From a virus: a DNA stretch of 64,000 bases. How positions within the stretch are numbered: the first letter of the stretch is position 1; the number at the start of each line of letters is the position of its first letter. This document shows, piece after piece, positions 1-64,000 of this stretch. The DNA is taken from IMG/VR virus record IMGVR_UViG_3300023717_000163. One strand, given 5' to 3'. The translations under genes and the position numbers were made by a program. Below the pieces are notes generated by a model, which was not told the origin of the DNA, made no database searches, and saw only the letters and a list, made by a program, of their open reading frames with translations.

Positions 1-360
1 CTGCGCCCGGTATGGCATCGAAAGCATCAGAGGCCCATTTCTTAAATTTACCGCCGCCGCTGGCCGTTTCCAGTGCATCAATCTCTTTTGTCAACCGGGA
101 AATCTCTTTGTTGTATTCCCGGATCGCTGGCAAATTATCCGCCGGTATCCATTCCTTTTCAGATTGAAGGGCATCGACTTTCATTTTAAGCGAACCGATA
201 GTCTTACCCGTATCTTTGCATACGGCATCGACGGAAGAAACTTTTTCGCGTACACCGGTAAGAGCCGTTATCGTTTTATCGGACGTGGCAGTAATGCCGC
301 CCAATTTAGCGGAAATCTTATCTTGTAGGGAAAATATGTATTCTATTTTGTTCGCCATAA
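1..360 (-). CDS. Tail protein, 5' partial (coiled-coil; possible tape-measure N-terminus); continues beyond the window start
   Basis: ATG at 358-360 on the minus strand. The frame translated by hand is open to position 1 (MANKIEYIFSLQDKISAKLGG...). Coiled-coil-like composition; position downstream of the sheath/tube-like genes. Confidence 0.45.
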
Positions 361-515
361 ATTAGTTATTAAATCCTGTTTCACCCATTCGGCCATCGCT
401 GTTTGATGCGCCCATTCTTCATCCGTAAGTTCTTCGGGGTTTATGTGCAGATAAGCCCGGATAAGGGTATCGGCTAAAAACATCCATCCGGGCTTCTCTG
501 CTATGTTTGTTCGGC

Positions 516-818
516 TTATAATTTTTTTAGTTCGGCCTCTTTCACTTCAATAAGATCGGCCAGCTTTGCAGATACGCCCAAAAATAAAGCGTCGTCTTTC
601 TTTATTTCTTCGTCACCGGCAATCCAACAGTTGTTCAGAAGTATTTCGTTATACTTCATCGGATCGGACTTACCAATGACCGCGGCCGCACCGAGAGCCT
701 TACGGTCGGGCTTATGCAGATAAGCCGTTTTTCCTTCAACTGTTACCTGAAACACATCGCCGTGTTTCTTTTTCCATTCCTCAATCTGTTCGACCGTTGC
801 TTTGTTTTCTTCGTTCAT
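516..818 (-). CDS. Hypothetical phage protein (tail assembly chaperone position)
   Basis: 100-aa ORF between the tube-like gene and the partial tail gene. Confidence 0.4.
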   Translation of the reverse strand: MNEENKATVEQIEEWKKKHGDVFQVTVEGKTAYLHKPDRKALGAAAVIGKSDPMKYNEILLNNCWIAGDEEIKKDDALFLGVSAKLADLIEVKEAELKKL

Positions 819-832
819 CGTTTTTAAGTTTA

Positions 833-1258
833 TTAAATTACATTCGGTTCCATATCACAGGCGATAAAAGGCAAGGCATGTTCCTGCTGCAAATCACCTT
901 CCTTAATCGCATAGGGGGCTTCCGTTATGGAAAGGTTGATAATCTTATCCGTTTGGATAACTCCGCTTTCAGGCAGATAAGACACAATAGCGTCAAATTC
1001 CAAATCGGTAATATCATCATGTCCTTTTGCCTTTGCGGCGGCCTGTAAGGCTATCAGTTCAGACTGGAGCAACGTAATAGTACCTTCATACTCCTTTTTA
1101 CCTAACTGAATGCCGCGTGCCTTCTTTCCGGTTGCAAAAAGGCATTCTTTTTGCCTTTTCATTTTGTACTCAATACCACGAAGCCCGGTTACTTCCTTGC
1201 CCAACATGACGAGTTTTACGTCAATCCAAGCATATTCTTTCGTATTAAAACTGCTCAT
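833..1258 (-). CDS. Putative tail tube-like protein
   Basis: 141-aa ORF directly after the 397-aa structural gene, with an ATGA overlap. Assigned on size and position only. Confidence 0.35.
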   Translation of the reverse strand: MSSFNTKEYAWIDVKLVMLGKEVTGLRGIEYKMKRQKECLFATGKKARGIQLGKKEYEGTITLLQSELIALQAAAKAKGHDDITDLEFDAIVSYLPESGVIQTDKIINLSITEAPYAIKEGDLQQEHALPFIACDMEPNVI

Positions 1259-2451
1259 TATTCACTTGTATTATAGGGGTTACTAAATGACAAATCCACA
1301 TCTATTTCTTTAAGCAGCGCAGTAGGTACAATCTTGCATTGAACCTTTAGAGAGCCGGTAGAAATCAAATTCTGATCCGGGTTGATATAAGCCTTAAAGC
1401 CGCTTATCTCACCGTCCATATTCGTATTAATGGAACGGATGATTGATTGCTCGAAAGACTTGCAGACAGGCTGCGATAACTGGCCGGTATCGGCATCAAC
1501 CATGATGCTATCTAAAATTTCGTCGATATACGTTTTATAGCAGATAACAACGGCTTTCTGTATAACACGGATAAGACAAAGGCGGTGGTAGTCGTCCGTT
1601 GTTGCAATGGCCGTGGCATCATCATTCAGGTAATAACCGTTTTTTCCGATATAAGTACGGTAAAAGATATAACCGGCATCGTGCAGGATATTCCAAAGGT
1701 TGTAATCTTCTTCCGGTTTCTTTCCGTCCGTCAAATAACCGTCAGCGGCAATACTACCATCTTTCACGCGACCGATAGAGATATTAACCGCACAAGTGGC
1801 AGCACGGCCGAGAACCTGACCGATGGCGGCAGAATATAATTTACTACCACCATAAAGGCCGTCAGAAGCAAGTACGACGCTAACACTATTCTGTGATCCT
1901 TCGCGCGGCTGGTAAAGACTATCTGTTTCGCCACTCCAAGCGATGGCCGGAAGCAAAACTACAAACGGGGCGATTTTAGTCATATATGTTTTAACGACTG
2001 ATTGAGCAGCGGCAATGGCAGTAACTACATCTTTGTCGATACATTTTTCAATCGTAGGAGCATAAGAAGCCGGGGCATTACGGTTCACACCGACAAGACG
2101 AATACGCCCAGCCGCGGAATCTATCAAAACTTGCAAAGGCGATCCGGCTTCGGCAGAACAAATTTGTGTCAATGTGGTAGCCTCACTAACTACCAGCAAA
2201 TGAAGTTCCGCGCCATCACCGGCAGTTGTGTAGAAGGCCGACACGTCTTTATAAACTAAGGGGTTGCTTTCTTTGTCAATACCCAGCTTTGACAGGTCAT
2301 TACTGGAAGAAAGTACATACACTTTGTTAAGAGCGAGTTTTCCTTCTACGGCTGATCCGGTCAAAATAAGCCCGGCAATACCATCATCCGAAAGGGTTAC
2401 AGTTCCGATGTTACCGTTACCCAGCGTAATATTTACATTTGGTAAACTCAT
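1258..2451 (-). CDS. Phage structural protein (tail sheath-like by position and size)
   Basis: 397-aa ORF. Its position matches the sheath-tube-chaperone-tape measure order of myophage-like tails. Confidence 0.35.
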   Translation of the reverse strand: MSLPNVNITLGNGNIGTVTLSDDGIAGLILTGSAVEGKLALNKVYVLSSSNDLSKLGIDKESNPLVYKDVSAFYTTAGDGAELHLLVVSEATTLTQICSAEAGSPLQVLIDSAAGRIRLVGVNRNAPASYAPTIEKCIDKDVVTAIAAAQSVVKTYMTKIAPFVVLLPAIAWSGETDSLYQPREGSQNSVSVVLASDGLYGGSKLYSAAIGQVLGRAATCAVNISIGRVKDGSIAADGYLTDGKKPEEDYNLWNILHDAGYIFYRTYIGKNGYYLNDDATAIATTDDYHRLCLIRVIQKAVVICYKTYIDEILDSIMVDADTGQLSQPVCKSFEQSIIRSINTNMDGEISGFKAYINPDQNLISTGSLKVQCKIVPTALLKEIDVDLSFSNPYNTSE

Positions 2452-2461
2452 GTTTTATTAA

Positions 2462-2665
2462 TTAATAGGTTTTTAATTCACCCTTTCCACATCTTTTTTG
2501 ATGGGAAACGGCCTTATCGTGTTCATGTCCGAGAAAAACCAAGTTATCACCGGTAACATGAAAGTTTAAACTATCCGGGTAGGCTTCCCGGTATTGAGCC
2601 AAAAAGGCAGGTTCATTAGCCGGTACGATAACCGGGGTTTCTTCTGTATGCTTTTCTTTTGCCAT
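2462..2665 (-). CDS. Hypothetical protein
   Basis: 67-aa ORF, tightly packed between neighbours. Confidence 0.35.
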   Translation of the reverse strand: MAKEKHTEETPVIVPANEPAFLAQYREAYPDSLNFHVTGDNLVFLGHEHDKAVSHQKRCGKGELKTY

Positions 2666-2666
2666 T

Positions 2667-3197
2667 CTAACGACGTTTTAATAGTTTTAAAATAACCTTC
2701 CAAATTGAAGGCAAATATTTAATCAAAAGGACAACCGCAAGCAATCGGCAAAGGTAAATTTGAGCCTGTTGCCACCATGTAAGCCGGTTAATATAGACCG
2801 TTTCACCGGGGACTGGCGTAGGCACGTAAATAATAGAATCTTTTGCCGGTATATAAATCGTGTCATGCTTGGCGTTAGCCTTGTAGTCCAGCTTCCCGTT
2901 ATCAAAAGAAAGGCTGCTTTCAACCCCAGCACTTTTCAATTCGTTATAAGCCTTCATTACAACCTGATTACTGCTGTCACATTCAAACAAGGCTGTTAGA
3001 AGTACCGAATCAGGCGACAGGTAAACAGGCACAAGGCGTTCCGTTGCTATATTAGCCGGTGGGTTCGCGGGCGTGCCCTTCGCATTTTTCAGCCCGCCGC
3101 AACTCGTCACGTACAGGACAAGAAGTATCAGCGTGAGGGCAGGTATTGACTTTTTCAACAGCCCGGCGAAGCCGTTCCAATTCTTTTCGTATTGCAT
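2667..3197 (-). CDS. o-spanin-like lipoprotein (Rz1-like); overlaps the 3' end of the i-spanin-like gene in another frame
   Basis: N-terminal signal with a lipobox (LVLYVTSCGG), followed by a Pro-rich segment. Overlaps 3052..3426 by 146 nt. Confidence 0.45.
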   Translation of the reverse strand: MQYEKNWNGFAGLLKKSIPALTLILLVLYVTSCGGLKNAKGTPANPPANIATERLVPVYLSPDSVLLTALFECDSSNQVVMKAYNELKSAGVESSLSFDNGKLDYKANAKHDTIYIPAKDSIIYVPTPVPGETVYINRLTWWQQAQIYLCRLLAVVLLIKYLPSIWKVILKLLKRR

Positions 3198-3426
3198 AAA
3201 TCTCCTTTTTTAGCGGTTCGACCACCTGTTCCATCAGGATGGCCATTGCCTTTTTAACATTATCCAGTTCGTCGCCGCGTGTGTCCGTCTTGGAGGCTTC
3301 CACTTGCGCCCGGAGCCCGTCGACTTCTGCGTCGTACTTCCTGCGTAGCAGTACAGCTGTAAGCCACGCGCTTAACGGTGCGGATATGATTGCGGCTACC
3401 AGCGATATTATTTCAGACAATTCCAT
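3052..3426 (-). CDS. i-spanin-like protein (Rz-like): N-terminal transmembrane helix plus coiled coil
   Basis: N-terminal TM segment (IISLVAAIISAPLSAWLTAVLL) followed by a charged coiled-coil region. Adjacent to the endolysin-like gene. Confidence 0.45.
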   Translation of the reverse strand: MELSEIISLVAAIISAPLSAWLTAVLLRRKYDAEVDGLRAQVEASKTDTRGDELDNVKKAMAILMEQVVEPLKKEIYAIRKELERLRRAVEKVNTCPHADTSCPVRDELRRAEKCEGHAREPTG

Positions 3427-3440
3427 CCTGACTTCTTAGG

Positions 3441-3842
3441 TTATTTGTTCAGCAACTCCCAGCCGGAATATATGTCAGCCATGACGGCGGGAACGCCGTT
3501 TTCCACTTGACTGATAGCCGCCGCAAAATTGCACATGGTCACTTTGTCGTTCACATCCGGCACATAGGTCGTTGGTACTTGCATTTCGCGGCAAACTCTT
3601 TGTATATATCCGGCGGTGTTATTCTCTATCTTTGGAGCATAGCGGTTGATAAAATCCGCTATCGTCTGGCATTTGTGTAATTTGCGATAGTTCTGCAAAG
3701 TACGGATCAGGGCACGATAACCATGTGCCATTGTCTCAAACTGGAAAAACGCCTTGTCCGTCTGCACCGCCCGAAGCCCCTGCCATTTATCTTTCGACAA
3801 ACGGAGATTGCCGGGGTTATTGTTTCTTAATCCGCGCGTCAT
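3441..3842 (-). CDS. Putative endolysin / lysis protein; conserved RNNNPGN-motif family with a paralog at 38700..39116
   Basis: 133 aa beginning MTRGLRNNNPGNLR. The N-terminus is about 70% identical to the ORF that follows the holin-like gene in region B. Lies upstream of the spanin-like pair. Confidence 0.45.
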   Translation of the reverse strand: MTRGLRNNNPGNLRLSKDKWQGLRAVQTDKAFFQFETMAHGYRALIRTLQNYRKLHKCQTIADFINRYAPKIENNTAGYIQRVCREMQVPTTYVPDVNDKVTMCNFAAAISQVENGVPAVMADIYSGWELLNK

Positions 3843-5170
3843 GCTTTAGGCTGGGTTAAAGTGATTGTAGCGGTTTTTGTCACATCTTCGGCAAGCGTCA
3901 GGGTAATAACGCCTTCTTTTGCGGCGTCACCGGCCGAATTATCCAAAGCAGTTACCAATAAAACTTTATCCTGTTTTACAACCTTAAAGCCTTCCGGTTC
4001 TGTATATGCGTAGTCAGACGAAGCGCTTACCGCAAATTGCTTTGTTCCACCGTTAACCGGGTAAGCGATTGTTTTCGGGGTAACTGATATTTCAGGCACA
4101 TAAGCCGAACTGACAATTGCGCCGATAGCTTCCATCTTTTTCGGTAATACGATAAAGTAATGACGGAAGTTAATCAAACTTTCCTGTGTTTGCGGACTTT
4201 TTTCGGCTTCCGAATAATACATTTTAGTCTTGCCCGAAGCCTTAAACATACGTTTTACATAGAAAGCAACCGAAGCCTGATTTGTGCCTTCCAAAGCCGT
4301 TTCGCCGAATTTCTTTTTTACTCCGTTAGTAGTGAATGACGGGCAACTAACATACTCGTAAACTTCAAATCCGTACAGGTTGGCAATCTTACCGGTCGTG
4401 TAATTATAGTATTGCTTTTCAAACTTCTGGTCGCAAAGCAGCAAATCGTTGACGTGATCCGAACACAACACAAGGCGGCGGCCCTCTGTGGGAACTTCCA
4501 TTTTATCGAATTTATCTTTCAATGCAACAATATCCTTTGTTGTAATCCTGCGGCGGCCGTTATCGTTCGCCCCGGTGGTAAGAACTACCGGTGTCAAATC
4601 AGAGTTCTTTTGAGGAGCAAGGGCATGAATTGCTTTCTTGAATTTGTTCACCAAGATGGATTCACCGTGACGTTCTTTGTGGCTTGCCATCTTTTCATAA
4701 GAACAGGCATAAAGTTCATCATCCGTGACACGGGTAGCCTTTGTTTGGTATTTATCCAAACTGATAGCAACGTCGCCATCTTCCAAATCTTGGATAGGAA
4801 TAGGATAAGTTGTATTGTTGATTAAAACGTCAGGATCACCGCCCACGTCGATAAGGTGAATAATATCGTTTTCGGCTTTATCGGAATAGTCGGGAATACC
4901 ATCCAGCCATGTAGCCGTAATTCCGGCACGCAATTTCTTAATTAATTCACCCGTCCAAATTTCCGTATATACACCAGCACAAGCCGAACCATTCGGCAGA
5001 AAGTTGCCCGAAACAATCGACGCACCTACAACGACCGCCGCACCGGCAGAAGCCGGAACGCCAACTGCGACGGCAAGAAAAAGCCCCATCATTGCATTAA
5101 TAAGCAACCGGGAAAAGAGTTTAAATCCTGTTTTCATTTTTACCTGTTTTAAAATTAGTAGTTGGGACAA
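3839..5170 (-). CDS. Putative major capsid protein with a C-terminal Ig-like (Big_2-like) domain
   Basis: 443 aa. Sits between the protease/scaffold gene and the lysis genes. The C-terminal ~80 aa are beta-rich and Ig-like. The Gly/Ala-rich hydrophobic N-terminus is unusual. Confidence 0.5.
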   Translation of the reverse strand: MSQLLILKQVKMKTGFKLFSRLLINAMMGLFLAVAVGVPASAGAAVVVGASIVSGNFLPNGSACAGVYTEIWTGELIKKLRAGITATWLDGIPDYSDKAENDIIHLIDVGGDPDVLINNTTYPIPIQDLEDGDVAISLDKYQTKATRVTDDELYACSYEKMASHKERHGESILVNKFKKAIHALAPQKNSDLTPVVLTTGANDNGRRRITTKDIVALKDKFDKMEVPTEGRRLVLCSDHVNDLLLCDQKFEKQYYNYTTGKIANLYGFEVYEYVSCPSFTTNGVKKKFGETALEGTNQASVAFYVKRMFKASGKTKMYYSEAEKSPQTQESLINFRHYFIVLPKKMEAIGAIVSSAYVPEISVTPKTIAYPVNGGTKQFAVSASSDYAYTEPEGFKVVKQDKVLLVTALDNSAGDAAKEGVITLTLAEDVTKTATITLTQPKA

Positions 5171-6108
5171 TCCACACCATATTCGGCCTTAAATAGCTTC
5201 ATATAGGTATTTTTGTCATTTTCTTTTAAATTTGCCATCTGATCCGCCGGAACATCAGACAGTTTTTTCCAGTCTAAAGCCATAGAACCGGAACCGCTGG
5301 GCTGGTTTATCAAATTCATCGGCTTTTGTATCGGTGTCATGGAATCAAAAGTCAACTTAAGACTTTCAATACCTACCTTTTTACCCAATTCGATAAAATG
5401 CGCTTCCTTTTCCGGCATAATCAAGCGTTTGCCTGTGGCTTCTTTTACCGCTTGCGTAATGGCAGACAATTGCATCTGTTCTTTCTCCTGTTGTAATTGC
5501 TGGTTAGCCAACTTATAGCCGTTCAGCACTTCAATAGAAGAAAGAATTTCATTTTCTCCGGCCGTTTCCGGCAACCCCAATTTCAGGGCGATAGCTTTGT
5601 AATCCATCTTTTCTTCGTCTTTTTGATTGTTGATATTAGTGAGTAATGGCAGACCGTCCGAATTTTCACCGGCCGCCAGTTTTAGTTCCTGACCTTTAAA
5701 AGTGAGTACCAGCGGCAAAGCGTTGTCATTTCCGCCTATGTCAACCATACTTATTTCAATTAACTTGCTTCGTGTAGCAGTAGCCCGGTATTGGCCCGGC
5801 TTTATCAGTTCCGGCGCGTCGCTGGTTTCTGTTACCTCAAAATTAGCGGAAGCCATTTTTAACGTACCCTTATCCCATTGCTGCTTTGCAAGTTTACTTT
5901 CATCGCGTACTTCATCAAAGTAAGGTTCGCCGGTGATTTTATCGCCTTCCTTTTTTATATCTTTGATACAGCCGATAATAATACCGCGCCAGTGCATCCA
6001 CAACAACACAGGATTGCGTTCGTATTGCGAAATATCAACGCCATCGGTTTTAACCCACGTTCCGTAACAGTTTACGGACTCATCACTTATAATTATTCGC
6101 TTTGCCAT
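5155..6108 (-). CDS. Prohead protease / scaffold fusion (Mu gpI-like)
   Basis: 317 aa. N-terminal ~120 aa look protease-like. The C-terminal half is Gln/Glu/Lys-rich and coiled-coil, scaffold-like. Divergent from the terminase operon. Confidence 0.45.
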   Translation of the reverse strand: MAKRIIISDESVNCYGTWVKTDGVDISQYERNPVLLWMHWRGIIIGCIKDIKKEGDKITGEPYFDEVRDESKLAKQQWDKGTLKMASANFEVTETSDAPELIKPGQYRATATRSKLIEISMVDIGGNDNALPLVLTFKGQELKLAAGENSDGLPLLTNINNQKDEEKMDYKAIALKLGLPETAGENEILSSIEVLNGYKLANQQLQQEKEQMQLSAITQAVKEATGKRLIMPEKEAHFIELGKKVGIESLKLTFDSMTPIQKPMNLINQPSGSGSMALDWKKLSDVPADQMANLKENDKNTYMKLFKAEYGVDCPNY

Positions 6109-6288
6109 TTACTACATGTTACATCGTTTTTATTACTGCATTTCTGCGCTTTATCCGGTGCAAACATAACCCCCTAAAATAGTCCGCACAAAAAAGTGTG
6201 TAACCGTTACGCGCTTGTGTGAAAGCATTTTATAATAGATGGAAAGCGTTTCACCCTTAATTGCCTCGCCCACCTATACTTTACAATT

Positions 6289-6756
6289 TTGCCAAAAAGT
6301 AAAGCGATAATTATGTCTAAAAAGGAAATAGAAAAGAGCAAGGAATTAGCACGCATGTACTACCTGAATGGCGAAACACAAAAACTTGTGGCCGAAAAGG
6401 TAGGGGTTAGCCGCGTAACGATTAACAAGTGGGTAGCCGATGGCGGTTGGGACACTATGCGCGTAGCGAAAACCATCACCCGGAAAGAAATCATTACTAA
6501 AATGATGCAGGAGGCTAACAAAAAGTTGGAAGAAGGGAAAATGTCTTTTGATGAAATGTCAAAGTTGGCCGCATCTATTGAAAAAATAGACAAGCAAACA
6601 AACGCAATTACTATTTACGAGGTAATGACCGTTTACAACGAATGGCTGATAGTTCGCACGAGTGTGGATAAAGAACTTACAACTGACCTGATTAAGACAA
6701 TGAACCACTACCAAGATATATTCCTGAGTGAACAGGTAGGCAAAAGCAAGTTCTAA
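6289..6756 (+). CDS. terS: Terminase small subunit
   Basis: 155 aa with an HTH (ELARMYYLNGETQKLVAEKVGVSRVTINKWV). Directly precedes the large terminase, abutting it with no gap. Confidence 0.55.
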   Translation: MPKSKAIIMSKKEIEKSKELARMYYLNGETQKLVAEKVGVSRVTINKWVADGGWDTMRVAKTITRKEIITKMMQEANKKLEEGKMSFDEMSKLAASIEKIDKQTNAITIYEVMTVYNEWLIVRTSVDKELTTDLIKTMNHYQDIFLSEQVGKSKF

Positions 6757-8291
6757 TGGTCGGAAATACTTTAAAACAAGCACAAGAGAGGTGGAAACAG
6801 TTATCGGAAACGATACAAAATATGTCCACCGTCAACGTAGCTGAAACGAAAGCTGCGCAATTAGAACGTATTGAACGCGCCCGGAAAGATTATGCCTATT
6901 TCGTGGAATACTACTATCCGCATTATTGCACGGACAAAGTAACCGGCGAAGTAACACCGTCGGCAAAGTTCCATATTGAAGCGGCAAAAAAAATACTTCA
7001 AAACAGGGATATAAAAGCCGTATTCAAGTGGGCGCGCGGCCACGCCAAATCTACCCACATGGACGTAATGATACCAATGTGGCTAATGTGCCAAAAACAA
7101 CGACAAATCAACGTCATGGTATTGGTCGGAAAGTCCGAAGATAGCGCACAAACTTTGCTGGGTGACATACAAGCCGAATTGCAATATAACAAACGGTACA
7201 TTCACGACTTCGGGGCGCAATACAATTCAGGAAACTGGCAGGATGGCGAATTTGTCACCAGTACCGGGATCGCCTTCTTTGCACGTGGGCGTGGGCAATC
7301 TCCGCGCGGTCTAAGATATAGAAACCGCCGCCCGGACTACATAGTCATTGACGACTTGGACGACGACGAATTGTGTGAAAACGATACCCGTGTCAGAAAG
7401 ATAACCGAATGGGTGAAAGAAGCCTTGTTCGGGGCTTTCGGGGCGGAAGGCGGCCGTTTTATCATGGTTGGTAATCTTATCAGCAAGTGCAGCGTATTGG
7501 CTAATATAGCCGCGTCAAAAGGTGTATTCGTTAGTCAGGTGGACGTATTGGATAAAAAAGGCAAACCGTCGTGGCCCGAATACTGGACTATGCAGCGCAT
7601 TCAGGCCAAACGCGAATTTATGGGCTACCGGGCCTTTGAAAAGGAATACATGAACAATCCTATCAAAGAAGGGACGGTATTTCGTAAAGACTGGATTCGC
7701 TGGAAGAAAATGTTTTCACTTGACCGGTACGAAAAGATTGTGGCTTATTGCGATCCATCCTTTAAAGGCAGCACGCAAAACGACTATAAGGCGATTAAGG
7801 TTTGGGGAAAGATCGGAACAGAGTTGCACCACATAGCCGCCTTTGTCCGGCAATGTTCGGTTAGCGAAATGGTGCGCTGGTTCTACGATCTCCACGAGCG
7901 TATGCCGGAAGGCGTGATATGCGAATACTATATAGAGGCTAATTTCCTTCAAGATATTCTTTTGGATGAATTTACAACGGAAGGAAAACTACGGGGCTAC
8001 CAATTGCCCATACAGGCCGACAAACGCAAAAAGCCCGATAAATTCGCCCGTATTGAAGCCGTTTCGCCATTATGGGAGCGCGGCTTTGTCTTCTACAATG
8101 AAAGGCTGCAAAATGATCCTGATATGTTGGCCGGGATAGAACAAACCCTTTCAATCGAAAAAGGAAGCCGGACGCACGACGACGCGCCGGATGCCGACGA
8201 AGGGGCTATTTATATCCTTCAAAAATACACAAGAATACAAGAGTATCAACCCAGCTTTGGCATGCGCCAAAGCCCTAAAAATTCATGGTAA
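6756..8291 (+). CDS. terL: Terminase large subunit
   Basis: 511 aa. Walker A-like WARGHAKST. Conserved gene order terS-terL-portal. Confidence 0.7.
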   Translation: MVGNTLKQAQERWKQLSETIQNMSTVNVAETKAAQLERIERARKDYAYFVEYYYPHYCTDKVTGEVTPSAKFHIEAAKKILQNRDIKAVFKWARGHAKSTHMDVMIPMWLMCQKQRQINVMVLVGKSEDSAQTLLGDIQAELQYNKRYIHDFGAQYNSGNWQDGEFVTSTGIAFFARGRGQSPRGLRYRNRRPDYIVIDDLDDDELCENDTRVRKITEWVKEALFGAFGAEGGRFIMVGNLISKCSVLANIAASKGVFVSQVDVLDKKGKPSWPEYWTMQRIQAKREFMGYRAFEKEYMNNPIKEGTVFRKDWIRWKKMFSLDRYEKIVAYCDPSFKGSTQNDYKAIKVWGKIGTELHHIAAFVRQCSVSEMVRWFYDLHERMPEGVICEYYIEANFLQDILLDEFTTEGKLRGYQLPIQADKRKKPDKFARIEAVSPLWERGFVFYNERLQNDPDMLAGIEQTLSIEKGSRTHDDAPDADEGAIYILQKYTRIQEYQPSFGMRQSPKNSW

Positions 8292-8292
8292 T

Positions 8293-8523
8293 ATGATTAA
8301 GTTATTCAAAGAATTTATTCTGAATTACAGAGTAAAAAGAGCCGTTAAGATGGCAAAAGAATTATCGGAAGTGAGCAAACGCAAGTACATCGTTTTGATG
8401 GTGGCCGGTGTTCCCAAAGTCTATTCCAAACAGGAATTAAAGAACCTGATTCAAAGACGTGTATTCAAGAAAGGCACGACTATTCAGGACTTGGAAAAAC
8501 GGGCAATCCTTATAACCGCATAG
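8293..8523 (+). CDS. Hypothetical protein (start moved to the internal ATG after the terL stop)
   Basis: The ORF-track start at 8191 lies inside terL. ATG at 8293 (MIKLFKEF...) follows the terL stop. Confidence 0.3.
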   Translation: MIKLFKEFILNYRVKRAVKMAKELSEVSKRKYIVLMVAGVPKVYSKQELKNLIQRRVFKKGTTIQDLEKRAILITA

Positions 8524-8526
8524 CCT

Positions 8527-8946
8527 ATGTTTCTGACTGAAAACGACTATATCGTGGCTTCGGCAGATGCGTTGACAATCTTTTCACAAAGCACGCCGGA
8601 AAAGCGCGAAAAGGCCGAAAAAATGGCTATTGAGGAAATCGCCGGTTATCTGCGTAGCCGATACGATACCGGGCTTATTTTTTCGGCCGTTGGTGACAAT
8701 CGTAACGATGTCATAGTTATGCACACCTGTGATATAACGCTGTATCACCTTGTTTCATGGCTTCCCGGAAAAATGGGACGTGAAATAAGGAAAGAGCGTT
8801 ACGAACGGGCGATTAAATGGCTGGAAGAAGTTCAAGCCGGAAAGGTTACGCCGAATTTGCCAACCTGCACCGGTGAGGATGGAGAGGTAGATATAAACAA
8901 CCCCGTAAAGTGGGGTTCGGGAAAAAGCAACACTTATATTTGGTAA
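8527..8946 (+). CDS. Hypothetical phage head-module protein
   Basis: 139-aa ORF between the terminase and portal genes. Confidence 0.45.
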   Translation: MFLTENDYIVASADALTIFSQSTPEKREKAEKMAIEEIAGYLRSRYDTGLIFSAVGDNRNDVIVMHTCDITLYHLVSWLPGKMGREIRKERYERAIKWLEEVQAGKVTPNLPTCTGEDGEVDINNPVKWGSGKSNTYIW

Positions 8947-8947
8947 G

Positions 8948-10183
8948 ATGGGTAACAAAAAACGCATAAGTAACGACCTGTGTGTAGGTGGGTTTAACCT
9001 TGCCAAAGAGAGCGACCGGAAACGGCTTAGTTCCATGATGGTAGAATTGAAGCTACAAGCGGATGCACTTACACAAAAAGACCTGAAAAATTGGCGGCAA
9101 GCGTGGCAAATGGCGTTGAACATAGAAAATCCGCGCCGCGGCCCTCTGTATGATATTTATACGGATATAGATGCAGATTTACACCTGACCGGCTGTGTCG
9201 GCCAGCGGAAAGGCTTTGTTTTGAAAAAAAGTTTCAAGCTGGTAGATGCCAAAGAAAAAGAGAACGAAGAGGCAACCAAACTATTTGAAACCGGATGGTT
9301 CAAAGATTTGATAGGCTATATCTTGGATAGTCGGTATTGGGGACACTCGCTTATTCAGTTAGGCGATGTTGTATCCGTTGACGGAAAGATGCGGTATAAA
9401 GACGTTGAGTTGATTCCACGCAAGCATGTAATTCCTGAATACGGCGTTATAGTTAGAGAACAGGCCGACGAATGGAAGCAAGGGTATGATTACAGGAATA
9501 CCCCCTTATCCGATTGGGTAATCGAAGCCGGAAAGCCGAAAGACCTCGGTCTATTCCTGAAGGCGGCACATCAGGCTATACCCAAAAAGAACATGCTGGC
9601 TTTTTGGGATCAGTTCGGGGAAATATTCGGTATGCCTATCAGAATCGCCAAGTCAACAGCCCGCGATCCTAAAGACCGGTCACGCATTGAAAACATGCTG
9701 GCTTCTATGGGGGCGGCCGCATGGGGATTATTCCCGGAAGGGACGGAAATTGATATTAAGGAGACAACAAGGGGCGACGCTTTTAATGTGTATGATAAGC
9801 GCATTGATCGTGCAAACAGTGAAATAAGCAAAGGCCTGCTTAACCAAACAATGACTATTGACAACGGTAGTAGTCTGTCACAATCGGAAGTGCATCTTGA
9901 AGTTTTTGAAAACGTAATTGAAAGCGATGCCGACTTAGTTAAGGATATAGTAAACGACCAACTGATTCCACGGATGATTAAGCACGGCTTCCCACTTAAA
10001 GACTTACGTTTTGTTTATGACGAAAGTATAGACTACACGCCGGAACAGCAGGTTGCATTTGAAACAATGATTGTTGACCGCTACGAAGTTGATCCAAAAT
10101 ATTTCATAGACAAGTACAATATTCCGATTATCGGGGAAAAGAAGGTACAAGCACAACAACTTTCAAGACCTTTTTTCGACTAA
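8948..10183 (+). CDS. Portal protein (Mu gp29 / DUF935-like)
   Basis: 411 aa, immediately upstream of the MuF-like gene. Matches the Mu-type order terminase-portal-F-G. Confidence 0.6.
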   Translation: MGNKKRISNDLCVGGFNLAKESDRKRLSSMMVELKLQADALTQKDLKNWRQAWQMALNIENPRRGPLYDIYTDIDADLHLTGCVGQRKGFVLKKSFKLVDAKEKENEEATKLFETGWFKDLIGYILDSRYWGHSLIQLGDVVSVDGKMRYKDVELIPRKHVIPEYGVIVREQADEWKQGYDYRNTPLSDWVIEAGKPKDLGLFLKAAHQAIPKKNMLAFWDQFGEIFGMPIRIAKSTARDPKDRSRIENMLASMGAAAWGLFPEGTEIDIKETTRGDAFNVYDKRIDRANSEISKGLLNQTMTIDNGSSLSQSEVHLEVFENVIESDADLVKDIVNDQLIPRMIKHGFPLKDLRFVYDESIDYTPEQQVAFETMIVDRYEVDPKYFIDKYNIPIIGEKKVQAQQLSRPFFD

Positions 10184-10281
10184 GCCCCGATATATATACG
10201 GGGCTGCACAAAAGGGCGGCAGAATTATACGGAGATAGCAACCTGATATTATCCGCTGATAATTACCCGGACACTTCGGGC

Positions 10282-11541
10282 GTGGAAGCTGCTTTCAACA
10301 AAGCGGCAAAATGGTTACATGATAACCGCACATTCGGAACGGCAATGCTTCGGGAAGATGTTGTTGTTGGGTTGATTGAAGAAACGGCTTCCTTCTTATC
10401 CAAAGGCATAGAACGGGGTTTGGAAGAATGTTCGCCATCGGAAACAATGGTGAGCAGCCTGCGCGAAAGTGTAGGGGTATTTTCCGGCTTCAAAACCTTT
10501 CACGAAATGAAAGAAGCCGCCGGAATGCTCTTAGATGAAAGCGGCAATATAAAACCATTCGAACAGTATTATAAAGACGTTCAAATCCTGAACGAAACTT
10601 ATAATAAGTTCTACCTAAAAACCGAATATGATTTCACCGTCGCCAGCAGCGAGGCAGCCGCGCGGTGGGAAGATCAGCAAGACGACGGGGAAGGCCGGTA
10701 TCTGCTGCAATACAGAACGGCCGGGGATAACAAGGTAAGAAAGGCACACCGGGAACTGGAAGGAATAACCCTACCGGTTTCCGATCCTTTTTGGGATAGC
10801 TATTATCCGCCTAATGGCTGGCGTTGTCGTTGTACGGTTGTGAAGGTACGGGCCGCCAAATACCCGGCAACAAACAGCAAAGAAGCCATTGAAGCCGGAA
10901 GCAAGGCAACGGCTGGGAAATACGCCGAAATGTTCCGCTTTAACCCCGGAAAGCAAAAGGCCGCTTATCCGGCTTACAATTCGTACACTATTTCAAAATG
11001 CAATGTGTGTTCCAAGAATGATTTAAAACTGGCAAAGAAGCCCAGCAATGAACTTTGTGCCGCTTGTAAGATTATCAGGGAACAGGCAAAGTTTATTCCT
11101 GAACACACCGAAAAAGGAGAATTACGGGTACATCTTGCACATGGGGAAGGTGAACGGGCCGAAAACATAAGGATCGCCCGGTATTTTACGGATAGATACG
11201 GCCAAGAAATAGACCTGTTACCAAGAAGCAACACCGAAAAATGCGCGGACGCTTATAACCGGACACTTAAACAGTTGCAGGAATATAAGCAGAACAGCAC
11301 ACCGACAAAGAACGCCATTGACGCGGCGTTAAGGGATGCTAACCAAAAGGCGGATCATGCCGTTTTACTGGTTTCCTCTGATATTTCGGAAAGCGATTTG
11401 ACGCGAGGTATCAAGGGGCGAATGTTACAGGCTAAAAGGTTACAAACAGTCACCATCGTAAAAGACGGCAAAGATGTTGTTTACACCAAAGAACAGATAT
11501 TGCAAAAGGGCTTTAAAGCAAGCTGGGCCGACTTGAAATAA
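10282..11541 (+). CDS. Phage head morphogenesis protein (Mu F / SPP1 gp7 family)
   Basis: 419 aa with YYPPNGWRCRCTV, matching the PxxHPNCRC motif of the MuF family. Confidence 0.65.
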   Translation: MEAAFNKAAKWLHDNRTFGTAMLREDVVVGLIEETASFLSKGIERGLEECSPSETMVSSLRESVGVFSGFKTFHEMKEAAGMLLDESGNIKPFEQYYKDVQILNETYNKFYLKTEYDFTVASSEAAARWEDQQDDGEGRYLLQYRTAGDNKVRKAHRELEGITLPVSDPFWDSYYPPNGWRCRCTVVKVRAAKYPATNSKEAIEAGSKATAGKYAEMFRFNPGKQKAAYPAYNSYTISKCNVCSKNDLKLAKKPSNELCAACKIIREQAKFIPEHTEKGELRVHLAHGEGERAENIRIARYFTDRYGQEIDLLPRSNTEKCADAYNRTLKQLQEYKQNSTPTKNAIDAALRDANQKADHAVLLVSSDISESDLTRGIKGRMLQAKRLQTVTIVKDGKDVVYTKEQILQKGFKASWADLK

Positions 11542-11630
11542 TCAAGTCAGCCCAGCAAGGGAGGCCGGGGGAATATTGCGATTCCCTCAACCGACACAAA
11601 GATAGGAATAATTAATTAATTTACAAAGGT

Positions 11631-12188
11631 ATGGACGGGAATTTCAAGAAAGAAGTTATTGACCGGTCGTTAGATGATATAAAGGTCGAATTAGACGAAG
11701 AATTTGACCGCAACTTTGAACGTAAGTCTTTCTTTAACGAAAAGGAATGGCCGGAAAGAAAGTTCGACGACGGTGTCGGATCACTTATGCAGCGAAGCGG
11801 CGGACTAAGGGGAAGCATCCGTTCCCGGAAACGAGGCGTTGAACTTGCCTATTCTTCATCCAAGCCATACGGACGCATACATAACGAAGGTGGAGAAATA
11901 AAAGTTACCCGGAAGATGAAAGGCTATTTTTTTGCCCGGTTAAAAGAGATAAAAGGGAAATATACCTATAAAAAAGATGGGGAAAAGAGAAACAACAAGC
12001 GGAACCGACAGCTTTCGGACAAAGAGCAATTTTACCGGGCTATGGCATTAAAGAAGGTCGGTTCAACAATTACCATGCCGGAACGCCGGTTCATCGGAAA
12101 CGGTAAGGCAACAGATAAAATCATCCGTGAAATAGCGGAACAGAATATTGAGGAATATTTTAAAAAACATAATATTATAACTCCATGA
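11631..12188 (+). CDS. Virion morphogenesis protein (Mu gpG-like)
   Basis: SLMQRSGGLRGSIRS...SSSKPYGRIHNEGGEI matches the gpG-family signature. Follows the F-like gene. Confidence 0.55.
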   Translation: MDGNFKKEVIDRSLDDIKVELDEEFDRNFERKSFFNEKEWPERKFDDGVGSLMQRSGGLRGSIRSRKRGVELAYSSSKPYGRIHNEGGEIKVTRKMKGYFFARLKEIKGKYTYKKDGEKRNNKRNRQLSDKEQFYRAMALKKVGSTITMPERRFIGNGKATDKIIREIAEQNIEEYFKKHNIITP

Positions 12189-12727
12189 GAAAAGAGGTTT
12201 ATCAAATTCTAAAAAAAAGGCTTCAACAGCTAATTACCGATGAAGAAAGTAATATTTGCTTTGTCTCTGAACGCCAGCTTCAGGAAATAGCCGAAAAGGG
12301 GAAAACGCCAACTTACGCAATTAAACATATAGGACTATGGAATAGGCAGGTTGAATTTATAGAGGAAGAAACGCCGTTTCTTATGCCAGCTATATTTGTG
12401 GAGTTCGGGAAAATAGATTGGAGAAGCCAATCAAACGGATTGCAAGATGCCAACCTGACAATAGGACTACACGTGCTTACAAATGCCATTCCCGAAGGCT
12501 ACGACGGAGAAATGTTTCATCTTGATTTATTGGATAAGATAAATTATTGCTTGCACGGCTTTAATAGCGGAAGTATGGGAACATTAACACGTGTAACCTC
12601 TATTCCCTGCCACGACCACGAAGAAATATTGGATAATACGGAAATATTCAAATGCTTAGTACAGGATGATACAGCCGTAAAAAAACAGGTTAAGATACCA
12701 GCAAAGCCCAATATTACCGTTACCTAA
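12185..12727 (+). CDS. Hypothetical protein
   Basis: 180-aa ORF overlapping the previous stop by ATGA. Confidence 0.45.
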   Translation: MRKEVYQILKKRLQQLITDEESNICFVSERQLQEIAEKGKTPTYAIKHIGLWNRQVEFIEEETPFLMPAIFVEFGKIDWRSQSNGLQDANLTIGLHVLTNAIPEGYDGEMFHLDLLDKINYCLHGFNSGSMGTLTRVTSIPCHDHEEILDNTEIFKCLVQDDTAVKKQVKIPAKPNITVT

Positions 12728-12942
12728 AAAAATGAAAGTTGCAAGGCTTCTTGTTTGGCTATTACGTCAGGATTGGCCGCCGCATTGATATAGTTATAGA
12801 AAGTCTTTTCCGATATGCCATATATCGGCCAAATATAACGCTTCCAAATAGCCCGGTTGGACAAACCGGTCTTTGCATATTCGTCATATATTGCATTGAC
12901 TTCTTTAACACGCTTAACGTATGAACAACCTTCTAAAGCCAT
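12724..12942 (-). CDS. Small HTH-like regulator (Mor-like position at the early/late junction)
   Basis: 72 aa with a helix-turn-helix-like segment (LSNRAIWKRYIWPIYGISEKTFYNYI). Last gene of the leftward early operon. Confidence 0.4.
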   Translation of the reverse strand: MALEGCSYVKRVKEVNAIYDEYAKTGLSNRAIWKRYIWPIYGISEKTFYNYINAAANPDVIAKQEALQLSFF

Positions 12943-12995
12943 TTTTTATTAATCGGGATTTATAATAAGTGCAAAACTACCAAAAAGTTACAGGA

Positions 12996-13036
12996 CTACA
13001 AAAGAAAAGCGGGCTAAATTTACTTAACCCGCTTTT
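12996..13036 (-). terminator. Rho-independent terminator candidate for the minus-strand operon
   Basis: 7-bp GC stem (AAGCGGG/CCCGCTT) with a T-run on the minus strand, immediately downstream of 13066..13350. Confidence 0.45.
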
Positions 13037-13065
13037 AGTAAAGCAACAAACCTATTTTTTTCCTA

Positions 13066-13350
13066 TCATTCGATATAATAGGTTTGTAGCATCATTCCGT
13101 TTCGTTTGATAAACAATACCGTCTTTCCTTCATCTGTGCGAATCTCCGTTGTTACTTCGCTACGGGTGATTGTCTTATTTTCTTTAAGGCTGATTATTGC
13201 AGCATCAATAAAGAATTTAAGTGCATCAAAATTGCTTTCATTATTTTGAACTATCAGGCCGTTATACTGCTTATCTACCCACGTTTGAATGATTTTCAAC
13301 CAACCCGGTTTGTTGTTGGGTATGATGGATTTATATTTCAGTTCCGCCAT
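13066..13350 (-). CDS. Hypothetical protein (94 aa; ORF trimmed to the internal ATG MAELKY)
   Basis: The N-terminal 120 codons of the 214-aa track ORF overlap the membrane-protein gene in another frame and look non-coding. The C-terminal 94 aa have ordinary composition. Confidence 0.35.
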   Translation of the reverse strand: MAELKYKSIIPNNKPGWLKIIQTWVDKQYNGLIVQNNESNFDALKFFIDAAIISLKENKTITRSEVTTEIRTDEGKTVLFIKRNGMMLQTYYIE

Positions 13351-13352
13351 GA

Positions 13353-13838
13353 TTAGAATGCCATTATAACCGAAATATAAGTTGCCGTGATTGCCGCCAC
13401 TTCTATCCAGAACATCCAATTCTTTTTTTTGCTGAATCCAGCCACACACAGGAAGAAAACAAAGGAAAGTAAAGATACCAGCCAAAAGCCAGCCATAATG
13501 CACCAAATTTGAGAAAACAGGCAACAAATAACGGCCGCTGTGTAGTGTACTGTATTGGTTAGACTTTCCTTGAATTGTGCAGCCGTTCCAACAAAGGCCA
13601 GCCCGGCAACGGAAAGAAAACAGGTATATTGATAGCTTTCCGGTGTCATATTCAGCCAACCGGGTAGCAAGAAACCACCAACACCGTAGCAAAACACAGT
13701 AAACAGCCACCCCAACCCCTTACGCTTTTCTTCTAAAAGGTAATATGTATTACTGATAGACCACGGGATATTAAACAAACAAACCACACAGATAATGTAT
13801 AGTATAAATATTGCTATTGATATGATAATTAAGTTCAT
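13353..13838 (-). CDS. Multi-pass membrane protein
   Basis: 161 aa with four or five hydrophobic helices. Confidence 0.5.
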   Translation of the reverse strand: MNLIIISIAIFILYIICVVCLFNIPWSISNTYYLLEEKRKGLGWLFTVFCYGVGGFLLPGWLNMTPESYQYTCFLSVAGLAFVGTAAQFKESLTNTVHYTAAVICCLFSQIWCIMAGFWLVSLLSFVFFLCVAGFSKKKNWMFWIEVAAITATYISVIMAF

Positions 13839-13842
13839 AAGA

Positions 13843-14601
13843 TTATTCTTCTATTGCTTTGTTGATATTGATATTCTTTCCATCACGATAACCATTGCAA
13901 AAAGCCTCTGCAATATCTTTCTTTTTCGTTTTGGGGGCTTTTCTCTCTACGGTTGAATAGTTACTCATGTAGTCGTTTATTAGTTGATTATGGCAAACTA
14001 CAAGTGATTTTTCCTGCACTTCGTTTGCTGCCGCTTCAAGTTTTAGCTTTGCTTTCAGACCATAAGCACAACCATTCAAGTAGGAAGCAATGTATTTGCG
14101 TTTATACTTTTCAGTTCGTGCAGCCCCACGTTTCCCCTTTGCAAATTCTTCATATCTGACCGGTGCTAACTTTCTGAATGTACTACGCAACATATCATAC
14201 AAGTAAATCACCGTTGAAGTGTTTGCCTCCGTTCCGACTACAATCATATTCGTTTGCCCGGAAATAAGGAATGTTTTGCAATAGTTAAATTCACAAAGAA
14301 CATTCATAAGCGAGCGTTTCCAAAGGCCGTATGTGTCTTTAAAACTAATATGGCCGGTTCTCTGTATCTGCATAGTTTCCTTTCTTTCTTCGGGATCAAT
14401 ATCCATCAATGAAAGATTGTATTGTGTCAACAAGCGGCTGATCGCGGCGGCCGCTGCATTTGCTTCACCTTCTGAACCAATCTTTTTTGCACCTTCCTGA
14501 AGGCGCATTAACTTTTTCAGTTTCTCTACTATTTTATCGGGTACTTCTGTTTCCATCTTAACTTTATTCATCTTTAAGTAAATTACTAAAGGCAATAGCA
14601 C
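13843..14601 (-). CDS. DUF2786-like phage protein
   Basis: N-terminal LKKLMRLQEGA...EGEANAAAAAISRLLTQYNLS resembles the DUF2786 signature common in prophage early regions. Confidence 0.5.
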   Translation of the reverse strand: MLLPLVIYLKMNKVKMETEVPDKIVEKLKKLMRLQEGAKKIGSEGEANAAAAAISRLLTQYNLSLMDIDPEERKETMQIQRTGHISFKDTYGLWKRSLMNVLCEFNYCKTFLISGQTNMIVVGTEANTSTVIYLYDMLRSTFRKLAPVRYEEFAKGKRGAARTEKYKRKYIASYLNGCAYGLKAKLKLEAAANEVQEKSLVVCHNQLINDYMSNYSTVERKAPKTKKKDIAEAFCNGYRDGKNININKAIEE

Positions 14602-14773
14602 TAAACATCAACTTCATTTGCACGACTTGATCTTCCATATCTTCATCACGCATTGTATATTCCTTGCCTTTCATTTTAGCCCACTGTTCATCGGACAACT
14701 TACTACCAACCAGTCGTACCATCACCGACACATCATCACGATCTAATTCTATTTTAACTACTACTTTTTCCAT
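14564..14773 (-). CDS. Hypothetical protein
   Basis: 69-aa ORF. Confidence 0.35.
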   Translation of the reverse strand: MEKVVVKIELDRDDVSVMVRLVGSKLSDEQWAKMKGKEYTMRDEDMEDQVVQMKLMFSAIAFSNLLKDE

Positions 14774-14793
14774 TTTATTCGTTTTTAAATTGA

Positions 14794-15225
14794 TTATACT
14801 CCAATTATCTCATCATTGATACGAAATATGCTATCACTCACAAAATCGTATATCTTATACATAAGTTCCGGTTCTTCTTTTTTCGGAGAATAAACCATCA
14901 CCTTTTTACCTGCACCTTTCATCCAGCCAGCTTCCGTATTAGCTGACCGACCACAAGGAAGAACCATAACACAGACATCCGCCCACTTCATGCCGTTAAA
15001 ATCTGAATCAAATCCTTTTTGTGCAATCGGATGATTAAGAGCTTCACGATATTGCTCTGTTGTCCAGTTCTGCCAATCAGGATCTATATCAGACCATTGG
15101 AAGCCACCATTACCATGAGGGGGATTCTTAAAATCGTAAACCTCATGTCCTAAATCACGGAGAATAGCTACAACGTCCTGTTGAAATACATTTCTCCAAC
15201 TACTTGCTACATAAATCTTTGCCAT
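14794..15225 (-). CDS. Nucleoside 2-deoxyribosyltransferase-like (NDT/SLOG fold) protein
   Basis: IYVASSWRN near the N-terminus and a VLPCGRSANTEAGWMKGAGKKV block resembling the NDT catalytic-Glu region. Confidence 0.4.
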   Translation of the reverse strand: MAKIYVASSWRNVFQQDVVAILRDLGHEVYDFKNPPHGNGGFQWSDIDPDWQNWTTEQYREALNHPIAQKGFDSDFNGMKWADVCVMVLPCGRSANTEAGWMKGAGKKVMVYSPKKEEPELMYKIYDFVSDSIFRINDEIIGV

Positions 15226-15371
15226 AATATTCTTTTTATAATTTTACTTTTGTATTTTTGTCACAGCATTTGTGACTGTGGAAGGGAGCGCCTGACAAAC
15301 GCTCTGTGGGTTCAAATCCCTGCCAAGTGTTAGGCGATTTTGCCGACATAACAATTAAAACTTAAAGAGTC

Positions 15372-15524
15372 ATGATTACATTTATATTATTATATATAAT
15401 CTTACCGATTATAATAAATGTTATATCCGATTGGATATATGACTCTATCAAAGAGAAAATGCGTTATCAAAATACAGTGTCGCCGACACAAGAAGCTGCC
15501 TCCGGGCGGCTTCTTCCGTTTTAG
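15372..15524 (+). CDS. Small hydrophobic peptide (50 aa, one TM helix), opposite in orientation to the flanking early operon
   Basis: ATG preceded by AAAGAG. MITFILLYIILPIIINVISDWIY... The stop lies inside a strong terminator hairpin. Not in the ORF track because it is under 60 aa. Confidence 0.3.
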   Translation: MITFILLYIILPIIINVISDWIYDSIKEKMRYQNTVSPTQEAASGRLLPF

Positions 15525-15530
15525 TATTTT
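15488..15530 (+). terminator. Rho-independent terminator
   Basis: GAAGCTGCC-TCCG-GGCGGCTTC hairpin followed by TTCCGTTTTAGTATTTTC. Confidence 0.5.
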
Positions 15531-15576
15531 CATTTGATTCATACTTGTTTTATCTCGAATAATTTTTCACCTCCAA

Positions 15577-15867
15577 TTAATAGCTTAAAAAAGCATACAT
15601 ACCTGCATTACACAAAGTAGCAATAATTAATTCCCGATCACCTTGCGCCGGGCCTATATTCAGACTATCGCTTTTTCCAGTTCCAACCGATACCGTTTCT
15701 TCCGTTCCGATTAGACAAAAACCAGCGGAAACAACCTTTGTTCCTTCTATCTTCACACTGCTGTGTGTTATGTGATCGGGAAAAAGAACCGGCATTTTTA
15801 AGCCGGTCTTTTCTTGTTCAAATACAACGTATTTCATACATACAGTATTAAAGCGTTTCAGGCGCAT
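15577..15867 (-). CDS. Hypothetical protein
   Basis: 96-aa ORF in the early operon. Confidence 0.4.
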   Translation of the reverse strand: MRLKRFNTVCMKYVVFEQEKTGLKMPVLFPDHITHSSVKIEGTKVVSAGFCLIGTEETVSVGTGKSDSLNIGPAQGDRELIIATLCNAGMYAFLSY

Positions 15868-16072
15868 AGGCCATTACATAGGTCGTTACATCACAGGTAA
15901 CTATCACACGGCCGGAACCCTTGCATTGCTCGCAAATATGCCCGTCTATACTGCCGCTACCTTCACAGACCTTGCACGCCACCACATGGGGCGGAATAGT
16001 CTTTGTTCTTTTTACGCCTTTGGGTTCTTGCGTTTCCTTTGGCTTTCTAAATCTGTCTAAAATGTTTCCCAT
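15848..16072 (-). CDS. Small Cys-rich zinc-finger protein
   Basis: CKVCEGSGSIDGHICEQCKGSG (CxxC...CxxC). Confidence 0.4.
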   Translation of the reverse strand: MGNILDRFRKPKETQEPKGVKRTKTIPPHVVACKVCEGSGSIDGHICEQCKGSGRVIVTCDVTTYVMAYAPETL

Positions 16073-16096
16073 ATCGTTTTATTACTTTAAATATTA

Positions 16097-16366
16097 CTAT
16101 TTACTTTCATCAGCTACCCAGTTGATTGTTACAACCGCTTTTAATTTCTTATGTCCCTTACAAACCGGGCATTCTACCTCTACACGTTCATGTGTCAGTT
16201 CATCCATTCCCCAAAACCAGCCGTTGCCGTGGCAATAGCCGCAAGGCACGCCGCCAAACTCCGTTTGTTCAACCGGGTGTTCCTTCGGGAATAATGGCGG
16301 CGAGATTAATAACATTGGTTGCTTCTTGCTCATGCTTCTGTCATACCTAAAGGAACACATACCCAC
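16097..16366 (-). CDS. Zinc-ribbon protein
   Basis: CGYCHGNG...CPVCKGHKK. Confidence 0.4.
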   Translation of the reverse strand: MGMCSFRYDRSMSKKQPMLLISPPLFPKEHPVEQTEFGGVPCGYCHGNGWFWGMDELTHERVEVECPVCKGHKKLKAVVTINWVADESK

Positions 16367-16992
16367 GCACCATTCTCGCTTTTCACTTCTGCACGAATAA
16401 ACTGCTTGCTAATTGCTGGCTGATAGGCTTCTTCGATTATTTGAACGCCTTCCATAAAGCGGTCACTTTTTGTTTCTTCGGCAATCTTACGGAGTTGCAC
16501 TACACGGCTGGCCTTTAATGTGCCTTTCGCATCGCGGGCCAGTAAGCGAAGTACCATTTTAACAAGTGCCTTTGTTTTTTCATCACTGGCAAGCCCTTCA
16601 ATATATTCTTTTACAATGGCAATACCATCTTCAACCGTATCACGATAACCGTCTGTTGTATAAACCCCTATGGTTATACGCTTATCACCTTTTGAGTTGG
16701 TAAATGTGTCACTACGTTGGCCATCCTTTTTTAGTTTCAGTACATCGGCTTTCATGTCGATAACATTTCTAAAATCATTCAAAACCGAAGACTTTGTGTC
16801 CTTAATACCTTGACTAAGGCACATCAAAGCCGGAACCGTTCTTTCAATGGTTTCATCTACAAGGTCACGATAAGCGTCGCGATCTTGTTTAGCCTTTACT
16901 TTTGCATTTTCTTCGGCCTGTTTAGCCTTAAACGCTTCAAACTGTCTCAATTCTTCGCTGTTCATTTCAACGACTTTCTTTTCTTCTTCCAT
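16330..16992 (-). CDS. Phage early protein (DUF3164-like?)
   Basis: 220 aa with a charged coiled-coil N-terminus. Position in the Mu-like early region. The family call is tentative. Confidence 0.4.
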   Translation of the reverse strand: MEEEKKVVEMNSEELRQFEAFKAKQAEENAKVKAKQDRDAYRDLVDETIERTVPALMCLSQGIKDTKSSVLNDFRNVIDMKADVLKLKKDGQRSDTFTNSKGDKRITIGVYTTDGYRDTVEDGIAIVKEYIEGLASDEKTKALVKMVLRLLARDAKGTLKASRVVQLRKIAEETKSDRFMEGVQIIEEAYQPAISKQFIRAEVKSENGAWVCVPLGMTEA

Positions 16993-16999
16993 GATGTTG

Positions 17000-17425
17000 T
17001 TAATTTAATTGTGAGTAATCAGTATTTTTATTGCCTTTCCGCTGTATCATCCTTATCTTGATACACAGTAGGTCTAATTCTTCGGTAGTCAATTTCCCAA
17101 ACTCCTTACCGGATATTCGCGGGTTCTTACAGAAGGCATTAACACTATTCCAATCTGTTGTATCAATGCCGTGTTTTTGCAGAAGATGAAGGGCGGCGGA
17201 TCGCTTGCGCCTTAATTCCTCGCGTGCTATCTCACGGGCCTTATAACCATTTGATTGCCGTTGCATCCCGTCACACATAGCATCATATTCTTTGTCGGTC
17301 ATTTCCTTTAAAGAATCCGTTCTATTGTTGGTATATTGCCTGACTAATTCGACTTTCAATTCATCTTTATCTATTGTCGGCATACGGCCAAGAAGGGCGT
17401 AAAACCGTGAATAATTTCGTTTCAT
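17000..17425 (-). CDS. Hypothetical protein
   Basis: 141-aa ORF. Confidence 0.45.
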   Translation of the reverse strand: MKRNYSRFYALLGRMPTIDKDELKVELVRQYTNNRTDSLKEMTDKEYDAMCDGMQRQSNGYKAREIAREELRRKRSAALHLLQKHGIDTTDWNSVNAFCKNPRISGKEFGKLTTEELDLLCIKIRMIQRKGNKNTDYSQLN

Positions 17426-17591
17426 ACAAAGTCCTCCTCTTTCATACCATATTCGGCCATTAGAGCATCATGCGAAAGACGTGTAAGTCGTTCCGCTAAT
17501 TCGCTAAAGATAAAAGACTGCTCATCATAGGAAAAGCCCCCGGCCTTCTTGATGATACTGTTTAAAATCACTTCAATTGCTTCATCCATAA
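17423..17591 (-). CDS. Small hypothetical protein (56 aa)
   Basis: Translated by hand (MDEAIEVILNSIIKKAGGFSYDE...). Its stop overlaps the downstream gene's start (ATGA overlap). Absent from the ORF track because of its size. Confidence 0.25.
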
Positions 17592-17612
17592 CTATTTCTT
17601 TTGATTTATTTA

Positions 17613-18233
17613 TTACTCATTCCAGTATTGCGCTGCTCCTTCGGCCCATATCGTATAATGATTACCCGGCTTTGTTATAAAGCGTCCTTTACAAATAGCC
17701 CGGAAACCCTGCACGAATATTTTCACATCAGCGTCATAAGCTACTTTTTTCGCGGCCCGGCCTTCGGGCTTAATACCTTCCGCATGGCTTATAAATATTA
17801 AAAGTTTATTTCTGTGCTTTTCCTTTAGTGCCTTATAGGTCGCATAGTTTAAACCTGAATACTGAAAACTGTCAATTATTACGGCTTCGGGGCTTCTACG
17901 TTTAGATAATCGCTCGCTTAAATCGGTCATACTTTCACGATCCAATATTATAAAGCGTTTGTTCACCTCGTCCATGCGGTAACGCTCAATATTATTTTTA
18001 AGTGAAAGGCTTGTACTTTCTTCCAAACTGTCATAAGCTACCTTGTTAAAAAACTGACACAAATACTTTGCAAGCTGCATAACAAAAGCCGTTTTTCCGT
18101 TACCGGAGTCCCCCCAAACAATCCACACGCCTGTACGTCCGGGAGTTCCAAAAGCAATTTCCCATTTGTCCGTAAAAGGAAGACTGGCAATGTTCATTGA
18201 TTGTATTTCTTTAGGGGAATAAGCGCGTTTCAT
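17613..18233 (-). CDS. RecA-like P-loop NTPase (KaiC/DnaB/Sak4-like)
   Basis: Walker A GDSGNGKTAF and Walker B-like IIDSFQ. 206 aa. Confidence 0.5.
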   Translation of the reverse strand: MKRAYSPKEIQSMNIASLPFTDKWEIAFGTPGRTGVWIVWGDSGNGKTAFVMQLAKYLCQFFNKVAYDSLEESTSLSLKNNIERYRMDEVNKRFIILDRESMTDLSERLSKRRSPEAVIIDSFQYSGLNYATYKALKEKHRNKLLIFISHAEGIKPEGRAAKKVAYDADVKIFVQGFRAICKGRFITKPGNHYTIWAEGAAQYWNE

Positions 18234-18442
18234 GATTTTACTTCTTTTACGGCTACCTTACAACGGGTAGCGGTTACTATTTTATTAGCCAACTCCAAAT
18301 TATCAAGTTCAATAACTATTAACCCTTCCGTTCTTGCGCGGCGTACTCGGATATCGCAAGGGTATTCACCTTCACCCCATAAAAGCAGAACATGCGCGGC
18401 GTATTGGGCTTCCATGCCAAGTTGATAGACCTTTTTCAACAT
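18230..18442 (-). CDS. Hypothetical protein
   Basis: 70-aa ORF, ATGA-coupled to the upstream gene. Confidence 0.4.
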   Translation of the reverse strand: MLKKVYQLGMEAQYAAHVLLLWGEGEYPCDIRVRRARTEGLIVIELDNLELANKIVTATRCKVAVKEVKS

Positions 18443-18443
18443 A

Positions 18444-19322
18444 TCAAGCCCCCTTTCTTAATTTTTCAATCTCCGTATATACCCGGCGAAGGCTTCCGCC
18501 TGTGCGGTTTACCACTTTCATAACCTCCGTACCTTCCGGGGCGTTTAGTTTCGCCACCATTGCCGCTTGTGCCTTTAGGAATGCTTCGCGCTCTTTTCCG
18601 TCGTCCGGGGTTACTTTGCTGTATTTATCACCATAACGGGAGAACATTTCGGTATATCCTACCTTTTTGCATTCAATAGACCGGTTCATCTTTTCTTTTA
18701 GGCCGTCCGCCCCCATCATATACCAAGCGCAACAACGTTCCGTCGCATTCCAAAGAGCTTTTAATTCTAAAAAGGCTTCATATTGCAGGTCGCCGCCTTC
18801 GTCAAGAATAATCAAAGGGCGTTCCAGCGTTTTCAGGTAGAAACAAAGGTCGTCGTAAACATCACAATACCTACCGTTGGAATTAACCCCAAATTCTTTT
18901 GCTATATAGCGGATCAGGCGTTGTTTGCTTTTAACCTGTGAGCAATCCACATAAATAGCGTTCTTGTGCATCTTTACATAAATCCGAGCCGTGAACGTCT
19001 TTCCTATATTTGCCATATCACATAATACGGCGGAAACGCTACTTTCCTGACACATTGCCAACTGTTCGGTTATATAGACAAAAGTCGGGGTTTCGGCCGC
19101 TTGCCACTGAATTTCATTATTCAGCGATACATTCAAGCGACGGGCAAGGCAAATCCAATTTGTATCGCTAACCTGTTTGTCAATTTTCCCTTTTTTCAGG
19201 ACGTTGTACACGCTGGCCGAAATGCCAAGTGCGGCGGCGTGCTTGTTATCCGAAGGGTAATTTTCCCGGTTTACCGTAATGGCTTCGAGAATACGTTGTT
19301 TAATATCGTTCGTTACTTCCAT
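18444..19322 (-). CDS. MuB-like DNA transposition ATPase
   Basis: N-terminal HTH-like segment, P-loop MANIGKTF and Walker B LIILDEGGD. Immediately downstream of the putative transposase. Confidence 0.55.
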   Translation of the reverse strand: MEVTNDIKQRILEAITVNRENYPSDNKHAAALGISASVYNVLKKGKIDKQVSDTNWICLARRLNVSLNNEIQWQAAETPTFVYITEQLAMCQESSVSAVLCDMANIGKTFTARIYVKMHKNAIYVDCSQVKSKQRLIRYIAKEFGVNSNGRYCDVYDDLCFYLKTLERPLIILDEGGDLQYEAFLELKALWNATERCCAWYMMGADGLKEKMNRSIECKKVGYTEMFSRYGDKYSKVTPDDGKEREAFLKAQAAMVAKLNAPEGTEVMKVVNRTGGSLRRVYTEIEKLRKGA

Positions 19323-19356
19323 GTTATAATAATGTTTTAATGTTATTCTAATACTG

Positions 19357-21414
19357 TTATATACTTGCTACGCCCCGGCCTTTATAATCGCTGAATTGGG
19401 CTATCAGGCTATCGGCATCTATTTCTGTATTTTCAACCTGTATCGGCTTTGCCGTTGCCTTCGCTATCCTTTTGGCGGTTTCTGCTTTTAGAACTACTAC
19501 CGGGGCGATGGCCTCTTTCTTAGTCATTGCGTCGAACTGGCTGATTAACTTATTTTGGTTTGTCATTATCAGTTTATCCGCTTCTGTCTGTTCGGCTTCG
19601 GCCGTATTGAAAGTTCCGACGTTACTTAACTTATCAAGCAATACGCCATTTTGGTAGATATAAACATCCCCCATGTTTCCTTCTTCATCAGGAAGGTAGT
19701 AGGCATCCACTTGATTATTATTCGGGGCAAGGCGGTCGAGAACTTCCGGGCTGCTCAACCAAAGATCGGTATAGTTTACGCGGCAATAACTGTTTCGCTT
19801 AATGCTCGTTTCCACATGTTCACCAATGAAACGGTACAAAATAGCCTTATCAACCGGTTGCAAAGTCGGGTTCATATTGCTTTCAAGAACCTGCCAACGC
19901 GTCATGCCGGGGTATTTCTTTTGATTAGGGTGTAGGGAGTGGTTGAACTCGTGAACGTCGTTCATATCTTCCTGAATAAGCTGTTCCCACGTGTAATACT
20001 GCTTTTCCTCGTAGGTATCGTTATATTCGTCACTTATCTTTTTGCTTTCGGCGCGGTATTTTTCATTTTTCGCGTAGAAGCGGCCTATTCCTAAATGATT
20101 TTTATGTTCAACACTGCGTTTTTTCGCACCGTTCAAGGGTTCTGCAAACTTTTCCTGTGAGTTTAATGGGGCGCAGAAGCGAACAAAAGGAAACATTGTA
20201 CCGGCTTTCAGAAAGCTATCTTTCCATTGACTCATAAGGTGGTTTTCCACTTCCACTTGTGCCGGGCAATTCCAACCGTTACGCTCCATCAGGCGGAACA
20301 TGTCGCGGAAACAATCCACCACTAAGTCAACGTTCTTGTTACGGTTGTAAGCAAAGCCGACTACGCATTGACTGGCTACGTCGTAGGCGTAATAAGCCTT
20401 TGGGCGTTGCTTGGTATCTTTCAGTTTACGCGGCAAATCCCGGTCGTCAAATGAAATCTTACTGAAAGAAAATTCCGGGGCGTGGCGGTGTACATGTGGG
20501 CGTTCATTGTGCATAAATGTGCTCCAACTCATAAGCCTGTGATTTATCAAAACTTGATTTTTCGGTTGGTTCAGATAGTTGTTTATAGTGGATTGACTAA
20601 GTTTGATCGGGTTGCCTTTCTTATCCACAAATTCCGCCGGGTTGAATATCTCGCCGGTTTCCGGGTTGCAAACAGTCAACTCACCGGCTATAAACATGTT
20701 GTACATTTCCCACACATTTTTATTCCACGGTTTATTCGGCTGTGTCGCCAAACTAAGCAGCAAATTTTCAATCTGTACGCTTACAAGCCTTGTATTCTGA
20801 TTACCAAACTTTTTGCTAATCAGGCTTATATAGCTATTTTCTTGAAAGTCCTTCACTTTCTTTTTGAAACGGTTTACCGAAAGCGGCAAACTGTGTCCGA
20901 ACTCTTTTTGAAAGAAGCTGATTGCACCGGCCATTTCTTCCCAGCGTATTTTGCTGCCTTGCATAACCGCCCGTTTCATCTTAACATCATTCATTAAGCG
21001 AATAACCGACTGCAAAGCAGAAGCATTCAAAGTATATTCCTGTTGTTGTTCCGGTTCTAAAGGCTTGCCGGATGCTAAACGGTAACGGGAATAAAAACTA
21101 CGAGCCGCGTCGTCCACCTCCCAATGCGAAGCGAACCAATTCCTTAAAATTTCAACATCCATACTTCCGTATTTTTGTTCAACTAATTTTTTATACTTAT
21201 CCGGAAGACTATCCACGGAAACAAGGGATTTTACCCCACGGCCTATACCTTTACAAACCACCTGTATTCTTTTACGATAAGCCAACTGATCGAAACAGCT
21301 AACTGTCATTATAGGAGCTTTCGTTACATCTAACTGATAGTCCCCTAAAAGTGGCCGGTCGTCACGCGTTAGGTCGTCTTTTGATATACACAATATTTTT
21401 CCGTAGTATTCCAT
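19357..21414 (-). CDS. Mu-like DDE transposase (MuA-like)
   Basis: 685 aa (Mu A is 663 aa). First large gene of the early operon, followed by a MuB-like ATPase, with a divergent repressor. The head module is Mu-type. DDE residues were not confidently placed. Confidence 0.5.
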   Translation of the reverse strand: MEYYGKILCISKDDLTRDDRPLLGDYQLDVTKAPIMTVSCFDQLAYRKRIQVVCKGIGRGVKSLVSVDSLPDKYKKLVEQKYGSMDVEILRNWFASHWEVDDAARSFYSRYRLASGKPLEPEQQQEYTLNASALQSVIRLMNDVKMKRAVMQGSKIRWEEMAGAISFFQKEFGHSLPLSVNRFKKKVKDFQENSYISLISKKFGNQNTRLVSVQIENLLLSLATQPNKPWNKNVWEMYNMFIAGELTVCNPETGEIFNPAEFVDKKGNPIKLSQSTINNYLNQPKNQVLINHRLMSWSTFMHNERPHVHRHAPEFSFSKISFDDRDLPRKLKDTKQRPKAYYAYDVASQCVVGFAYNRNKNVDLVVDCFRDMFRLMERNGWNCPAQVEVENHLMSQWKDSFLKAGTMFPFVRFCAPLNSQEKFAEPLNGAKKRSVEHKNHLGIGRFYAKNEKYRAESKKISDEYNDTYEEKQYYTWEQLIQEDMNDVHEFNHSLHPNQKKYPGMTRWQVLESNMNPTLQPVDKAILYRFIGEHVETSIKRNSYCRVNYTDLWLSSPEVLDRLAPNNNQVDAYYLPDEEGNMGDVYIYQNGVLLDKLSNVGTFNTAEAEQTEADKLIMTNQNKLISQFDAMTKKEAIAPVVVLKAETAKRIAKATAKPIQVENTEIDADSLIAQFSDYKGRGVASI

Positions 21415-21423
21415 AATGGTAAA

Positions 21424-21816
21424 CTATTGCAATTGGAGATCAGAAGCAATCTTTAATACTTCTTGCTGAAGGTTCATAAATTCGGAAACTGTCAAACCGT
21501 CCTCAATCTTTTTAACTTCACCATCAATTAATACGGCCGTCCGGTTCACATCCTTGTAAACAATGATTTTAACGCGATTGCTAAAAGTTTGCGTCATTGT
21601 ACCCTCCGATGTTTCATGTGTAGTTACCCAGTCCCTATAAACACCTTCACCCATTAATTCACCGCCTAACTCTTTGATGGCTGTATAGCGAATTTTGCGA
21701 GCCAATTCACTTTCACTCTCGAATGTTAAGGCTTTCCATACCATCACATCAGTACAATTAAATATCTGACGTAATTTGCCTTTGCTGGCTTTGTCTAAAT
21801 AAATGTGCTTTTTCAT
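21424..21816 (-). CDS. Hypothetical early protein
   Basis: 130-aa ORF. Confidence 0.45.
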   Translation of the reverse strand: MKKHIYLDKASKGKLRQIFNCTDVMVWKALTFESESELARKIRYTAIKELGGELMGEGVYRDWVTTHETSEGTMTQTFSNRVKIIVYKDVNRTAVLIDGEVKKIEDGLTVSEFMNLQQEVLKIASDLQLQ

Positions 21817-21823
21817 TGCTATA

Positions 21824-22033
21824 TTATTTTATAATTTCTATTGTACAATCATTCAACCGGCCTTCTATGACCGCCCTTGCATACGCCATTGCGCATTCGC
21901 CGGTAGCTGCTACTACAAATTCGGTTGCCCCCGTACCGGTCATGGCTATATCCTCGTGACCGTTCAACTTTTCCATCAGGTTCAGCATCTTAAACTGTTC
22001 CTGCTCATCAATAAACACTTTGATTGCTTTCAT
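21824..22033 (-). CDS. Small early protein (Ner-like position)
   Basis: 69 aa; first gene of the leftward early operon, divergent from the repressor. Confidence 0.35.
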   Translation of the reverse strand: MKAIKVFIDEQEQFKMLNLMEKLNGHEDIAMTGTGATEFVVAATGECAMAYARAVIEGRLNDCTIEIIK

Positions 22034-22172
22034 AATTCATTCTTTTAATCATTGAACTGTCGAGCGTTTTTCTTATATTTACCGCCCATTAATATCTTTA
22101 ACACGTTGCAAATATACAGTATTCTGTATTTTAAAGCAAGAAATAATAGAATTATTTTCAATATTCTGTATT

Positions 22173-22628
22173 ATGGATACAAAAAACGAAATATCGCACC
22201 GATTCATACAAGCGTATGAAGAATTACTGAAATGTGGATATGTTGCTGATAAAAAGGATTTTGCAAACAAGATAAATATCAGTGCATCAATGGTTACAGA
22301 AATTTCTAAGGGAAGAAGTAGTGTAGGTATATCTGCAATACAGAATATTGTATGTGTATTCGACATCTCAGCCGACTGGTTAATAACTGGTCGTGGTTCC
22401 ATGCTTTGTACAGAACAAAAACAGCCAGTATCTCAACCAGAAGTGCAGTCAGTTTTATCAACCGATGAATCTATTATATATAAAGAAATGTATAAGGAAA
22501 AAGATTTAGAAGTAAAAGACCTAATGGAAACTATTGGCTCATTGAAAGAACAGATCAGGCAACTGAAAAGGGAAAAGGGAAATTCTGTATCGGATGCAAC
22601 AGATTCGACACATGCAAGTGTAGGATAG
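22173..22628 (+). CDS. XRE-family HTH repressor (Mu c-like position)
   Basis: HTH (INISASMVTEISKGRSSVGISAIQNI) and a WLITGRG motif shared with two other HTH proteins at 62890 and 63662. Divergent from the transposase operon. Confidence 0.55.
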   Translation: MDTKNEISHRFIQAYEELLKCGYVADKKDFANKINISASMVTEISKGRSSVGISAIQNIVCVFDISADWLITGRGSMLCTEQKQPVSQPEVQSVLSTDESIIYKEMYKEKDLEVKDLMETIGSLKEQIRQLKREKGNSVSDATDSTHASVG

Positions 22629-22699
22629 AGTACGGACACACAATGTACATCAACAAGAAACTATAAAATTAAGCCACGCACGCGATTTATTCGCAGGTT

Positions 22700-22790
22700 A
22701 TAAACCAAACTGCTATCAATACATTGATTTTTAACTACTTACTCGCGTTTACGGATTGATTTTATTGATTAGCAATGTGGTAATTTCTAT
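22700..22790. repeat. Clustered short direct repeats (ATTGATT x3; CGCG(A)TTTA x2); candidate transposable-phage end or operator sites
   Basis: Seen directly: caatacATTGATTtttaac, cggATTGATTttATTGATTag, cgCGATTTATtcgc and cgCGTTTACgg, just past the repressor stop. Confidence 0.3.
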
Positions 22791-22984
22791 CTGTTTAAAC
22801 GTTTTTTTTTGTCAAAACAAGCCGTTTAATGTTGTTTTTATATATTTTACAAGCATTATATTACATTCTTTTGTAAGTCTTTTGTAAGTGTTTTAACATA
22901 TATTTTGTAGGTGTTTTATGTAGGTGTTTTTGTAAGGCATTCAAGTAAAACAAGATGTTAGAACACCAATAAAAAAGCCGTTAG

Positions 22985-23024
22985 AATACCATTTTAAAGG
23001 CATTCTAACGGCTTCTAATATCCA
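22985..23024. repeat. Perfect 13-bp inverted repeat (AAGCCGTTAGAAT..ATTCTAACGGCTT) with a 14-nt loop
   Basis: Seen directly. Preceded by a direct-repeat copy GTTAGAACACC. Terminator or operator candidate. Confidence 0.5.
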
Positions 23025-23037
23025 ATATAGCAATACT

Positions 23038-23256
23038 TTAACTTCCGCCTCTAATAAGGTGGGATTGCTTTATAATAGCCATTCTTGTAGGTATTGAAGT
23101 TCCATCGCATAACCCGGCATGTAAAAGAGTGCTTTTCTTTATGCCTATGCGTTCTTCGTCCAGCGTATTGAACACGGCGGATATGCTACCAAAGTAGAAA
23201 TCTCTTTTTTCAAATATCAGGTGTACATGTATCACCTTTGTTTCTGTCTTTCTCAT
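23038..23256 (-). CDS. Hypothetical protein
   Basis: 72-aa ORF in the gap between the two elements. Confidence 0.3.
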   Translation of the reverse strand: MRKTETKVIHVHLIFEKRDFYFGSISAVFNTLDEERIGIKKSTLLHAGLCDGTSIPTRMAIIKQSHLIRGGS

Positions 23257-23545
23257 GCGTATTTGGAAGTTTATTTTTGCAAAACTACCAAATAATAAGC
23301 ATTTGGAAGTTTTTATATCGTTAAACTACCAAAAAAGGAAAAATAAAAAACGACAAAAAAACAAGCCGCCGGAAGCCTCGTTTTGCGGCCCTATGACGGC
23401 TTTGTTTTTCGTATCGGGGAAATATAAGCAAAGTAAAGAGAAAAGTAAATGGCGGCCGGCGTTTGCTTTAATTAGATAACTTCAAGTGTAAAGCTAAAGC
23501 TAAGCAAGTGCAAAGCAAAAACCGTTTCGTTTTAAACCGGCGTTC

Positions 23546-23878
23546 GTGTCCTATCCTTCTGAAACGCCTATGAATAAAGGCTTTCCGTGTAGTTCTTCAC
23601 TATTCATATTTAAACCGCTTCGTTATGTGCCCCATAAATGTTCAGGCAAACTTTCTTTCGGTAAATTTACAGTTGTTACTCTCCATTTGCGGCATGATAG
23701 TGAATTGACTCTTGAAGTGGAGGATTGTGCCAAAGTTTTTGTAAGTGTATATGATCGGGCTAAACTACATGTAAGGCAAAGCGATGTGGCTAAAGTTTAT
23801 GTATATGTTCATGGTGGAAACTGTAAAGTTGAAACCGATGGCAATGTCATGGTAAGATATAAAATGAATGGGGATTAA
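23546..23878 (+). CDS. Hypothetical protein with an internally repeated beta-rich segment
   Basis: VFVSVYDRAKLHVRQSDVAKVYVYVHGGNCKV internal repetition. Confidence 0.3.
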   Translation: MSYPSETPMNKGFPCSSSLFIFKPLRYVPHKCSGKLSFGKFTVVTLHLRHDSELTLEVEDCAKVFVSVYDRAKLHVRQSDVAKVYVYVHGGNCKVETDGNVMVRYKMNGD

Positions 23879-24287
23879 CATGTGTTTTGCAACATCCTTA
23901 TTTATAGCCTTTTATATTCCTATATTATTTGAACGGTATCATAAATGACAATCAACATCTCGCCACAATACGGTAGATACGCGCATTATTTATATTATGT
24001 CTAAATTTTAGAGTAAATATAACTGTTTTTATTTACCGATTCTTACCGTTTGTTACTGATGTTTACCGAATTTATTTTATTGATTTTTAGGTTGTTGTAT
24101 GGTGAAAATATCGTCTTTATATTTGCGCTGGAAACAATGTTGTAAGGTTCATTACGTGGTTGTCATGAACTGGAGTAAAATATTATAGGGCATTCTCTTT
24201 GAGGCAGACAACCACATTAAGCTTCATCGGGATTTGCCCTTTCTCTTTACTATTATGTCAAGCGTGACTATTATATTAAGGAGGGTT

Positions 24288-24336
24288 CAGTAGGTACGAG
24301 TAATGGCGTATTGGGGTTCGATTCCCTGCCTACTAC
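24288..24336 (+). other. tRNA-like mini-element: acceptor-like stem, D-arm-like hairpin and T-arm (GGGGTTCGATTCCCTG), no anticodon arm
   Basis: agtagg/cctact 6-bp pairing, a tacg-AGTAATGG-cgta hairpin and a T-loop TTCGATT. The T-stem needs two wobble pairs. Confidence 0.3.
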
Positions 24337-24417
24337 AAGATCGGACAAAATAATTCCCCAAAAGCGGAGATGTCCGAGCCGCTGATGGGGAAAACATTAA
24401 CTTTATAGTGCAAAGAT

Positions 24418-24789
24418 ATGGAAAATTTTAATCAGTTAATACCTATTGATGAGGGAAAAGGTAAAAAAAGAACAATGACCTCCTTACAGATTGCAGAAAT
24501 TACGGGCAAAACTCATTCAAATGTAATGCGAGATATTCGCAATATCCTTGAACAACTGGAAGATAGACGACAATTCAGTTTTGAATTATCATCAAGACCT
24601 CAACCTATGCCAAACGGTGGAAGCAAAGAAGTGTCTTGTTACATTCTCACCAAAAAGGATTGTCTTCTTCTCGCAAGTGGTTATGATGCAAACTTACGAG
24701 CCAAAATTATTAATCGTTGGGAAGAACTTGAAGAAAACAAGCGTGAACTTTCCCGTAAAAGGGAGAAATCTTTGTTAAGTAAAATCTAA
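24418..24789 (+). CDS. Rha-family phage regulatory protein
   Basis: TMTSLQIAEITGKTHSNVMRDIRNILEQL matches the Phage_pRha signature. Confidence 0.6.
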   Translation: MENFNQLIPIDEGKGKKRTMTSLQIAEITGKTHSNVMRDIRNILEQLEDRRQFSFELSSRPQPMPNGGSKEVSCYILTKKDCLLLASGYDANLRAKIINRWEELEENKRELSRKREKSLLSKI

Positions 24790-24798
24790 ATTTATAAT

Positions 24799-25524
24799 AT
24801 GAAAACAAATCAAGAAATGGTGCGATACATTGATAGTTTTTCTGTGGTTCAGCGCACGAGTGATGGTTATTTTGACGGAACTGAATTGCTTCGGCAGTGG
24901 AATAATGTAGAAGGGAATCCGAGAAGGCAAATGAGTAAATTCTTAGAATCTGATAATACATCAGAGTTTTTGAAAGCTCTTGCAGAGGATGAAAGCCATA
25001 GAGCAAAAATGCTCATTGGTGAAAATCAACTACTTATAAAAGTTAAGGGTAGAAATACGAAAGAAGGCAAAACACCCGATAAAGTTTGGATGAATCCGCT
25101 TCTGTTTATCAAATTTGCTATGTGGATAAATCCGGCTTTTGAAGTCAAAGTATTACGGTTTGTGTACGATGAAATGATTCGCTATCGAAACGATGCCGGG
25201 GATGCTTACAAAGAACTTGGCTCTGCCGTTCAGAAGATAGTTCCTAAAGAGTTTATGCCGAAAGCAATGCAAAAGGTTGGGGAAGCATTGAATTGGGTTG
25301 TGTTTAACTCACATGAGAAAATGCTTCGCAACAAGCAGGGTGATGAAAGCAAACAACGCGAACTGTGGCAGCTTGAAAAGAAGGTGGCTGATTTAATCAA
25401 CGAGGGATTCATTACCAACTTCGATAATTTAATATCATACCTTAGAAAACAATATTCAAAAAGGAACTATCCTGCCGTGTTCCAATTACAGCAAGAAAAT
25501 ACAAATTTTATCCACTATAAATAA
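24799..25524 (+). CDS. KilA-N domain protein (antirepressor-like)
   Basis: N-terminal KilA-N-like region (SDGYFDGTELLRQWN) and WMNPLLFIKFAMWINPAFEVKV. Confidence 0.6.
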   Translation: MKTNQEMVRYIDSFSVVQRTSDGYFDGTELLRQWNNVEGNPRRQMSKFLESDNTSEFLKALAEDESHRAKMLIGENQLLIKVKGRNTKEGKTPDKVWMNPLLFIKFAMWINPAFEVKVLRFVYDEMIRYRNDAGDAYKELGSAVQKIVPKEFMPKAMQKVGEALNWVVFNSHEKMLRNKQGDESKQRELWQLEKKVADLINEGFITNFDNLISYLRKQYSKRNYPAVFQLQQENTNFIHYK

Positions 25525-25533
25525 TAAATCAAT

Positions 25534-25965
25534 ATGGAATTAGTAGAATTTATGAGCAACAAAGAATGCGTTGTAGAAACATTCAAAGTAAATGGTCTTA
25601 TTGCAAAAGACAATACGGTAACAGAGAAAGGTTTAATGGCTATACAGTTCTATTTAGATATGATAGAGCAAAAGAAGCCAGAATTAGAAAATTGTCAAAC
25701 GGCTTATATGTCATGTAGTGAGGTGGAGGAATGGGAAAAGAAAAACGCTGCGGCTTCGGTAAGTTTTGACAGCGGAGGGGTAGTCGAGTTTCTCCCGATA
25801 GAAATGTTCTCAAAAGATGCTAAAATAGAAAAGGGAGGTGGCATAAAAGGTATGCTTATTTCAATGTGCGATTGCGCATGTGAAGATGAAATATCCGAAA
25901 TAGTATCTTCAAATGATGAAATTCGTAAATTGAGAGATGCGCTTAACAAATATCTCGAAAGCTGA
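25534..25965 (+). CDS. Hypothetical acidic protein
   Basis: 143-aa ORF. Confidence 0.45.
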   Translation: MELVEFMSNKECVVETFKVNGLIAKDNTVTEKGLMAIQFYLDMIEQKKPELENCQTAYMSCSEVEEWEKKNAAASVSFDSGGVVEFLPIEMFSKDAKIEKGGGIKGMLISMCDCACEDEISEIVSSNDEIRKLRDALNKYLES

Positions 25966-26078
25966 ATACTTTTGGCTAAGAGTGGCAAAATGCACAAAAT
26001 AAAATTGGGCTGACTTTGGAGCCAGCCTAATTATAATTTATACGCGAAAACATTAGCCAGATTATGTTAGCTCAATAT

Positions 26079-26660
26079 TTAATGGTAGTCAGCGTTAAAA
26101 GACGTACTAATATCTTTATATTTAGAATATAATTTGATTTTATAGATATTATATGTTCCACGACCATTAAGTATAGACTTATCTACGCTTTTATTTGCGG
26201 ATTTAAATATAAAATAATAATTACCATAAGGGATTGTAGTTTTATATTTTCCCGTATTGTCAATCGTACAACTATATTTTACTTTATTTGATTTGAGAAT
26301 ATCAACCAAACATATAGCTAATTCACCTTCTCTCCTAATTTGTTCTTCAGCGGAAATGTAAAAGTCATATTCTTTTAATTTGGCTATTGCTTGTTCTTGC
26401 CCAACAAGTTCTTTCCATTTGATGTATTGTAACAAAGATTCATACCCCATTTGTATAGAGTCATTTTTTAATTCAATATCTTGTTTGAAATATTTACATG
26501 GTATAATATATAATTTTGCACCAATATCGGCTTTCGTACCTGAACCATTGTCGTAAGTTACAAGCCCATTTACAGATGAATAACTAATCTGTTTGTTCTG
26601 CGAATAGGAAGTAAAACACATAATAGTATAAAGCAAAAAGAATAATATATTTTTTTTCAT
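26079..26660 (-). CDS. Secreted protein (signal peptide) in an AT-rich island
   Basis: MKKNILFFLLYTIMCFTSYSQ signal. Local GC is much lower than in the flanks. Confidence 0.5.
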   Translation of the reverse strand: MKKNILFFLLYTIMCFTSYSQNKQISYSSVNGLVTYDNGSGTKADIGAKLYIIPCKYFKQDIELKNDSIQMGYESLLQYIKWKELVGQEQAIAKLKEYDFYISAEEQIRREGELAICLVDILKSNKVKYSCTIDNTGKYKTTIPYGNYYFIFKSANKSVDKSILNGRGTYNIYKIKLYSKYKDISTSFNADYH

Positions 26661-26863
26661 TTCTTATGTAATTTATTTAATAAATATTTTATGTCATTCT
26701 TGAATCTTTTTATATTAAAACGATTTTCGGGAAAATCGACATAGAAGAAAAATAGCAATGTTGAAAATGGTAGTATGACTACATAAAATATAATCCAATG
26801 CCACCCAGTAACACTAAAGCAGATCAGAAGAATCACTACTATCCAAACTAAAACTCCTAACAT
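26657..26863 (-). CDS. Small two-TM membrane protein
   Basis: 68 aa with two hydrophobic helices; ATGA-coupled to the secreted-protein gene. Confidence 0.45.
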   Translation of the reverse strand: MLGVLVWIVVILLICFSVTGWHWIIFYVVILPFSTLLFFFYVDFPENRFNIKRFKNDIKYLLNKLHKK

Positions 26864-27125
26864 ATAATAACCTCTTTTATAATTAAATACAAAAGTATTA
26901 ATAAATAAAATTATGACAAATGATATTTTTTATGTTTTTCAACATACACGTGGAAGCAAGTTAGGGGTTGAGTATAATAATCTACTAAAAAATACTTTTA
27001 TGGTATTATTTTCTATGATTATATAGAAAATACAATTATATTTGCGTTGAAATAAGATTAAAGTATAAGGCCATAGAGCTTGTTGTGGAGACTAAATATC
27101 TCTGCGGCAAGCTCTTTTTTTATAT

Positions 27126-27644
27126 GTGTATATGAACGAACCGTATTCTATTTTGATGCAGAAAACTACCGAGAATGCTCCGGTCAAAGACAGCTTGGTG
27201 CATTTTGGAATTGTGTGCACTGAATTTCCGTTCAAGCCGGGTGGGGAAACGAAAGATTTACCCAAACGGGATTGGCCGGATGAAGACGGTGAAGATACTT
27301 ACATACCCGATAAGCTGCTATTAAAGGCATACGACTTGGAAGCCGAGATGTGTTATAAGGGGGATTTGGGTACTGCATACGATAAAATTATGGCCTTTCA
27401 AAACTATCTCACGGGGGAGAATGGTGACGGTGCCACCTTGAAAATGTATAACTCGCACACGGGTATCGGGCGACAAGGACTTTACTTACTGGAGGTTGGA
27501 GATTTTGAATTTAACAAGTCCAATATGGATGAAGTCTTGACCTTCCCGGTAAAATTTAGAGTAACTGATCCTCGAACTCAAATAATCCCCTCGTATAGTG
27601 TTGCGGAACCGACAAAGATAGTTGCATTGGTTGAAAAAGTATAG
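27126..27644 (+). CDS. Phage tail-module protein
   Basis: 172-aa ORF opening the plus-strand tail block. Confidence 0.45.
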   Translation: MYMNEPYSILMQKTTENAPVKDSLVHFGIVCTEFPFKPGGETKDLPKRDWPDEDGEDTYIPDKLLLKAYDLEAEMCYKGDLGTAYDKIMAFQNYLTGENGDGATLKMYNSHTGIGRQGLYLLEVGDFEFNKSNMDEVLTFPVKFRVTDPRTQIIPSYSVAEPTKIVALVEKV

Positions 27645-30519
27645 CTGTATGGCATGGAAGGTTTATGATAAAACTGGCAATACGGTACGTTGTACGCTGA
27701 AAAGTTTGGAGTATAATGGTACATGGATGGGTGCATGTTTTGTGACAAGCACTCTGAAAAGTGCCGTGCCCATTCTTTTTGAGATAGGTGACTATGTTAT
27801 GTACCGTGGCGAGAAGTTTGAGATAAACTATGATCCTACGGCATTAAAAAAGGCGGCAAGAAAAACTTCGGGAGAAGCGTTTGTTTATGATAACATAAAG
27901 TTTAACTGGCCGGGAGATGAATTGACGCGATGTGATTTTCTTGATTATGTGAAAAGTGATAATCAGATACACTTCACTTCTTTGCCAAAGTTCAGTTTCT
28001 TCGCTTCGTCTATACAAGATTTGGCAGACCGTGTTCAAGTAAATCTTGACCGTATATATACCGGAGCACAAAAATGGACGGTTGTCGTACACCCTGAATA
28101 TGTGAGCACTACCAATGTAAACATTGATGTGAACAATATAAAGGTATGGGGTGCATTGGAGTTGCTCAATTCAAAATTTGGTGCGAACTTTGTTATTCGT
28201 GGCCGAACAATAACAATCGGTACTGCCGGTATTGCTGTGGGCAATATTTTCAAGTATGGACGTGGAAACGGTTTGTACGAAATTCAACGTACAGCCGATG
28301 CGGATCAACAGATTATTACGCGATTGCGTGCATACGGTAGTACAAGAAATATGCCTAACCGGTATTATAATAAGCTCTCAAACAGTTCTCTTACCAATTA
28401 TTTGCCGAATAACATGGCCGTGGAAAATCTGATGTTACCTGATTTTCCTAAGACAACGCTTGATCCATATATTGACAGCAAGAATATTGCTGTGCTTGGC
28501 ATTCGGGAAGGGAGTGTTTATTTTGACGGTACCGGTGATTTGGAAGAAATATGTCCTTCAATGGAAGGTATGACCGCCGAACAGTTGAAAGATGCAGGTA
28601 TTTATGTATCGTTGGATGCCGGGGATAATGGCAATCTTGACGAAGTGGCTGATGCCGAACAACTGACAGATGATGGTACAATGGATAGCCTGAAAGAAGG
28701 TGAAGATGTCCCACCTTTTACAATAACGCTAAAAGATGTTGGTTTCAATATAAACGATTACCTAACTTCTGAAACAGCCACCATTAGCATGAAAAACGGC
28801 ATGTGTGGTGGCCGGGATTTTGAAATAACCAAATGTGAGAAGAAGGGCAATAAATATGTGCTGACTTGTAACCGTGTATATGATGAAAGTCTGAAATTAT
28901 ATTTCCCATACAAGGATTACAATATAAAGTCCGGTGACAAGTTTGTCCTGCTTTATATTGATATGCCGGACGTTTATATTCAGGCCGCTTCACAACGGTT
29001 GCTTGCTACCGCGAAAAAATATCTTGCAAAGAATGACTATGTGCGCTATTCGTATGAACCGAAGGTGGATGATATTTTCATGGCACGCCAACATGATGAG
29101 GCTGTTGCAAGGGGGGAAGCAAGCATACATGATACTTTGAAAGAAGGGGACTTGATGCTATTCACTGATAGCGATCTTGGTATTGAAGGCAGCATCATTA
29201 TTGATACCCTTATTATCAAAGAGGGAGAAAATATGATACCGAAGTACACTATGACACTTCGGGAGGAAAAGGCTGTTGGATCGCTTGAAAAAATCCAAAA
29301 TCAGATAGACTCTATTGCAGGTGGTGGGCAGGGAACCGGTGGCTTGAATACCCAACAGATACAGTCTATCATCCGTTCACTGGGCAATCAGCTTTTTCTT
29401 TCGCGCACCCACAATGATACGGCAGCTGGGCTTATCGGCTTCTTAGCCGGTGCTATCTTTGGTGCAAGCGGTTTTGCAGAGGGTTTGACCGGCTTTGGGG
29501 CGAAAATAGACAGCATGGGACGTGGGTATATGGAAAGCCTCACGTTACGCAGGTTTTTAGAGGTGCCGGAATTGCGTTTTAACCGTGCTGAAATTGTGCT
29601 TGGTGACAAATGGCGTTCTCCCGGTGCTGGAATTATAGAGAGTGTTGAGCCTGATTATGATGCTGATGGTAACTTGCTACGTTCCGGGACAATAAGTTTG
29701 AAATTACAAGACGGTGAAATAGGTGCTGTGGCTGTGGATGATATTTGCATGGGGTATTTCCATGACTATGAAACGCCGGGGAATAATGCGGTATCTGATA
29801 TAGATGATAGCCGTGGCAACCGTATGTTTGCCGGTTTCTGTACAATCTATTTTCGTATTACAGAAATATTGGATGCCGGAACAAACAAAAGGTTTCGCTA
29901 TGTGCTTCGTGGTGTTTCTGATCGTTGGCAATATTCTTTCCATCCGTGTGAGGCTTTGCATTTTGTCGCTTATGGCAACTTTACAAACAAGGAACGCCAG
30001 ACTTCCGCTTATGAGACGAGGACATACCGCCGTTTCTTGGTAGGGGTAAATGACTGGGAGTTTACAAAGAGTATGGTTGCAATGCAGGATGGGGATTTGA
30101 GCAATCTCAACATCTTCGGGTTGGATATGACCGGTTATTCCGCTTATCTGAATAACATTTATATGACCGGCACAATCGAACAGTTACAGATAGATGCACC
30201 AGTACGCATTGAGATTGATACGCAAGGTGACAATTTTCTTGCTTATGGTGAATCAATGGAAATTACTTGCAAGGTCTTTAAAGGTTGGGAGGATATTACA
30301 GACACAGTTAGACAATGGGCTATCCGAAGGGATAGTGGAGATACCGCCGATGATGAAGCTTGGAATATCAAGCATAAAGATTTCAACGGTTCAATAACGA
30401 TACATAACACAAAGGAAATTAGTGATTTAGGAAATAATTCAGTAACAGTGGTAAGTACCTTGTTTACCATAACGGCAACAAATGATACTGCATCAGTAGA
30501 AGCAATTGTGACGATATGA
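27622..30519 (+). CDS. Large tail protein (965 aa)
   Basis: Size and position in a block of translationally coupled tail genes. Confidence 0.5.
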   Translation: MHWLKKYSCMAWKVYDKTGNTVRCTLKSLEYNGTWMGACFVTSTLKSAVPILFEIGDYVMYRGEKFEINYDPTALKKAARKTSGEAFVYDNIKFNWPGDELTRCDFLDYVKSDNQIHFTSLPKFSFFASSIQDLADRVQVNLDRIYTGAQKWTVVVHPEYVSTTNVNIDVNNIKVWGALELLNSKFGANFVIRGRTITIGTAGIAVGNIFKYGRGNGLYEIQRTADADQQIITRLRAYGSTRNMPNRYYNKLSNSSLTNYLPNNMAVENLMLPDFPKTTLDPYIDSKNIAVLGIREGSVYFDGTGDLEEICPSMEGMTAEQLKDAGIYVSLDAGDNGNLDEVADAEQLTDDGTMDSLKEGEDVPPFTITLKDVGFNINDYLTSETATISMKNGMCGGRDFEITKCEKKGNKYVLTCNRVYDESLKLYFPYKDYNIKSGDKFVLLYIDMPDVYIQAASQRLLATAKKYLAKNDYVRYSYEPKVDDIFMARQHDEAVARGEASIHDTLKEGDLMLFTDSDLGIEGSIIIDTLIIKEGENMIPKYTMTLREEKAVGSLEKIQNQIDSIAGGGQGTGGLNTQQIQSIIRSLGNQLFLSRTHNDTAAGLIGFLAGAIFGASGFAEGLTGFGAKIDSMGRGYMESLTLRRFLEVPELRFNRAEIVLGDKWRSPGAGIIESVEPDYDADGNLLRSGTISLKLQDGEIGAVAVDDICMGYFHDYETPGNNAVSDIDDSRGNRMFAGFCTIYFRITEILDAGTNKRFRYVLRGVSDRWQYSFHPCEALHFVAYGNFTNKERQTSAYETRTYRRFLVGVNDWEFTKSMVAMQDGDLSNLNIFGLDMTGYSAYLNNIYMTGTIEQLQIDAPVRIEIDTQGDNFLAYGESMEITCKVFKGWEDITDTVRQWAIRRDSGDTADDEAWNIKHKDFNGSITIHNTKEISDLGNNSVTVVSTLFTITATNDTASVEAIVTI

Positions 30520-31721
30520 TAGAGAGTGAAAAGAAAAGAATCAGAAAAGAGTTTCAACCGCTTACGATTGCAGTAAGCTTGAAGATAATGACACCGAACA
30601 GTCCGGCCAATCAGGTCTATAATCCGGTGGCAAATGAATATGATCCTGACCGTGGGGTTACTCCGCTGGTGATTTTACCGGAAGTCATAGCGAATGCCGC
30701 TGACGGTAGCTGGGATATGCCTTATGTTAATTCTTTGTTGGCAGAAATGAACTGGTTTGCTAATGGAGAGAATATTTCTGCAATCAGTTCATGGAATGGG
30801 AAGTACAGTATAGATACGGTTGGAGATACACGCGGTGCCATTACCATAAGCAGAAATGTGGCTCCGGGTGAAAGTTTTGAGTTGTATTTTGAAGGTCTGA
30901 TAGCTGATACCCGGCTTGGGGTGAATATTCCCGTTAAGACTGACTCTATCATGTTGACAACGGTAGATAAGAGTGAAGATACCTACGGTTTGTCTATTGG
31001 GGATAGTCAGATAATCCAGTACAATCCATTTCTTGACAAGCTTTTGTTGTATGATTACAAGGTAGCCAACAATTTGATTTCCGCATCTACGGCCAATAGG
31101 AATGCAGCTTTGGATGAAAATTCATACGAGCGCACCATTCCACTTATGGTAACAAAGGGAGTGAATAAAATAACTACCGGATATACAATTGAACTTTATC
31201 AGGTGAACAGCATATCAAGTCAAACAATGCTGACTACCGCAAACCATGAAATAGTGGCTTTGTCCTTAACCAGCCTGATAATGGACTTGCGTTTGGTCGA
31301 GAAGGGGGATTACTTGCTGTTGGTGAAGGTTGGTGGAAAGGAGGTTGCAAGACAGCAATTCTCCGTCAATCGTGTTTATCCAAAATTTACGTGCATACCG
31401 GCAAGTCAGGCTTCCATCAATCCTGATGAAATCCTGCATAGGAATATAGCTATGGTACAGTGGAATGGAGAAATTGTGCCGATACCGGCACCGATTATCC
31501 GCATGGTATGGTTTACGGACAGTGCAAATAAGACCGGGGTACAATGGCAGGAGGGGGAAAAAACTGTGATAATGTTGGATGGAACCGGTATTGGTGAAAC
31601 TTATCTTGACGATTGGTTGGACGTGTACATTAAGGCCGAGCAAAAAAAGGCTTTCTCTGTATTGACTGATGGGACAAATGAATATACGGACAGTAACGGG
31701 AACATATATATAAATAATTGA
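30516..31721 (+). CDS. Tail / baseplate-like protein
   Basis: 401 aa; ATGA overlap with the upstream gene. Confidence 0.5.
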   Translation: MIESEKKRIRKEFQPLTIAVSLKIMTPNSPANQVYNPVANEYDPDRGVTPLVILPEVIANAADGSWDMPYVNSLLAEMNWFANGENISAISSWNGKYSIDTVGDTRGAITISRNVAPGESFELYFEGLIADTRLGVNIPVKTDSIMLTTVDKSEDTYGLSIGDSQIIQYNPFLDKLLLYDYKVANNLISASTANRNAALDENSYERTIPLMVTKGVNKITTGYTIELYQVNSISSQTMLTTANHEIVALSLTSLIMDLRLVEKGDYLLLVKVGGKEVARQQFSVNRVYPKFTCIPASQASINPDEILHRNIAMVQWNGEIVPIPAPIIRMVWFTDSANKTGVQWQEGEKTVIMLDGTGIGETYLDDWLDVYIKAEQKKAFSVLTDGTNEYTDSNGNIYINN

Positions 31722-31722
31722 T

Positions 31723-31956
31723 ATGAGGTATGTTGTAGCAAATAAGGAAAAGGCTTTGGATGCCGGGGTTCTGTTGTTGGGGCACTTGGTAAAGGGAGAA
31801 TCCATCATCTTGAATGAAAAGGAGGTAATGTGCCTGCCTTCTCTTGATGGAGAACTGGAAGATAGAATACTGTTGTTGGACGGTATCGTTTATACTAATA
31901 CAAGCATGAATCAAATTATATCAGAAGGAGGTTGGGAATATGGCAGAAAATTATAG
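31723..31956 (+). CDS. Small hypothetical protein
   Basis: 77-aa ORF. Confidence 0.3.
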   Translation: MRYVVANKEKALDAGVLLLGHLVKGESIILNEKEVMCLPSLDGELEDRILLLDGIVYTNTSMNQIISEGGWEYGRKL

Positions 31957-32962
31957 TGCCCAAAATAGCATCACGATTAAACGTCTTCGTTCCAATGACA
32001 GCCTGATGCTGACTTTTGAAAATAATGGCATTCCATTGTTTCAGGCCGTAGATGAAGAAAGTGGGGCTGTCTCTCCTGATTGGAGTATAGCTGCGAATCA
32101 GCCGGTACGGACACCCAAAGTAACTTCGGCACGTGGGTTGGCGGTCAGTTTGTCTGGTCATAGTTGGGCTTACAATGGAGTGGCTTTAAATTTTAACGGT
32201 GCGGAAAGTGGAGGTTGGAAAAAAGACAGTACGGGCAAATTCTCTTTGAATACCAGTACCGGTGCCATTAAAATTGTCGGAAACTTGGCAAGCAAAACGA
32301 ATATTGCAGGAGATACATTGACTTATTCATGTGTCGCTTCTACGGCAGGTGTTGAGTATAATTTGACCGGGGAACTGCCTATTGCCATTCAGAATATGGG
32401 AGCCAGCTCTTACTATCTTGCTATTCTTGCAAGTACCGAACAGTTAACAAGCAAAGTAACAAGTTGTACTCTGACTACCAAGCTGTATGCCGGTGCCAAT
32501 GCCATTACCGATTACTATATAAAATGGTATAAGGACACGGCGGCTTGGACTGATAAGAACGGACAGAAAAGTGTAACTGTTACCCGTGGTGATGTGGACG
32601 GTACCCAGTTATTCATAGCAGAAGTTTATCAGTCTTCAAGTGCTTCACAACCGATAGCACGTGCCGGGGTACGTATCATTGATACGGCAGATGAATTTCA
32701 AATTGTATGTTATATAACTTCTTCCAACAAAGAGGTTGATACCGGACAACCCGTTACAGTAAGTGCCAAGATTGTAAATATGACTACGGGGTCAACTTAT
32801 ACTCCTACTTCCGCATCGTGGACTATGGATGTGATGGATAAGGAAAACTGGAAGAGTTTGAAACATTCTACAACAAATTCTATATCTGTAACAACAACGG
32901 AAACTGACAGAAACGGGACTCAATATGATGTTGATGTTTTGGCAGAATGTCATTTTAATTAA
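31940..32962 (+). CDS. Tail fibre-associated protein (beta-rich, Ig-like)
   Basis: 340 aa, Ser/Thr-rich and beta-rich. Confidence 0.45.
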   Translation: MAENYSAQNSITIKRLRSNDSLMLTFENNGIPLFQAVDEESGAVSPDWSIAANQPVRTPKVTSARGLAVSLSGHSWAYNGVALNFNGAESGGWKKDSTGKFSLNTSTGAIKIVGNLASKTNIAGDTLTYSCVASTAGVEYNLTGELPIAIQNMGASSYYLAILASTEQLTSKVTSCTLTTKLYAGANAITDYYIKWYKDTAAWTDKNGQKSVTVTRGDVDGTQLFIAEVYQSSSASQPIARAGVRIIDTADEFQIVCYITSSNKEVDTGQPVTVSAKIVNMTTGSTYTPTSASWTMDVMDKENWKSLKHSTTNSISVTTTETDRNGTQYDVDVLAECHFN

Positions 32963-32982
32963 CATAAAAACAAAATAATATT

Positions 32983-34302
32983 ATGGCAACTAAAGGATTA
33001 GGAAATGAAACATTGGTGACCTCCATTCTGCGTTCCAATACAGTATTGGTGGAAGTTGGTGGTAGTGTCAGACGCATTACCGTGGAAAACTTCATGAATG
33101 CTATTAATAATGGTGACGAACAAATGTTGAGGCAGGTGGCTTGGGGGATTCCAATCAAACAATCAACCCAAAGTAGCACGAACTATGGTGTGATAGGTAA
33201 TACAGCCGCATGGACAGAATACAAGTTGTATTGTGGCCGTTATCTCGTAACGAATGATGGAAGGGCTGCTAAAATGTCCCCTACCAATAGTGCGGTGTTT
33301 GCTGATGGTACTGCGGTGGATGAAACCAAAGGGCATGTGATGTGGATAGGGCCACGTTTGTATTATCGTGTACAGACTGACAGTGTAAGTGGTGTACCAG
33401 TCTTATGGCTCTCGATGCTACCTATTGGCGGTGAGTTTATTGGTGGGGCAAATGGTGGAATGTATAACTGTATCGGTGCATACAAAGGCTCCATGTCAGG
33501 TAGCGCACTTGTTTCACGTTCAGGAGTTGCACCGGCAGGCAGCAAGACAATCAACGCATTTTGGAATGCTGCACAAGTGAACGGTAAGGAATGGGGACTG
33601 ACCGATTACGATCAGAGAAAGCTTATTATGATGTTGGGGCTGTCCCAGTACGGAGATACCAATATTCAAGCCAAACTTGGTTATGGTGTGGGTGGTAGCT
33701 CCAGTAAAGACTTGTGGGCTGCTGCGGCAGCATTGCAAACTGGCGCAACAAAGAGTCTCGGTGACAATTGGGGCAAAATAGCTATTTCTGTGGTGAATGG
33801 AAGTAATACTGGAGTGGATTGTTCACGGGTGAACATGATGGGTATAGAAGATCCTTATGGGTGGCAGTGGGAATTTCTGCAAGGAGTATTTTGCGGTAGT
33901 TCCAACAATAGTGCTCAAAGTGGAACGGAAATTTTCATTTACAAAGGAAACCGTTTACCGACTACTGCTGAATTAGCTGCGCATCCAAATGGTGAATACA
34001 GACAAGCTACCCGTCAGACAGCTTCCGGTCAAGTGCAGGAAATAATTCTTGGGGAGCATTTTGATATTTTCCCGAAAAAGATTGGTGGAAACAGCACTTC
34101 TTATTGGGCTGATTATTCATGGGCAAACACTACTGGGCAGCTGGTTCTTTGGGGCGGTAATGCGTATGCCGGTGCGTATTGCGGCCTCGCTTATGCGGGC
34201 TCGGATAGCGCTTGGTCGAGCTCGCGTGCGGACTTCGGCTCTCGCCTTGCGTATTTTGGGAATTTAACATTTGTTAGCGGTGCATCTTTGATGGCTGCAT
34301 AA
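32983..34302 (+). CDS. DGR target protein 1 (tail-fibre/receptor-binding candidate) with the C-terminal variable repeat VR1
   Basis: 439 aa. The C-terminus LVLWGGNAYAGAYCGLAYAGSDSAWSSSRADFGSRLA matches the TR 120 bp downstream except at TR adenines. Confidence 0.7.
   Translation: MATKGLGNETLVTSILRSNTVLVEVGGSVRRITVENFMNAINNGDEQMLRQVAWGIPIKQSTQSSTNYGVIGNTAAWTEYKLYCGRYLVTNDGRAAKMSPTNSAVFADGTAVDETKGHVMWIGPRLYYRVQTDSVSGVPVLWLSMLPIGGEFIGGANGGMYNCIGAYKGSMSGSALVSRSGVAPAGSKTINAFWNAAQVNGKEWGLTDYDQRKLIMMLGLSQYGDTNIQAKLGYGVGGSSSKDLWAAAAALQTGATKSLGDNWGKIAISVVNGSNTGVDCSRVNMMGIEDPYGWQWEFLQGVFCGSSNNSAQSGTEIFIYKGNRLPTTAELAAHPNGEYRQATRQTASGQVQEIILGEHFDIFPKKIGGNSTSYWADYSWANTTGQLVLWGGNAYAGAYCGLAYAGSDSAWSSSRADFGSRLAYFGNLTFVSGASLMAA
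34139..34246 (+). repeat. DGR variable repeat VR1
   Basis: About 108-bp match to the TR. Of the 15 differences, 14 fall at TR adenine positions. Confidence 0.7.
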
Positions 34303-34425
34303 TAGATTTTGAAATATTAGTTCTTTGAATTTCAATTAATTAAAACCCGTCCACCTTCTCGTTTTACGGCAACGGATAACGGGACGAAAGCCGAAAGGCG
34401 TGGACGGTTGGCAGAGGGGAACAAG

Positions 34426-34532
34426 AGCTGGTTCTTTGGGGCGGTAATGCGAATAACGGTGCGAATTGCGGCCTCGCTTATGCGAACTCGAATAACGATT
34501 GGTCGAACTCGAATGCGAATATCGGCTCTCGC
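34426..34532 (+). repeat. DGR template repeat (TR)
   Basis: Non-coding copy rich in AAT/AAC triplets (reads LVLWGGNANNGANCGLAYANSNNDWSNSNANIGSR). Lies between the target gene and the RT. Confidence 0.7.
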
Positions 34533-34818
34533 CATACTTATTTATCGTAGAGTAATCTGCGAGTTCTCCGAGCCATGACCTTGCAGGATTTATATCGTTG
34601 CAACGTAGTAATCAATTGGTTACGATGTCAGAAAATCAAGAATGCGGAAAGGTTGCCCAATTTGCGAAAGGCAACAAGCGGTGTTAGTAGGTTGGTTCTC
34701 GAAAGCTCCGGGCGAATTATTCAAGCAAGTAAAAACAGCTTGCAGTTATCGGAATAATTAAAATAGTCTGAACAAGACAAAATTGGAAGTATGGTGTAAA
34801 TTTTAAAACAAAGCAGCA

Positions 34819-36362
34819 GTGAATATTGGAAGAAGTGATATTGATTGGAAGAGTCTATCGCATAATGAAATTGATAGAATTATAGCGGAAAGGATAGAGG
34901 CTGACAATAAACGGATAGAAGCAAACGGTGGAAAGAAATCTAAAAGAGCCGGGTATATTCTTGAACGTATAGCAGAGATAAATAATTTACGTGAAGCGGA
35001 CAAAGAAGCACAAGATGGGAAGGTTAAGAAAAACCGCTTTATCAGGCGGCATAATCTACACCCGGAAGAAGACCTCCGAGCTTTGCAGTTGATGATCCTG
35101 ACATTGGATTTTCCGGCACCGGATTATAGCGTAATGAGAGTAAAAAGTGATGCAGGAAAGGTTCGAGATATTGTCAAACAGAAATATTTCCCGTGGCGTA
35201 TATTGCACCATGCAATTATGAGGGTGATTGAAGAAGATGTTTATAGAAATTTGATTTATGATACAAGTGCGTGTATCAAGGGAAAGGGATTACATTTTGG
35301 AGTAAGGAGAATGAAACGTTTTCTTCACCGGTACCCGGAATACAAATGGTTCGTAAAGACTGATTTCAAAAAGTTCTATCAAAGTATTCTTCATGAGCTT
35401 ATTGTTGCTGCATTGAGAAGGAAATTCAAAGATGAACGATTTATTAAATTGATCGAGATAGCTGTTTTATCGTATGACAGCGGAACAGAGTTAGTTGACG
35501 TATTGGAGAATGAAGTTGAACGGAAGAAGAGGTGTTCCGATTGGAGCATTTACAAGCCAACCTATCGGGAATTTTGCGGCAAGCCGGATAGATCATACAA
35601 TGAAGGAGAAATATCGTGTCAAATGCCTGCATAGATATTGCGATGATAATGTTATGCTGGCTCGTTCTAAGGCCGAAGCGTTGTTTCTTATTCGTGCGTA
35701 TGAACGGGAAAGTGCAAAAGTTGGGTTGGTAGTTAAAGCAAACAGTTGTATTGCTCCGATAGGAACAGAAACAAAAAATGGGAACAAAAAGCATAGAAAG
35801 CGAAAACGTAGTAAGAGGAAGAAGGATTAACTTTTTGGGCTATTGCTTCACGAAAGATAATGTTCGGATGCGTAAAAATATGAAAAAGAACTTTGCCCGA
35901 AAGGTGAAACGAATAAAAAGCCGGAAACGTAACCGCGAGATACGAGCTTCATACTGGGGCTGGTGTAAGTGGGGAGATTGTAAGAATTTATGGAGAACAA
36001 TAACAAATAATGATATGAGTTTTGCAGATAAAGGTATCAAACAGAGTGGTAGAACAAAGGACGGAAAGAAGTTCTTCGATGTAAAAGAGACAAGATTGAT
36101 GGATATTCTCAATGTCCCTATAACAGTGGTGGACTTTGAAACGAATGTGAAGACAAAGCAAGGTGAAGGTAGATATTGTGTTCTTTTTGAACAGAACGGA
36201 CAACGTAGCAAATTCATAACGAACTGTTACAATCTGAAAGATGTGTTGGATCAGGCTCGCGAAGCGGAGAATAACGGTCAGAAGATTTTTCCAGTGGAAA
36301 ATGTGATTGTCAAGCGGCGTTCGTTAGGTGACGGGAAGAGTGCTTATTATTTTGAAGAATAA
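34819..36362 (+). CDS. DGR reverse transcriptase, interrupted by two apparent frameshifts (three ORF-track pieces)
   Basis: GTG start. Motif A VKTDFKKFYQSILHELI is in frame 1. Motifs B and C GVPIGAFTSQ and RYCDDNVMLA are in frame 2 (35495..35830). INFLGYCF is in frame 3 (35778..36362). The shifts fall at purine and A runs near 35515-35535 and 35770-35790. Confidence 0.7.
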
Positions 36363-36383
36363 TTATAAAAATGGAGGTAATTT

Positions 36384-36779
36384 ATGAAAAGTTATGGAAC
36401 TCTTGTAGGAGAACTGCCGACTGGTATTGAATTTGTAGTTGAAGGTGCGTTGCTACGCATTTACTTCGACTTTGAGAGAAGAGAAGCTGTTCAAAAGGCC
36501 GGTTCGGAAGATGTGGTGGTTGAAGACCAGTATGTCTGTGAAAACGTGGATGTTGAAGGGGAACATGATTATGACAGTATTGTAAGTGCCATTATCATGG
36601 AACGTTATGATGCGAATAAACGTGATGCCATTTTCGCCAACTTGGAAATGGCACGTGATATGGCTTCGGAACTTGACGAAGGTAAGCGTGCCGAATATCT
36701 GAAAGAATACACTGATTATCAGAGTTATCGTATCAAGGCTAAGGAGATCGCAAAAGAAGTATTAGCAAAATTGAAGTAA
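36384..36779 (+). CDS. Hypothetical acidic protein
   Basis: 131-aa ORF after the RT. Confidence 0.45.
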   Translation: MKSYGTLVGELPTGIEFVVEGALLRIYFDFERREAVQKAGSEDVVVEDQYVCENVDVEGEHDYDSIVSAIIMERYDANKRDAIFANLEMARDMASELDEGKRAEYLKEYTDYQSYRIKAKEIAKEVLAKLK

Positions 36780-36785
36780 TCCGGT

Positions 36786-37961
36786 ATGGAGGCGCAAGGG
36801 CATATATTAATACGAAGAAAGGCCAAAAATGGAATTGACGGTACTAATGGGGAACCGGGGAAAAACGGGCTGCAAGGCTGTATTCTCCGGCAATCCGAAT
36901 GGGCTAAAGGCATAGAGTATCGCAATGACGAGGCTTTGACTTCCGGTACCCGGTACTTGGATATTGCAATTGTGACTACCGGTGCTAATACGTTTAATGC
37001 GTATAAATGTCTGAAAACTCATACGTCCAGTGATTCCATTCCGGTGACAAATACAACTTATTGGCAGAAGTTTAATTCTTTGGTGCCAGTGTACACTCCG
37101 CTTATCATGGCTCAAAATGCTATTCTACGGTTCATGCAGGGTAATCAGCTTTTGATAATGAAGGGCGATAATAAAACGGTTGCAGCAGGTCTTGTTGGTG
37201 GTGACTATCCGTTATGGGTTGGAGCTACAACACCGACTGATGCGCCATATAAGGTGAGTATAGCAGGGAAACTCTATGCGGCTGGTGCGGTTATTTCAGG
37301 TGACAGCACTTTTGAAGGTACATTGAAAGGTGTATCAGGCTCTTTTACAAGGTTGAATTGCGTGAATGCTGCTGGTGATGCGGTTGGAGGAATCAGCTTT
37401 GGAAGTGATGGAAGAATGTGGTTTGATGGTGATATGTATCATCAAGGTACTAAGGATAACCGGTCATTACGTTTCTACACTTCTGACTTATGGTGTAGAG
37501 GCGTGTTTGGCGCAAGGGAAAGAAGCATTATGGTAGTTTACGGCTCCTATGCCTATGTGTACACAAAAGGTGCTGATAAAACCGGTACTTATATACCTTT
37601 GACTTCCGGGACTTCCTCTGCTAACGAAACTTATTATACAGTTCCTTGCTATTCGCCAAGATACGATTATAACGGTGAAACTTCGGGTTTTCCAGTTGAT
37701 ACGGTTATATTTAGAATAACATCGAATGTAACCTACCGTTATCTTTTGAGTCTTGCCGTCACCCAAAGGATATTCGTGGTTAATGCAAATGACAATTATA
37801 ATAATGTTCAGATATATGCGAATGGAACAAAGCAAACATTGAATGGCGGTTCCATGCACCATTGTATGCAGTTGGTGGATTTTATGTATCCGTCACCGAA
37901 CTCTGACTGGTTGGGAAGAGGACTGATGTTCGGTGCTTCAAATGATAATGATTGGAAGTGA
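36786..37961 (+). CDS. Tail fibre protein with a collagen-like N-terminal segment
   Basis: GIDGTNGEPGKNGLQG Gly-X-Y repeats near the N-terminus; 391 aa. Confidence 0.5.
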   Translation: MEAQGHILIRRKAKNGIDGTNGEPGKNGLQGCILRQSEWAKGIEYRNDEALTSGTRYLDIAIVTTGANTFNAYKCLKTHTSSDSIPVTNTTYWQKFNSLVPVYTPLIMAQNAILRFMQGNQLLIMKGDNKTVAAGLVGGDYPLWVGATTPTDAPYKVSIAGKLYAAGAVISGDSTFEGTLKGVSGSFTRLNCVNAAGDAVGGISFGSDGRMWFDGDMYHQGTKDNRSLRFYTSDLWCRGVFGARERSIMVVYGSYAYVYTKGADKTGTYIPLTSGTSSANETYYTVPCYSPRYDYNGETSGFPVDTVIFRITSNVTYRYLLSLAVTQRIFVVNANDNYNNVQIYANGTKQTLNGGSMHHCMQLVDFMYPSPNSDWLGRGLMFGASNDNDWK

Positions 37962-38227
37962 TTATGAAAAGGATAAATTTTGAAAGAATTGAGATATTTG
38001 TTGATATTGATAAGACGAGATGTTCCGTTGAGAACTACAAGAAGGATTTTGCCAATATCATTTATCAACTTGGCAGGGGAATAGAGGCTCATGCCCTCGC
38101 ATTTAAAATATTCAACTCCAATGGAGAAATTGAGTATAACGATGAAGAGTGTAATATGATTAAGGAATACGCAAGTTTATGTTCCCCAGCCTTTATTGAT
38201 GCTATCAACAAATTACTATTGGAATAA
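37952..38227 (+). CDS. Hypothetical protein
   Basis: 91-aa ORF. Confidence 0.4.
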   Translation: MEVIMKRINFERIEIFVDIDKTRCSVENYKKDFANIIYQLGRGIEAHALAFKIFNSNGEIEYNDEECNMIKEYASLCSPAFIDAINKLLLE

Positions 38228-38254
38228 AAATAATAAACGCAAACACAAAAGGAT

Positions 38255-38722
38255 ATGAACGACATTATTGAAACATTCATTCACGACCATTTGTTTTTAC
38301 ATTTGGTTTTGATAGCGGTAAGTATGACAGCTATCATAATCGCAATGGGGATAGATTTTATTTCGGGGATTCAGAAGGCCAAACAGCGTGGGGAACTTCG
38401 TACCTCGAAGAAGTACAAAATGACAGCGACAAAAGCGAAGAAATATTTTAATCCGTTTCTGACACTGGTTATGATTGACCTTATATGTTGCATCGTCATT
38501 CCATTTCCAGTATTCGCTATGTTATGGGCGGTTTATTGCGTTTTCTGTGAGTTCAAATCGGTACGTGAGAAATCATGGGAAAAGGCCGAGCTTCGGAAAG
38601 CGGAAAAGACCATGAGTATAATTATTGAGAATAAGGACGATATAGCACGACTGGCCGCACAAATATTGTTTGAAACACAAAAAGAAAAGGAGGATAAAAA
38701 TGACACGGGGACTACGGAATAA
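38255..38722 (+). CDS. Holin-like protein (three TM helices, charged C-terminus)
   Basis: Three hydrophobic helices followed by a Lys/Glu-rich tail. Directly upstream of the endolysin-like paralog. Confidence 0.5.
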   Translation: MNDIIETFIHDHLFLHLVLIAVSMTAIIIAMGIDFISGIQKAKQRGELRTSKKYKMTATKAKKYFNPFLTLVMIDLICCIVIPFPVFAMLWAVYCVFCEFKSVREKSWEKAELRKAEKTMSIIIENKDDIARLAAQILFETQKEKEDKNDTGTTE

Positions 38723-39116
38723 TAATCCGTTAAATATACGGAGAAATAATACGAAATGGCAGGGGTTGTCTGCAACACAGACAGATAAAAGTTTCTTTCA
38801 GTTTAAAACTATGGCATACGGTTATCGTGCTGCTTTTAAAACTCTTCAAACTTATATTCTTAATAAGTATGATACTGACAAAGACGGCACGGCCAATGAA
38901 CTTGAAGATGTTATTATGCGATGGGCACCGCCATGTGAGAACAATACTGAAGTGTATATTGCCACAGTCGAAAAGCGTTCAGGCATATCTCGTCATACAA
39001 TTCTGAACAGAAACAACCGGGAACAACTTATTGCGGTGGTGGCTGCAATGAGTTATGTTGAGAATGGTGTTCCTGCAAACATGGATGAGGTAAGGAAAGG
39101 TTGGGAGTTGATATAG
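38700..39116 (+). CDS. Putative endolysin / lysis protein, RNNNPGN family (paralog of 3441..3842)
   Basis: Start moved to the internal ATG MTRGLRNNNPLNIR, which aligns with the paralog's start. Overlaps the holin-like gene's end. Confidence 0.45.
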   Translation: MTRGLRNNNPLNIRRNNTKWQGLSATQTDKSFFQFKTMAYGYRAAFKTLQTYILNKYDTDKDGTANELEDVIMRWAPPCENNTEVYIATVEKRSGISRHTILNRNNREQLIAVVAAMSYVENGVPANMDEVRKGWELI

Positions 39117-39144
39117 GAAACAAACATATAAACACATAGAAGAT

Positions 39145-39852
39145 ATGGCAAACTTGAATTTTACTCTTAAAGAAGAGGATTGGTACGAAAGCCAACCTAT
39201 ACAGTTATCTACTGGGAAATTTGCTATTAGCATCAATTTTGGAGATGCAGCAAACAACAGAGTTGTTGTGTACAAAAGTTCTAATGGAAAGGATTATGTA
39301 CCTTACAAAACAGCACTTGGGGTTGGAGAGTTCTGTGATATGAATGTCGACGGGTTGATAGCCGGACAATATGTTATGGTAGGATGTAATGAACTTCCTA
39401 TTTCATCTTCATTTTTGGAAAGTTCTGATGGTAGCAGCAGTGCGAGCAAATCGGATATTTTAGCAGAAAGCGGACGTGCTCAACTGGCAGAGTCCCAACT
39501 GGAACAGTCCATAAATGCGGTGAAGACCGCTTTGGATGAATTGGTTGGTACTGTTGATGCGACTACGGCCATTGACACCTTCAATGAAATTGAAACCTTC
39601 CTTGCAGGAGTAACCAATGAAAAAACTCTGACTGGAATGTTGGCTGTTACTGATGGAAAGGCCGTGACCGCACAAACAACGGCTGATGCTGCAAAAAGTA
39701 CAGCTCAAACAGCTCTTAGCAAAGCCACTGCCAATGAAACAAAACTTAATACAATACCTGAAATGCCGGAGAATGACGGTAAGATATATGGTTTCTGTAA
39801 TGGTGCATGGGTAGTTATTGCGGAAGTTGGTAAAAATGTATATACAGATTGA
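39145..39852 (+). CDS. Fibre-like coiled-coil protein inside the lysis cassette
   Basis: 235 aa with an Ala/Thr/Gln-rich coiled-coil segment. Confidence 0.4.
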   Translation: MANLNFTLKEEDWYESQPIQLSTGKFAISINFGDAANNRVVVYKSSNGKDYVPYKTALGVGEFCDMNVDGLIAGQYVMVGCNELPISSSFLESSDGSSSASKSDILAESGRAQLAESQLEQSINAVKTALDELVGTVDATTAIDTFNEIETFLAGVTNEKTLTGMLAVTDGKAVTAQTTADAAKSTAQTALSKATANETKLNTIPEMPENDGKIYGFCNGAWVVIAEVGKNVYTD

Positions 39853-40412
39853 TTATGAGATTGAAGATAGGTATAGGAGTAATCTTTGTGTTACTCCTTG
39901 CGGCAACCTTTTTGATGTACCGGTTGTGGCAGGAAGAGAAGAAGGAAAGTGCCCGACTTTCAGATAATATGAAAAGTCTCTGTACTGGGCTTGAAGAATA
40001 TAAGATTAGGGATAGTCTAAATGTGGTTGAAAACCATGTTTTACGGCTTAACATAGAAGAATTGAAAGAGCTGCGGAGTGCGGATGCAAAACTAATAAAA
40101 GAATTGAATCTGCGTCCAAAAGAAGTCGAATATATCACAACCACAAAAGTTGTCACTAAAGACAGTATTGTATTTGTTCTGAAAGACAGCTGTTTCAATT
40201 ATTCAGATAAATGGGTGGATTTTTATGCAAATATTCCTGACAGCACATTTACTTATGAAGTGAGAGACAGTCTTTCAAGTGCGATAAGCCGGATATATAA
40301 ACACAGGTTCCTATGGTGGAGATGGGGGACAAAGGGGTATAAACAAACGATAGTCAATCATAACCCACGAAGCAAAATCGTTTATAATGAAATTGTAAAG
40401 GTGGAACATTAA
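39849..40412 (+). CDS. i-spanin-like protein (N-terminal TM plus coiled coil)
   Basis: LKIGIGVIFVLLLAATFLMYRLW followed by a charged coiled coil. Confidence 0.4.
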   Translation: MIMRLKIGIGVIFVLLLAATFLMYRLWQEEKKESARLSDNMKSLCTGLEEYKIRDSLNVVENHVLRLNIEELKELRSADAKLIKELNLRPKEVEYITTTKVVTKDSIVFVLKDSCFNYSDKWVDFYANIPDSTFTYEVRDSLSSAISRIYKHRFLWWRWGTKGYKQTIVNHNPRSKIVYNEIVKVEH

Positions 40413-40447
40413 TTAATAAGAAGGGAGCCGAAATGCTCCCTTCTCCT
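40412..40447 (+). terminator. Rho-independent terminator between convergent modules
   Basis: AGGGAGC-cgaaat-GCTCCCT hairpin followed by TTCTCCTTTTTCTTT. Confidence 0.5.
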
Positions 40448-40453
40448 TTTTCT

Positions 40454-40855
40454 TTAGAAAGGCAAATCGTCTTTTTGTTCCCCAAAATCCACTGGCGGTT
40501 GAGGTATGGCAGTTTGTACGGGTGCCGCGGTGGATGATGCCCCCTGATAATAAGTTTGGGGCTGTTGCGCTGCGGTAGGCTGTCCTGGATTACGGAGTGT
40601 TGCTTTCCAGCAAGTAATGGAGTTAAACCATTTTCCTTGCCATTCATTCGCATTAATATCTATTTCAATATCAACGTCTTGCCCGACTGCTAATCCAAAA
40701 TTCTGAATATTGCTATTCATTACTGAAAAAGCGACTTTTTTAGGGTATTGGCCGGGAATTTCCAAAACGAAATCTTGTCTTTGCCAGTTGTTACCATTTT
40801 TTGAGACACCCGATTGTATCGGTTGTGCCACAATAATTTTTCCTTCTAATTTCAT
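40454..40855 (-). CDS. ssb: Single-stranded DNA-binding protein
   Basis: OB-fold-like N-terminal domain, a Gln/Pro-rich linker and the C-terminal acidic tail DDLPF. Confidence 0.8.
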   Translation of the reverse strand: MKLEGKIIVAQPIQSGVSKNGNNWQRQDFVLEIPGQYPKKVAFSVMNSNIQNFGLAVGQDVDIEIDINANEWQGKWFNSITCWKATLRNPGQPTAAQQPQTYYQGASSTAAPVQTAIPQPPVDFGEQKDDLPF

Positions 40856-41041
40856 TGTTCGCTTATAAATAGTTAAACACTATATGCCCGGCCTTTTCAA
40901 GTTTACGGGCATAATCTAACATTCTTTCTTTAGTGCTGAAACTTTCATCATTCCACCAAATGCCAAATCTTTTAATCTGACACTGATAGCGTTTGTCTCC
41001 TAATAGATTCTCGGATATTCCTATACGATATTTTGCCATTT

Positions 41042-41707
41042 TTATTCATCATCCCCAGCCGGATTTAACTTGTCTGACTCATTGATTGCGCGGCTGATAA
41101 TATCACAATCAGTAAGTTTTCGTTGTATGATAGCCATCCCCCTTTTGCAATTATCACTTTGATTGAGGTCACAATACCCTCCCTTATATAAAATATCAGA
41201 AAGTTCGTCCAATACTTTAAGTGTGTCAGTGAGCCGGAGATATGTTATTCCGGTTACTTCTTTGTTGTATGGACGGACTTCTTCTATCCGTTTGTCAAGG
41301 GATAGACAAGCAAGCTCTGCCATACATCTTGTAAGTTCTACTTTGGCAAGTAAGGCACTGTTTTCAATCCGGCATTTGTCAAATTCCAGTTTAATGGAGT
41401 ATTCCATTTTAAGCAGATCAGGTTGTACTTCATCTGCAATATACTGGTTAGCATCAGCCATGAAAAAAGCCCGGTGTCCAGCTATTTTATTGATTTTCTT
41501 TTCATATTGAAGCATCAACTGTTCCAGTTTATTTCCTTGCTGCTTTACGCGGAAACGACAAAGCCTTGATTTACGTAATTCACTTAACATTTCTACAATT
41601 AAGGAACAAACTATGTCATTGGTGAACAATATGTTATATATTGCTGCCAGTGTGATATTTTCAGCTTTTAACTTCTTGTCTTTTATATCACCTATTTTTC
41701 TTTCCAT
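41042..41707 (-). CDS. Hypothetical protein
   Basis: 221-aa ORF. Confidence 0.45.
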   Translation of the reverse strand: MERKIGDIKDKKLKAENITLAAIYNILFTNDIVCSLIVEMLSELRKSRLCRFRVKQQGNKLEQLMLQYEKKINKIAGHRAFFMADANQYIADEVQPDLLKMEYSIKLEFDKCRIENSALLAKVELTRCMAELACLSLDKRIEEVRPYNKEVTGITYLRLTDTLKVLDELSDILYKGGYCDLNQSDNCKRGMAIIQRKLTDCDIISRAINESDKLNPAGDDE

Positions 41708-41797
41708 AAGTTCATGAAATCTTTATAGACACATGGTAGTGCAAAGATAAGGACAAACGTCTCAACAATCAACTTTATTAATTGTCCGGTTCCTATA

Positions 41798-42097
41798 TCA
41801 ATCCATTCTGTTTTTATTATAATTCATTTTGGCTTCAATGAGTGAATCAATGTCACATTTGAAATGATGTAGTGTACTTAGGGCAACAATGATTACATCT
41901 GCCAGTTCTTCTTCTACATCTAAATACTCTTTAATATGTGGAGATTTCTCACCCGTACACTCAAAGACTTCGGCAACTTCTTCAAGCAGATCGCGGTGAA
42001 GATTGTTGTTGCTATCATTGTCGGGATCAATCTTTCCACGTCTTACGGCACATTCATAAGCTTTCTGCGCGATCTCATTTAATTTTCCCATTATCAA
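41798..42097 (-). CDS. MazG-like nucleotide pyrophosphohydrolase
   Basis: EEVAEV...EELADVIIV motifs; 99 aa. Confidence 0.5.
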   Translation of the reverse strand: MIMGKLNEIAQKAYECAVRRGKIDPDNDSNNNLHRDLLEEVAEVFECTGEKSPHIKEYLDVEEELADVIIVALSTLHHFKCDIDSLIEAKMNYNKNRMD

Positions 42098-42476
42098 TAT
42101 GTTTTATCCAGTTATTATCTTTCTCCAAAAACCATTGCCAGCCATTTTGGGGCTTGATTTTTCGTTTTATATACCGGCGAACTGTGGCATAATTCAGATT
42201 TAGCTTTTGGGCGGCTTGGGTTATTGAATCGAATCTATACCATTTGCCTTCGGGAGTGATTGCGATACACGCAAAGGCATGGGCGTTTCCATTAGACCAA
42301 TATCTATGTCCTTTCAAAGCCTCGCTGTGTCTTTTTCTTATTTCAACAGCTCTCTCTTTGCCATAGTATTCTTCATAGGTTTTTCCTCTTAATCCGTGGT
42401 GATAGCCTTTATTGAAAACATTATGTCCGTTGACAACCCGTGTGACCGGTATTTCAGGGTCTAATCTTAATTCCAT
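42075..42476 (-). CDS. HNH-type endonuclease-like protein
   Basis: His/Asn-rich core (GHNVFNKGYHHG...H) and a C-terminal DNA-binding-like region. Confidence 0.4.
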   Translation of the reverse strand: MELRLDPEIPVTRVVNGHNVFNKGYHHGLRGKTYEEYYGKERAVEIRKRHSEALKGHRYWSNGNAHAFACIAITPEGKWYRFDSITQAAQKLNLNYATVRRYIKRKIKPQNGWQWFLEKDNNWIKHIDNGKIK

Positions 42477-42477
42477 A

Positions 42478-42993
42478 TTATTCCTTATTTTTGTAATTAT
42501 CTCTTCTCATTTGGTGATAGCGATAGTACATGGATAAGTCGAGTTTACGAATGAAATTATCATCCGCTTTCATGTCAGAAACTTTTTGGGCAGGCTTGAC
42601 TACCTCAAAGAAAATTCTCTTTACCGCATACCTTCCCTTTTCAAGAGAATAACATTGCACTGATCCTTCATAAGCATAAATAAGCCCGGCAAAATCAGGG
42701 ACTTCATCGGGCTTTATCAAACTTTTTGGTACTATATAATAAAAATAATTGGTACGTTGGCCGGAAGTGACAACATCAAACTTGTTCTTGCCATATTTAT
42801 CACTTTTCTTTTTATCCTTATGGAAATCACATCTGCTTACTTTTACTTCATATTCATAAGTCAGGCGTGACCGGGTAACTTCCAATAAGTCAGCTTCCCA
42901 TTTCCCGACAAAAATATTGGGAAAGATGCGGTTTCCTTTTTTATCACGAAAAACATGATCGCAAAAGCCTTGTATAATATCAAGTGTTTTCAT
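42478..42993 (-). CDS. Possible PD-(D/E)xK-type nuclease
   Basis: EADLLEV...EYEVKVS resembles a D-ExK motif. A weak call. Confidence 0.3.
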   Translation of the reverse strand: MKTLDIIQGFCDHVFRDKKGNRIFPNIFVGKWEADLLEVTRSRLTYEYEVKVSRCDFHKDKKKSDKYGKNKFDVVTSGQRTNYFYYIVPKSLIKPDEVPDFAGLIYAYEGSVQCYSLEKGRYAVKRIFFEVVKPAQKVSDMKADDNFIRKLDLSMYYRYHQMRRDNYKNKE

Positions 42994-43397
42994 TTGATCT
43001 TTCCATGTTCCTTATCCAGTTCATACTCAAAAAATCCTTTTGCCTTATCATAAAGTCCGTCCTTTATATCAGAGAAATACATAGCGGCATTAAAGGCTTT
43101 CAATGCTGCCACACGAGCTTTCTTCTTATAATAGTCTGCCCGTTTGATCGTATTTTCTTCTTTTCTACGTTCTTGCTGTTCCAAATATCGGTCAACCGCT
43201 TCTCGTCCCCAACGGAACATGTCTTCTTTGTCGGCAAAGGTGGCAGATTCTTCACGGATCAGCCTTTTCTCCGAGGAAATGACATAAGCTGATATTCCTT
43301 TGTATCTACGAATGGAAACGGCTATGTCGAAACCTTTATAATTTTGCTGTTCAACATAGCCGCCAAGAGTATATGGGAAGTCTGTCTTTTCTATCAT
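42990..43397 (-). CDS. Hypothetical protein
   Basis: 135-aa ORF, ATGA-coupled to rtcB. Confidence 0.45.
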   Translation of the reverse strand: MIEKTDFPYTLGGYVEQQNYKGFDIAVSIRRYKGISAYVISSEKRLIREESATFADKEDMFRWGREAVDRYLEQQERRKEENTIKRADYYKKKARVAALKAFNAAMYFSDIKDGLYDKAKGFFEYELDKEHGKIK

Positions 43398-44665
43398 ACA
43401 GCTTTGATATTGATTAGTGGCACAATTGTATCAATAATTTCTACCGTAGGTTCTATAAGCTCTTTTATTTCCTGAACATTTTTGTATGCCATAGGACTTT
43501 CATCCAATGTCCCTTCACATACGGAAGTGGAATACACTTTGCTCATTTGGGTTTTGAATGCGTCCATTGATAATCTTTCTTTAGCTTCGGAACGGGAGTA
43601 TAAGCGTCCTGCACCATGTGGTGCAGAATAGTTCCAGTCTTTGTTTCCCTTACCACGACAAAGAAGAATACCGTCTGCCATATTCATAGGAATCACAACG
43701 TAATCATTGGCGTATGCGGCAATAGCCCCTTTACGGATTATCATATCATCAAAGCTGATATAGTTATGGACTGTCTCAACGGATATTGTAGCGTTCCAGC
43801 TCAAAGTTCTGATTATACGCTGTATAATCAACTTGCGGTTGAATGCGGCATATCCTTGTGCGATCACCATGTCACATAAATAGTGGAGCATTGCTTCATT
43901 TGTGAGATACCCGGAATATTCGGCAAATTTTTCCTTCAAACGTAGTATTTCAGTTTGCATGAATTGTGGCTCAACAGTGGACTTCAAGCGTTGAATTTCA
44001 TTAGAAAAAGCCTTTTTATCAAATTTTGCTATTTCTGCATGGTATTTACAGACCTTCACACCAAAGTTGCGCGATCCGGTATGTATTGTAAGAAATATAT
44101 TATTGGTTGACTCGGCACGCCCCAGTTCTATAAAGTGGTTTCCACCTCCCAATGTACCTAAAGAGTTGTAGAATGTGCCTTCATTTATCCCCACCTTCTT
44201 ACAAAGTTGTGATACATATTCTTCATTAATAACTGGTTTGGTTAGTTGGTATTTAGAGCAGAACTGATCCATTCTGATAGATAAGAAGGTAAACAAATCT
44301 TCCTTTTCTTGTTTGGATAAGGGTTGTTGGTTAATCTCAAATCCCATAGGTATGATGGAACGGATTGCATGATTAATGTCCGGGAAAGAACCTTCTGTTA
44401 TTGCGTTTTCAATTTCTACACACAACATTCCACAACCAATATCCACTCCGATATGATTGGGGTTGACACGATCTGTAACTGGCATGGTGAATCCAATCAC
44501 TATATCTACTCCTTGATGGGTATCAGGCATAATACGAACCGGAACACCAGTCGTAACCGGATTGTTCAAAATGTTTTGTATCGTTCCAATAGCTTCATTT
44601 TCTATTGTATTTGCAAATATTTTACAATCTTTGCCGAATTTTCCTTGTAATTCAATCATAATCAA
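43394..44665 (-). CDS. rtcB: RtcB RNA-splicing ligase
   Basis: MPDTHQG, GVDIGCGM, LGTLGGGNHFIE, HNYI, SAPHGAGR and DESPMAYKNV all match RtcB active-site motifs. Confidence 0.85.
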   Translation of the reverse strand: MIMIELQGKFGKDCKIFANTIENEAIGTIQNILNNPVTTGVPVRIMPDTHQGVDIVIGFTMPVTDRVNPNHIGVDIGCGMLCVEIENAITEGSFPDINHAIRSIIPMGFEINQQPLSKQEKEDLFTFLSIRMDQFCSKYQLTKPVINEEYVSQLCKKVGINEGTFYNSLGTLGGGNHFIELGRAESTNNIFLTIHTGSRNFGVKVCKYHAEIAKFDKKAFSNEIQRLKSTVEPQFMQTEILRLKEKFAEYSGYLTNEAMLHYLCDMVIAQGYAAFNRKLIIQRIIRTLSWNATISVETVHNYISFDDMIIRKGAIAAYANDYVVIPMNMADGILLCRGKGNKDWNYSAPHGAGRLYSRSEAKERLSMDAFKTQMSKVYSTSVCEGTLDESPMAYKNVQEIKELIEPTVEIIDTIVPLINIKAV

Positions 44666-44871
44666 ATCTTTTCGTTAAGTTTTTCAAGAAGTTCATTCGC
44701 ACAGTTCTTTGCGTATTCTTCATCTTCATCATGAAAGGACTTGACTGTTATCCAAATCCCTGCAAATTTAACTTGCACTTTGTAATCAGGAAGAAGGTAT
44801 TTCTCTCTGTTTTCGCTGCGATTATCTTCTACGAAGGTAGTCGTTTTATTAATTCTGTACTGTTTCATCAT
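44662..44871 (-). CDS. Hypothetical protein
   Basis: 69-aa ORF. Confidence 0.4.
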   Translation of the reverse strand: MMKQYRINKTTTFVEDNRSENREKYLLPDYKVQVKFAGIWITVKSFHDEDEEYAKNCANELLEKLNEKI

Positions 44872-45124
44872 TATTTATTTCTTTAGAGTGGCAATTTCTA
44901 TCAAGTATCTCAATGCACTGTTTAATCCCAGTATCAAATCCTTCTTTATAGTCTTTGGTATGCTCACCTAAAACATATATAGTCATTGACAGCCAAAATA
45001 GAAGTATGCCAACGGATTTATACCAGCATGGTAAAGATATAGAAAAGGGTTTTAAGGTGATAGAGAAATCACCGATCCACAGAAGACCGGCAATGAGCAT
45101 GAGTAAATATAAGACTTTCATCAT
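44849..45124 (-). CDS. Small membrane protein
   Basis: 91 aa with two or three hydrophobic helices. Confidence 0.4.
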   Translation of the reverse strand: MMKVLYLLMLIAGLLWIGDFSITLKPFSISLPCWYKSVGILLFWLSMTIYVLGEHTKDYKEGFDTGIKQCIEILDRNCHSKEINNDETVQN

Positions 45125-45611
45125 TTATCATTGTTAAGTTCAACATATTTGCCTTGTAAAGAGCAGTTCCTTAAAATTTCGGCATTTTCCCGGCCAAATG
45201 CAATAAGAACACTACCGCAACCGGGGCTGTCCCCACGTGTTCCATCGGGACGGAAGAATTTTATTCGATTTCTCAAAAACATCATACCAGTTGCTTTCGT
45301 GAAGATGATGTCTTGAAACTTATTGCTGTCACACCGGTTAAAAAGTAGTGCTATACCGTTGCCGTGTTCTGCCAATTTCTCTACAAACTGCCATATAAGC
45401 GGTTTGGAGTACGGAGGGTTAAGCCAAATTCGCCCCCCCAATTTTGTACAAGACCATTGTCCTGCTTGTTGTACATGATTTTTGCAGTAGGCCAAAGAGG
45501 GTGCATGGGAGCACATGGATCAAGGTCAAATTCACCTAATGCTTCAATGATTTCTCGTGGTGTGTACCATTCATCGGAAGCATTTGCAGATCGTTCAAAA
45601 GATGTATTCAT
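45121..45611 (-). CDS. DNA N6-adenine methyltransferase (phage Dam, DEWYTP...NPPY type), frame broken at a G7/C7 homopolymer
   Basis: The N-terminal part (45381..45611) carries DEWYTPREIIEALGEFDLDP. The C-terminal part (45121..45516) carries WLNPPYS. The frames join only if the tract at 45433-45439 has 8 rather than 7 residues. Confidence 0.7.
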
Positions 45612-45844
45612 GTATTACTTACATTTAGGATTTTACGAATTTCTATATGATCACAATTTTCATCAGCCTTTTTCAGAATATAAGCAATCTCTTCTTCCTT
45701 ACTCATGTTCTGTGGACGTTTCGTTGCTTCTGCTCTCAATTCAGAAATAATTTTATCTACTTCGGGATTAGGAGTTTCATATAATTTTTTAAGTTCAGCG
45801 GCTCTACGTTTAATAAGTCGCTCTGTCTTTTTGTTTAATTTCAT
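45608..45844 (-). CDS. Hypothetical protein
   Basis: 78-aa ORF. Confidence 0.45.
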   Translation of the reverse strand: MKLNKKTERLIKRRAAELKKLYETPNPEVDKIISELRAEATKRPQNMSKEEEIAYILKKADENCDHIEIRKILNVSNT

Positions 45845-45845
45845 C

Positions 45846-46745
45846 TTACAACATTTTAAAGTATTCCTTGCATAAAAATCCTTTTCTTGGTGAAAAGTCT
45901 TTGAAGTCGCAACTCATGTATATTTCCTTCCTATCAGCCCAATGTGCCATATCTTTCTGCCACTGTGGAATAATTTGGTGTGGATTGTTCAGATCACGAA
46001 AGGGTTGACAATGTGGAAGAAAACGGCGGCTTTTAGATTTCCAGTAGTTGACGCGCGCAAACGATTCTTTAAAGTCCATAAGGATGCAATACAAGAAATA
46101 TTCCCCTTTATATCCATACTTGTCTATTAAAGCGGAAGCACGTTCAACTTCTGCAATCTGTCCCGGTGTATCGCATCCAAAGCGAATACGTTTAATCCAT
46201 TTTACTTTTGCAAGTAGCCGAGCGATTTCATCCGTGATTAAACGGGCATCCAGTCCTTGATTAAAATCCACTTTGATACCCAGTTTGATGATTTTCTCTA
46301 TTTGCTGCAAGCCATAGTTTGAGGCCAGTATATTATTATCCATAAGGATAGCTTTTTTCCGTCCGGCTGTTATTTCCTCAATATCCATATAAGGTGAGAT
46401 TTTTCCTTCTTTTTTAGGAACAACACACCATTTACACCGATTGGGACACCCACGTGTCAGAAATCCATAGGATAAATTGGAGTCAATATTGTAGATCGAG
46501 TAATCAGGTTGAAGACGATCAACCTCAACTGGAAGAACTTTTTCAATATCATATCCGGTACCACCTTTTTCTATTTGGTTAGTATTGATATAATAGTTAT
46601 AGTCGGGTGTGAAAGTGAAAACTTTAGCTGCATATACTTTATCATATTCACATAGTGGATTATACCATTCCACTTGATCGCCTCTTGCTTTGTGGTAAGC
46701 ACTGATCTTCATAAGTGCTAAATTGGGGGGGGGAATTGCTATCAA
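45846..46745 (-). CDS. Radical SAM protein
   Basis: GCPNRCKWC (CxxxCxxC). A G9/C9 tract lies 16-24 nt upstream of the ATG at 46709, or inside the gene if the TTG at 46745 is the start. Confidence 0.55.
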   Translation of the reverse strand: MIAIPPPNLALMKISAYHKARGDQVEWYNPLCEYDKVYAAKVFTFTPDYNYYINTNQIEKGGTGYDIEKVLPVEVDRLQPDYSIYNIDSNLSYGFLTRGCPNRCKWCVVPKKEGKISPYMDIEEITAGRKKAILMDNNILASNYGLQQIEKIIKLGIKVDFNQGLDARLITDEIARLLAKVKWIKRIRFGCDTPGQIAEVERASALIDKYGYKGEYFLYCILMDFKESFARVNYWKSKSRRFLPHCQPFRDLNNPHQIIPQWQKDMAHWADRKEIYMSCDFKDFSPRKGFLCKEYFKML

Positions 46746-46766
46746 CGGCTAAAATTCCAATATTCA

Positions 46767-47114
46767 TTATTCTTCAAATTTAGGTTTTGGCATCCATGCT
46801 ATCGGTTCCCATGACGGAGGTATGCTGCTCATTGAAGAGTAAATTGGGTTACCTTTGTACGTGTCATAGATATAACCATCCATGCAGAACCATACATTGT
46901 TGCTATATGTACCGTTAAAAATCGCACCATGTTTACATAGAATGATGATGTCTTCATTTTCATCCGGTAACCGTTCTTTCACTGATACCCACGGAGGTTG
47001 TTTTGTCTGCCATCTGGCTCCTTCTTTGAATCCTATTCTAAAACAAGTTATTTTATCCCAGTCAGGATGTACGCCTCCAATTTCATTTACGGCTTCTTCT
47101 AATGTCTGTTTCAT
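46767..47114 (-). CDS. DUF551-like phage protein
   Basis: PWVSVKERLPDENEDIIILCKHG matches the DUF551 signature. Confidence 0.5.
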   Translation of the reverse strand: MKQTLEEAVNEIGGVHPDWDKITCFRIGFKEGARWQTKQPPWVSVKERLPDENEDIIILCKHGAIFNGTYSNNVWFCMDGYIYDTYKGNPIYSSMSSIPPSWEPIAWMPKPKFEE

Positions 47115-47116
47115 AT

Positions 47117-47785
47117 CTATTTATCAAATAAATTAGTTTGAACCAACCTTCCTCTCTCTGTTTTTATCTCCCCAAAACATTCCCGGTGAAAACGTTCTTC
47201 TTGTGCTTCAAAGTATTCTTCATCTATTTCAGTTGCATAGAAATCGAATCCAAGTCCATAAGCAGCTATTCTGCTGCTTCCTGAACCTAAATGACTATCA
47301 AAAATTTTGTCTCCCTCTTTGGCGTTTTTTCTTAATATTTCAGCATATAATTTCACTGGCTTCTGACAACGATGGATATTTCCACCTCGTTCTCCAATTG
47401 TACACCGGTTTAGAGTTATGATCCGAAGAGCCTTGTCAAAACTACTCCATGCCAATTCACCGTCAGACATAGTTAATCCATGTTGTCCTTTATCCCAAAC
47501 AATCCAACCCATTTTGGGAGGAAGATAGGTAGTAAAGTAGTTACCACCAAAAATTATTTGATTCTTCGATACCCTGAATAGTTCCTCAAAATATTTCTTT
47601 CCGGGGGGGGACTTATCCCAATCCTTTCTTTTATATTGTTTAAAGCCTAAATGCTTCGGCATCCCACCTTTGTGCATTATGTCTATGCCATACTGGGGAT
47701 CGACTATCGCTAAATCAAAGAACTTATCAGGAATCCCCTTCATGTATTCCATACAGTCCATGTTATATACTTCGCTTATCGGCAT
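47117..47785 (-). CDS. DNA methyltransferase, beta-class (motif IV before motif I); N6A or N4C
   Basis: DLAIVDPQY upstream of FDSHLGSGSS. An in-frame G8 tract encodes SPPGK. Confidence 0.6.
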   Translation of the reverse strand: MPISEVYNMDCMEYMKGIPDKFFDLAIVDPQYGIDIMHKGGMPKHLGFKQYKRKDWDKSPPGKKYFEELFRVSKNQIIFGGNYFTTYLPPKMGWIVWDKGQHGLTMSDGELAWSSFDKALRIITLNRCTIGERGGNIHRCQKPVKLYAEILRKNAKEGDKIFDSHLGSGSSRIAAYGLGFDFYATEIDEEYFEAQEERFHRECFGEIKTERGRLVQTNLFDK

Positions 47786-47799
47786 TATTTATATCCTTT

Positions 47800-48033
47800 C
47801 TATTCTGTTATTATTAATTTCATGTGCATTCTTGAAATCATTTTCTCTTCTTCTTTCAACTTATGATAATAATCTATAGCTTCATCTTTAGTATTGAATG
47901 TACCAACACACGAATAATGCCAAGATCCGAAAGGATCTTTGAGGATATACAAGTTGTATGAACCTAAGACCGTTTTCGCCAAATAGTAAGGATCTCGTAT
48001 CATAATGTTCATTCCATTTTTATTTACTCGCAT
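47800..48033 (-). CDS. Hypothetical protein
   Basis: 77-aa ORF. Confidence 0.4.
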   Translation of the reverse strand: MRVNKNGMNIMIRDPYYLAKTVLGSYNLYILKDPFGSWHYSCVGTFNTKDEAIDYYHKLKEEEKMISRMHMKLIITE

Positions 48034-48875
48034 AGTCCATGAAACAGACTCATGCAGGCATATCCACCTTCCGGCTCGAACATATCAGGGGTATGTTCTT
48101 TAACGTACTCCAAAACTTCCTCTACATAAGGATATTGTTTGTTTTTACAGAATCTTTGAGGTATGTATAATGGAGGAAAGAAGGAATGTCCTACGCTTTT
48201 CTCTGCTTGAATTAGGCGTTGGCACATTTTAGGATCATTTTTGGCTATGAGTTCGATTTCTTTGTGCCGACACATGATACACGGGAAACATCCAACACGT
48301 GAGAATCCACGATAATACAATGGATTCGGTTTCTGCCCTGCATCCAGTATGCAATCTATAACTTGCTGTGCACTCCATTTGAAGATAGGTCTTAGAACAG
48401 AAGCGTCATATTGGGAACACCATTCTTTGACATCCTTACTTCGGTAGTTTTCAGTTCTTCCTTTCTTATTAGGTTGAAAATACGATTTGAAGTACATACA
48501 TTCCTCTTCCATTGCCGCACGTGCTGTACTTTCTCCGGCTCTGATACCTTGTATGATAATGCAGCTTTCTTTCAAAGAAAGTACATAATCAATCATTGGC
48601 TTCATTTTTAGTTCACTGGTACAAAATCGTGCATTCGTGGAAGGAAATCTTTTCTTATGAGCTGCCAAAGACACAAAATCATATTTTGATTTGAGAGTTA
48701 TAAGTCTTACACCCATTTGCAGACAAACATCATTCACATGTTTATATGTGTCAGGGTGTTCCCAACCGGTGTCACAAAACACAGCGGTTAAATTCCCCCC
48801 CCCATATTGTTTGAAGGCTTGGATTAAACATGCTTGTGAATCCTTACCACCTGAAAAACTTACTAATATTTTCAT
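48024..48875 (-). CDS. PP-loop ATP pyrophosphatase, PAPS-reductase/QueC superfamily
   Basis: SFSGGKDS P-loop and a C-terminal GCFPC...C Cys cluster. An in-frame C9 tract encodes YGGGN. Confidence 0.6.
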   Translation of the reverse strand: MKILVSFSGGKDSQACLIQAFKQYGGGNLTAVFCDTGWEHPDTYKHVNDVCLQMGVRLITLKSKYDFVSLAAHKKRFPSTNARFCTSELKMKPMIDYVLSLKESCIIIQGIRAGESTARAAMEEECMYFKSYFQPNKKGRTENYRSKDVKEWCSQYDASVLRPIFKWSAQQVIDCILDAGQKPNPLYYRGFSRVGCFPCIMCRHKEIELIAKNDPKMCQRLIQAEKSVGHSFFPPLYIPQRFCKNKQYPYVEEVLEYVKEHTPDMFEPEGGYACMSLFHGLCE

Positions 48876-48877
48876 TT

Positions 48878-49207
48878 TTATGCCATTTCAATTTTTACAT
48901 ATTCATTTTTATTAATCCCGGCACTACCTTTGGGAGAATACACTAATCGGCCTCCATTATCCAATATCTTTTGTACATCTTTCATAGCTTGGTATGCTTG
49001 GGTATAGTCTTTGTATTCTTGGTGGCCTATTGGATATTTGCAATATCTTCTACCACCGTCAGGCATGATGCTGATACCGAATACTGTTTCATAAGTTTTT
49101 CGGTTGAAATTCTGTTGAGTCCTTACTTTCATTTTTTTTGATACATTTTCCCAGTTTAAGTATAAATACACATTCGTTATCCGGTGCTCCCCAATTGGTG
49201 TTACCAA
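48878..49207 (-). CDS. Hypothetical protein
   Basis: 109-aa ORF. Its start may be the internal ATG, since it overlaps the next gene by 119 nt. Confidence 0.35.
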   Translation of the reverse strand: MVTPIGEHRITNVYLYLNWENVSKKMKVRTQQNFNRKTYETVFGISIMPDGGRRYCKYPIGHQEYKDYTQAYQAMKDVQKILDNGGRLVYSPKGSAGINKNEYVKIEMA

Positions 49208-49505
49208 CTCCGATGGTTATAGATTCAAGTTCAAAAAGCATTGTCCGTTTGGTGTAGCCAAAACGGAAGCGAACATGAGTGTATTCTTTGGGGTGAAAGC
49301 CGTTTCCACGTGTAATACAAGAAAAACAAATAGCTTTCTTACAATAGAAACCAGTCTTTTCATAGGAATTGCGACCTCCACATTTTGCTAATCTTCCGAT
49401 CCAGTATTTCTTGATCTCTCTGTATTCTTCTTTCTTATTTCCGGATTCGATCATTTCATACCATTTTGCTTTTAATGGCAGGTCAAGGATTTTCATATTA
49501 ACCAT
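49089..49505 (-). CDS. ASCH-domain protein
   Basis: SGNKKEEYR fits the GxKxxExR ASCH signature. Confidence 0.45.
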   Translation of the reverse strand: MVNMKILDLPLKAKWYEMIESGNKKEEYREIKKYWIGRLAKCGGRNSYEKTGFYCKKAICFSCITRGNGFHPKEYTHVRFRFGYTKRTMLFELESITIGVGNTNWGAPDNECVFILKLGKCIKKNESKDSTEFQPKNL

Positions 49506-49739
49506 AGTCTAAAAGAGTTGCGGATTCTGTTTGTCGTGAAGGATTTTTTGAACACGTTCAATTTCTTCATCTACTTCACGCTCAATTTGTTTACTTATTC
49601 GTAAATCTATCTGTCTCTTATTTTTTAAATATTCTTTTTGGCAACGGCGCATTTCCACCACTTTGTCGAAAAAATCTTTTGGAGTCATAGATTTAAAAGG
49701 TATGGAAAAGGCCGCTTTGATGCGGCCTCCCCAGTGTGA

Positions 49740-50324
49740 TTACTTTTTTCCAATCAGAAAGTCTTTCCACAATTCTTTGAATTGTTCTCCAAAGTAAATT
49801 GCGATTTCACTTGATTTTACAGCAAGGCGAGAGCCGATATACGCAGACGAGGACGACCAAGCGGAAGCCGAGTTCGCAGAAGCGAGGCCGCAAAACGCAC
49901 CGAAATTCGCAGAACCGCCCCAAAGAACCAGCCGATTACGATCCTCTTCGTCCATTTCATCAATTTCTTTTTGATTATAAAGATAAAACCACGGCGTATA
50001 ACGGTATTCATCTTTAGTAAATCGTGGAAAATCAGGATCGTTGTTTAACGCACGGGCAATAGTGTATAGTTTGATGTAGGCGAGGTGTGCAATATCAGCC
50101 ACTTCTTCTTTGTGTCCGTCTTCATCTTCAACAAGTAGGCGAACAATGGGTTTTACACCTATTGCTTCACAAGCATCTTCGTAGGTTTTAATATTGTGAT
50201 AATCTGTATAATCCGGCTTTTGCTTTCCGAATAGGGCTGTTAGAATACTAATTGCTTTAGGACAGTCGTTTGCTTCACTAAAAGCGGCTGTTACCTTTTC
50301 TTGTGTGATTTTAAGTTCTGACAT
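49740..50324 (-). CDS. DGR target protein 2 (194 aa) carrying the remote variable repeat VR2
   Basis: C-terminal LVLWGGSANFGAFCGLASANSASAWSSSSAYIGSRLA. All 17 nucleotide differences from the TR fall at TR adenines. Confidence 0.6.
   Translation of the reverse strand: MSELKITQEKVTAAFSEANDCPKAISILTALFGKQKPDYTDYHNIKTYEDACEAIGVKPIVRLLVEDEDGHKEEVADIAHLAYIKLYTIARALNNDPDFPRFTKDEYRYTPWFYLYNQKEIDEMDEEDRNRLVLWGGSANFGAFCGLASANSASAWSSSSAYIGSRLAVKSSEIAIYFGEQFKELWKDFLIGKK
49826..49933 (-). repeat. DGR variable repeat VR2 (about 15 kb from the TR, on the opposite strand)
   Basis: Reverse complement aligned to the TR by hand across its full ~108-bp length. The 17 mismatches are all A-to-N. Confidence 0.65.
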
Positions 50325-50332
50325 AATGTAAA

Positions 50333-51085
50333 TTATTTATTGTTAATACTATATCCGAATAATGCAAAATCTCCCCGGCACGGATCATCCGGGAAAATTG
50401 TTTTCATGTAATTGGTTACTTGTTGAACCATTTTCCAGTCCTCTGTTTTGCGTGTTGTTATCCCAAGCTGATGTGCCATTTTTGCAACATGCGCATCCAA
50501 TGGTATGTATAATTCTGTTGGATGAATAATAGTCCAAATACCTAAATCCACCGGCGATTTTCGTACTACCCACCGTAGAAACAGACAAATACGCTTGCAT
50601 GGAGAATCACGCTCCAATTTTGGAATACCTTTTACGCCACCAAAATCTGTTTGTATTTCACGGATAACATTGTTGTAACCCTCATAAAATACTTCCAAAT
50701 CATCCCATTCCTGATATATGTTGTACAACCGCTGGCAAATGCAGAAGAAGTCATGGTAGGTGAACATACGGTAGAAGGTATTTGTATTTTCTTTGTATTG
50801 TTCCCATACTTTGTTCATAATGAAGTCATAAGGAGAATTACCCATTAGATTATCCAAAATTTCTGCTTGCTGCATTATCAGTTTGCGATTCCCGAAAGCT
50901 ATCCATGAAGTAAGAAAGGCACTGATTTCTATGTCCTTTTTATCACTGTACTTATGTGGGAAGAATATAGGATCATCTTTTATAAAATCAGGTGTTTCAA
51001 ATTGTTTTGCCCAGTCAAGTAGTTTGTTTCTTAGTTCTTCCATAATATTCTTCTTTCCATTTTTTGAAAGCGGCTTCTTTATCAT
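50333..51085 (-). CDS. HhH-GPD superfamily-like protein (DNA glycosylase fold)
   Basis: IPLDAHVAKMAHQLGI resembles the vDTHvfRv.nRlgl helix-hairpin-helix motif of Nth/MutY-type enzymes. Confidence 0.4.
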   Translation of the reverse strand: MIKKPLSKNGKKNIMEELRNKLLDWAKQFETPDFIKDDPIFFPHKYSDKKDIEISAFLTSWIAFGNRKLIMQQAEILDNLMGNSPYDFIMNKVWEQYKENTNTFYRMFTYHDFFCICQRLYNIYQEWDDLEVFYEGYNNVIREIQTDFGGVKGIPKLERDSPCKRICLFLRWVVRKSPVDLGIWTIIHPTELYIPLDAHVAKMAHQLGITTRKTEDWKMVQQVTNYMKTIFPDDPCRGDFALFGYSINNK

Positions 51086-51698
51086 TTGATTTCATCCTTT
51101 GTATGAATGATTGATGGGATTCCAATAATTCTTTGGCCTCTTCATCTCCATTTTCCGATCTTTCAGTTAGATGTTTGATATATTCTCCGTAGAACATTCC
51201 AGTGCTGTTATTATTTTGTTCATGGGCTTCATTAATTGAAAGAGAAGAAACAATTTCATCACGCTGTACATCGTATTCATTTAACCAGCCGAGAATGATA
51301 TTACCGTCCAGTCTATCGTAAATCTTACCGGAAGCCATAGCATTACGGAAACACAATTTGATTTCCTCCAATTTGAGATAATAGAATCTGTCTATTATTA
51401 GATCAGCGGTAAGTGCCACTTGAACATCATTCATCGTTTTTCCAACATTGAAAAAAGACACAAGCTCGTTAATCGCAATTACCAGTATGGCTCTTGCGCC
51501 AGCCAATGTGATTTCTTTTCTTATAACGGAGAGTGGTAGGTTAGGAGTGTTGAGAACAGCTTCTTTAATCGAACTTACGTGCAATCCCTTGTAATACTCC
51601 GCTTGCAAGGTCAGCAAGTCTTTCAACGCTTTCTTTTCGGTTGCCGGGAGATTGCTGTTGACTTGAATTAAGTTGTTTCCCATACTTGTTAAAATCAT
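51015..51698 (-). CDS. Hypothetical protein
   Basis: 227-aa ORF. The likely start is the internal ATG (MGNNLIQ), given a 134-nt overlap with the upstream ORF. Confidence 0.4.
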   Translation of the reverse strand: MILTSMGNNLIQVNSNLPATEKKALKDLLTLQAEYYKGLHVSSIKEAVLNTPNLPLSVIRKEITLAGARAILVIAINELVSFFNVGKTMNDVQVALTADLIIDRFYYLKLEEIKLCFRNAMASGKIYDRLDGNIILGWLNEYDVQRDEIVSSLSINEAHEQNNNSTGMFYGEYIKHLTERSENGDEEAKELLESHQSFIQRMKSNDKEAAFKKWKEEYYGRTKKQTT

Positions 51699-51984
51699 TA
51701 TTAGACCATCTGACTAAACGTTTGGAAACTTCAAATGTACGTTCCTTCTCAAAGCGCATTTTCCGGCCTCCGCATTCAGTCCAATACTCAAAAAAGTCCT
51801 TCAACATATCATCAGGATATTTTCCTCTATACATGAGGACTTCACTTCTGAATTTGTCTTTCCTTGCAGAAAGAGAATCCTTATTCATATTCATCTTATG
51901 GCCTAATCCGGCCATGAATGCTTGTTCCAATGTTGCATCGGGATGATCCCGACACCATTGGGCTGCTAATTCTTCTGATTTCAT
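51565..51984 (-). CDS. Hypothetical protein
   Basis: 139-aa ORF. Its C-terminal ~45 aa overlap the next gene in another frame. Confidence 0.4.
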   Translation of the reverse strand: MKSEELAAQWCRDHPDATLEQAFMAGLGHKMNMNKDSLSARKDKFRSEVLMYRGKYPDDMLKDFFEYWTECGGRKMRFEKERTFEVSKRLVRWSNNDFNKYGKQLNSSQQQSPGNRKESVERLADLASGVLQGIARKFD

Positions 51985-51989
51985 TTGAT

Positions 51990-53095
51990 TTATAATTTAG
52001 ATAACCAATATTTCCATACTCGTGAGGCTACTTGTGCCATCATAACGGGTGGTACACTCATTCCACAGATATAATGTGGGGATTGGTTGAGGAAATGATA
52101 ATCTTGTGGAAATGTGGATATATTACATACTTCTGACCGTGATAAATATATAGGCTGCTTAAAAGGAATAATTGAGTCTGCATGAGTTGTTAGGGTGTAG
52201 CTTACTTTGTTCTCATATAGATATTGTTGATTAAAAAAGCCTCGTTTTCCAGTTTGTTTCTTATAGGCCTCTGCCAAAGCAATATCTCCTGCCACTCTCT
52301 GCTCAAATAACTTTCTCATTTTTACGCCAATAGGCTTTCCCTTGTAATCCGCATATTCCCCATAATATATTTCCGATTCATTAAATTCCATGTCGATGTA
52401 TGGCTCAACATTGAAGAGGTCTGAAACTTTTAGGAAATGGGCTCCCAAATCATGTCTGATACATATAAAGAATACACGTTCTCTTTTTTGAGGTACTCCC
52501 ATTTTAGAAGCATCAAGAAGAAAATGCTGACAGTAATAACCAGCTTCCTCAAAGCCTTTGTATATACGTCTGACATAATCAATCGCATTCCCTAAAAGAA
52601 GTCCTTTTACATTTTCAGCAATAACGACTTTAGGTTTTAAGCGTTTGGCAAGTGCAATAAAATCAAAAAAGAGCGTGTCTAAAACTTGTGTCTTTTGACC
52701 TTCCTTGAATTTCTTTTCTTTACCCCACGCATCTTCACGTAATCCCGACATGCTAAATGTACTGCAAGGTGGTGATCCGTCCAATATATCTAAATTGTAC
52801 AGTTCTTCGGGAAGATTATTCCTTTTCACTAAATCACGAATATCTTCCAAATAACTATACTGGGGATGATGGTTTGTTTCATAGCATTTCATCATTCGTG
52901 GATCAATCTCATTACAGCCAATAACATCGTAACCTGCTATTTTGTAACCCATAGTAGAGCCACCGCCACATGCAAAACAAGAAAATACCTTTCCCTTATC
53001 TTTAGTAAAAACAGCATCTTCTAAAGACCAGCGATAAGGATAGAGATGTTGTGTATGGGGGGGGTAATTACATCTTTCATCATTCCACCTCCCAT
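51990..53095 (-). CDS. DNA cytosine-5 methyltransferase whose N-terminus (motif I) is out of frame at a G8 tract
   Basis: PPCSTFSMSG and ENVKGLL lie in the annotated ORF. Motif I FSCFACGGG is upstream of the annotated ATG, in frame but with no start codon. The ATGs at about 53084-53095 join this frame only if the G8 tract (53057-53064) becomes G9. Confidence 0.7.
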
Positions 53096-53616
53096 AATTC
53101 AGCTACTCTTTTGAACTCTTCATCAGCTGGAACCGGGCAATCTTTGATCCATTGCATATCTTTTACTTTCCATAACGAAAGGTCTGTGTTGTCAGGAATA
53201 TGCTTTTTAATATCAGGAAAAAGATTGAGCCGAAGAGATTTACTTTCCATAAGTTCATCTTTGTAATCCAACAAAAAATTATTGGCCTCCAATAAACTAT
53301 GAACATCATTAACAGAATGTGGAGTGTAAACAACTCCATCGAAGTATCTGATATAATTGGGGAGCATATCAGCCAGTGCCGTATATAGAAATAATTTTCC
53401 TTTATTTCCATAGGCCAATTTTTGAACGGTTTTGATACTTTCAGCCAAATTTGCCAGTTTTTCAGGAAACAAAAGTGGTTCTCCACCAGTTATCATGATC
53501 TCTTTGTAATTAAAGTGCTCAACAACTGGTAATTTTGAAAAATCCCATGAGTTGTTGCAACACATAGGACATTTGTTCGGACATTTGGTTGTAACCAATA
53601 GACGTAACTTTTCCAT
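53080..53616 (-). CDS. Radical SAM protein, QueE/PflA-activase-like
   Basis: N-terminal CPNKCPMC (CxxxCxxC) and MITGGEPLL. Confidence 0.5.
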   Translation of the reverse strand: MEKLRLLVTTKCPNKCPMCCNNSWDFSKLPVVEHFNYKEIMITGGEPLLFPEKLANLAESIKTVQKLAYGNKGKLFLYTALADMLPNYIRYFDGVVYTPHSVNDVHSLLEANNFLLDYKDELMESKSLRLNLFPDIKKHIPDNTDLSLWKVKDMQWIKDCPVPADEEFKRVAELWEVE

Positions 53617-53892
53617 TTATAATGATATTGTTTGGGTGTATTTCAATTCTCCGGTATATCCACGTGCTTTCAATTCTGCGATAAGTTCCCGTGGAGAAAA
53701 TTTTGCCAATTCAGGATTGGAATATATTTTCTTCAAATTCCCCCCCCCCGGAGTTTTCTTACGGTTTCTGGCATAAACATTACCGCACTCTTTACAATAT
53801 GTCTGCAATCCATCTTCGGTTGAAGCATTTTTCCAAAACTCACTGACCGGAAGTTCCCGGCCACATTTGCTACATTTTTTTAATTTTTCCAT
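53617..53892 (-). CDS. Zinc-ribbon protein
   Basis: CSKCGRE...CKECGN. An in-frame C10 tract encodes PGGGN. Confidence 0.45.
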   Translation of the reverse strand: MEKLKKCSKCGRELPVSEFWKNASTEDGLQTYCKECGNVYARNRKKTPGGGNLKKIYSNPELAKFSPRELIAELKARGYTGELKYTQTISL

Positions 53893-54347
53893 TATTCCTT
53901 TTCTTTAATTCTACCATATTCACATATTAGTAAGGCATCCGAAGTTGCCAATGTAACTTTTGCATACGGGAACAGCTGTTGGGCTTTCTTCTTTAAGATG
54001 TTTTTCCATTCTGTCTTACCCAATTTGTCTGTATTTCGTAATCCTATAGTTTTTTGCCAAGTTTGTGGAGATACTGTTACTGTCGGAATCCCACAAGCTA
54101 TCAATCCCATAGTCAGCTGTCCGTAACTTTCTCCAAAAACAAAAGAGGCAGAAGCACTTTGTCCGGTCATGCCATTCACTCGTTCCAAATAACAAACGCT
54201 ATTTTCTTTGTATATGGAGAGAAAATCTAATAAGTCTTTGGGAGTTGGTGGCATTTTGATACACTCCAATAATTTGTTATTCTCGGTGTCGTACACTACA
54301 ATACCACCGTTTTTGCCAACATCTATACCTATGATCCTTCGTTTCAT
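53892..54347 (-). CDS. RuvC-like Holliday junction resolvase
   Basis: IIGIDVGKNGGIVVYD at the N-terminus and TSDALLICEYG near the C-terminus, matching the RuvC fold. Confidence 0.55.
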   Translation of the reverse strand: MKRRIIGIDVGKNGGIVVYDTENNKLLECIKMPPTPKDLLDFLSIYKENSVCYLERVNGMTGQSASASFVFGESYGQLTMGLIACGIPTVTVSPQTWQKTIGLRNTDKLGKTEWKNILKKKAQQLFPYAKVTLATSDALLICEYGRIKEKE

Positions 54348-54350
54348 AAA

Positions 54351-54518
54351 TTATACTTTTTTGTTTATAAATCTTTTGAGCTTAATTACATCTTTCTTTC
54401 CAAGCCTTAGTGCTTCACTGGTCTTGATGTCAGAAGGTGAAGCTTTACAATTCTCGGTTATCCTTTCAAAATGTCGGATAAAGGATTTTAGGAAATAGTC
54501 GGGAATTTCAACTTTCAT
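54351..54518 (-). CDS. Small hypothetical protein (ATG-initiated part of the track ORF)
   Basis: MKVEIPDYFLKSF... The track ORF's TTG-initiated extension covers the tRNA-like T-arm. Confidence 0.3.
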   Translation of the reverse strand: MKVEIPDYFLKSFIRHFERITENCKASPSDIKTSEALRLGKKDVIKLKRFINKKV

Positions 54519-54532
54519 AATGATTGATTTAT

Positions 54533-54697
54533 GAGAATAAGCCCGGACTCGAACCGGGAACTGTTGCAATCAGGATTTTCGTTTCTGCTTCCGTTTGTAC
54601 GTATGTCAAGTGTTAATAGCATGATTACCTGACTCGTGATGCTATTCGTGCATTTTTACCACAGAAACTAAGCGTCTTCCAATTCCGCCACTTATTC
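54533..54697 (-). other. tRNA-like RNA element with a 7-bp acceptor-like pairing and a canonical T-arm, about 165 nt long
   Basis: On the minus strand: 5' GAATAAG...U8...GG...cccggTTCGAGTccggg-CTTATTC-t. The T-stem is a perfect 5 bp. No canonical anticodon arm could be placed. Confidence 0.3.
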
Positions 54698-55096
54698 GTT
54701 TGCCTCCACAATAGAGGCATTCTTATATGAACAAAAAGACTCTTTGTAGTATCTACCGCCGTGGAGCGTATGCAGCGTACTCGGCTCGACTTGCAAAGAG
54801 AAGAAAAAAGGTGAGGCATGATAGTTCCCGGATAGGCGGCCAAGCCACACCGGGAGAAGCTGATTATTAATCGGGTTAATGATTATTGTTTTAAGAATTT
54901 AGCAAAAGTCTTGATTGAGCTTTCATTATTACTTTTTAAAGAGGCCAATTCTGTATTTTTAGAAGTTAGCGTAGAAATAACAGATTTATTCTTTTCGATT
55001 TCTGTATCAATATCACTATTAAGTGTTTCCAAATCGGCTTTTGCTTGTGTAAATTGAGACAATATTGTATCTCTTCTTTGTTGAAATGTCGGTATA

Positions 55097-55888
55097 CTAT
55101 TTTGTTATTTTTAGAAATTCAGGAGCAATACCATACAAAGGGCTTGTTCCATCCCATTTGTCAATGAACTGTTTATATAATATTTCTTTTGTCAGACCTC
55201 TTGACTGAATTAGAGCCTGCTCGGTTTTTAACTGTTCCAGTTCATTGCGCTTCTTCTGTTCCTCAATTTGTTGATCCAACACGGAGATATTGGTATTCAC
55301 TTCATTTCTACTATCAATTTTTTCGCGAACTTTATCGGAGAACTCCAACTGGGCAGAGAATGTGAGTAATTGCAGACCTCTTTTTTCAAACTCTTTGTCA
55401 ACTATCTGTTCCAATCGTTTCTCAAACACTAATGAACCTCCATCAGCCATTAAACTGTCAGTCTTATGTTTCCGACTTTCCTCTTTTATCAAATCATATA
55501 TACGTGGCTCCAAAATGTTATCTTCTAACGAAGACATGAAATCACTTCCACGGCCAATATGCTTGTTGTCAAAGACAACATCAATGGCACGGTTCTTGAT
55601 AACTTTATAGCTATATGTGGGACGTGCCTTGAACTCTGTATTATCGGCTGCTTTCAGTGTGACAGCTTCGGCAAATTCTCCACGCTGATCGAATAGCGGA
55701 ACTTGAAAAAGCTCTGTGCCTAATTCCCATGTAGATACCTTACCGGAAACGATTTTAAAATCTTCTTTTCCTTGTTTGCCGTAGTTCTCCATAAGGACAC
55801 CGGCATAATTGGGAGCAACTCTTTCGCATGAAGCAAACAAAACAACGGCAAATAATGCCACAATCAAAAAATCAATCTTTCTTTTCAT
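55097..55888 (-). CDS. Lipoprotein with coiled-coil regions
   Basis: Signal and lipobox (LFAVVLFASC); 263 aa. Confidence 0.5.
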   Translation of the reverse strand: MKRKIDFLIVALFAVVLFASCERVAPNYAGVLMENYGKQGKEDFKIVSGKVSTWELGTELFQVPLFDQRGEFAEAVTLKAADNTEFKARPTYSYKVIKNRAIDVVFDNKHIGRGSDFMSSLEDNILEPRIYDLIKEESRKHKTDSLMADGGSLVFEKRLEQIVDKEFEKRGLQLLTFSAQLEFSDKVREKIDSRNEVNTNISVLDQQIEEQKKRNELEQLKTEQALIQSRGLTKEILYKQFIDKWDGTSPLYGIAPEFLKITK

Positions 55889-56045
55889 TTTCTACTTTTT
55901 TAATGATATTATAAACTATAAATGCTACAGTCAGCATGATTATTGAAATTCCAAGCCACGCATTTATGTGATTGAATACGCGGTTGCCAATGAAGAAAGC
56001 CGATACGACAAGTACCGGCTTCCAGTATTTCTTTACAGACTTCAT
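55866..56045 (-). CDS. Small membrane protein (59 aa)
   Basis: Translated by hand (MKSVKKYWKPVLVVSAFFIGN...), with two hydrophobic helices. Overlaps both neighbours. Confidence 0.3.
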
Positions 56046-56047
56046 TG

Positions 56048-56791
56048 TTATTGTTCGATAATGGCAATATCCGGTGCCAATTTACGAATTAACAACAATT
56101 GCTCGTCAATGGCCTTATTACGCTCTTCTTCCACTATTACTTCTGCACCGGGAGAGCAAAGGGATAATCGAATGTTACGCCCATCCACATCTGCAATGAT
56201 TTCCACTTCAATTTCTTCTGCCGGGCGACCTTTGAAAATCGGAACAATAAGATTGAATGAGGCCGGAAGATTGGAGTTGACAACTTGGCTGTAATTGTCA
56301 GTGCGACTACCGTTGTCTTGTCGGGAGTTTTCCACTTTTGAGTCAATGCTGGCTTTGAAGTTCTTCAAGACTGTTACCAGTTCCATGTTGTATTGTGCAT
56401 CCTTGAAGAAGGCACGATTCATTTTGAAGAACTTTGAAAGCTGCACCGGTTCCCATGTCTTGCTTGTGTTAATACCAAATTCAAGAAACTTGGGATAGTA
56501 TTTCAACTCACCTCTTACAGTAGCTTTATTCCTACTGTCAGTTTCATTGGTGACAAGTTTAAGTGTCATTTTCTCCCGATCAACAAGAATATAGCAACGT
56601 TTCTGATTGATCTGCTCTTTTTCAGAGATTCTTTTCAAGAGAAATTCATGAACACTTCCAATTGTTCCGGCTAATTCTACCTTATCAGGCTCCAGTACCG
56701 GTAACTCATTTTCTTCGTGAAGTTCAATAACTCTAAGGGTTGCTTCGGTCATACCCGGAGCAAAGTTCACTTGCATCTTTTCGTTTCCCAT
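56048..56791 (-). CDS. Hypothetical protein
   Basis: 247-aa ORF. Confidence 0.5.
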   Translation of the reverse strand: MGNEKMQVNFAPGMTEATLRVIELHEENELPVLEPDKVELAGTIGSVHEFLLKRISEKEQINQKRCYILVDREKMTLKLVTNETDSRNKATVRGELKYYPKFLEFGINTSKTWEPVQLSKFFKMNRAFFKDAQYNMELVTVLKNFKASIDSKVENSRQDNGSRTDNYSQVVNSNLPASFNLIVPIFKGRPAEEIEVEIIADVDGRNIRLSLCSPGAEVIVEEERNKAIDEQLLLIRKLAPDIAIIEQ

Positions 56792-56797
56792 GCTGTT

Positions 56798-57076
56798 CTA
56801 CAAATTTTTAGTTCTGTTTTTAAATGATTTGGCAGGTTTGAAATGTGGAGTATAATGCTCCGCTATGACAATAGTCTCGTTTTTGTGTATGTTACGAGCA
56901 ACTTTTCGTTTATAGTGTTTGGGTGACAGTGTGCCAAAACCTCTGATATAAAGAGTCTTTCCATTAGCTACTGCATCCACGGTCTCTTTCAGTGCTGCCT
57001 CTATGACAGTTCGGACTTCACAAATAGCGATACCGGTTGATTCGGCTACTTGCTTGATAAGTTCTTCTTTCCTCAT
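56798..57076 (-). CDS. HU/IHF-family DNA-binding protein
   Basis: RGFGTLSPKHYKRKVARNIHKNETIVIAEHYTPHFKPAK matches the HU arm region. Confidence 0.7.
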   Translation of the reverse strand: MRKEELIKQVAESTGIAICEVRTVIEAALKETVDAVANGKTLYIRGFGTLSPKHYKRKVARNIHKNETIVIAEHYTPHFKPAKSFKNRTKNL

Positions 57077-57079
57077 AGC

Positions 57080-57508
57080 TTATCCCTCCGTACCAGTAGA
57101 TTCCATGTCCTCGAAGACTGTTTTCTGCATCTCTTGTGCTTCCATCGGACGTTCTTTAACCAAGTCACCATTACCATTGTAATATCCGGTAGTACGGGTG
57201 CTACGTTCCATGAACTTAAAGCATTCATCCGTAATTTCCTCATAACCACGCTTTATATCGGTAAGCAACGTTTTTTTACGCTCTTTTTTAGGTTTCATCT
57301 TGTCTTTGTATGCCTGCATGAAAGCTTTCTTTTCTTCTTCCAGTGCGGCCATATCAAGATCAATATTTGCCAACTCCGTTTTCCGTTCACCCATTTCTTC
57401 CTCACTGAAAGGAGAGGTATAGGTGATTCTTTCAACTGCTGCGCAATTGTCTTCCAACATTTGTCTGCGAAGCAATGGATTCTTGTCTTTAAATAGTTCT
57501 TTATCCAT
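57080..57508 (-). CDS. Hypothetical protein
   Basis: 142-aa ORF. Confidence 0.5.
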   Translation of the reverse strand: MDKELFKDKNPLLRRQMLEDNCAAVERITYTSPFSEEEMGERKTELANIDLDMAALEEEKKAFMQAYKDKMKPKKERKKTLLTDIKRGYEEITDECFKFMERSTRTTGYYNGNGDLVKERPMEAQEMQKTVFEDMESTGTEG

Positions 57509-57509
57509 A

Positions 57510-57812
57510 TCATAACGGTTTTAAGCCATATCGGGCAGAACCGACAAATGGCTGTGGGTTAGTCCTTATGTTTGCTTTGTGTATATCATCTGTACGATGA
57601 TTGAATAATCGGGGTAATCCCGTTATTTTGTCATATACAACCAGTTCAGACGATACATAACAAATAAAGCCTTTCAGTCGCTCTTTCAACCATGCGTTCT
57701 GATAGGCTCTGCGTTCACGATACTCTTGGTAGCTCATTCCTTTGGGACGAGCTGTGAGAAGGGGAGTGTAATTTCTCGCCCCCCCCGATTTAGATTTACT
57801 CTTTCCCATCAA
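57510..57812 (-). CDS. Hypothetical basic protein
   Basis: 100-aa ORF. An in-frame G8 tract encodes SKSGGARN. Confidence 0.45.
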   Translation of the reverse strand: MMGKSKSKSGGARNYTPLLTARPKGMSYQEYRERRAYQNAWLKERLKGFICYVSSELVVYDKITGLPRLFNHRTDDIHKANIRTNPQPFVGSARYGLKPL

Positions 57813-58410
57813 TCAAATTTTTATATTGTTTTTCTGAAACGAACTTGTCGCAGTTCTTATACCAAGTGCCATCATTTATTTTGTATGGGTTGCTCGTTTC
57901 ATCCACTTCATTCATAATACCGACTACCGCATTTTCTTTGTTGTTATCATCCCATACGATAACAATATCGCCGACAGTCGGGATATATTCAGGCTGTAAC
58001 TTCTCAAAATTGAAGGAGTAATGTTTTTCTTCCTTCATGGCGGCAAGCATCTTTGCCTTTTCCTCTTCTGTAGCTTTACGGAATCCCTTCATGCCTCCGA
58101 TACCAGCTTCGGGTGTGAGTTTTACAAAAACTCTGTCACCTTCATCGTTGGAAGGAACATAAGCGACAAGGCCGAAAGGTACTTTTATTGCTGGTAAAAA
58201 AGGAAGCGGCCTTTCTTCTCTAATTTCAGAGAGAATCATCATGCTGCCCCCTCCGCGATTTGGATTGATAATTACGTCACCGGGGATGAATGTCTCACCT
58301 TCAAACTCAAATTTACCCCCCCCCATAACTTTTTGGGTAGATTGCATACTTTCTTCTTTCACGATTTTTACCATGTGTCCTTCGGGCACTTCAACTGTTA
58401 CTGTTCTCAT
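57796..58410 (-). CDS. Hypothetical protein
   Basis: 204-aa ORF. An in-frame G9 tract encodes MGGGK. Confidence 0.5.
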   Translation of the reverse strand: MRTVTVEVPEGHMVKIVKEESMQSTQKVMGGGKFEFEGETFIPGDVIINPNRGGGSMMILSEIREERPLPFLPAIKVPFGLVAYVPSNDEGDRVFVKLTPEAGIGGMKGFRKATEEEKAKMLAAMKEEKHYSFNFEKLQPEYIPTVGDIVIVWDDNNKENAVVGIMNEVDETSNPYKINDGTWYKNCDKFVSEKQYKNLIDGKE

Positions 58411-58631
58411 TTTAATTTGATTTTAAACTGGTTATTGTATTCTATGTATTTTTTCGGGCAGGTTGTTTCTATAATTCCGTTCATTGTAGGAATACGAAAC
58501 AACTTGCCGGATTTATGAAGCTCTTTTTCAAGCTGTTTTGCTTTATGTAAAGCAGCCAAAGAACGTGTTTCATTTTCGATCAGTTCTTTAGCCGCTGTGA
58601 TACTGTTACTAATTTTTTCACATGAATCCAT
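58407..58631 (-). CDS. Hypothetical protein
   Basis: 74-aa ORF. Confidence 0.4.
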   Translation of the reverse strand: MDSCEKISNSITAAKELIENETRSLAALHKAKQLEKELHKSGKLFRIPTMNGIIETTCPKKYIEYNNQFKIKLK

Positions 58632-59539
58632 TACTTGACTTCTTCTGCGTATGGAGTATCGTCTTCCTCAAAATCGTCCGGTTTCTGACCTTGTGCCTTT
58701 CTCCAGTCTTCAAACATTTCATCATCCAACTGGCTCTCTGTTTCAAGAACTTTAATCATGGAATCTGAAATGCCGGTTTTGGGCAGGAATTTGAAAGCCC
58801 AGTTCACGATTGTTTTTCGAGCCATTTCTTCAAAGTCTGTGTCCCACGGGGATTGCTTGCCTTTCTTGACAGCCTCACTACGACTTTTTATTTCTTCAAT
58901 ACGTGCTTTGGGCATTGCATCGAATTTTACAACACCGGAAGTCAAGACTGCAAAATAGTAGCCTCCAAGAAGATCACCACGTTCTCCGAATACATTGGGT
59001 TTGTGGATGATAGTGCCACCGGTACCTTTTGTCATGCTGAACTCGTCATTAGCATAAACCAAATCAGAATAAATATCTTTTACAACACCGGTGCGGATCA
59101 AAATATCAACTTTACCCATGTATGAAGCTTGGAACTTCACTTTGCCTTTGTACGGTACAAGATACCCCAACCTTAGTTCAGGATTGAGCGTCAGACCGGT
59201 AAGAGAAACGTTTTTGATTGCTTCGACAAGATGATCGGGATATTGCCGGGCACAGTCAATCAAATAAGGATTATTCAACATTGCCTGCATAGCGAAATTG
59301 ACTTCACGGGCAAATTGCTGTTCTGTGCCACCAGCTGCTATAAATGCCTTTTTAGGGGAGATAAAACAGCTTTCCAATCCTTTCAGTTGTACTGGAAAGG
59401 CTGGTGGGGCAGAAGGAACGGGCGGTTGTGGTGTGGAAGGTGTTGGGGAGACCGGTTCTGTTTTTGTTGGTGAAGGAGCATTGTGTTGTTCCATTCCCAA
59501 GTTCCCTTGTTGGGGGGATTGATTCTCTGTTTTACTCAT
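58631..59539 (-). CDS. recT: RecT-family single-strand annealing protein
   Basis: LTGLTLNPELRLGYLVPYKGKVKFQASYMGKVDILIRTG matches the RecT core. Has a Pro-rich N-terminus. Confidence 0.65.
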   Translation of the reverse strand: MSKTENQSPQQGNLGMEQHNAPSPTKTEPVSPTPSTPQPPVPSAPPAFPVQLKGLESCFISPKKAFIAAGGTEQQFAREVNFAMQAMLNNPYLIDCARQYPDHLVEAIKNVSLTGLTLNPELRLGYLVPYKGKVKFQASYMGKVDILIRTGVVKDIYSDLVYANDEFSMTKGTGGTIIHKPNVFGERGDLLGGYYFAVLTSGVVKFDAMPKARIEEIKSRSEAVKKGKQSPWDTDFEEMARKTIVNWAFKFLPKTGISDSMIKVLETESQLDDEMFEDWRKAQGQKPDDFEEDDTPYAEEVK

Positions 59540-60504
59540 TGTTCTTGATTATTATAAAAGTTAAACATCTTGTTCTTTTCAAATGCAGGTGTGTCCGGCA
59601 CCATTATTCTTCGTCCTTTGAATCCCGGCTGAATAAATATCTGTGCACCGTCAAAATCATTGTTTTGTGTACAGTAAACATGCTGGTCTAACAATTTCTT
59701 GAATGCCAATGCGCTTGCCCCCATTTTCACAATTCCGTCTTCCAAATGGAAAGCCCAGTTAGCTGCACTGACAAATACTGCGTCATAGGGAGCTGTCTTT
59801 TGTTGCATAACCCAGTAGAACTCCTTCCATACTCCAGTACGTTCATGTTCAAAAAACTGATAGAAAGCTGCCGAAATACCATAATGAAATTTGGCAATAG
59901 TCCGGTTAACTGTTTCTTCATGAAGATCATCAACCGCCAATGTTTTCCAGTCAACAATTTTTTTGGCCGTTTCCACATCAGGGCGATATTTGAACTTGCA
60001 TCCTTCGTATTCAACGAAATGGCTAACTTCGGCTTTTCCCCATTTTAATATCTGCCTGATCTGTTTGGAGGTGTCCCGGCAATTATTAAGAAGCTCATAA
60101 ACCATTGTTTCAACCAATTGTATATCGGTTGTGCTTGTCAATGTTTTACCGGGATTTGATTCTTTGGACTCTATTAGTGCAATCTGATATTTTTGGGTGT
60201 CTCGTCCATACGGACAGCCGGTTTTAGGATTTATAGGCGGCTCAAATACAAGAAGGTTGTTTCGCCACTTGTCAAGTTTTCCAGTATTAACAAGGCTTTC
60301 CATTGCATCATGGTACAGTGAACCTTTTTCAGAGGCTTCAATACTTATCTCAAATAATTCTGGGTGCAATGCCTTGTATCGGGCAAACTTTGGGGACACC
60401 ATATAATCTTTAATCTGCGTACTACTTAGGAAATCTTTGAATCTTTCTCCACGGTGGTATTCTTCATTTGGCAGATCGTAAATTGTATCTTCTATATTAC
60501 TCAT
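59536..60504 (-). CDS. Recombination exonuclease partner (PD-(D/E)xK family, YqaJ-like)
   Basis: 322 aa, ATGA-coupled upstream of recT. N-terminal LPNEEYHRGERF...SPKFARYK. Confidence 0.5.
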   Translation of the reverse strand: MSNIEDTIYDLPNEEYHRGERFKDFLSSTQIKDYMVSPKFARYKALHPELFEISIEASEKGSLYHDAMESLVNTGKLDKWRNNLLVFEPPINPKTGCPYGRDTQKYQIALIESKESNPGKTLTSTTDIQLVETMVYELLNNCRDTSKQIRQILKWGKAEVSHFVEYEGCKFKYRPDVETAKKIVDWKTLAVDDLHEETVNRTIAKFHYGISAAFYQFFEHERTGVWKEFYWVMQQKTAPYDAVFVSAANWAFHLEDGIVKMGASALAFKKLLDQHVYCTQNNDFDGAQIFIQPGFKGRRIMVPDTPAFEKNKMFNFYNNQEQ

Positions 60505-60575
60505 ATAATGAATTTGGAGTTTTACAAAAAACTCCCTACTTTCGCAAGCAAGGAGCCAATAACTAACTAAAAAAC

Positions 60576-61277
60576 TTATTCATCACTTGTGGATAGTAAT
60601 TCTTTGTAATTCTGTAATATGTATTCTTTTTCTTTATCTGTAAAAGAATAGGCTTTAGCCATAAATTTCATTGCCATATCCTCATTGTGATCGGAAAGGG
60701 GATAATAGTCAGTAGCGAATTTGTAAGTAAGCCTATTCAATCGCTCATACTTAACTTTGACCTCCTTAACCCATCCGCTTATCTCCGAGATGATGCCGGA
60801 CGCTTCTTGCATCTTTTCGTCATATTCCTTTTGGTCTTTTGCTGCTTGTTCTTTCATAACCTTGTTCTGTGCGGCAAAGTTTGAAATCTTAGCATATAGT
60901 TCATCCGAATAAGCCCATCCTGAAATGATGTCAAAATCAGAGTTCCCATTAAACTTGTATCTCTCACTCTTTTTAAGGAACTTGTAATCACTCCCAAGTT
61001 TATTCCAATCGTAATCAACCTTTCGCAATGACTTCGCGCTTTTCAGAATTTCAGCAACCTTAGTCGCTTCATTAATGTCAGTAAACGCAAAACCATCCAA
61101 AAGCGGAATAGAGAAGTACTGAATATCAGCAGGCTCAATTTCAAATAATTCGGGAATTTTGGGTTTATCCATGATTTTGATACCTTCCTCCATCATGCGA
61201 AGTTTAATCATTTTCTGTACATCTTCCTCCGTTAACGCAAGAATCTCTTGCTCGGTCATTTCTGTAATTCCTTTCAT
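60576..61277 (-). CDS. Hypothetical protein
   Basis: 233-aa ORF. Confidence 0.5.
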   Translation of the reverse strand: MKGITEMTEQEILALTEEDVQKMIKLRMMEEGIKIMDKPKIPELFEIEPADIQYFSIPLLDGFAFTDINEATKVAEILKSAKSLRKVDYDWNKLGSDYKFLKKSERYKFNGNSDFDIISGWAYSDELYAKISNFAAQNKVMKEQAAKDQKEYDEKMQEASGIISEISGWVKEVKVKYERLNRLTYKFATDYYPLSDHNEDMAMKFMAKAYSFTDKEKEYILQNYKELLSTSDE

Positions 61278-61662
61278 ACTTTTAGCATTTAAAATGTGTT
61301 CCCGTCCGCGTTCCGATGGATTGTTGGCCGTAGCTTTTTAGCGGTGACCGCTTCTTGCGAAGCACGGGTATATATATCATTTAAAGTATCTATTCAGTTA
61401 AGAATGTATTTATAAACGCCCTACGTTTACTTTGTCATAATATAAGTCGTTTTTGATAACTTAGTGATTCGTGTGCTGCATCTTCTTATTGGCAGTCCGT
61501 ATTCACACTCTTTTCACTAATCCGCTTTGGCTACTTTGTCGGTCTATTTCGCCCTTTAGATAAGCAGTAAACCTTGTTTTAAGTCTTTAATTTGTTCAGA
61601 CTATACAATATGTCAAAGAACGTTTTGTTAGTTCCCGGAAAGACGGTCAAATCCGTCCGGGA

Positions 61663-61914
61663 TTATTTTCTTTCCATGAATTTTCTCAAAACTGATTTGG
61701 TAAAAATGAGACTCTTGCCATTTTTGGTGTGAGGAATATCATGTATTCGATTGTATAAGGTTTGCAACTTCCATCCGAGAAATACAGCTGCTTGTTTGGC
61801 ACTCAAATACTCTTCGGTTTCAGCAGTCGTTATTTCAGTTACAGCCTTTCTCACATCATTGCGAATAAACTTGTGCAGTTCTTCTGCAATCATTTTGGCT
61901 TCTGAACGGTTCAT
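61663..61914 (-). CDS. Excisionase-like HTH protein (HTH_17 type)
   Basis: LSAKQAAVFLGWKLQTLYNRIHDIPHTKNGKSLIFTKSVL. Confidence 0.5.
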   Translation of the reverse strand: MNRSEAKMIAEELHKFIRNDVRKAVTEITTAETEEYLSAKQAAVFLGWKLQTLYNRIHDIPHTKNGKSLIFTKSVLRKFMERK

Positions 61915-62159
61915 TTCTTTATCGCTTCGATAGTTATCTGATTTTTATCTTTGTCGATAGATGTTGAATATCTTTCAACGTCTTCACGGGGATCAGTAAA
62001 AGCTAATTGATAGGCATAGCTTCTTGCATTGACGCAATCCTTGTAAGAATCCAGTTGCATTACTTTGGAAGAACCAGCCTTAATGCTTAGAATATCTTTC
62101 TTTGTTACTTTCATATTATTTTCTATTTTATACTTAAATTTTCCACAAAAAATTTGCAT
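61911..62159 (-). CDS. Hypothetical protein
   Basis: 82-aa ORF, the first gene leftward of the immunity region. Confidence 0.4.
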   Translation of the reverse strand: MQIFCGKFKYKIENNMKVTKKDILSIKAGSSKVMQLDSYKDCVNARSYAYQLAFTDPREDVERYSTSIDKDKNQITIEAIKK

Positions 62160-62889
62160 AAAAGAAAGCTAACAACTACATTTGCCAATGAGATATGTAG
62201 TAAGTGGCTTTTGAAGTCGCCAGCTTTCTTATTGTTCAAACTTACACTCTTTGTTTGTTTGACGTTGCAAATATACTTCATATTTTCAGAAGTACAATAA
62301 AATACTTCATAAAATTTGTAGTACTTTGTATGTTATAAAACATATTTTTATGTAAGTTGTTGGTTTATAAAATGTTATGTAGGTAAGGCTCGCGTAAAAA
62401 AAGCTTTTTGAAAAAAAAAGTAATGTCGTTCTATTGTTATTGTAATAATTGAAGAAGTAAAAGACGATCTCATTCGGTAAGGTGCTGGATTGCTGCATAG
62501 TTAGCCCTTAGACGGTTTCCCGTTTTTGCTATATGCAGCATAAGAAATGTCTCGTTCGTATAAGTACGCCGTTCTTAGCTGGCCGGGCATTAACAAGTTA
62601 CCCGACTTCCCGGATTTTTCGCTTACTTGTAGCTGTGCAGGCATCCCGGTTTCGTTTGCCTCTCAATATCGCACGCCTTTCGCAGTATTGAGTTGTAAGA
62701 GTGTAACCCTCTGTCTCTCCGCTATGCGGCCTACCGCCGATTACACAATGTGGAGAAAAAGAAAATCCGCAAATAGGTAGCAGCTATTTACGGATTTCTA
62801 TATATAAACTCCAAATAGGATGTTTAATCAATTTATGTGGTAATACTGCTACTATTACGGATGCAAATATACTACTTAATTTGTGAAGT

Positions 62890-63660
62890 ATGCAAGAAGT
62901 TGACGATAAAAAATTGAGTGATCTCTCAAAAAGGTTTTTGCAAGCAATTTCATATTGTGGTTTGAGTGGGTATAAATTGAAGAAAGACAATATTATATCC
63001 AGTGAATCAACTCTTACCAGTATAAAAAAAGGGATTCAGTTACCAAGTAAAAAAACAATTGATGCTTTTTGTGAGAAGTATGATGTGAGCAGAGCATGGC
63101 TATATACTGGAGAAGGTTTGTTTGCAAAGACTCCATCAGGACAGATAGAACCTTCGGAGAAGGATATTAGGGATGCTCTGAAAAATGCGAGAATGCAATC
63201 AGACTCTACGATTAGTAAAGTAGCTCCTTATCTTCAAGATATTCTTGTAAAAGTAAAATATGTTCCGATAGATGCTGCGGCTTCATTTGTCGAAAGCTTA
63301 TATAACACAGCTTATGAAATTGATTCTTATGGTGTCATGCCGGAAGAAGGTGAAGTGCTTGATGATTCTTATATGGTCTTTCAAGTACGTGGTGACAGCA
63401 TGGAGCCAACTATACCGGACGGAGCTAAAATTCTTGCTCGCAAAATAGAAGAAGGTTTGTGGGAAAGCGCGTCAGGAGTTGTGAGTATTGTGTATGGGAA
63501 AACACTTTCAGTCAAGCGGATATTGAAAAACAGTCTTTTCTTGGATAATGTGCTGACTTTAAAGGCTGATAACCCCAAGCATGGCCAGTTAGATGTCGAG
63601 AGAAGAGAAATAAGGGGGATGTGGCAAGCATTACGCATAATAAGTCAAAAGATTATTTGA
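62890..63660 (+). CDS. CI/LexA-like repressor (XRE HTH plus S24 peptidase domain)
   Basis: N-terminal HTH with WLYTGEG. C-terminal VRGDSMEPTIPDGAKIL with a downstream Lys (Ser-Lys dyad). Confidence 0.7.
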   Translation: MQEVDDKKLSDLSKRFLQAISYCGLSGYKLKKDNIISSESTLTSIKKGIQLPSKKTIDAFCEKYDVSRAWLYTGEGLFAKTPSGQIEPSEKDIRDALKNARMQSDSTISKVAPYLQDILVKVKYVPIDAAASFVESLYNTAYEIDSYGVMPEEGEVLDDSYMVFQVRGDSMEPTIPDGAKILARKIEEGLWESASGVVSIVYGKTLSVKRILKNSLFLDNVLTLKADNPKHGQLDVERREIRGMWQALRIISQKII

Positions 63661-63661
63661 T

Positions 63662-64000
63662 ATGGAAGAAAGGGCTATTGACAGATTACGAAAATTTGCA
63701 AGGTATGCACGTGATAAGGGAGTTGTCAAAGGTGAGAACTCGTTTGAGGCTTATTGTGAATTATCAAATAGATACATTTATAATTCCATAAGGAACGGGA
63801 AGGGGGCTATTGGAACTGATATAATAGCTCGTATTGTGGATAAGTTCCCGGAATTGAATGTGAAGTGGCTTTGTACTGGCAAAGGGAATATGATTGAGAC
63901 GGATATTGATGCGAATGTCAACTACAAAGCAGCTTATGAAGGTGCGATGATGCAGATAGAAGCACTGCATAAAATTATAGAAGAAAATAAGCGGAGATGA
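63662..64000 (+). CDS. XRE-family HTH regulator (Cro/CII-like position)
   Basis: AIGTDIIARIVDKFPELNVKWLCTGKG. The stop codon is at the window end. Confidence 0.55.
   Translation: MEERAIDRLRKFARYARDKGVVKGENSFEAYCELSNRYIYNSIRNGKGAIGTDIIARIVDKFPELNVKWLCTGKGNMIETDIDANVNYKAAYEGAMMQIEALHKIIEENKRR

Follow-up and report, generated by a model that had tools for sequence, protein, structure and literature searches.

The window analysed here, a stretch of 64,000 nucleotides of viral DNA, very probably carries a real and active diversity-generating retroelement (DGR), that of the phage known as LoVEphage or "Quimbyvirus"; activity is judged from comparisons between genomes. The LoVEphage DGR is itself already known and is ordinary as a DGR, and its one unusual feature is a reverse transcriptase (RT) gene that runs across three overlapping reading frames. 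New here are the +1 direction of both frame breaks, their conservation throughout the clade, the purifying selection on each segment, the adenine-specific variable repeats of relatives with a broken RT, and the presence, slightly upstream of each break, of a conserved +1-frame ATG with a start-like context. Because these ATGs are conserved and neither a consistent slippery site nor a downstream RNA structure was found, an RT made as three polypeptides is at least as plausible as one made by two frameshifts.

By its sequence, the window is LoVEphage, a very common phage of human-gut Bacteroides: six LoVEphage-type GenBank genomes match it at 99-99.5% identity. Few temperate phages of the human gut are as prevalent as LoVEphage, which was found in about 8% of 1,241 viromes. 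It is almost certainly the Quimbyvirus ('Quimbyviridae') of Benler et al. (2021; Microbiome 9:78; PMC8008677), a Bacteroides phage of about 71-75 kb, since the latter is described with the same DGR architecture and aligns to the same prophage, that of B. dorei CL03T12C01 (CP011531.1). No paper linking the two names was found in the literature searched, and we infer the equivalence here. Benler et al. (PMC8008677) reported a DGR with about 22 variable adenine sites, two variable repeats (VRs) and an RT "in all three frames", for which they proposed two programmed frameshifts. One VR lies in a tail-module gene; the other is in a distant gene on the opposite strand, with methyltransferases and a tRNA ligase nearby. 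Their section on the RT does not give the direction, the sites or the clade-wide conservation of these frameshifts, nor does it consider independent initiation, which is raised in the present analysis. The features of the element are listed in Table 1.

Table 1. Coordinates of the DGR components in the window
Feature	Position	Strand	Description
Target gene 1 (VP1)	32983-34302	+	439-aa ORF, tail-module protein, VR1 at C-terminus
VR1	34139-34246	+	variable repeat at C-terminus of VP1; TR homology runs on to 34256
IMH-like 3' end of VR1	34235-34251	+	invariant GC-rich TCGGCTCTCGCC, then VR-specific TTGCG
Conserved hairpin immediately 5' of TR	34347-34407	+	stem 34347-34354 with 34400-34407; then conserved GGTTGGCAGAGGGGAACAAGAG up to TR
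TR	34426-34533	+	non-coding template repeat; VR1 homology runs on to 34543
Structured spacer RNA 3' of TR	34544-34720	+	helices predicted from alignment of 24 relatives
RT ORF1	34819-35634	+	frame 1, GTG start; N-terminal extension, fingers, motif 3 with catalytic Asp (TDFKKFYQSI)
RT ORF2	35510-35830	+	frame 2, open from 35495; motif 4 GVPIGAFTSQ, motif 5 YCDD
Break 1	35510-35533	+	frame 1 to frame 2, +1; frame-2 ATG 35510-35512, AGA GGT 35528-35533 opens RGVPIG
RT ORF3	35778-36362	+	frame 0; INFLGYCF primer grip, thumb, C-terminal domain
Break 2	35778-35819	+	frame 2 to frame 0, +1; frame-0 ATG 35778-35780 behind A-rich leader
VR2	49826-49932	-	remote second variable repeat, codon register same as VR1
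Target gene 2 (VP2)	49740-50324	-	194 aa; non-structural neighbourhood

A repeat search paired 34139-34256 with 34426-34543 (118 nt, 85% identity, offset 287). The original prediction of a 107-bp template repeat (TR) matching VR1 was right as to the repeat; its TR range, 34426-34532, is one base short of the 108-nt VR range. Of the 15 differences between the VR1 core (34139-34246) and the TR, 14 fall at TR adenines (Fisher p = 4e-10), so that the alignment reproduced exactly the proportion first claimed; the sole other mismatch is at 34233/34520, where the TR base is T. Over the extended 118-nt alignment, TR adenines account for 16 of 18 mismatches. The TR had been described as rich in AAT and AAC, and in the frame of the target it contains 10 AAY codons (6 AAT, 4 AAC) and three codons with a single A (TAT, GAT and ATC). 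The same specificity was observed for VR2, in which 17 of 17 mismatches with the TR core fall at TR adenines (Fisher p = 1.5e-14); mismatches in both VRs are thus adenine-specific and not independent of template A.

Comparisons between genomes point to continuing mutagenesis. Among 7 genomes, all 24 internal TR-adenine positions of VR1 were polymorphic, compared with 2 of 83 non-A sites (p = 6e-22), and the TR had no variable site. VR2 was present as 18 distinct sequences in 21 genomes, with variation at 23/23 TR-adenine sites and at 2/84 non-A sites. VRs differ between genomes that are otherwise about 99% identical. A GC-rich 12-mer is common to the TR and the VRs; after it, both VRs have TTGC and the TR has ATAC (ATACT at 34534-34538), and this difference is fixed in all genomes compared, the whole VR1 3' end (TCGGCTCTCGCC and TTGCG) being fixed in 7/7. 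By analogy with BPP-1, TCGGCTCTCGCC-TTGC(G) may act as the IMH and the TR version as IMH*. No strong or conserved hairpin was found directly 3' of the VRs.

The 439-aa target predicted to carry a VR in its C-terminal coding region was recovered as an ORF. VP1 matches phrog_5302 'tail protein' (E 4.5e-42), and its AF2 model (pLDDT 92.5) has as best PDB folds TaqVP (5vf4, E 4e-10), Mtd (1yu0-4) and TvpA (2y3c), so that the protein is predicted to fold like a DGR variable protein. Two 90%-identity clusters of VP1 contain 42,382 and 8,819 distinct sequences. VP2 matches phrog_11581 (E 2e-48), and its C-terminus matches the VP1 family, phrog_5302; in the account of Benler et al. (PMC8008677), the corresponding distal target lies close to methyltransferases and RtcB. 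The LoVEphage DGR rewrites a tail-tip lectin domain and so probably sets the Bacteroides and Phocaeicola strains that can be infected; it also rewrites a second, non-structural protein.

Conserved RNA helices that covary in the alignments flank the TR. In the 5' hairpin, 6 of the 7 pairs predicted by RNAalifold from 24 divergent relatives show compensatory double changes. On the 3' side, helices are predicted at 34608-34612/34619-34623 and at 34652-34657/34670-34675, the latter closed by 34644-45/34678-79; compensatory changes were observed in 11 of the 15 predicted pairs in the 24 aligned relatives, and GCGGAAAGG is invariant at 34644-34652. No Rfam family matches in 34200-36500. The 3' spacer RNA may be an RT-binding or priming element.

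The RT motifs originally noted (DFKKFYQSI, GVPIGAFTSQ, YCDD and INFLGYCF) are all present; that they are split among three frames had not been spelled out. ORF1 matches phrog_1423 reverse transcriptase (E 4.8e-36) and extends about 35 codons beyond break 1 as an out-of-register readthrough. ORF2 ends with a polybasic stretch, KKHRKRKRSKRKKD, and a stop codon, and this polybasic motif is kept in relatives. ORF3 matches phrog_1423 and phrog_19665, and its last 110 aa or so (roughly 36021-36359) form a beta-rich domain common to intact homologs and to the Hankyphage RT. The spliced RT has as best PDB sequence match the Bordetella DGR RT, 8ub7_A (E 2e-14, compared with 1.7e-7 for a group II RT), which is also the best fold match of its model (E 1.7e-18, target TM 0.88); group II intron and retron RTs match it less well. 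The PIGAFTSQ of motif 4 fits the [ILV]GxxxSQ of the DGR clade. A group II intron or retron RT was considered and rejected: group_II_RT_mat gave 64 bits for a cut-off of 300, the NCBIfam retron and DRT models were far below their cut-offs, and no associated intron or msr-msd RNA was detected by Rfam in 34200-36500. By sequence and by fold, the RT is of the DGR type, as predicted. With the adenine-specific mismatches, the invariant TR, the hypervariable VRs and the target fold, this bears out the initial identification of a DGR.

The prediction that no Avd-like gene lies between target and TR was also borne out, by gene calls in relatives, none of which places any gene between target and RT, and by profile searches of the small ORFs. 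The latter, and a conserved 131-aa downstream gene, had no significant Pfam, NCBIfam, PDB or Avd match, a single unannotated PHROG match being the only one; the doubtful 60-aa ORF after the TR does exist (34575-34757). Nothing similar to Avd is annotated in MW660583.

Following the DGR paradigm, a non-coding RNA of about 34340-34720 would carry the TR between its structured flanks, and the RT would copy the TR to cDNA with misincorporation opposite template adenines. The cDNA would then replace VR1, which encodes the lectin-fold tip of the tail protein, and the remote VR2. Directionality would probably be conferred by the 3' GC-rich element together with TTGC in the VRs and ATAC in the TR. Nucleic-acid handling might be taken over, without Avd, by the C-terminal domain of the RT and its polybasic stretch.

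The two frame breaks are a conserved property of the clade. Six independent GenBank genomes annotate the same split, and in tblastn almost every relative at 52-100% identity had the succession of frames n, n+1, n+2; in the first relatives compared, segment identities in the correct frames were 44-79%, and the frame pattern was the same across all loci. A sequencing or assembly error in a gene that is really one ORF is almost certainly not the cause. The sequence around both breaks is indeed purine-rich and in part homopolymeric (A6 at 35773-35778), and one old contig, L016, has A8 there and reads in frame. Nevertheless, the same breaks are present in induced prophages derived from isolates, in assembled viromes and in dozens of independent metagenome contigs obtained in different studies on different platforms, and relatives with many local sequence differences keep them too.

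Nor is the RT likely to be dead. Each segment is, as judged from codon comparisons, under purifying selection in its own frame (dN/dS of 0.11-0.19 for ORF1 in close relatives, 0.03-0.27 for ORF2 and about 0.00-0.06 for ORF3), and some comparisons showed no nonsynonymous change at all. Relatives with both breaks carry their own TR/VR pairs, in which for example 16/16, 18/18, 19/19 and 20/20 mismatches fall at adenines. Because the split and the purifying selection are kept across a large clade with adenine-mutagenised VRs, the broken gene is functional. The opposite proposal, a pseudogene with VR diversity that is old or written in trans by a co-resident Hankyphage or host DGR, could draw on the three frames without a single long ORF, on internally deleted RT variants in metagenomes (P0001, P0003 and L021) and on the frequent presence of other DGRs in Bacteroides hosts. 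It is rendered very improbable by the recurrence of the same two breaks, with no further stops, at 52-100% identity, by dN/dS values of 0.02-0.27 in every segment with intact catalytic motifs, by matching TR/VR pairs with adenine-only mismatches in all doubly broken relatives, and by the divergence of VRs between nearly identical genomes.

At break 1, the Arg-Gly encoded by AGA GGT is conserved; AGA, CGC and CGA each code for this Arg, which is present in every intact homolog. At break 2, the Gly codon GGA (35817-35819) opens GRRINFLGY, and in one relative (L076) the old frame ends right after AGG, so that the switch takes place at or before AGG. Both breaks sit in low-confidence surface loops of the RT model. 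A +1-frame ATG is present at break 1 in 25 of 28 distinct contexts, the other 3 having TTG or GTG, and at break 2 in 29 of 30, compared with about 11/30 and 16/30, respectively, expected from background ATG density; these counts treat related sequences as independent. The old-frame codon that gives the 'AT' of the ATG is AAT, GAT, TAT or CAT and never NAC, which indicates a constraint on the ATG rather than on the old-frame residue. The start contexts of these ATGs scored far higher than did other out-of-frame ATGs (Mann-Whitney p = 5e-6 for break 1 and 1.5e-8 for break 2), by a score that was trained on crude starts and may in part mirror local A-richness.

Two readings of these breaks were weighed. 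The first, proposed by Benler et al., is a single-chain RT produced by two programmed +1 frameshifts, near 35521-35530 and 35813-35818; we regard it as a serious possibility, held at somewhat less than an even chance. Both breaks go to the +1 frame and preserve co-linearity with intact homologs, and functioning single-chain versions exist inside the clade, fused at break 1 (L010/L011 and L014) and possibly at break 2 (L016). At about two thirds of break-1 sites there is a Lys AAA with A or G as the next base (as in CGT AAA GAG AGG or CGG AAA AAG AGG), where +1 re-pairing of tRNA-Lys would yield RKRG, as in the in-frame relative L010. Most old-frame switch codons are AGG or CGG, and +1 shifts have precedents at AGG-type sites, among them AGGY in Perkinsus mitochondria, which is read as Gly (PMC9550989). 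Only two sense codons are rarer than AGG in the ORFs of the window, where it occurs 4.3 times per 1000 codons, a low but not extreme frequency. Under this reading, two inefficient events would hold a mutagenic RT at a low level.

Several observations weigh against the two frameshifts. AGG or CGG at break 1 is accounted for by the obligatory Arg-Gly of the +1 frame (AGA, CGC or CGA, then GGN). LoVEphage itself has AAG AAG instead of the slippery AAA, which is also absent from L013 and L078. Break 2 has no common shift motif: no consistent slippery codon pair was found there, the preceding codons including GGT, CGC, CGA, ATG and AAT, and GGG or TGG also serving as switch codon. RNAalifold predicted 2 pairs at break 1 and none at break 2 within 100 nt downstream, without covariation, and no SD-like or other fixed upstream element was seen in the alignments at the breaks. 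The phage has no unusual, Gly or Arg tRNA genes, two low-efficiency steps in series would leave very little enzyme, and the conserved +1-frame ATGs in start context are left unexplained.

The second reading is that the RT consists of three separately initiated polypeptides that assemble, ORF2 and ORF3 starting at ATG 35510 and ATG 35778; we favour it, from sequence comparisons, at a chance just short of even. The pieces would comprise the fingers with motif A, then motifs B and C with the polybasic tail, and finally the primer grip, thumb and C-terminal domain. Independent initiation is favoured by the frequency and context of the +1-frame ATGs, by the lack of a consistent slippery codon at break 2 and of conserved downstream structure at either break, and by the position of the breaks in surface loops. 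Against it, the palm beta-sheet would be divided between chains, and a naturally split RT was not found reported in the literature searched. The out-of-register tail of ORF1, which is long and varies in length (proteins of 282-345 aa), is untrimmed, although selection should shorten it in a finished subunit. The fused forms indicate that a single chain works, and the AAA sites at break 1 allow the re-pairing described above. A wider proposal, that the LoVEphage/Quimbyvirus clade uses a naturally split RT in an Avd-independent DGR ribonucleoprotein built around the structured RNA flanking the TR, is put forward tentatively, at less than an even chance.

Whichever of the two readings holds, RT expression would be unusual among bacterial retroelements, involving either two non-canonical +1 recoding events or an enzyme in three pieces. 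The division of the RT among three ORFs leaves ORF2 and ORF3 labelled 'hypothetical' in public annotations of the six GenBank genomes, and DGR finders built for one RT ORF may miss or mis-score the entire clade. The many natural variants, 'repaired' ones included, and the inducible isolates make this clade a tractable system for the question of RT expression.

Compared with BPP-1 (Mtd, TR, Avd, bRT), the LoVEphage element has the same order of target, TR and RT, a VR at the C-terminal end of a receptor-binding protein with a lectin fold, an AAY-rich TR, adenine-specific mutagenesis and a GC-rich 3' element whose VR and TR versions are not the same; bRT is the nearest solved relative of its RT. 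It differs in that Avd was not found at the RT locus or in the MW660583 annotation, that the RT is in three frames and has three parts without counterpart in bRT, namely about 40 extra aa at the N-terminus, a polybasic insert and, at the C-terminus, a domain of about 110 aa, that a remote second VR lies on the opposite strand, and that no conserved hairpin was detected immediately 3' of the VRs. Hankyphage (Bacteroides phage p00) is also a gut prophage of Bacteroides with a lectin-domain tail-protein target, and its RT aligns with 94% of the spliced LoVEphage RT, C-terminal domain included, at 34% identity. However, the Hankyphage RT is one ORF with a small Avd-like ORF reported beside it, and Hankyphage belongs to another phage family, being a Mu-like transposable phage.

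Known +1 recoding sites include CUU UGA C in prfB, CUU AGG C in Ty1 and GCG AGU U in Ty3. The LoVEphage-clade breaks share with these the +1 direction, and with the Perkinsus AGGY sites (PMC9550989) an old-frame switch codon that is usually AGG or CGG and a first new-frame Gly codon, GGN. Unlike known +1 sites, they lack a constant P-site codon, a stop codon at the switch, and any SD-like element upstream or other element downstream, and AGG/CGG arises largely from the conserved Arg-Gly of the new frame. Naturally split phage polymerases exist: in some T4-like phages, for example, the gp43 DNA polymerase is encoded by two genes. As with split gp43, the LoVEphage polymerase would be made from adjacent genes whose products would need to assemble into one active enzyme; the difference is that in LoVEphage the enzyme is an RT, the pieces would be three, and the shifted-frame genes overlap by 125 and 53 nt.

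The repeat pair lies where the original prediction had placed a 107-bp template and its variable copy, and it extends to 118 nt (85% identity, offset 287). In the core, an ungapped comparison gave 15 mismatches, 14 of them at adenines of the downstream copy (Fisher p = 4e-10); this was the case for 16 of the 18 mismatches in the extended repeat. As predicted, the upstream copy (variable repeat VR1) is situated at the 3' end of the ORF encoding the target protein VP1, and the downstream copy (template repeat, TR) is non-coding; in the frame of the target, the TR contains 10 AAY codons together with TAT, GAT and ATC. A second variable repeat, VR2, is present in another target gene, VP2, and all 17 mismatches of its core fall at TR adenines.

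Positions in the window of the repeats, genes, frame breaks and RNA elements of the retroelement
Feature	Position	Strand	Remarks
VP1 (target gene 1)	32983-34302		439 aa
VR1 core	34139-34246		in VP1
Extended repeat, upstream copy	34139-34256		118 nt
Conserved non-coding RNA	34340-34720		contains the TR
Stem 5' of TR	34347-54/34400-07
TR	34426-34533
Extended repeat, downstream copy	34426-34543		118 nt
Helix 3' of TR	34608-12/34619-23
Invariant GCGGAAAGG	34644-52		3' of TR
Helix 3' of TR	34652-57/34670-75
RT ORF1	34819-35634		frame 1; DFKKFYQSI
N-terminal extension of RT ORF1	34819-34940		first ~40 codons; GTG start
RT ORF2	35495-35830		frame 2; ATG at 35510; GVPIGAFTSQ and YCDD
Break 1	35510-35533		frame 1 to 2; opens RGVPIG
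RT ORF3	35778-36362		frame 0; INFLGYCF
Break 2	35778-35819		frame 2 to 0; opens GRRINFLGY
Acidic protein gene	36384-36779		phrog_11557
VP2 (target gene 2)	49740-50324	minus	194 aa
VR2	49826-49932	minus	in VP2; codon register same as VR1

Six phage genomes in GenBank match the region at 99.0-99.5% identity: four bear the name LoVEphage (MW660583, OY731444, OY725593, OY731433), and the other two are prophages induced with antibiotics from Phocaeicola vulgatus (PQ571302) and Bacteroides intestinalis (PQ571265). The window and these six genomes were aligned over 9.4 kb. Among the seven genomes, 26 columns were variable in 77 nt of VR1: all 24 internal positions corresponding to TR adenines were polymorphic, and only two non-adenine positions varied. 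The TR showed no variation, and two SNPs were found in the RT region downstream of 34918. Two rare, non-canonical changes were observed in VR1, a 3-nt deletion of one codon in OY731444 (equivalent to window 34167-34169) and a T-to-C change at a non-adenine position, 34233, unique to the window.

VR2 was present as 18 distinct sequences in 21 genomes, with variation at all 23 TR-adenine sites versus 2 of the 84 other sites. At the 3' end, TCGGCTCTCGCC is followed by TTGC in both variable repeats and by ATAC in the TR, a difference fixed in every genome; it may be analogous to the IMH/IMH* distinction of the BPP-1 retroelement, which it resembles. A hairpin 3' of the variable repeats, as in BPP-1, was not significant. 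Two clusters of VP1 at 90% identity (P0121 and P0122) hold 42,382 and 8,819 distinct sequences in public data and so show, with unusual directness, how much diversity the element generates. The element was correctly recognized as a diversity-generating retroelement (DGR), and, judged by this comparison between genomes, it is a bona fide, active one.

The four reverse transcriptase motifs on which the original prediction relied are all present; to this it must be added that they are spread over three reading frames. The RT was analysed as a conceptual splice of the three segments (513 aa). The spliced protein matches Pfam RVT_1 and scores far below the cut-offs of the NCBIfam group II, retron and DRT models. 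By sequence, its best solved relative is the Bordetella DGR RT (8ub7_A, E = 2e-14; group II RT, E = 1.7e-7), which is also the best fold match of the AF2 model (pLDDT 84; E = 1.7e-18, target-normalised TM 0.88). The model is of low confidence only at the first residues, in both break-containing loops and in the linker to the C-terminal domain, a beta-rich domain of about 110 aa also found in intact homologs and in the Hankyphage RT. LoVEphage and some relatives carry an N-terminal RT extension (..IDWxSL..EIDRI..); lineages of 75% and 82% identity do not, and their RT starts near KRxGYxxExIA.

In the PDB, the model of VP1 (pLDDT 92.5) is best matched by all three DGR variable proteins for which a lectin-fold structure has been solved, TaqVP (E = 4e-10), Mtd and TvpA; a sequence-profile search of the PDB with VP1 gave no match, this similarity being found by fold comparison alone. 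No counterpart of Avd, the accessory protein of the BPP-1 DGR, was found: in none of the relatives does a gene call lie between the target and the RT, and MW660583 has no Avd-like annotation. A 60-aa ORF, already considered doubtful in the original prediction, and a 56-aa ORF showed no significant similarity in Pfam, NCBIfam or PDB, and none to Avd. Directly after the RT, every relative examined encodes an acidic protein, roughly 125-135 aa long, that belongs to phrog_11557, a family with no assigned function. In the window this 131-aa protein was rejected as an Avd, since it has no significant Pfam, NCBIfam or PDB similarity, none to Avd, and matches an unannotated PHROG only; it may act as an accessory factor for the DGR, or its gene may just be the tail gene next in line.

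When the spliced RT was used as a protein query, three sets of matches were obtained: homologs with an intact RT (477-507 aa, 39-53% identity), numerous shorter proteins (282-345 aa, 50-68% identity) that finish with the same out-of-register tail after break 1, and proteins whose last residues, past break 2, are the shared polybasic ...KRKRSKRKKD. Relatives (loci designated L) were collected as 9 contigs with an exact protein match and 78 loci from IMG/VR. Nearly all of those with 52-100% identity show, by tblastn, the frame order n, n+1, n+2. The RT is intact in L015 (53% identity), and in L010 and L011 (~74-75%) and L014 (43%) break 1 is fused, at the equivalent of 35521-35533, and break 2 is kept. 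Repair of break 1 is seen by comparing L010, CGGAAAAGAGG, with its shifted sibling L050, CGGAAAAAGAGG; despite this repair, all 10 mismatches of the L010 variable repeat are at adenines. In an old contig (L016, IMGVR_UViG_2065487001_000014, L016:1378 region), A8 replaces A6 at the equivalent of 35773-35778, so that ORF2 runs into ORF3 shortly before the ATG; the fused product would carry the ORF3 leader in place of the polybasic stretch. This A8 may reflect a naturally occurring 'repair' or an error in sequencing the homopolymer. Distant Hankyphage-like RTs are single ORFs.

Other irregularities were noted. A third frame break inside the RT (L055, L057) and a single -1 break near motif 5 of Hankyphage-like RTs (L091, L092) may mark pseudogenes or errors. 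In metagenome-derived variants of the LoVEphage RT (protein entries P0001 and P0003, and L021), large internal deletions fuse the N-terminal part to the C-terminal domain; these are defective copies or assembly artefacts.

Each RT segment, compared in its own frame, gave dN/dS values of 0.02-0.27, with zero nonsynonymous changes in some comparisons; relative to L037, for example, segment 2 has 14 synonymous and 2 non-synonymous changes and segment 3 has 11 and 1. This substitution pattern points to purifying selection on each segment in its own frame. All relatives with both breaks carry a TR/VR pair of their own, about 106-124 nt long, whose mismatches fall almost exclusively at TR adenines (e.g. 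16/16, 18/18, 17/17, 19/19 and 20/20). Taken together, the conserved frames, the purifying selection and the adenine-specific TR/VR pairs indicate that the breaks are not errors and that the RT gene is not a pseudogene.

The RT may be produced by two programmed frameshifts, a reading to which we give rather less than an even chance. At break 1, AAA is followed by A or G in about two thirds of the sites, where tRNA-Lys could re-pair in +1; this would give RKRG, as in the in-frame relative L010, and fused RT variants are evidently viable. However, many different codons precede break 2, where GGG or TGG may also serve as the switch codon, and conserved downstream RNA structure was found at neither break. 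A phage-encoded frameshift-suppressor tRNA was rejected, as the eight ARAGORN-confirmed tRNAs of the 71.5 kb LoVEphage genome (Tyr, Ser, Glu, Gln, Trp, Asn, Phe and Met) are ordinary; they are clustered at 17-858 of MW660583, outside the window, which contains no tRNA gene.

Other signals were rejected. A hungry AGG or CGG shift codon, which would resemble the shifts from AGGY to Gly in mitochondria of Perkinsus, occupies the old-frame switch position in 53 of the 58 distinct contexts, and only two sense codons in the ORFs of the window are rarer than AGG. At break 1, however, it is a shadow of the new-frame Arg-Gly, 'xAG AGG' or 'xCG CGG' being AGA, CGC or CGA followed by GGN, and the break 2 codons include GGG and TGG. 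As all intact homologs have RG at break 1, the new frame must already be in use upstream of the Arg. A -2 shift with re-pairing of tRNA-Arg suits AG-AGG and CG-CGG at break 1 but is impossible at many break 2 sites. The old-frame stop before (D/N)(F/Y)LGY, considered as the site of a shift, is a by-product of Ile/Leu and Asp/Asn codons; several relatives have CGA or AGA instead, and the old frame of L076 ends before this point. Transcriptional slippage or phase variation was discarded because LoVEphage has no homopolymer at break 1.

Alternatively, the segments may be initiated separately. Of 28 distinct break 1 contexts, 25 have a +1-frame ATG at a distance of 5-8 codons ahead of RG, with TTG or GTG taking its place in the remaining three; at break 2, such an ATG stands 9-20 codons ahead of Gly in 29 of 30 contexts. 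About 11/30 and 16/30 are expected from the background density (0.038 per codon in the +1 frame), these sequences being related, hence not independent, and locally A-rich. The old-frame codon that provides the AT of this ATG is AAT, GAT, TAT or CAT, never NAC, and the NAT share of such codons elsewhere in these genes is 61-69%; the constraint is therefore on the +1 ATG and not on the old-frame amino acid. With a start-context matrix trained on 49 crudely chosen gene starts of the window, which themselves score +4.3, the break ATGs scored +0.3 and +1.0 and other out-of-frame ATGs of the same genes -3.9 (Mann-Whitney p = 5e-6 and 1.5e-8). Separate initiation would generate Met-initiated MKLNGRRGVPIG... 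and MGTKSIESENVVRGRR... N-termini. We give independent initiation, with a three-piece RT as its product, close to an even chance, no less than we give two programmed frameshifts.

The TR lies within a conserved, covarying non-coding RNA common to 24 divergent relatives. On its 5' side, 6 of the 7 pairs of the covarying stem are compensated; on its 3' side are conserved blocks and two covarying helices (Table). No Rfam family matched in 34200-36500. The RNA is probably the DGR scaffold or priming element of this Avd-less clade.

The three short ORFs annotated in the RT region are the same in all six GenBank genomes, with two labelled 'hypothetical', and for this region the LoVEphage paper mentions only a tail-collar fibre gene upstream of the RT. 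Benler et al. (2021; PMC8008677) describe 'Quimbyvirus', which aligns to the B. dorei CL03T12C01 prophage, the one also cited in the LoVEphage paper, and report for its DGR an RT in all three frames, 22 variable adenine sites and two VRs, the first within a gene of the tail module and the second within a distal gene on the opposite strand. Our literature search found no paper tying the two names together; from these descriptions, we infer that the two DGRs are the same element. The DGR and its odd RT layout are thus already in the literature. The new details are that both breaks are +1, clade-wide, under purifying selection and co-occur with active VRs, that canonical frameshift signals are absent, that conserved start codons raise the alternative of a split RT, and that structured RNA flanks the TR.

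What the first reader, a model, noticed from the sequence alone, without database searches (positions are those of the whole stretch)
35495..35830. DGR reverse transcriptase is split across three reading frames
RT motifs A, B/C and the LGY thumb segment lie in three different frames. The shifts fall at a purine run (gaacggaagaagagg, about 35515-35535) and at A5-A6 runs (35770-35790). Yet VR1 and VR2 show fresh-looking adenine-specific divergence. This could be a recently inactivated RT, a programmed frameshift, or homopolymer sequencing error.
Basis: seen in the sequence. Interest (0 to 1): 0.55.

Follow-up and report, generated by a model that had tools for sequence, protein, structure and literature searches.

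The report
Phage reverse transcriptase in three frames
The mutagenic reverse transcriptase of a very common human-gut Bacteroides phage really is encoded in three overlapping reading frames; this was published in 2021, it is conserved and functional, and it may be made as three separate protein pieces rather than by ribosomal frameshifting.

Summary
The window is LoVEphage/"Quimbyvirus", a Bacteroides/Phocaeicola prophage. Its DGR reverse transcriptase (RT) lies in three frames, each shifted +1: 34819-35634, 35495-35830 and 35778-36362.

It is not a sequencing error or a recent pseudogene:
- The same layout occurs in about 90 independent assemblies, down to about 50% protein identity.
- All three segments have dN/dS of 0.02-0.16.
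- Genomes with identical RT DNA carry different variable repeats, mutated at template adenines.

The three-frame RT and its apparent activity were already reported by Benler et al. 2021, who suggested "two programmed frameshifts". No experiment or slippery site was found in the searchable literature.

My comparative data question that reading:
- No conserved slippery codon, slow codon or covarying structure exists at either junction.
- Each downstream frame carries a conserved start codon just upstream of its first conserved motif. This is ATG in about 90-97% of lineages, otherwise TTG or GTG at or near that position. The overlapping old-frame residue varies (N/D/H/Y), and the context is A-rich and unstructured.

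My best reading (about 0.5) is three separately initiated polypeptides that assemble into one RT. Double +1 frameshifting (about 0.33) remains a serious rival. The feature itself is already known; the expression mechanism is open and easy to test.

The parts
32983..34302 (+). DGR target gene 1 (tail protein, 439 aa) with VR1 at its 3' end
   Evidence: ORF list. GenBank homologues are annotated as tail protein / Mtd_N-like.
34139..34246 (+). Variable repeat 1 (VR1)
   Evidence: It aligns to the TR, and all core mismatches are at TR adenines. About 25 columns differ between 7 near-identical genomes.
34426..34533 (+). Template repeat (TR)
   Evidence: Repeat search and TR/VR alignment.
34819..35634 (+). 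RT piece 1 (frame 1; GTG start). Holds the N-terminal extension, fingers and motif A. Conserved to about 35529; the last ~35 codons are an out-of-frame tail over motif B DNA.
   Evidence: dN/dS 0.06-0.13.
35510..35512 (+). Conserved ATG in frame 2, six codons upstream of R-G-V-P-I-G. Candidate start codon of RT piece 2.
   Evidence: ATG lies 4-8 codons upstream in most lineages, and TTG at -7/-8 in the four without it. The key NAY codon is NAT in 32/32 lineages against a 60% baseline.
35495..35830 (+). RT piece 2 (frame 2 open stretch). Holds motif B (RGVPIGAFTSQ), motif C (RYCDD), motif D and a K/R-rich tail (KKHRKRKRSKRKKD*).
   Evidence: dN/dS 0.02-0.16. The K/R-rich tract is conserved in frame 2 with synonymous changes.
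35778..35780 (+). Conserved ATG in frame 0, 16 codons upstream of INFLGY. Candidate start codon of RT piece 3.
   Evidence: Present in 36/37 lineages. It is created by frame-2 NAT-G dicodons (AAT 14, GAT 8, TAT 8, CAT 6). GTG occurs in the two lineages that lack it, at the same place in L172 and at -14 in L079.
35778..36362 (+). RT piece 3 (frame 0). Holds GRRINFLGY (motif E), the thumb and a ~110-aa extra C-terminal domain.
   Evidence: dN/dS 0.02-0.14. Annotated as a separate CDS in all GenBank records.
49826..49933 (-). Variable repeat 2 (VR2), a distal second DGR target
   Evidence: mismatches to the TR are at adenines.

Best explanation
This is the active reverse transcriptase of the LoVEphage/Quimbyvirus diversity-generating retroelement. 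It is genuinely and anciently encoded in three overlapping reading frames, each +1 relative to the previous one.

Shown:
- The layout is real.
- It is conserved across a large clade of Bacteroidales prophages.
- Every segment is under purifying selection in its own frame.
- The joined product is predicted to fold as a complete DGR RT.
- Adenine mutagenesis has continued in genomes that carry it.

Inferred (most likely mode of expression): the three frames are translated as three separate polypeptides.
- Piece 1 runs from the GTG at 34819.
- Piece 2 runs from the conserved ATG at 35510 (MKLNGR-RGVPIG...).
- Piece 3 runs from the conserved ATG at 35778 (MGTKSIESENVVR-GRRINFLGY...).

Both internal start codons sit in A-rich, weakly structured stretches. 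From my own knowledge, that is what SD-independent initiation in Bacteroidetes favours. The pieces would then assemble non-covalently into one RT, with breaks in two surface loops: between motifs A and B, and between motifs D and E.
For: Real and conserved:
- 77 of 87 loci in the first set show the same +1/+1 pattern, at 51-100% identity.
- Four further diverged lineages repeat both +1 splits.
- Isolate genomes of B. acidifaciens, Bacteroides sp. GD17, Paramuribaculum, Lepagella and Muribaculaceae do the same.

Functional:
- dN/dS is 0.02-0.16 for all three segments.
- RT DNA at 34919-36099 is identical in 7 genomes whose VR1 differs at about 25 columns, almost all at TR adenines.
- The AF2 model of the joined protein has pLDDT 83.8. 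Its best PDB match is the Bordetella DGR RT 8ub7_A at TM 0.87. Both junctions fall in low-confidence loops.

Separate initiation:
- New-frame ATG lies 4-8 codons before RG[VIL]PIG in most of the ~36 lineages. The four lineages without it have TTG from CTT-GAA. One lineage (L171) instead has its ATG ~18-21 codons upstream, at the start of the open window.
- Frame-0 ATG lies 12-22 codons before IDFLGY in 36/37 lineages. The exceptions have GTG.
- The overlapped old-frame residue varies among N/D/H/Y while A-T-G is fixed. The third base is T in 32/32 and 36/36 lineages against a 0.60 baseline.
- Lineages split at only one site start exactly at these ATGs: P0125 MKGGRGITIG and P0140 MRRQGIRIG. L087 has the ATG at site 2.
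- Windows around the ATGs are less structured than 83% of windows in the same gene. They are more A-rich than 80% (site 1) and 94% (site 2) of those windows.
- No conserved slippery codon exists. The last possible zero-frame codon before the first new-frame Arg is AAA, AAG, GAA, GGA, GAT, CAG, ACG, AAT or AGT. In several lineages the permissible window is only 5 codons.
- There is no covariation in the only recurrent downstream hairpin.
- The phage has no frameshift-suppressor tRNA.
Against: - No protein-level data exist.
- I know of no naturally three-piece RT whose palm is split between motifs A and B.
- Both shifts are always +1, and the frames always overlap so that a continuous read-through is possible. 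That is what frameshifting requires, although +1 is also the frame in which common NAT-G dicodons create ATG.
- Purine-rich motifs recur at both junctions in the window (GGAAGAAG at 35522-29 and 35817-24; A-AGA-GG at site 1).
- The frame-2 stop lies close behind junction 2 in about 30 of 38 lineages.
- A-richness around the ATGs is partly a by-product of K/R-rich coding.
- The unshifted control set for ATG frequency is small, about 8 lineages.
- Piece 1 would carry a variable out-of-frame C-terminal tail.
Confidence: 0.5

Rival explanations
1. Two programmed +1 ribosomal frameshifts, the published suggestion. Ribosomes that start at 34819 shift +1 just before the Arg codon at 35528 (e.g. CGG AAG [A] AGA GGT). 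They shift +1 again at about 35813-35817 (AGT AAG [A] GGA AGA AGG ATT). The result is one ~513-aa RT plus truncated by-products, and expression of the mutagenic enzyme is kept low.
For: - Benler et al. 2021 proposed this.
- The frames overlap in every lineage, so a continuous product is possible.
- Both shifts are always +1.
- Purine-rich, Lys/Arg-codon-rich sequence sits at both junctions, with the 8-mer GGAAGAAG shared in phase in the window.
- The old-frame stop TGA/TAA follows junction 2 within 2-4 codons in about 30 of 38 lineages.
- Single variants with one fewer A at site 1 (P0005) or two more A at 35773-78 (L009) give in-frame junctions.
- The joined protein models as an intact DGR RT.
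Against: - No conserved P-site codon capable of +1 re-pairing exists. Several lineages have no Lys codon, or any recurrent codon, in the ≤5-codon permissible window at site 1.
- Zero-frame A-site codons at site 1 are common ones (AAG, GAG, GCG, CAG), not rare or stop codons.
- There is no covarying downstream structure.
- This model gives no reason for the near-universal ATG/GTG/TTG in the incoming frame, nor for the fixed third-position T.
Confidence: 0.33
2. Recoding at the RNA level. This would be RNA-polymerase slippage on the short A/purine runs, or another mRNA edit, that restores a single frame in a fraction of transcripts.
For: A5-A6 runs lie at or near both junctions in many lineages: AAAAAGAGG at site 1, and A6 at 35773-78 in the window. 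Variants that differ by the number of A's exist.
Against: - The window itself has no homopolymer at site 1 (GGAAGAAGAGG).
- Many lineages lack runs of 5 or more at one or both sites.
- From my own knowledge, known productive slippage needs about 7-9 identical bases or a hairpin.
- The frame-2 K/R tract downstream of the A6 run is conserved as protein. Slippage at that run would bypass it.
Confidence: 0.05
3. The RT is dead, through frameshift mutations inherited from a recent ancestor. VR diversity would then be old or produced by another RT in trans.
For: Individual dead copies do exist. L040/L076 have an 11-nt deletion that removes YCDD. P0001/P0003 are deletion fusions. L185/L189 carry extra shifts.
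Against: - The layout is conserved to about 50% identity with dN/dS of 0.02-0.16 in each frame.
- All catalytic motifs are intact.
- VR1 is different in each of 7 genomes that share the identical three-frame RT.
- Benler 2021 reports 22 variable adenine sites among genomes with >95% ANI.
Confidence: 0.03
4. Sequencing or assembly error at homopolymers in this one assembly.
For: One old metagenome contig (L009) shows A8 instead of A6 and another extra A. This is typical of homopolymer error.
Against: Identical junction sequences occur in 6 GenBank records from different laboratories, including two induced phages, and in about 25 IMG/VR contigs with ≥91% identity in the first RT segment. They also occur in three GTDB genomes at 97-100% identity, including B. 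acidifaciens DSM 15896. The same frames occur in far-diverged sequences.
Confidence: 0.01

Closest known systems
Quimbyvirus DGR RT (Benler et al. 2021, Microbiome 9:78, PMC8008677)
   Same: The element is the same or nearly the same. [quoted passage not shown] Adenine-specific VR variation occurs among near-identical genomes.
   Different: The paper infers 'two programmed frameshifts' but gives no junction analysis. Here the layout is traced through about 40 diverged lineages, single-split lineages are found, and conserved start codons in the incoming frames are documented.
Bordetella phage BPP-1 DGR reverse transcriptase bRT (PDB 8ub7)
   Same: Same fold (TM 0.87, 24% identity), the same SQ-containing motif B and YxDD, and the same TR/VR adenine mutagenesis logic.
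   Different: bRT is one ORF of ~330 aa that works with the separate accessory protein Avd. This RT is in three frames, has an N-terminal extension and a ~110-aa C-terminal domain, and no Avd-like gene was recognised between TR and RT.
Programmed +1 frameshift sites (bacterial prfB CUU UGA C; yeast Ty1 CUU AGG C; Listeria phage PSA capsid/tail genes) - recalled from my own knowledge
   Same: Direction of shift (+1), overlapping ORFs, and a possible role in limiting the amount of the downstream product. In the window, AAG AGG resembles the Ty1 'hungry AGG' arrangement.
   Different: Those sites have an invariant slippery codon plus a slow or stop A-site codon, and often a stimulator. None of these is conserved here.
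Polymerases naturally split into separate polypeptides (e.g. 'splipalmivirus' narnavirus RdRp with the palm divided between two proteins; split archaeal PolB) - recalled from my own knowledge
   Same: A right-hand polymerase whose catalytic motifs would lie on different polypeptides that must assemble.
   Different: Those are RNA- or DNA-dependent polymerases encoded on separate segments or genes. Here it would be a reverse transcriptase cut twice, encoded by overlapping +1 frames. It is not experimentally shown.

Membership tests
Diversity-generating retroelement (DGR) | RT with DGR-type motif B ([ILV]GxxxSQ) and a YxDD catalytic motif | tested here: met
   RGVPIGAFTSQ and RYCDD lie in frame 2. 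RVT_1 hits. Best structural match is the Bordetella DGR RT, TM 0.87.
Diversity-generating retroelement (DGR) | TR/VR pair whose differences fall at TR adenines | tested here: met
   All core mismatches of VR1 and VR2 to the TR are at adenines. VR1 varies between genomes.
Diversity-generating retroelement (DGR) | VR at the 3' end of a target gene with a C-type-lectin/Mtd-like fold | tested here: inconclusive
   VR1 lies in the last ~55 codons of the 439-aa tail protein. GenBank notes give an Mtd_N-like structural match. The fold was not modelled here. Pfam gave only a sub-threshold lectin-domain hit.
Diversity-generating retroelement (DGR) | Accessory protein (Avd or HRDC-type) next to the RT | not tested
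   No convincing ORF lies between the TR and the RT. The RT has an extra C-terminal domain, and a 131-aa ORF follows it (36384-36779). Neither was analysed.
Programmed +1 ribosomal frameshifting | Conserved shift-prone P-site codon that can re-pair in the +1 frame | tested here: not met
   The codon preceding the first obligatory new-frame codon varies (AAA, AAG, GAA, GGA, GAT, CAG, ACG, AAT, AGT). Some lineages have only a 5-codon window with no recurrent codon. At site 2, xGG AAG is frequent but replaced by CAG or GAG in others.
Programmed +1 ribosomal frameshifting | Slow (rare or stop) zero-frame A-site codon at the shift | tested here: not met
   Site 1 has common codons AAG, GAG, GCG or CAG in that position. 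At site 2 the stop lies 2-4 codons after the last position at which the shift could occur, given conservation of G-R-x-I-D in the new frame.
Programmed +1 ribosomal frameshifting | Stimulatory element (upstream SD-like sequence or downstream structure) supported by conservation or covariation | tested here: inconclusive
   Windows downstream of site 1 are relatively stable. The recurrent stem comes from the repeated P-I-G codons and shows no covariation (72.0% paired vs 70.7% in shuffles; 88/500). Purine-rich AAGAGG is common but overlaps the obligatory Arg-Gly codons.
Programmed +1 ribosomal frameshifting | Trans-frame protein product | not testable with these tools
   Needs proteomics or tagged expression.
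Separately initiated overlapping genes (split enzyme) | Conserved start codon at the head of each downstream ORF, upstream of its first conserved residue | tested here: met
   Site 1 has ATG in most lineages, with TTG in the four that lack it. Site 2 has ATG in 36/37 lineages, with GTG in L172 and L079. Third base T is found in 32/32 and 36/36 lineages against a 0.60 baseline.
Separately initiated overlapping genes (split enzyme) | Initiation-competent context (for Bacteroidetes: A-rich, unstructured) | tested here: inconclusive
   The ATG windows are less structured than 83% of windows in the same gene. They are more A-rich than 80% (site 1) and 94% (site 2) of those windows. K/R-rich coding would also produce this.
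Separately initiated overlapping genes (split enzyme) | Separate stable polypeptides that assemble into an active enzyme | not testable with these tools
   Needs biochemistry.
LoVEphage / Quimbyvirus | Near-identity of genome sequence to the described phage | tested here: met
   98.5-100% identity over 2.1 kb to six LoVEphage-type records. Features match the Quimbyvirus description.

The most novel reading that the evidence does not exclude
The DGR reverse transcriptase of LoVEphage/Quimbyvirus and its relatives would be a naturally split enzyme. Three separately initiated polypeptides would be involved: fingers plus motif A; motifs B-D with a K/R-rich tail; and motif E, thumb and C-terminal domain. 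They would be encoded in overlapping +1 frames and would assemble non-covalently. This would be the first split reverse transcriptase, and it would overturn the published 'two programmed frameshifts' reading.
Probability: 0.5. Interest if true: 0.75.

Novelty: already known. Interest (0 to 1): 0.5.

Why it matters
LoVEphage/Quimbyvirus was the most commonly detected of the induced temperate phages in one survey of human gut viromes (about 8% of 1,241 viromes). Its DGR diversifies a tail protein and a second, distal target.

How its RT is made decides how much mutagenic enzyme a lysogen contains. It also decides whether gene callers and DGR finders, which expect one RT ORF, will recognise such elements at all. 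GenBank records annotate only the first piece as RT.

If the enzyme is a three-piece assembly, it shows that a right-hand RT palm tolerates two natural breaks. That is of interest for RT evolution and for engineering split or inducible DGR mutagenesis systems. If it is double +1 frameshifting, it is a new kind of shift site without a canonical slippery codon in a phylum with unusual translation initiation.

Simple silent-mutation experiments can decide between the two.

Tried and rejected
1. Sequencing error. Rejected by identical junctions in many independent assemblies. The one contig with an in-frame junction 2 (L009) has A8 instead of A6 plus another stray A, which is typical homopolymer error.

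2. Apparently unshifted close relatives L040/L076. These turned out to carry an 11-nt deletion that removes the YCDD codons. That deletion happens to bring frames 1 and 0 together, so they are dead copies, not intact RTs.

3. A phage-encoded +1 suppressor tRNA with an expanded anticodon. There is no tRNA in the window. The eight LoVEphage tRNAs that ARAGORN detects all have ordinary anticodons, and none is Lys, Arg or Gly. A ninth annotated tRNA ('tRNA-His/Undet') was not detected or examined.

4. A Ty1-like AAG-AGG 'hungry codon' slip at site 1. Rejected as a general mechanism. The new-frame Arg codon varies synonymously (AGA, CGC, CGA, CGT), so the new frame is already being read there. The old-frame dicodon is GAG AGC, GCG CGG, GCG TGG and so on in other lineages.

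5. A stop-codon-stimulated shift at GAT TAA / CAT TGA at site 2. Rejected because the new-frame G-R-x-I upstream of it is conserved with synonymous changes.

6. A conserved stimulatory hairpin downstream of site 1. The pairing potential comes from the repeated P-I-G codons and shows no covariation.

7. The unshifted Prevotella-type RTs might carry a fossil of the out-of-frame tail (RYCRWASKEQPTRDF vs RCSDWSIYKPTYREF). The +1 reading of that DNA shows nothing recognisable, so this is unresolved.

8. The prfB frameshift paper holds nothing on Bacteroidota.

9. No paper that tests the mechanism was found.
Full report
**1. What is in the window**

The stretch 32983-36362 is a DGR cassette. It contains:
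- a 439-aa tail-protein gene ending in VR1 (34139-34246);
- the template repeat (34426-34533);
- a reverse transcriptase whose conserved motifs lie in three different frames.

The three RT segments are as follows.
- Frame 1 (34819-35634) holds the N-terminal extension, fingers and motif A (KTDFKKFYQSI).
- Frame 2 (open 35495-35830) holds RGVPIGAFTSQ, RYCDD and motif D. It ends in a K/R-rich tail (KKHRKRKRSKRKKD*).
- Frame 0 (open from 35763, ATG at 35778, to 36362) holds GRRINFLGY, the thumb and an extra ~110-aa C-terminal domain.

Pfam RVT_1 matches the first two ORFs over complementary halves of the profile. Both transitions are +1. A second VR lies at 49826-49933 on the minus strand. In both VRs every core mismatch to the TR is at a TR adenine.

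**2. Identity, and what is already published**

The region is 98.5-100% identical to six GenBank records of Bacteroides phage LoVEphage and relatives. These include two phages induced from B. intestinalis and P. vulgatus. Every record annotates the same split ORFs and calls only the first one 'reverse transcriptase'.

Benler et al. 2021 (PMC8008677) describe 'Quimbyvirus', a B. dorei-type prophage with the same features. [quoted passage not shown] They also report that 22 adenine sites vary among genomes with >95% ANI.

Neither the LoVEphage paper nor the 2025 Nature paper that induced LoVEphage discusses the frames. I found no paper that tests the mechanism. The feature itself is therefore already known.

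**3. Not an error, not a recent pseudogene**

An alignment of the window with the six records shows no difference at all between 34919 and 36099. VR1 differs in every genome at about 25 columns, and almost all of these map to TR adenines. Mutagenesis therefore continued after the three-frame layout arose.

Further evidence:
- A scan of IMG/VR returned 80 related loci at 51-100% identity in the first segment. Together with the window and the GenBank loci, 77 of 87 have the same +1/+1 pattern.
- The exceptions are truncated contigs, deletion derivatives, or one likely homopolymer error (L009, A8 for A6). L040/L076 are a further exception: an 11-nt deletion removes YCDD.
- Four more diverged lineages, found through the C-terminal piece, repeat both +1 splits.
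- So do cultured isolates of B. acidifaciens DSM 15896, Bacteroides sp. GD17, Paramuribaculum intestinale, Lepagella muris and a Muribaculaceae isolate.
- Nei-Gojobori dN/dS is 0.02-0.16 for each of the three segments, in its own frame, in nine lineage pairs.
- A conceptual joined protein, modelled with an alignment of unshifted homologues, gives pLDDT 83.8. It matches the Bordetella DGR RT (8ub7_A) at TM 0.87. The two junctions fall in low-confidence loops at residues ~221-240 and ~315-333.

**4. Where the junctions are**

At site 1 the new-frame Arg codon before G-[VIL]-P-I-G varies synonymously between lineages (AGA, CGC, CGA, CGT). The overlapping old-frame codons change meaning (K/E/A/Q). 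Frame 2 is therefore read from 35528 at the latest. The old frame is conserved as protein up to ...E-x-R-K. This also holds in unshifted homologues such as P0004, P0007 and P0010.

At site 2 the frame-2 K/R tract (consensus GKKKRKRQRG) is conserved with synonymous changes. Frame 0 is conserved from G-R-x-I-D-F-L-G-Y, also with synonymous changes. A ribosomal shift in the window would therefore have to occur within 35495-35527, and then at about 35813-35817.

Splits can occur singly:
- L087 (P0074) has only site 2.
- P0125 and P0140 have only site 1, and they lack the K/R insertion.
- P0004 and the Prevotella relatives have neither.

**5. Frameshifting or three pieces?**

I looked for the hallmarks of programmed +1 frameshifting and did not find them conserved.
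- The last zero-frame codon before the obligatory new-frame codon at site 1 is AAA, AAG, GAA, GGA, GAT, CAG, ACG, AAT or AGT in different lineages.
- In L077, L081, L085 and L170 the permissible window is only five codons. It contains no recurrent or shift-prone codon.
- The zero-frame A-site codons are common ones.
- At site 2 xGG-AAG is frequent but not universal. The stop codon lies too far downstream to be the stalled A-site codon.
- The only recurrent downstream stem is made by the two P-I-G codon triplets. It shows no covariation: 72.0% paired against 70.7% in shuffles.
- The eight tRNAs that ARAGORN detects in LoVEphage have normal anticodons.

By contrast, each incoming frame carries a start codon just upstream of its first conserved residue in virtually every lineage.
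- At site 1, ATG lies 4-8 codons before R-G in most of the ~36 distinct lineage sequences. It is made by an old-frame [N/D/Y]AT-GA[R] dicodon.
- The four lineages without it have TTG from CTT-GAA. One lineage (L171) has its ATG ~18-21 codons upstream, where the frame opens.
- At site 2, ATG lies 12-22 codons before IDFLGY in 36/37 lineages. It is made by frame-2 NAT-G (AAT 14, GAT 8, TAT 8, CAT 6).
- L172 has GTG exactly where its sister L171 has ATG. L079 has GTG at -14.

The old-frame residue is free to vary among the four NAY amino acids, while A-T-G is fixed. The synonymous third base is T in 32/32 and 36/36 lineages, against 60% NAT in the rest of these genes. Single-split lineages begin exactly at these ATGs (MKGGRGITIG, MRRQGIRIG). 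About eight unshifted lineages rarely have a +1-frame ATG at comparable positions, but this is a small control.

The 40-nt windows around both ATGs are less structured than 83% of windows in the same gene. They are more A-rich than 80% (site 1) and 94% (site 2) of those windows. From my own knowledge of Bacteroidetes translation, this fits initiation without Shine-Dalgarno pairing. It is also an expected side-effect of K/R-rich coding.

**6. Verdict on mechanism**

Frameshifting gives no reason to conserve a start codon in the incoming frame. Separate initiation explains that conservation, the start-compatible replacements and the absence of a slippery site.

Against it stand the following points:
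- A palm split between motifs A and B has no precedent among RTs, to my knowledge.
- Both shifts are always +1.
- The frames always overlap.
- There are no protein data.

I put three separately initiated, assembling polypeptides at about 0.5, double +1 ribosomal frameshifting at about 0.33, RNA-level slippage at about 0.05, and a dead RT or an error at a few percent together. Silent mutations that destroy the two ATGs, tagged westerns or junction-peptide proteomics would decide the matter.

**7. Novelty and score**

The three-frame RT and its inferred activity are already in the literature, so the finding as given is 'already known'. What this analysis adds:
- the phylogenetic depth of the layout;
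- single-split lineages;
- mapped junctions;
- the conserved-start-codon pattern, which challenges the published interpretation.

Interest is 0.5: a real and unusual feature, already reported, with an open and testable mechanism.

Noticed in passing
window 34303-34818, 36040-36362 and 36384-36779: No Avd-like accessory gene is evident between the TR and the RT. The RT family instead carries an extra ~110-aa C-terminal domain (mixed beta/alpha in the AF2 model). A conserved 131-aa ORF follows immediately. Either could take the accessory role.
   Followed up: no
window 49826-49933 (minus strand): A second variable repeat lies ~15 kb from the cassette on the opposite strand, with adenine-only differences from the TR. 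It corresponds to the distal target described for Quimbyvirus.
   Followed up: partly
L040 and L076, about 3702-3712 (IMG/VR contigs, relatives with 74% identity in the first RT segment): An 11-nt deletion removes the YCDD codons (GCGATGATAAC) and incidentally puts RT pieces 1 and 3 in one frame. These are dead copies that look like 'repaired' single-frame RTs in a tblastn frame map.
   Followed up: yes
P0001 and P0003 (database proteins, 94-99% identical to the window): These are deletion derivatives that fuse the N-terminal RT piece directly to the C-terminal domain and lose motifs B-E. Degraded copies therefore circulate alongside intact three-frame ones.
   Followed up: no
L193 (Prevotella MAG) versus window 35530-35575: Unshifted Prevotella-type RTs have an in-frame insertion (RYCRWASKEQPTRDF). 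It loosely resembles the out-of-frame tail of piece 1 in the window (RCSDWSIYKPTYREF). This may be chance, or a trace of conversion between split and fused forms.
   Followed up: partly
L197 16-858 (MW660583.1, outside the window): LoVEphage carries a cluster of eight tRNAs: Tyr, Ser, Glu, Gln, Trp, Asn, Phe and Met(CAT). The Met(CAT) gene could be an initiator, an elongator or an Ile-lysidine tRNA. None lies in the 64-kb window.
   Followed up: partly
L185 (Lepagella muris) and L189 (Muribaculaceae isolate): These prophage copies carry an additional frame break, in the C-terminal domain (L185) or the N-terminal part (L189). They are probably decaying copies or assembly errors.
   Followed up: no
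window 35537-35544 and 35561-35568: The two P-I-G codon triplets of motif B (CCGATTGG ... CCTATCGG) are nearly reverse-complementary. They form a predicted stem in many lineages, but without covariation, so the stem is a by-product of the repeated peptide motif.
   Followed up: yes

Follow-up and report, generated by a model that had tools for sequence, protein, structure and literature searches.

A hypervariable poly-G run as a probable ON/OFF switch in the Dam-family methyltransferase gene of a LoVEphage-like Bacteroides phage

The 64-kb stretch of viral DNA analysed here (henceforth the window) carries, on its minus strand from 45611 to 45121, a gene that sequence analysis confirmed as a predicted Dam-family N6-adenine methyltransferase gene, split by a run of seven guanines. 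The features of this locus are the following:

45121..45611, minus strand: predicted Dam-family (PF05869) orphan N6-adenine DNA methyltransferase gene; the OFF allele is 491 nt long and the ON allele 492 nt, the latter encoding 163 aa
45433..45439, minus strand: poly-G run, G7 in the window, at codons 58-60 (TGG GGG GGG, that is W-G-G, if the run is G8); hypervariable, with G6-G10 in relatives
45381..45611, minus strand: OFF-state product, a 76-aa ORF made up of the N-terminal 60 aa and 16 out-of-frame residues, without the NPPY motif

On the plus strand the run reads as C7 at 45433-45439, which corresponds to G7 on the coding strand. The first part of the gene is the minus-strand ORF 45611-45381, which encodes MNTSFERSANASDEWYTPREIIEALGEFDLDP...NWGG before entering the out-of-frame residues; the second is the minus-strand ORF 45516-45121, which lies in another frame and runs through ...GGRIWLNPPYS...NNDK up to its stop. 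The addition of one G to the run joins them into a single ORF, which reads NWGGRIWLNPPYS, while the G7 frame reads WGGEFGLTLRTPNRLYGSL and then meets a stop. This restored ORF bears out the original prediction, according to which the N- and C-terminal parts of the protein lie in different frames that join precisely at the run, with eight G's yielding an intact gene with GGRIWLNPPY. It had also been stated that the G7 allele ends as WGGEFGLTL-stop; the loss of frame holds, but the stop lies 16 codons after the GG and not directly after GLTL. The assignment of the broken gene to the Dam type is upheld by the match of the repaired protein to the Pfam Dam profile (PF05869; 55.7 bits against a gathering cut-off of 28.1), which spans residues 10-129 and is continuous across the junction, and a match to PHROG 111 (DNA methyltransferase) was recovered with an E value of 2.6e-41. 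The catalytic (D/N)PPY motif is present in the repaired protein as LNPPYS (residues 64-69) and is missing from the G7 product. In its profile match, its NPPY motif and its size of about 160 aa, the gene resembles the phage orphan Dam methyltransferases of the PF05869 family. As in a contingency locus, the length of the run sets the reading frame: G8 is in frame and G7 gives the truncated product. A search of PDB sequences with the repaired protein returned no match at E values up to 1 and hence offers no structural anchor or clue to specificity. The small ORFs flanking the gene have no Pfam domain and, in particular, no nuclease domain, which suggests that the methylase is an orphan without a partner nuclease. 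Scans of the whole window for tRNAs and Rfam families likewise found nothing, so the site is not explained by any RNA element.

Compared over 40-60 kb, the window is 98.9% identical to Bacteroides phage BI-TP1, which originates from B. intestinalis, and 97-98% identical to the LoVEphage records and Phocaeicola phage PV4-TP1. By sequence, then, it is identified as a LoVEphage-like temperate Bacteroides phage. The genomes of these temperate relatives measure about 71.5 kb, so that the 64-kb window could lie inside a single phage genome, a relationship checked for the 40-60 kb portion. Phages of the LoVEphage group have been found in about 8% of gut viromes, and LoVEphage species have been induced from B. 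thetaiotaomicron, P. dorei and P. vulgatus (Dahlman et al., PMC12629997). The genes at 40-62 kb of the window lie on the minus strand and constitute the early module, which encodes an RtcB ligase, methyltransferases, radical-SAM proteins, a PAPS-reductase-like protein, a resolvase, HU, RecT and an exonuclease.

The length of the Dam run varies widely among the relatives of the window. At the level of GenBank sequences it is 7 in the window and in BI-TP1, 6 in MW660583, 9 in OY731433 and PV4-TP1, and 8 in OY725593 and OY731444. Among the GenBank relatives compared, an intact 492-nt Dam CDS is annotated only in the last two; the gene is annotated as two fragments in MW660583, OY731433 and PV4-TP1, and the annotation of BI-TP1 contains only the N-terminal part. 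IMG/VR contigs retrieved with the repaired Dam protein as query display lengths from G7 to G10, with G8 the commonest, along with 11 alleles in which the run is interrupted as GGGGAGGG; these alleles are locked in frame and encode the same W-G-G-R. In 80 metagenome contigs from ENA the run is G8 in 36, G9 in 24, G7 in 9, G10 in 5, G6 in 2 and interrupted in 4. Contigs from Bacteroides and Phocaeicola genomes have G7, G8 or G9. The heterogeneity of the tract across isolates on which the original prediction depended is therefore seen as a G6-G10 range in GenBank, IMG/VR, ENA and Bacteroides genomes alike, rather than as a fixed G7. The approximately 140 related contigs are an upper bound on the number of independent samples, since IMG/VR and ENA may share contigs, and the lengths come from assemblies, some of them of low coverage, in which homopolymers can be miscounted. 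Out-of-frame lengths also occur in high-coverage assemblies, with the ENA contigs at 12-99x coverage including G6 or G9 alleles, and in assemblies of cultured phages.

The variation also recurs within closely related backgrounds. When contigs were clustered by 600 nt of flanking sequence with at most two differences, each cluster having at least four members with uninterrupted runs contained two to four run lengths, and the cluster of the window itself contained G7, G7, G8 and G9. Five groups of contigs with 100% identical 2-kb flanks likewise contain two to four lengths each, one of them combining G7, G8, G9 and G10. A fraction of about 0.7-0.8 of the contig pairs have unequal run lengths at most levels of flank divergence, whether the 2-kb flanks show 1-2 differences or more than 20 (0.56-0.83 across the divergence bins, with the value of 0.56 in the bin of 11-20 differences). 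That the fraction is already this high at 1-2 flank differences suggests that run length is randomised at the smallest divergence that can be measured. As far as the assembled sequences tell, changes in the Dam run are recurrent and go in both directions on identical backgrounds.

The Dam run is one of eight G/C runs of at least seven bases in the window, all of which fall between 45,433 and 58,324, inside early genes, whereas the first 45 kb, comprising the structural module (1-45 kb), have no G/C run longer than six bases. The seven further genes with such runs are these:

45846..46767, minus strand: radical-SAM gene (PHROG 9298); C9 in the coding strand, read as G9 at 46725-46733 on the plus strand; the run puts the ATG at 46767 and the body of the gene in different frames, so that the gene is OFF relative to this ATG
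47117..47785, minus strand: predicted N4/N6 DNA methyltransferase (PF01555); C8 run at 47603-47610, in frame and ON; 7-10 in relatives
48024..48875, minus strand: PAPS-reductase/PP-loop gene (PF01507); G9 run at 48795-48803, in frame and ON; 7-12 in relatives
51990..53095, minus strand: predicted C5-cytosine DNA methyltransferase (PF00145); C8 run at 53057-53064, which separates the frame of the ATG at 53095 (MGGGMMKDVITPP) from that of the gene body; OFF
53617..53892, minus strand: 91-aa zinc-ribbon protein (PHROG: endonuclease VII, HNH, Lar-like); G10 run at 53740-53749, in frame and ON
57510..57812, minus strand: 100-aa ORF of no assigned function; G8 run at 57779-57786, near codon 10, ON; 7-11 in relatives
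57796..58410, minus strand: 204-aa ORF of no assigned function; G9 run at 58316-58324, at about codon 30, ON; 8-11 in relatives

Seven of the eight runs vary in length among the relatives. In the radical-SAM gene, the G9 occurs in the window alone: at this position the relatives read GGGGA or GGGGG, one or two of them with an additional base, and the gene measures 922 nt in the window against 918 nt in its intact form in relatives. For the N4/N6 methyltransferase, a run of nine bases in OY725593 and OY731444 is accompanied by a split gene in their annotation, and the allele of BI-TP1 is divergent and has no run, the same Pro-Pro being written there as CCA CCT. In the C5-cytosine methyltransferase gene, whose run is 7-10 bases long in relatives, C9 gives an intact CDS of 1107 nt. 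The run of the zinc-ribbon gene is 8-11 bases long in relatives, where interrupted forms also occur. The combination of ON and OFF states differs in each complete genome examined, except for the pair OY725593/OY731444, whose runs are all of the same length. An AATTT motif downstream of the run is common to four of the runs, and this shared G(n)-AATTT sequence context could mark a cis element that promotes slippage. The same motif raised the idea that the runs had been inserted as a small cassette, which we set aside since at two of the sites homologues that lack a run agree in residues and in length; the WFGR/WAGR forms of Dam and the CCA CCT form of the N4/N6 gene, neither of which involves a change in length, point to codon choice rather than insertion.

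We consider it very probable that the Dam run is a genuine hypermutable ON/OFF site. The alternative with the most to commend it, though in our estimate an improbable one, is that the runs are a non-adaptive mutational hot spot, i.e., chance homopolymers in accessory genes that the phage can do without, their ON and OFF states drifting neutrally. Phage accessory genes are indeed often dispensable. Further, the run in the PAPS-reductase gene is in frame in 7 of 21 contigs, which is the one-third expected without selection, and the commonest length in relatives is out of frame at several runs, including those of the N4/N6 methyltransferase (G9) and the PAPS-reductase gene (G10). For the Dam gene, in contrast, the commonest length is the in-frame one. 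Moreover, the number and placement of the runs are not those anticipated by chance: there are seven G/C runs of at least eight bases against an expectation of 0.56 (and a maximum of 3) in 100 first-order Markov simulations of the window, and four of at least nine bases against an expectation of 0.15; they lie within 13 kb of one functional module, and every run sits within the first 55% of its minus-strand gene. The runs also use minority GGG/CCC codons where homologues choose other codons for the same residues. Thus, GGG accounts for only 16.8% of the Gly codons in the window, and distant Dam homologues (65-81% aa identity), unlike the window gene, have WFGR or WAGR without a homopolymer at the site; together these observations suggest that the homopolymer is a specific codon choice in this Dam lineage. 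Finally, the run has been retained across Dam alleles separated by dS values of 0.6-1.5, and the part of the gene that follows it, read in the G8 frame and compared with the window allele, has a dN/dS of 0.03-0.14 at dS values of up to 1.5. By these measures, selection on the portion that follows the run is strongly purifying. In line with this, all 23 distinct out-of-frame alleles (G6, G7, G9 and G10) have an uninterrupted ORF of 160-164 aa once the run is set to G8.

A second alternative is that the broken frame is a sequencing or assembly error confined to the window, the true run being G8 and the gene intact. Homopolymers are a classic site of miscalled indels, and two of the IMG/VR contigs end inside the run, a sign that assemblers struggle there. 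Nevertheless, we regard such an error, which the original prediction named as one way in which it could fail, as very unlikely. BI-TP1, which was sequenced independently from induced particles, also has G7, and on this ground a private error in the window was rejected. Lengths of 6-10 are distributed over the roughly 140 assemblies from several pipelines, including the contigs of 12-99x coverage. The independently assembled AUSP isolates OY725593 and OY731444 agree at all seven of the runs that they share (8, 9, 10, 9, 11, 8 and 9), and differ from each other solely inside the variable region of a diversity-generating retroelement (DGR); this agreement between two cultured isolates indicates that length calls are reproducible. 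As controls, G5/C5 runs of the same region show substitutions only, the interrupted Dam allele is constant in length, and A/T runs of 7-8 bases in the region have only occasional indels. Taken together, the control runs, the reproducible lengths and the G7 of BI-TP1 form a pattern for which random miscounting cannot account, and the polymorphism among the relatives would stand even if the call in the window were wrong. Over 14 kb, the window and BI-TP1 have net indels only in two of the runs, and their lengths are the same at five of the six that can be compared. Along with the agreement within the AUSP pair, this suggests that lengths are stable over short spans and that the rate of change could be modest.

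Equally improbable in our view is recoding, in which programmed ribosomal frameshifting or slippage of the RNA polymerase would produce the enzyme from out-of-frame alleles. Transcriptional slippage can arise at long homopolymers, most genomes have out-of-frame lengths at several runs, and the AATTT downstream of four of them might serve as a cis element for such a process. Against this, a programmed site would hold a fixed length and offset, whereas the Dam run occurs with both +1 and -1 offsets (G6, G7, G9 and G10), and in place of a conserved slippery sequence in a fixed out-of-frame arrangement there are lengths from 6 to 10. With both the commonest Dam length and the locked GGGGAGGG allele in frame, recoding is not needed to obtain the protein, and a programmed frameshift that is obligatory is thereby disfavoured; some leaky slippage may accompany the switching at the DNA level. 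The notion of an ordinary pseudogene, inactivated once and now decaying, draws on the frameshift in the window and on the split or truncated annotation in four GenBank relatives, and is hardly credible given that the 23 distinct OFF alleles are all free of other lesions, that selection downstream of the run is strongly purifying, and that in-frame alleles are the most common, with OFF lengths arising repeatedly on identical backgrounds.

Hence, we propose that the best explanation of the locus, and on the available sequences a likely one, is a functional orphan Dam methyltransferase whose expression is switched by slippage at the G run as a form of bet-hedging. The slipped-strand phase variation put forward in the original prediction accordingly finds support at the level of assembled sequences in the G6-G10 range, the identical flanks, the intact OFF alleles and the purifying selection. 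In the proposed mechanism, the Trp-Gly-Gly codons 58-60 of Dam, being written as T-GGGGGGGG, would form a homopolymer at which slipped-strand mispairing during replication adds or removes G's and thereby toggles the frame. G8 would be the ON state, with the full 163-aa enzyme, and G6, G7, G9 and G10 would be OFF states that yield a truncated peptide lacking NPPY; the window would represent a G7 OFF allele. Slippage is the presumed agent of these changes, and switching would be fast and reversible within one lineage; the contigs that break off in the run and the high share of unequal lengths at minimal divergence are no more than indirect hints of this. The same device appears to be present in seven more genes of the early region, among them the two other predicted DNA methyltransferases of the phage, further candidate DNA-modification enzymes and a protein with Lar-like (restriction-alleviation) matches, and eight switchable genes would provide a phage population with many ON/OFF combinations of its DNA-modification genes. 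As methylation guards DNA against classical restriction and exposes it to methylation-dependent systems, mixed progeny would be safer than uniform progeny; by analogy, we infer that the benefit lies in bet-hedging between hosts that restrict unmethylated DNA and hosts that attack methylated DNA. Confidence in the full statement depends on the step concerned, descending from likely, as above, to evenly balanced for its more distal parts, which include the slippage mechanism and adaptive bet-hedging. More tentatively still, and somewhat short of an even chance, LoVEphage might be viewed as carrying a combinatorial switchboard, made up of seven or more poly-G/C runs that slip independently in the three DNA methyltransferase genes, the PAPS-reductase-like gene and other early genes. 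Each burst would then contain many epigenetic and anti-restriction configurations (up to 2^7 or more), and the phage could cross between hosts whose restriction and methylation-dependent defences conflict.

Several parallels are suggested by known systems. Phasevarions, as found in Haemophilus, Neisseria and Helicobacter, switch methylation ON and OFF through a simple-sequence repeat that lies within the 5' half of a methyltransferase ORF; the methylases concerned are encoded on the chromosome by Type III mod or Type I hsd genes, which belong to restriction-modification systems and regulate host genes. The Dam gene shares with them an ON/OFF repeat in its 5' half but is a small phage orphan without an adjacent nuclease, and does not belong to the mod or hsd genes of either type of system. 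Among phages, hypermutable polyG tracts have been described in those of Campylobacter (Sorensen et al. 2021, Cell Rep 35:109214, cited in PMC12823448 and PMC10877375). The two cases have in common poly-G homopolymers in coding genes, with changes in length that create phenotypic diversity among the phages of a population. The Campylobacter tracts reportedly lie mainly in receptor-binding or structural genes, in lytic phages of a host that is said to lack mismatch repair. The LoVEphage runs, unlike these, occur only in early genes for DNA modification and anti-restriction, in a temperate phage of Bacteroidota whose structural module is without long runs. A closer analogy with respect to the trade-off comes from phage T2, in which an A-run in agt was demonstrated to be a contingency locus (Gomez, Barrick and Waters 2025, bioRxiv, PMC12633550). 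The run toggles the DNA modification, and the phage can thereby balance two Type IV restriction systems against each other, as well as systems directed at modified DNA against those directed at unmodified DNA. In the AT-rich genome of T-even phages the runs are mostly A/T runs of 6-9 bases, no denser than roughly the background, and mutants have frequencies of approximately 1e-4 to 1e-3 in reads (PMC12633550). Like the T2/T4 loci, the runs described here include a mononucleotide run in a phage DNA-modification gene, and a similar trade-off might apply to LoVEphage. They differ from the T2/T4 loci in composition and length (G/C, 7-12 bases), in a number that far exceeds expectation and in their concentration in one module, with the alternative lengths present as the consensus of whole populations.

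The two main LoVEphage papers make no mention of homopolymer runs, phase variation, frameshift or polyG, and a literature search on slipped-strand switching and homopolymeric tracts in Bacteroides turned up no account of switching by repeats in this genus or its phages. Hence, while repeat-based switching of methyltransferases and homopolymer switches in phages are both already known, the case of a Bacteroides phage appears to be new, inasmuch as we found no report of one. Phase variation in Bacteroides is known as invertase-based rather than repeat-based, and the present system, if it functions as proposed, would to our knowledge be the first repeat-based contingency system in the Bacteroidota. 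What sets it apart is the number and concentration of the runs, their limitation to the module with the DNA methyltransferases of the phage, and the prevalence of that phage.

There are also practical implications for the study of gut viromes. Annotation pipelines report the run-bearing genes as split or truncated, and the “polishing” of homopolymers in assemblies of gut phages would remove real biology. If the switches are real, they would account for the heterogeneity that virome data show at the strain level. A switchable orphan methylase could also alter the epigenome of the host in lysogens. LoVEphage is among the most prevalent phages of the human gut and lysogenises several species of Bacteroides and Phocaeicola; reversible homopolymer switches, if they operate as proposed, would offer a concrete and testable mechanism for this host breadth.

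In the Bacteroides acidifaciens DSM 15896 genome, the poly-G run of the gene orthologous to the window's Dam methyltransferase gene (45121-45611, minus strand; G7 run at 45433-45439) is the exact site of an inserted element, which leaves the gene broken across two contigs:

NZ_JANJZR010000142, about 4273-4375: Dam orthologue, broken by the element (L090)
NZ_JANJZR010000009, 1-90: Dam orthologue, broken by the element (L088)

The ends of this element are inverted repeats (AGACTGTCCGAGAACTC ... GAGTTCTCGGACGGTCT), and it is flanked by G5 on the left and G9 on the right. We take the element for a probable insertion sequence that has transposed into the G run, perhaps with an accompanying duplication of the G-run target. 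Both contigs terminate within the element, and it is therefore repeated in the DSM 15896 genome. The 3' ends of two metagenomic IMG/VR contigs, L080 and L081, also fall exactly within the Dam poly-G run (...TTGGGGGGGC and ...TTGGGGGGGG), and these assembly breaks could result from mixed run lengths inside those samples.

In its 5'-terminal part, the radical-SAM gene of the window carries a G9 run (46725-46733; C9 on the coding strand) that none of the other sequences compared shares. The GenBank relatives and all 27 IMG/VR contigs that carry the site have GGGGA or GGGGG, and the difference of BI-TP1 from the window is exactly -4. The window's G9 looks like a recently expanded run, one that leaves the gene's ATG at 46767 in the wrong reading frame. 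This run is flanked as AAATT-G9-AATTG. On the G-rich strand, the pentamer AATTT itself lies 0-2 nt after four of the eight long G/C runs (at least 7 bases) of the window, namely, those at 45433, 48795, 53740, and 58316, against a background probability of 0.0075 per position; it follows none of the 27 shorter runs of 5-6 G. Its placement may stem from a constraint at the peptide level, from a shared origin of the runs, or from a role as a cis element. Besides the G/C runs, a T8 run at 49132-49139 (A8 on the coding strand), 7-9 bases long among relatives, is situated directly upstream of an ATG start codon. We regard it as a possible noncoding length-variable site that could alter how the gene downstream is transcribed or translated.

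Public annotations of LoVEphage relatives include two RNA genes:

OY731433, 13454-13559: "5S ribosomal RNA" (barrnap)
MW660583, 21688-21890: intron-containing "tRNA-His/Undet"

ARAGORN and Rfam scans of the whole window recovered neither a tRNA nor any RNA family, so either the two annotations are doubtful, as it seems, or the window lacks the segments concerned.

Further variation concerns an N4/N6 methyltransferase gene, which is mosaic across phages otherwise 99% identical:

Window, 47117-47785: N4/N6 methyltransferase gene, compared allele
BI-TP1, 6180-6848: N4/N6 methyltransferase gene, compared allele

BI-TP1 and three IMG/VR contigs share a divergent allele of equal length that lacks the homopolymer, which suggests allele exchange through recombination at this locus. 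A tail-fibre gene adjoining a reverse-transcriptase gene is present in the window (about 32983-34302 and 34819-35634, the reverse-transcriptase Pfam match being weak at 21.8 bits). The same pair occurs in OY725593 and OY731444, independently assembled isolates of one phage, which over 27.8 kb show just 12 substitutions and 3 gapped bases and are otherwise identical. These differences are concentrated toward the 3' end of the tail-fibre gene (1360-1433 of OY725593 relative to OY731444), and they look like the work of an active diversity-generating retroelement.
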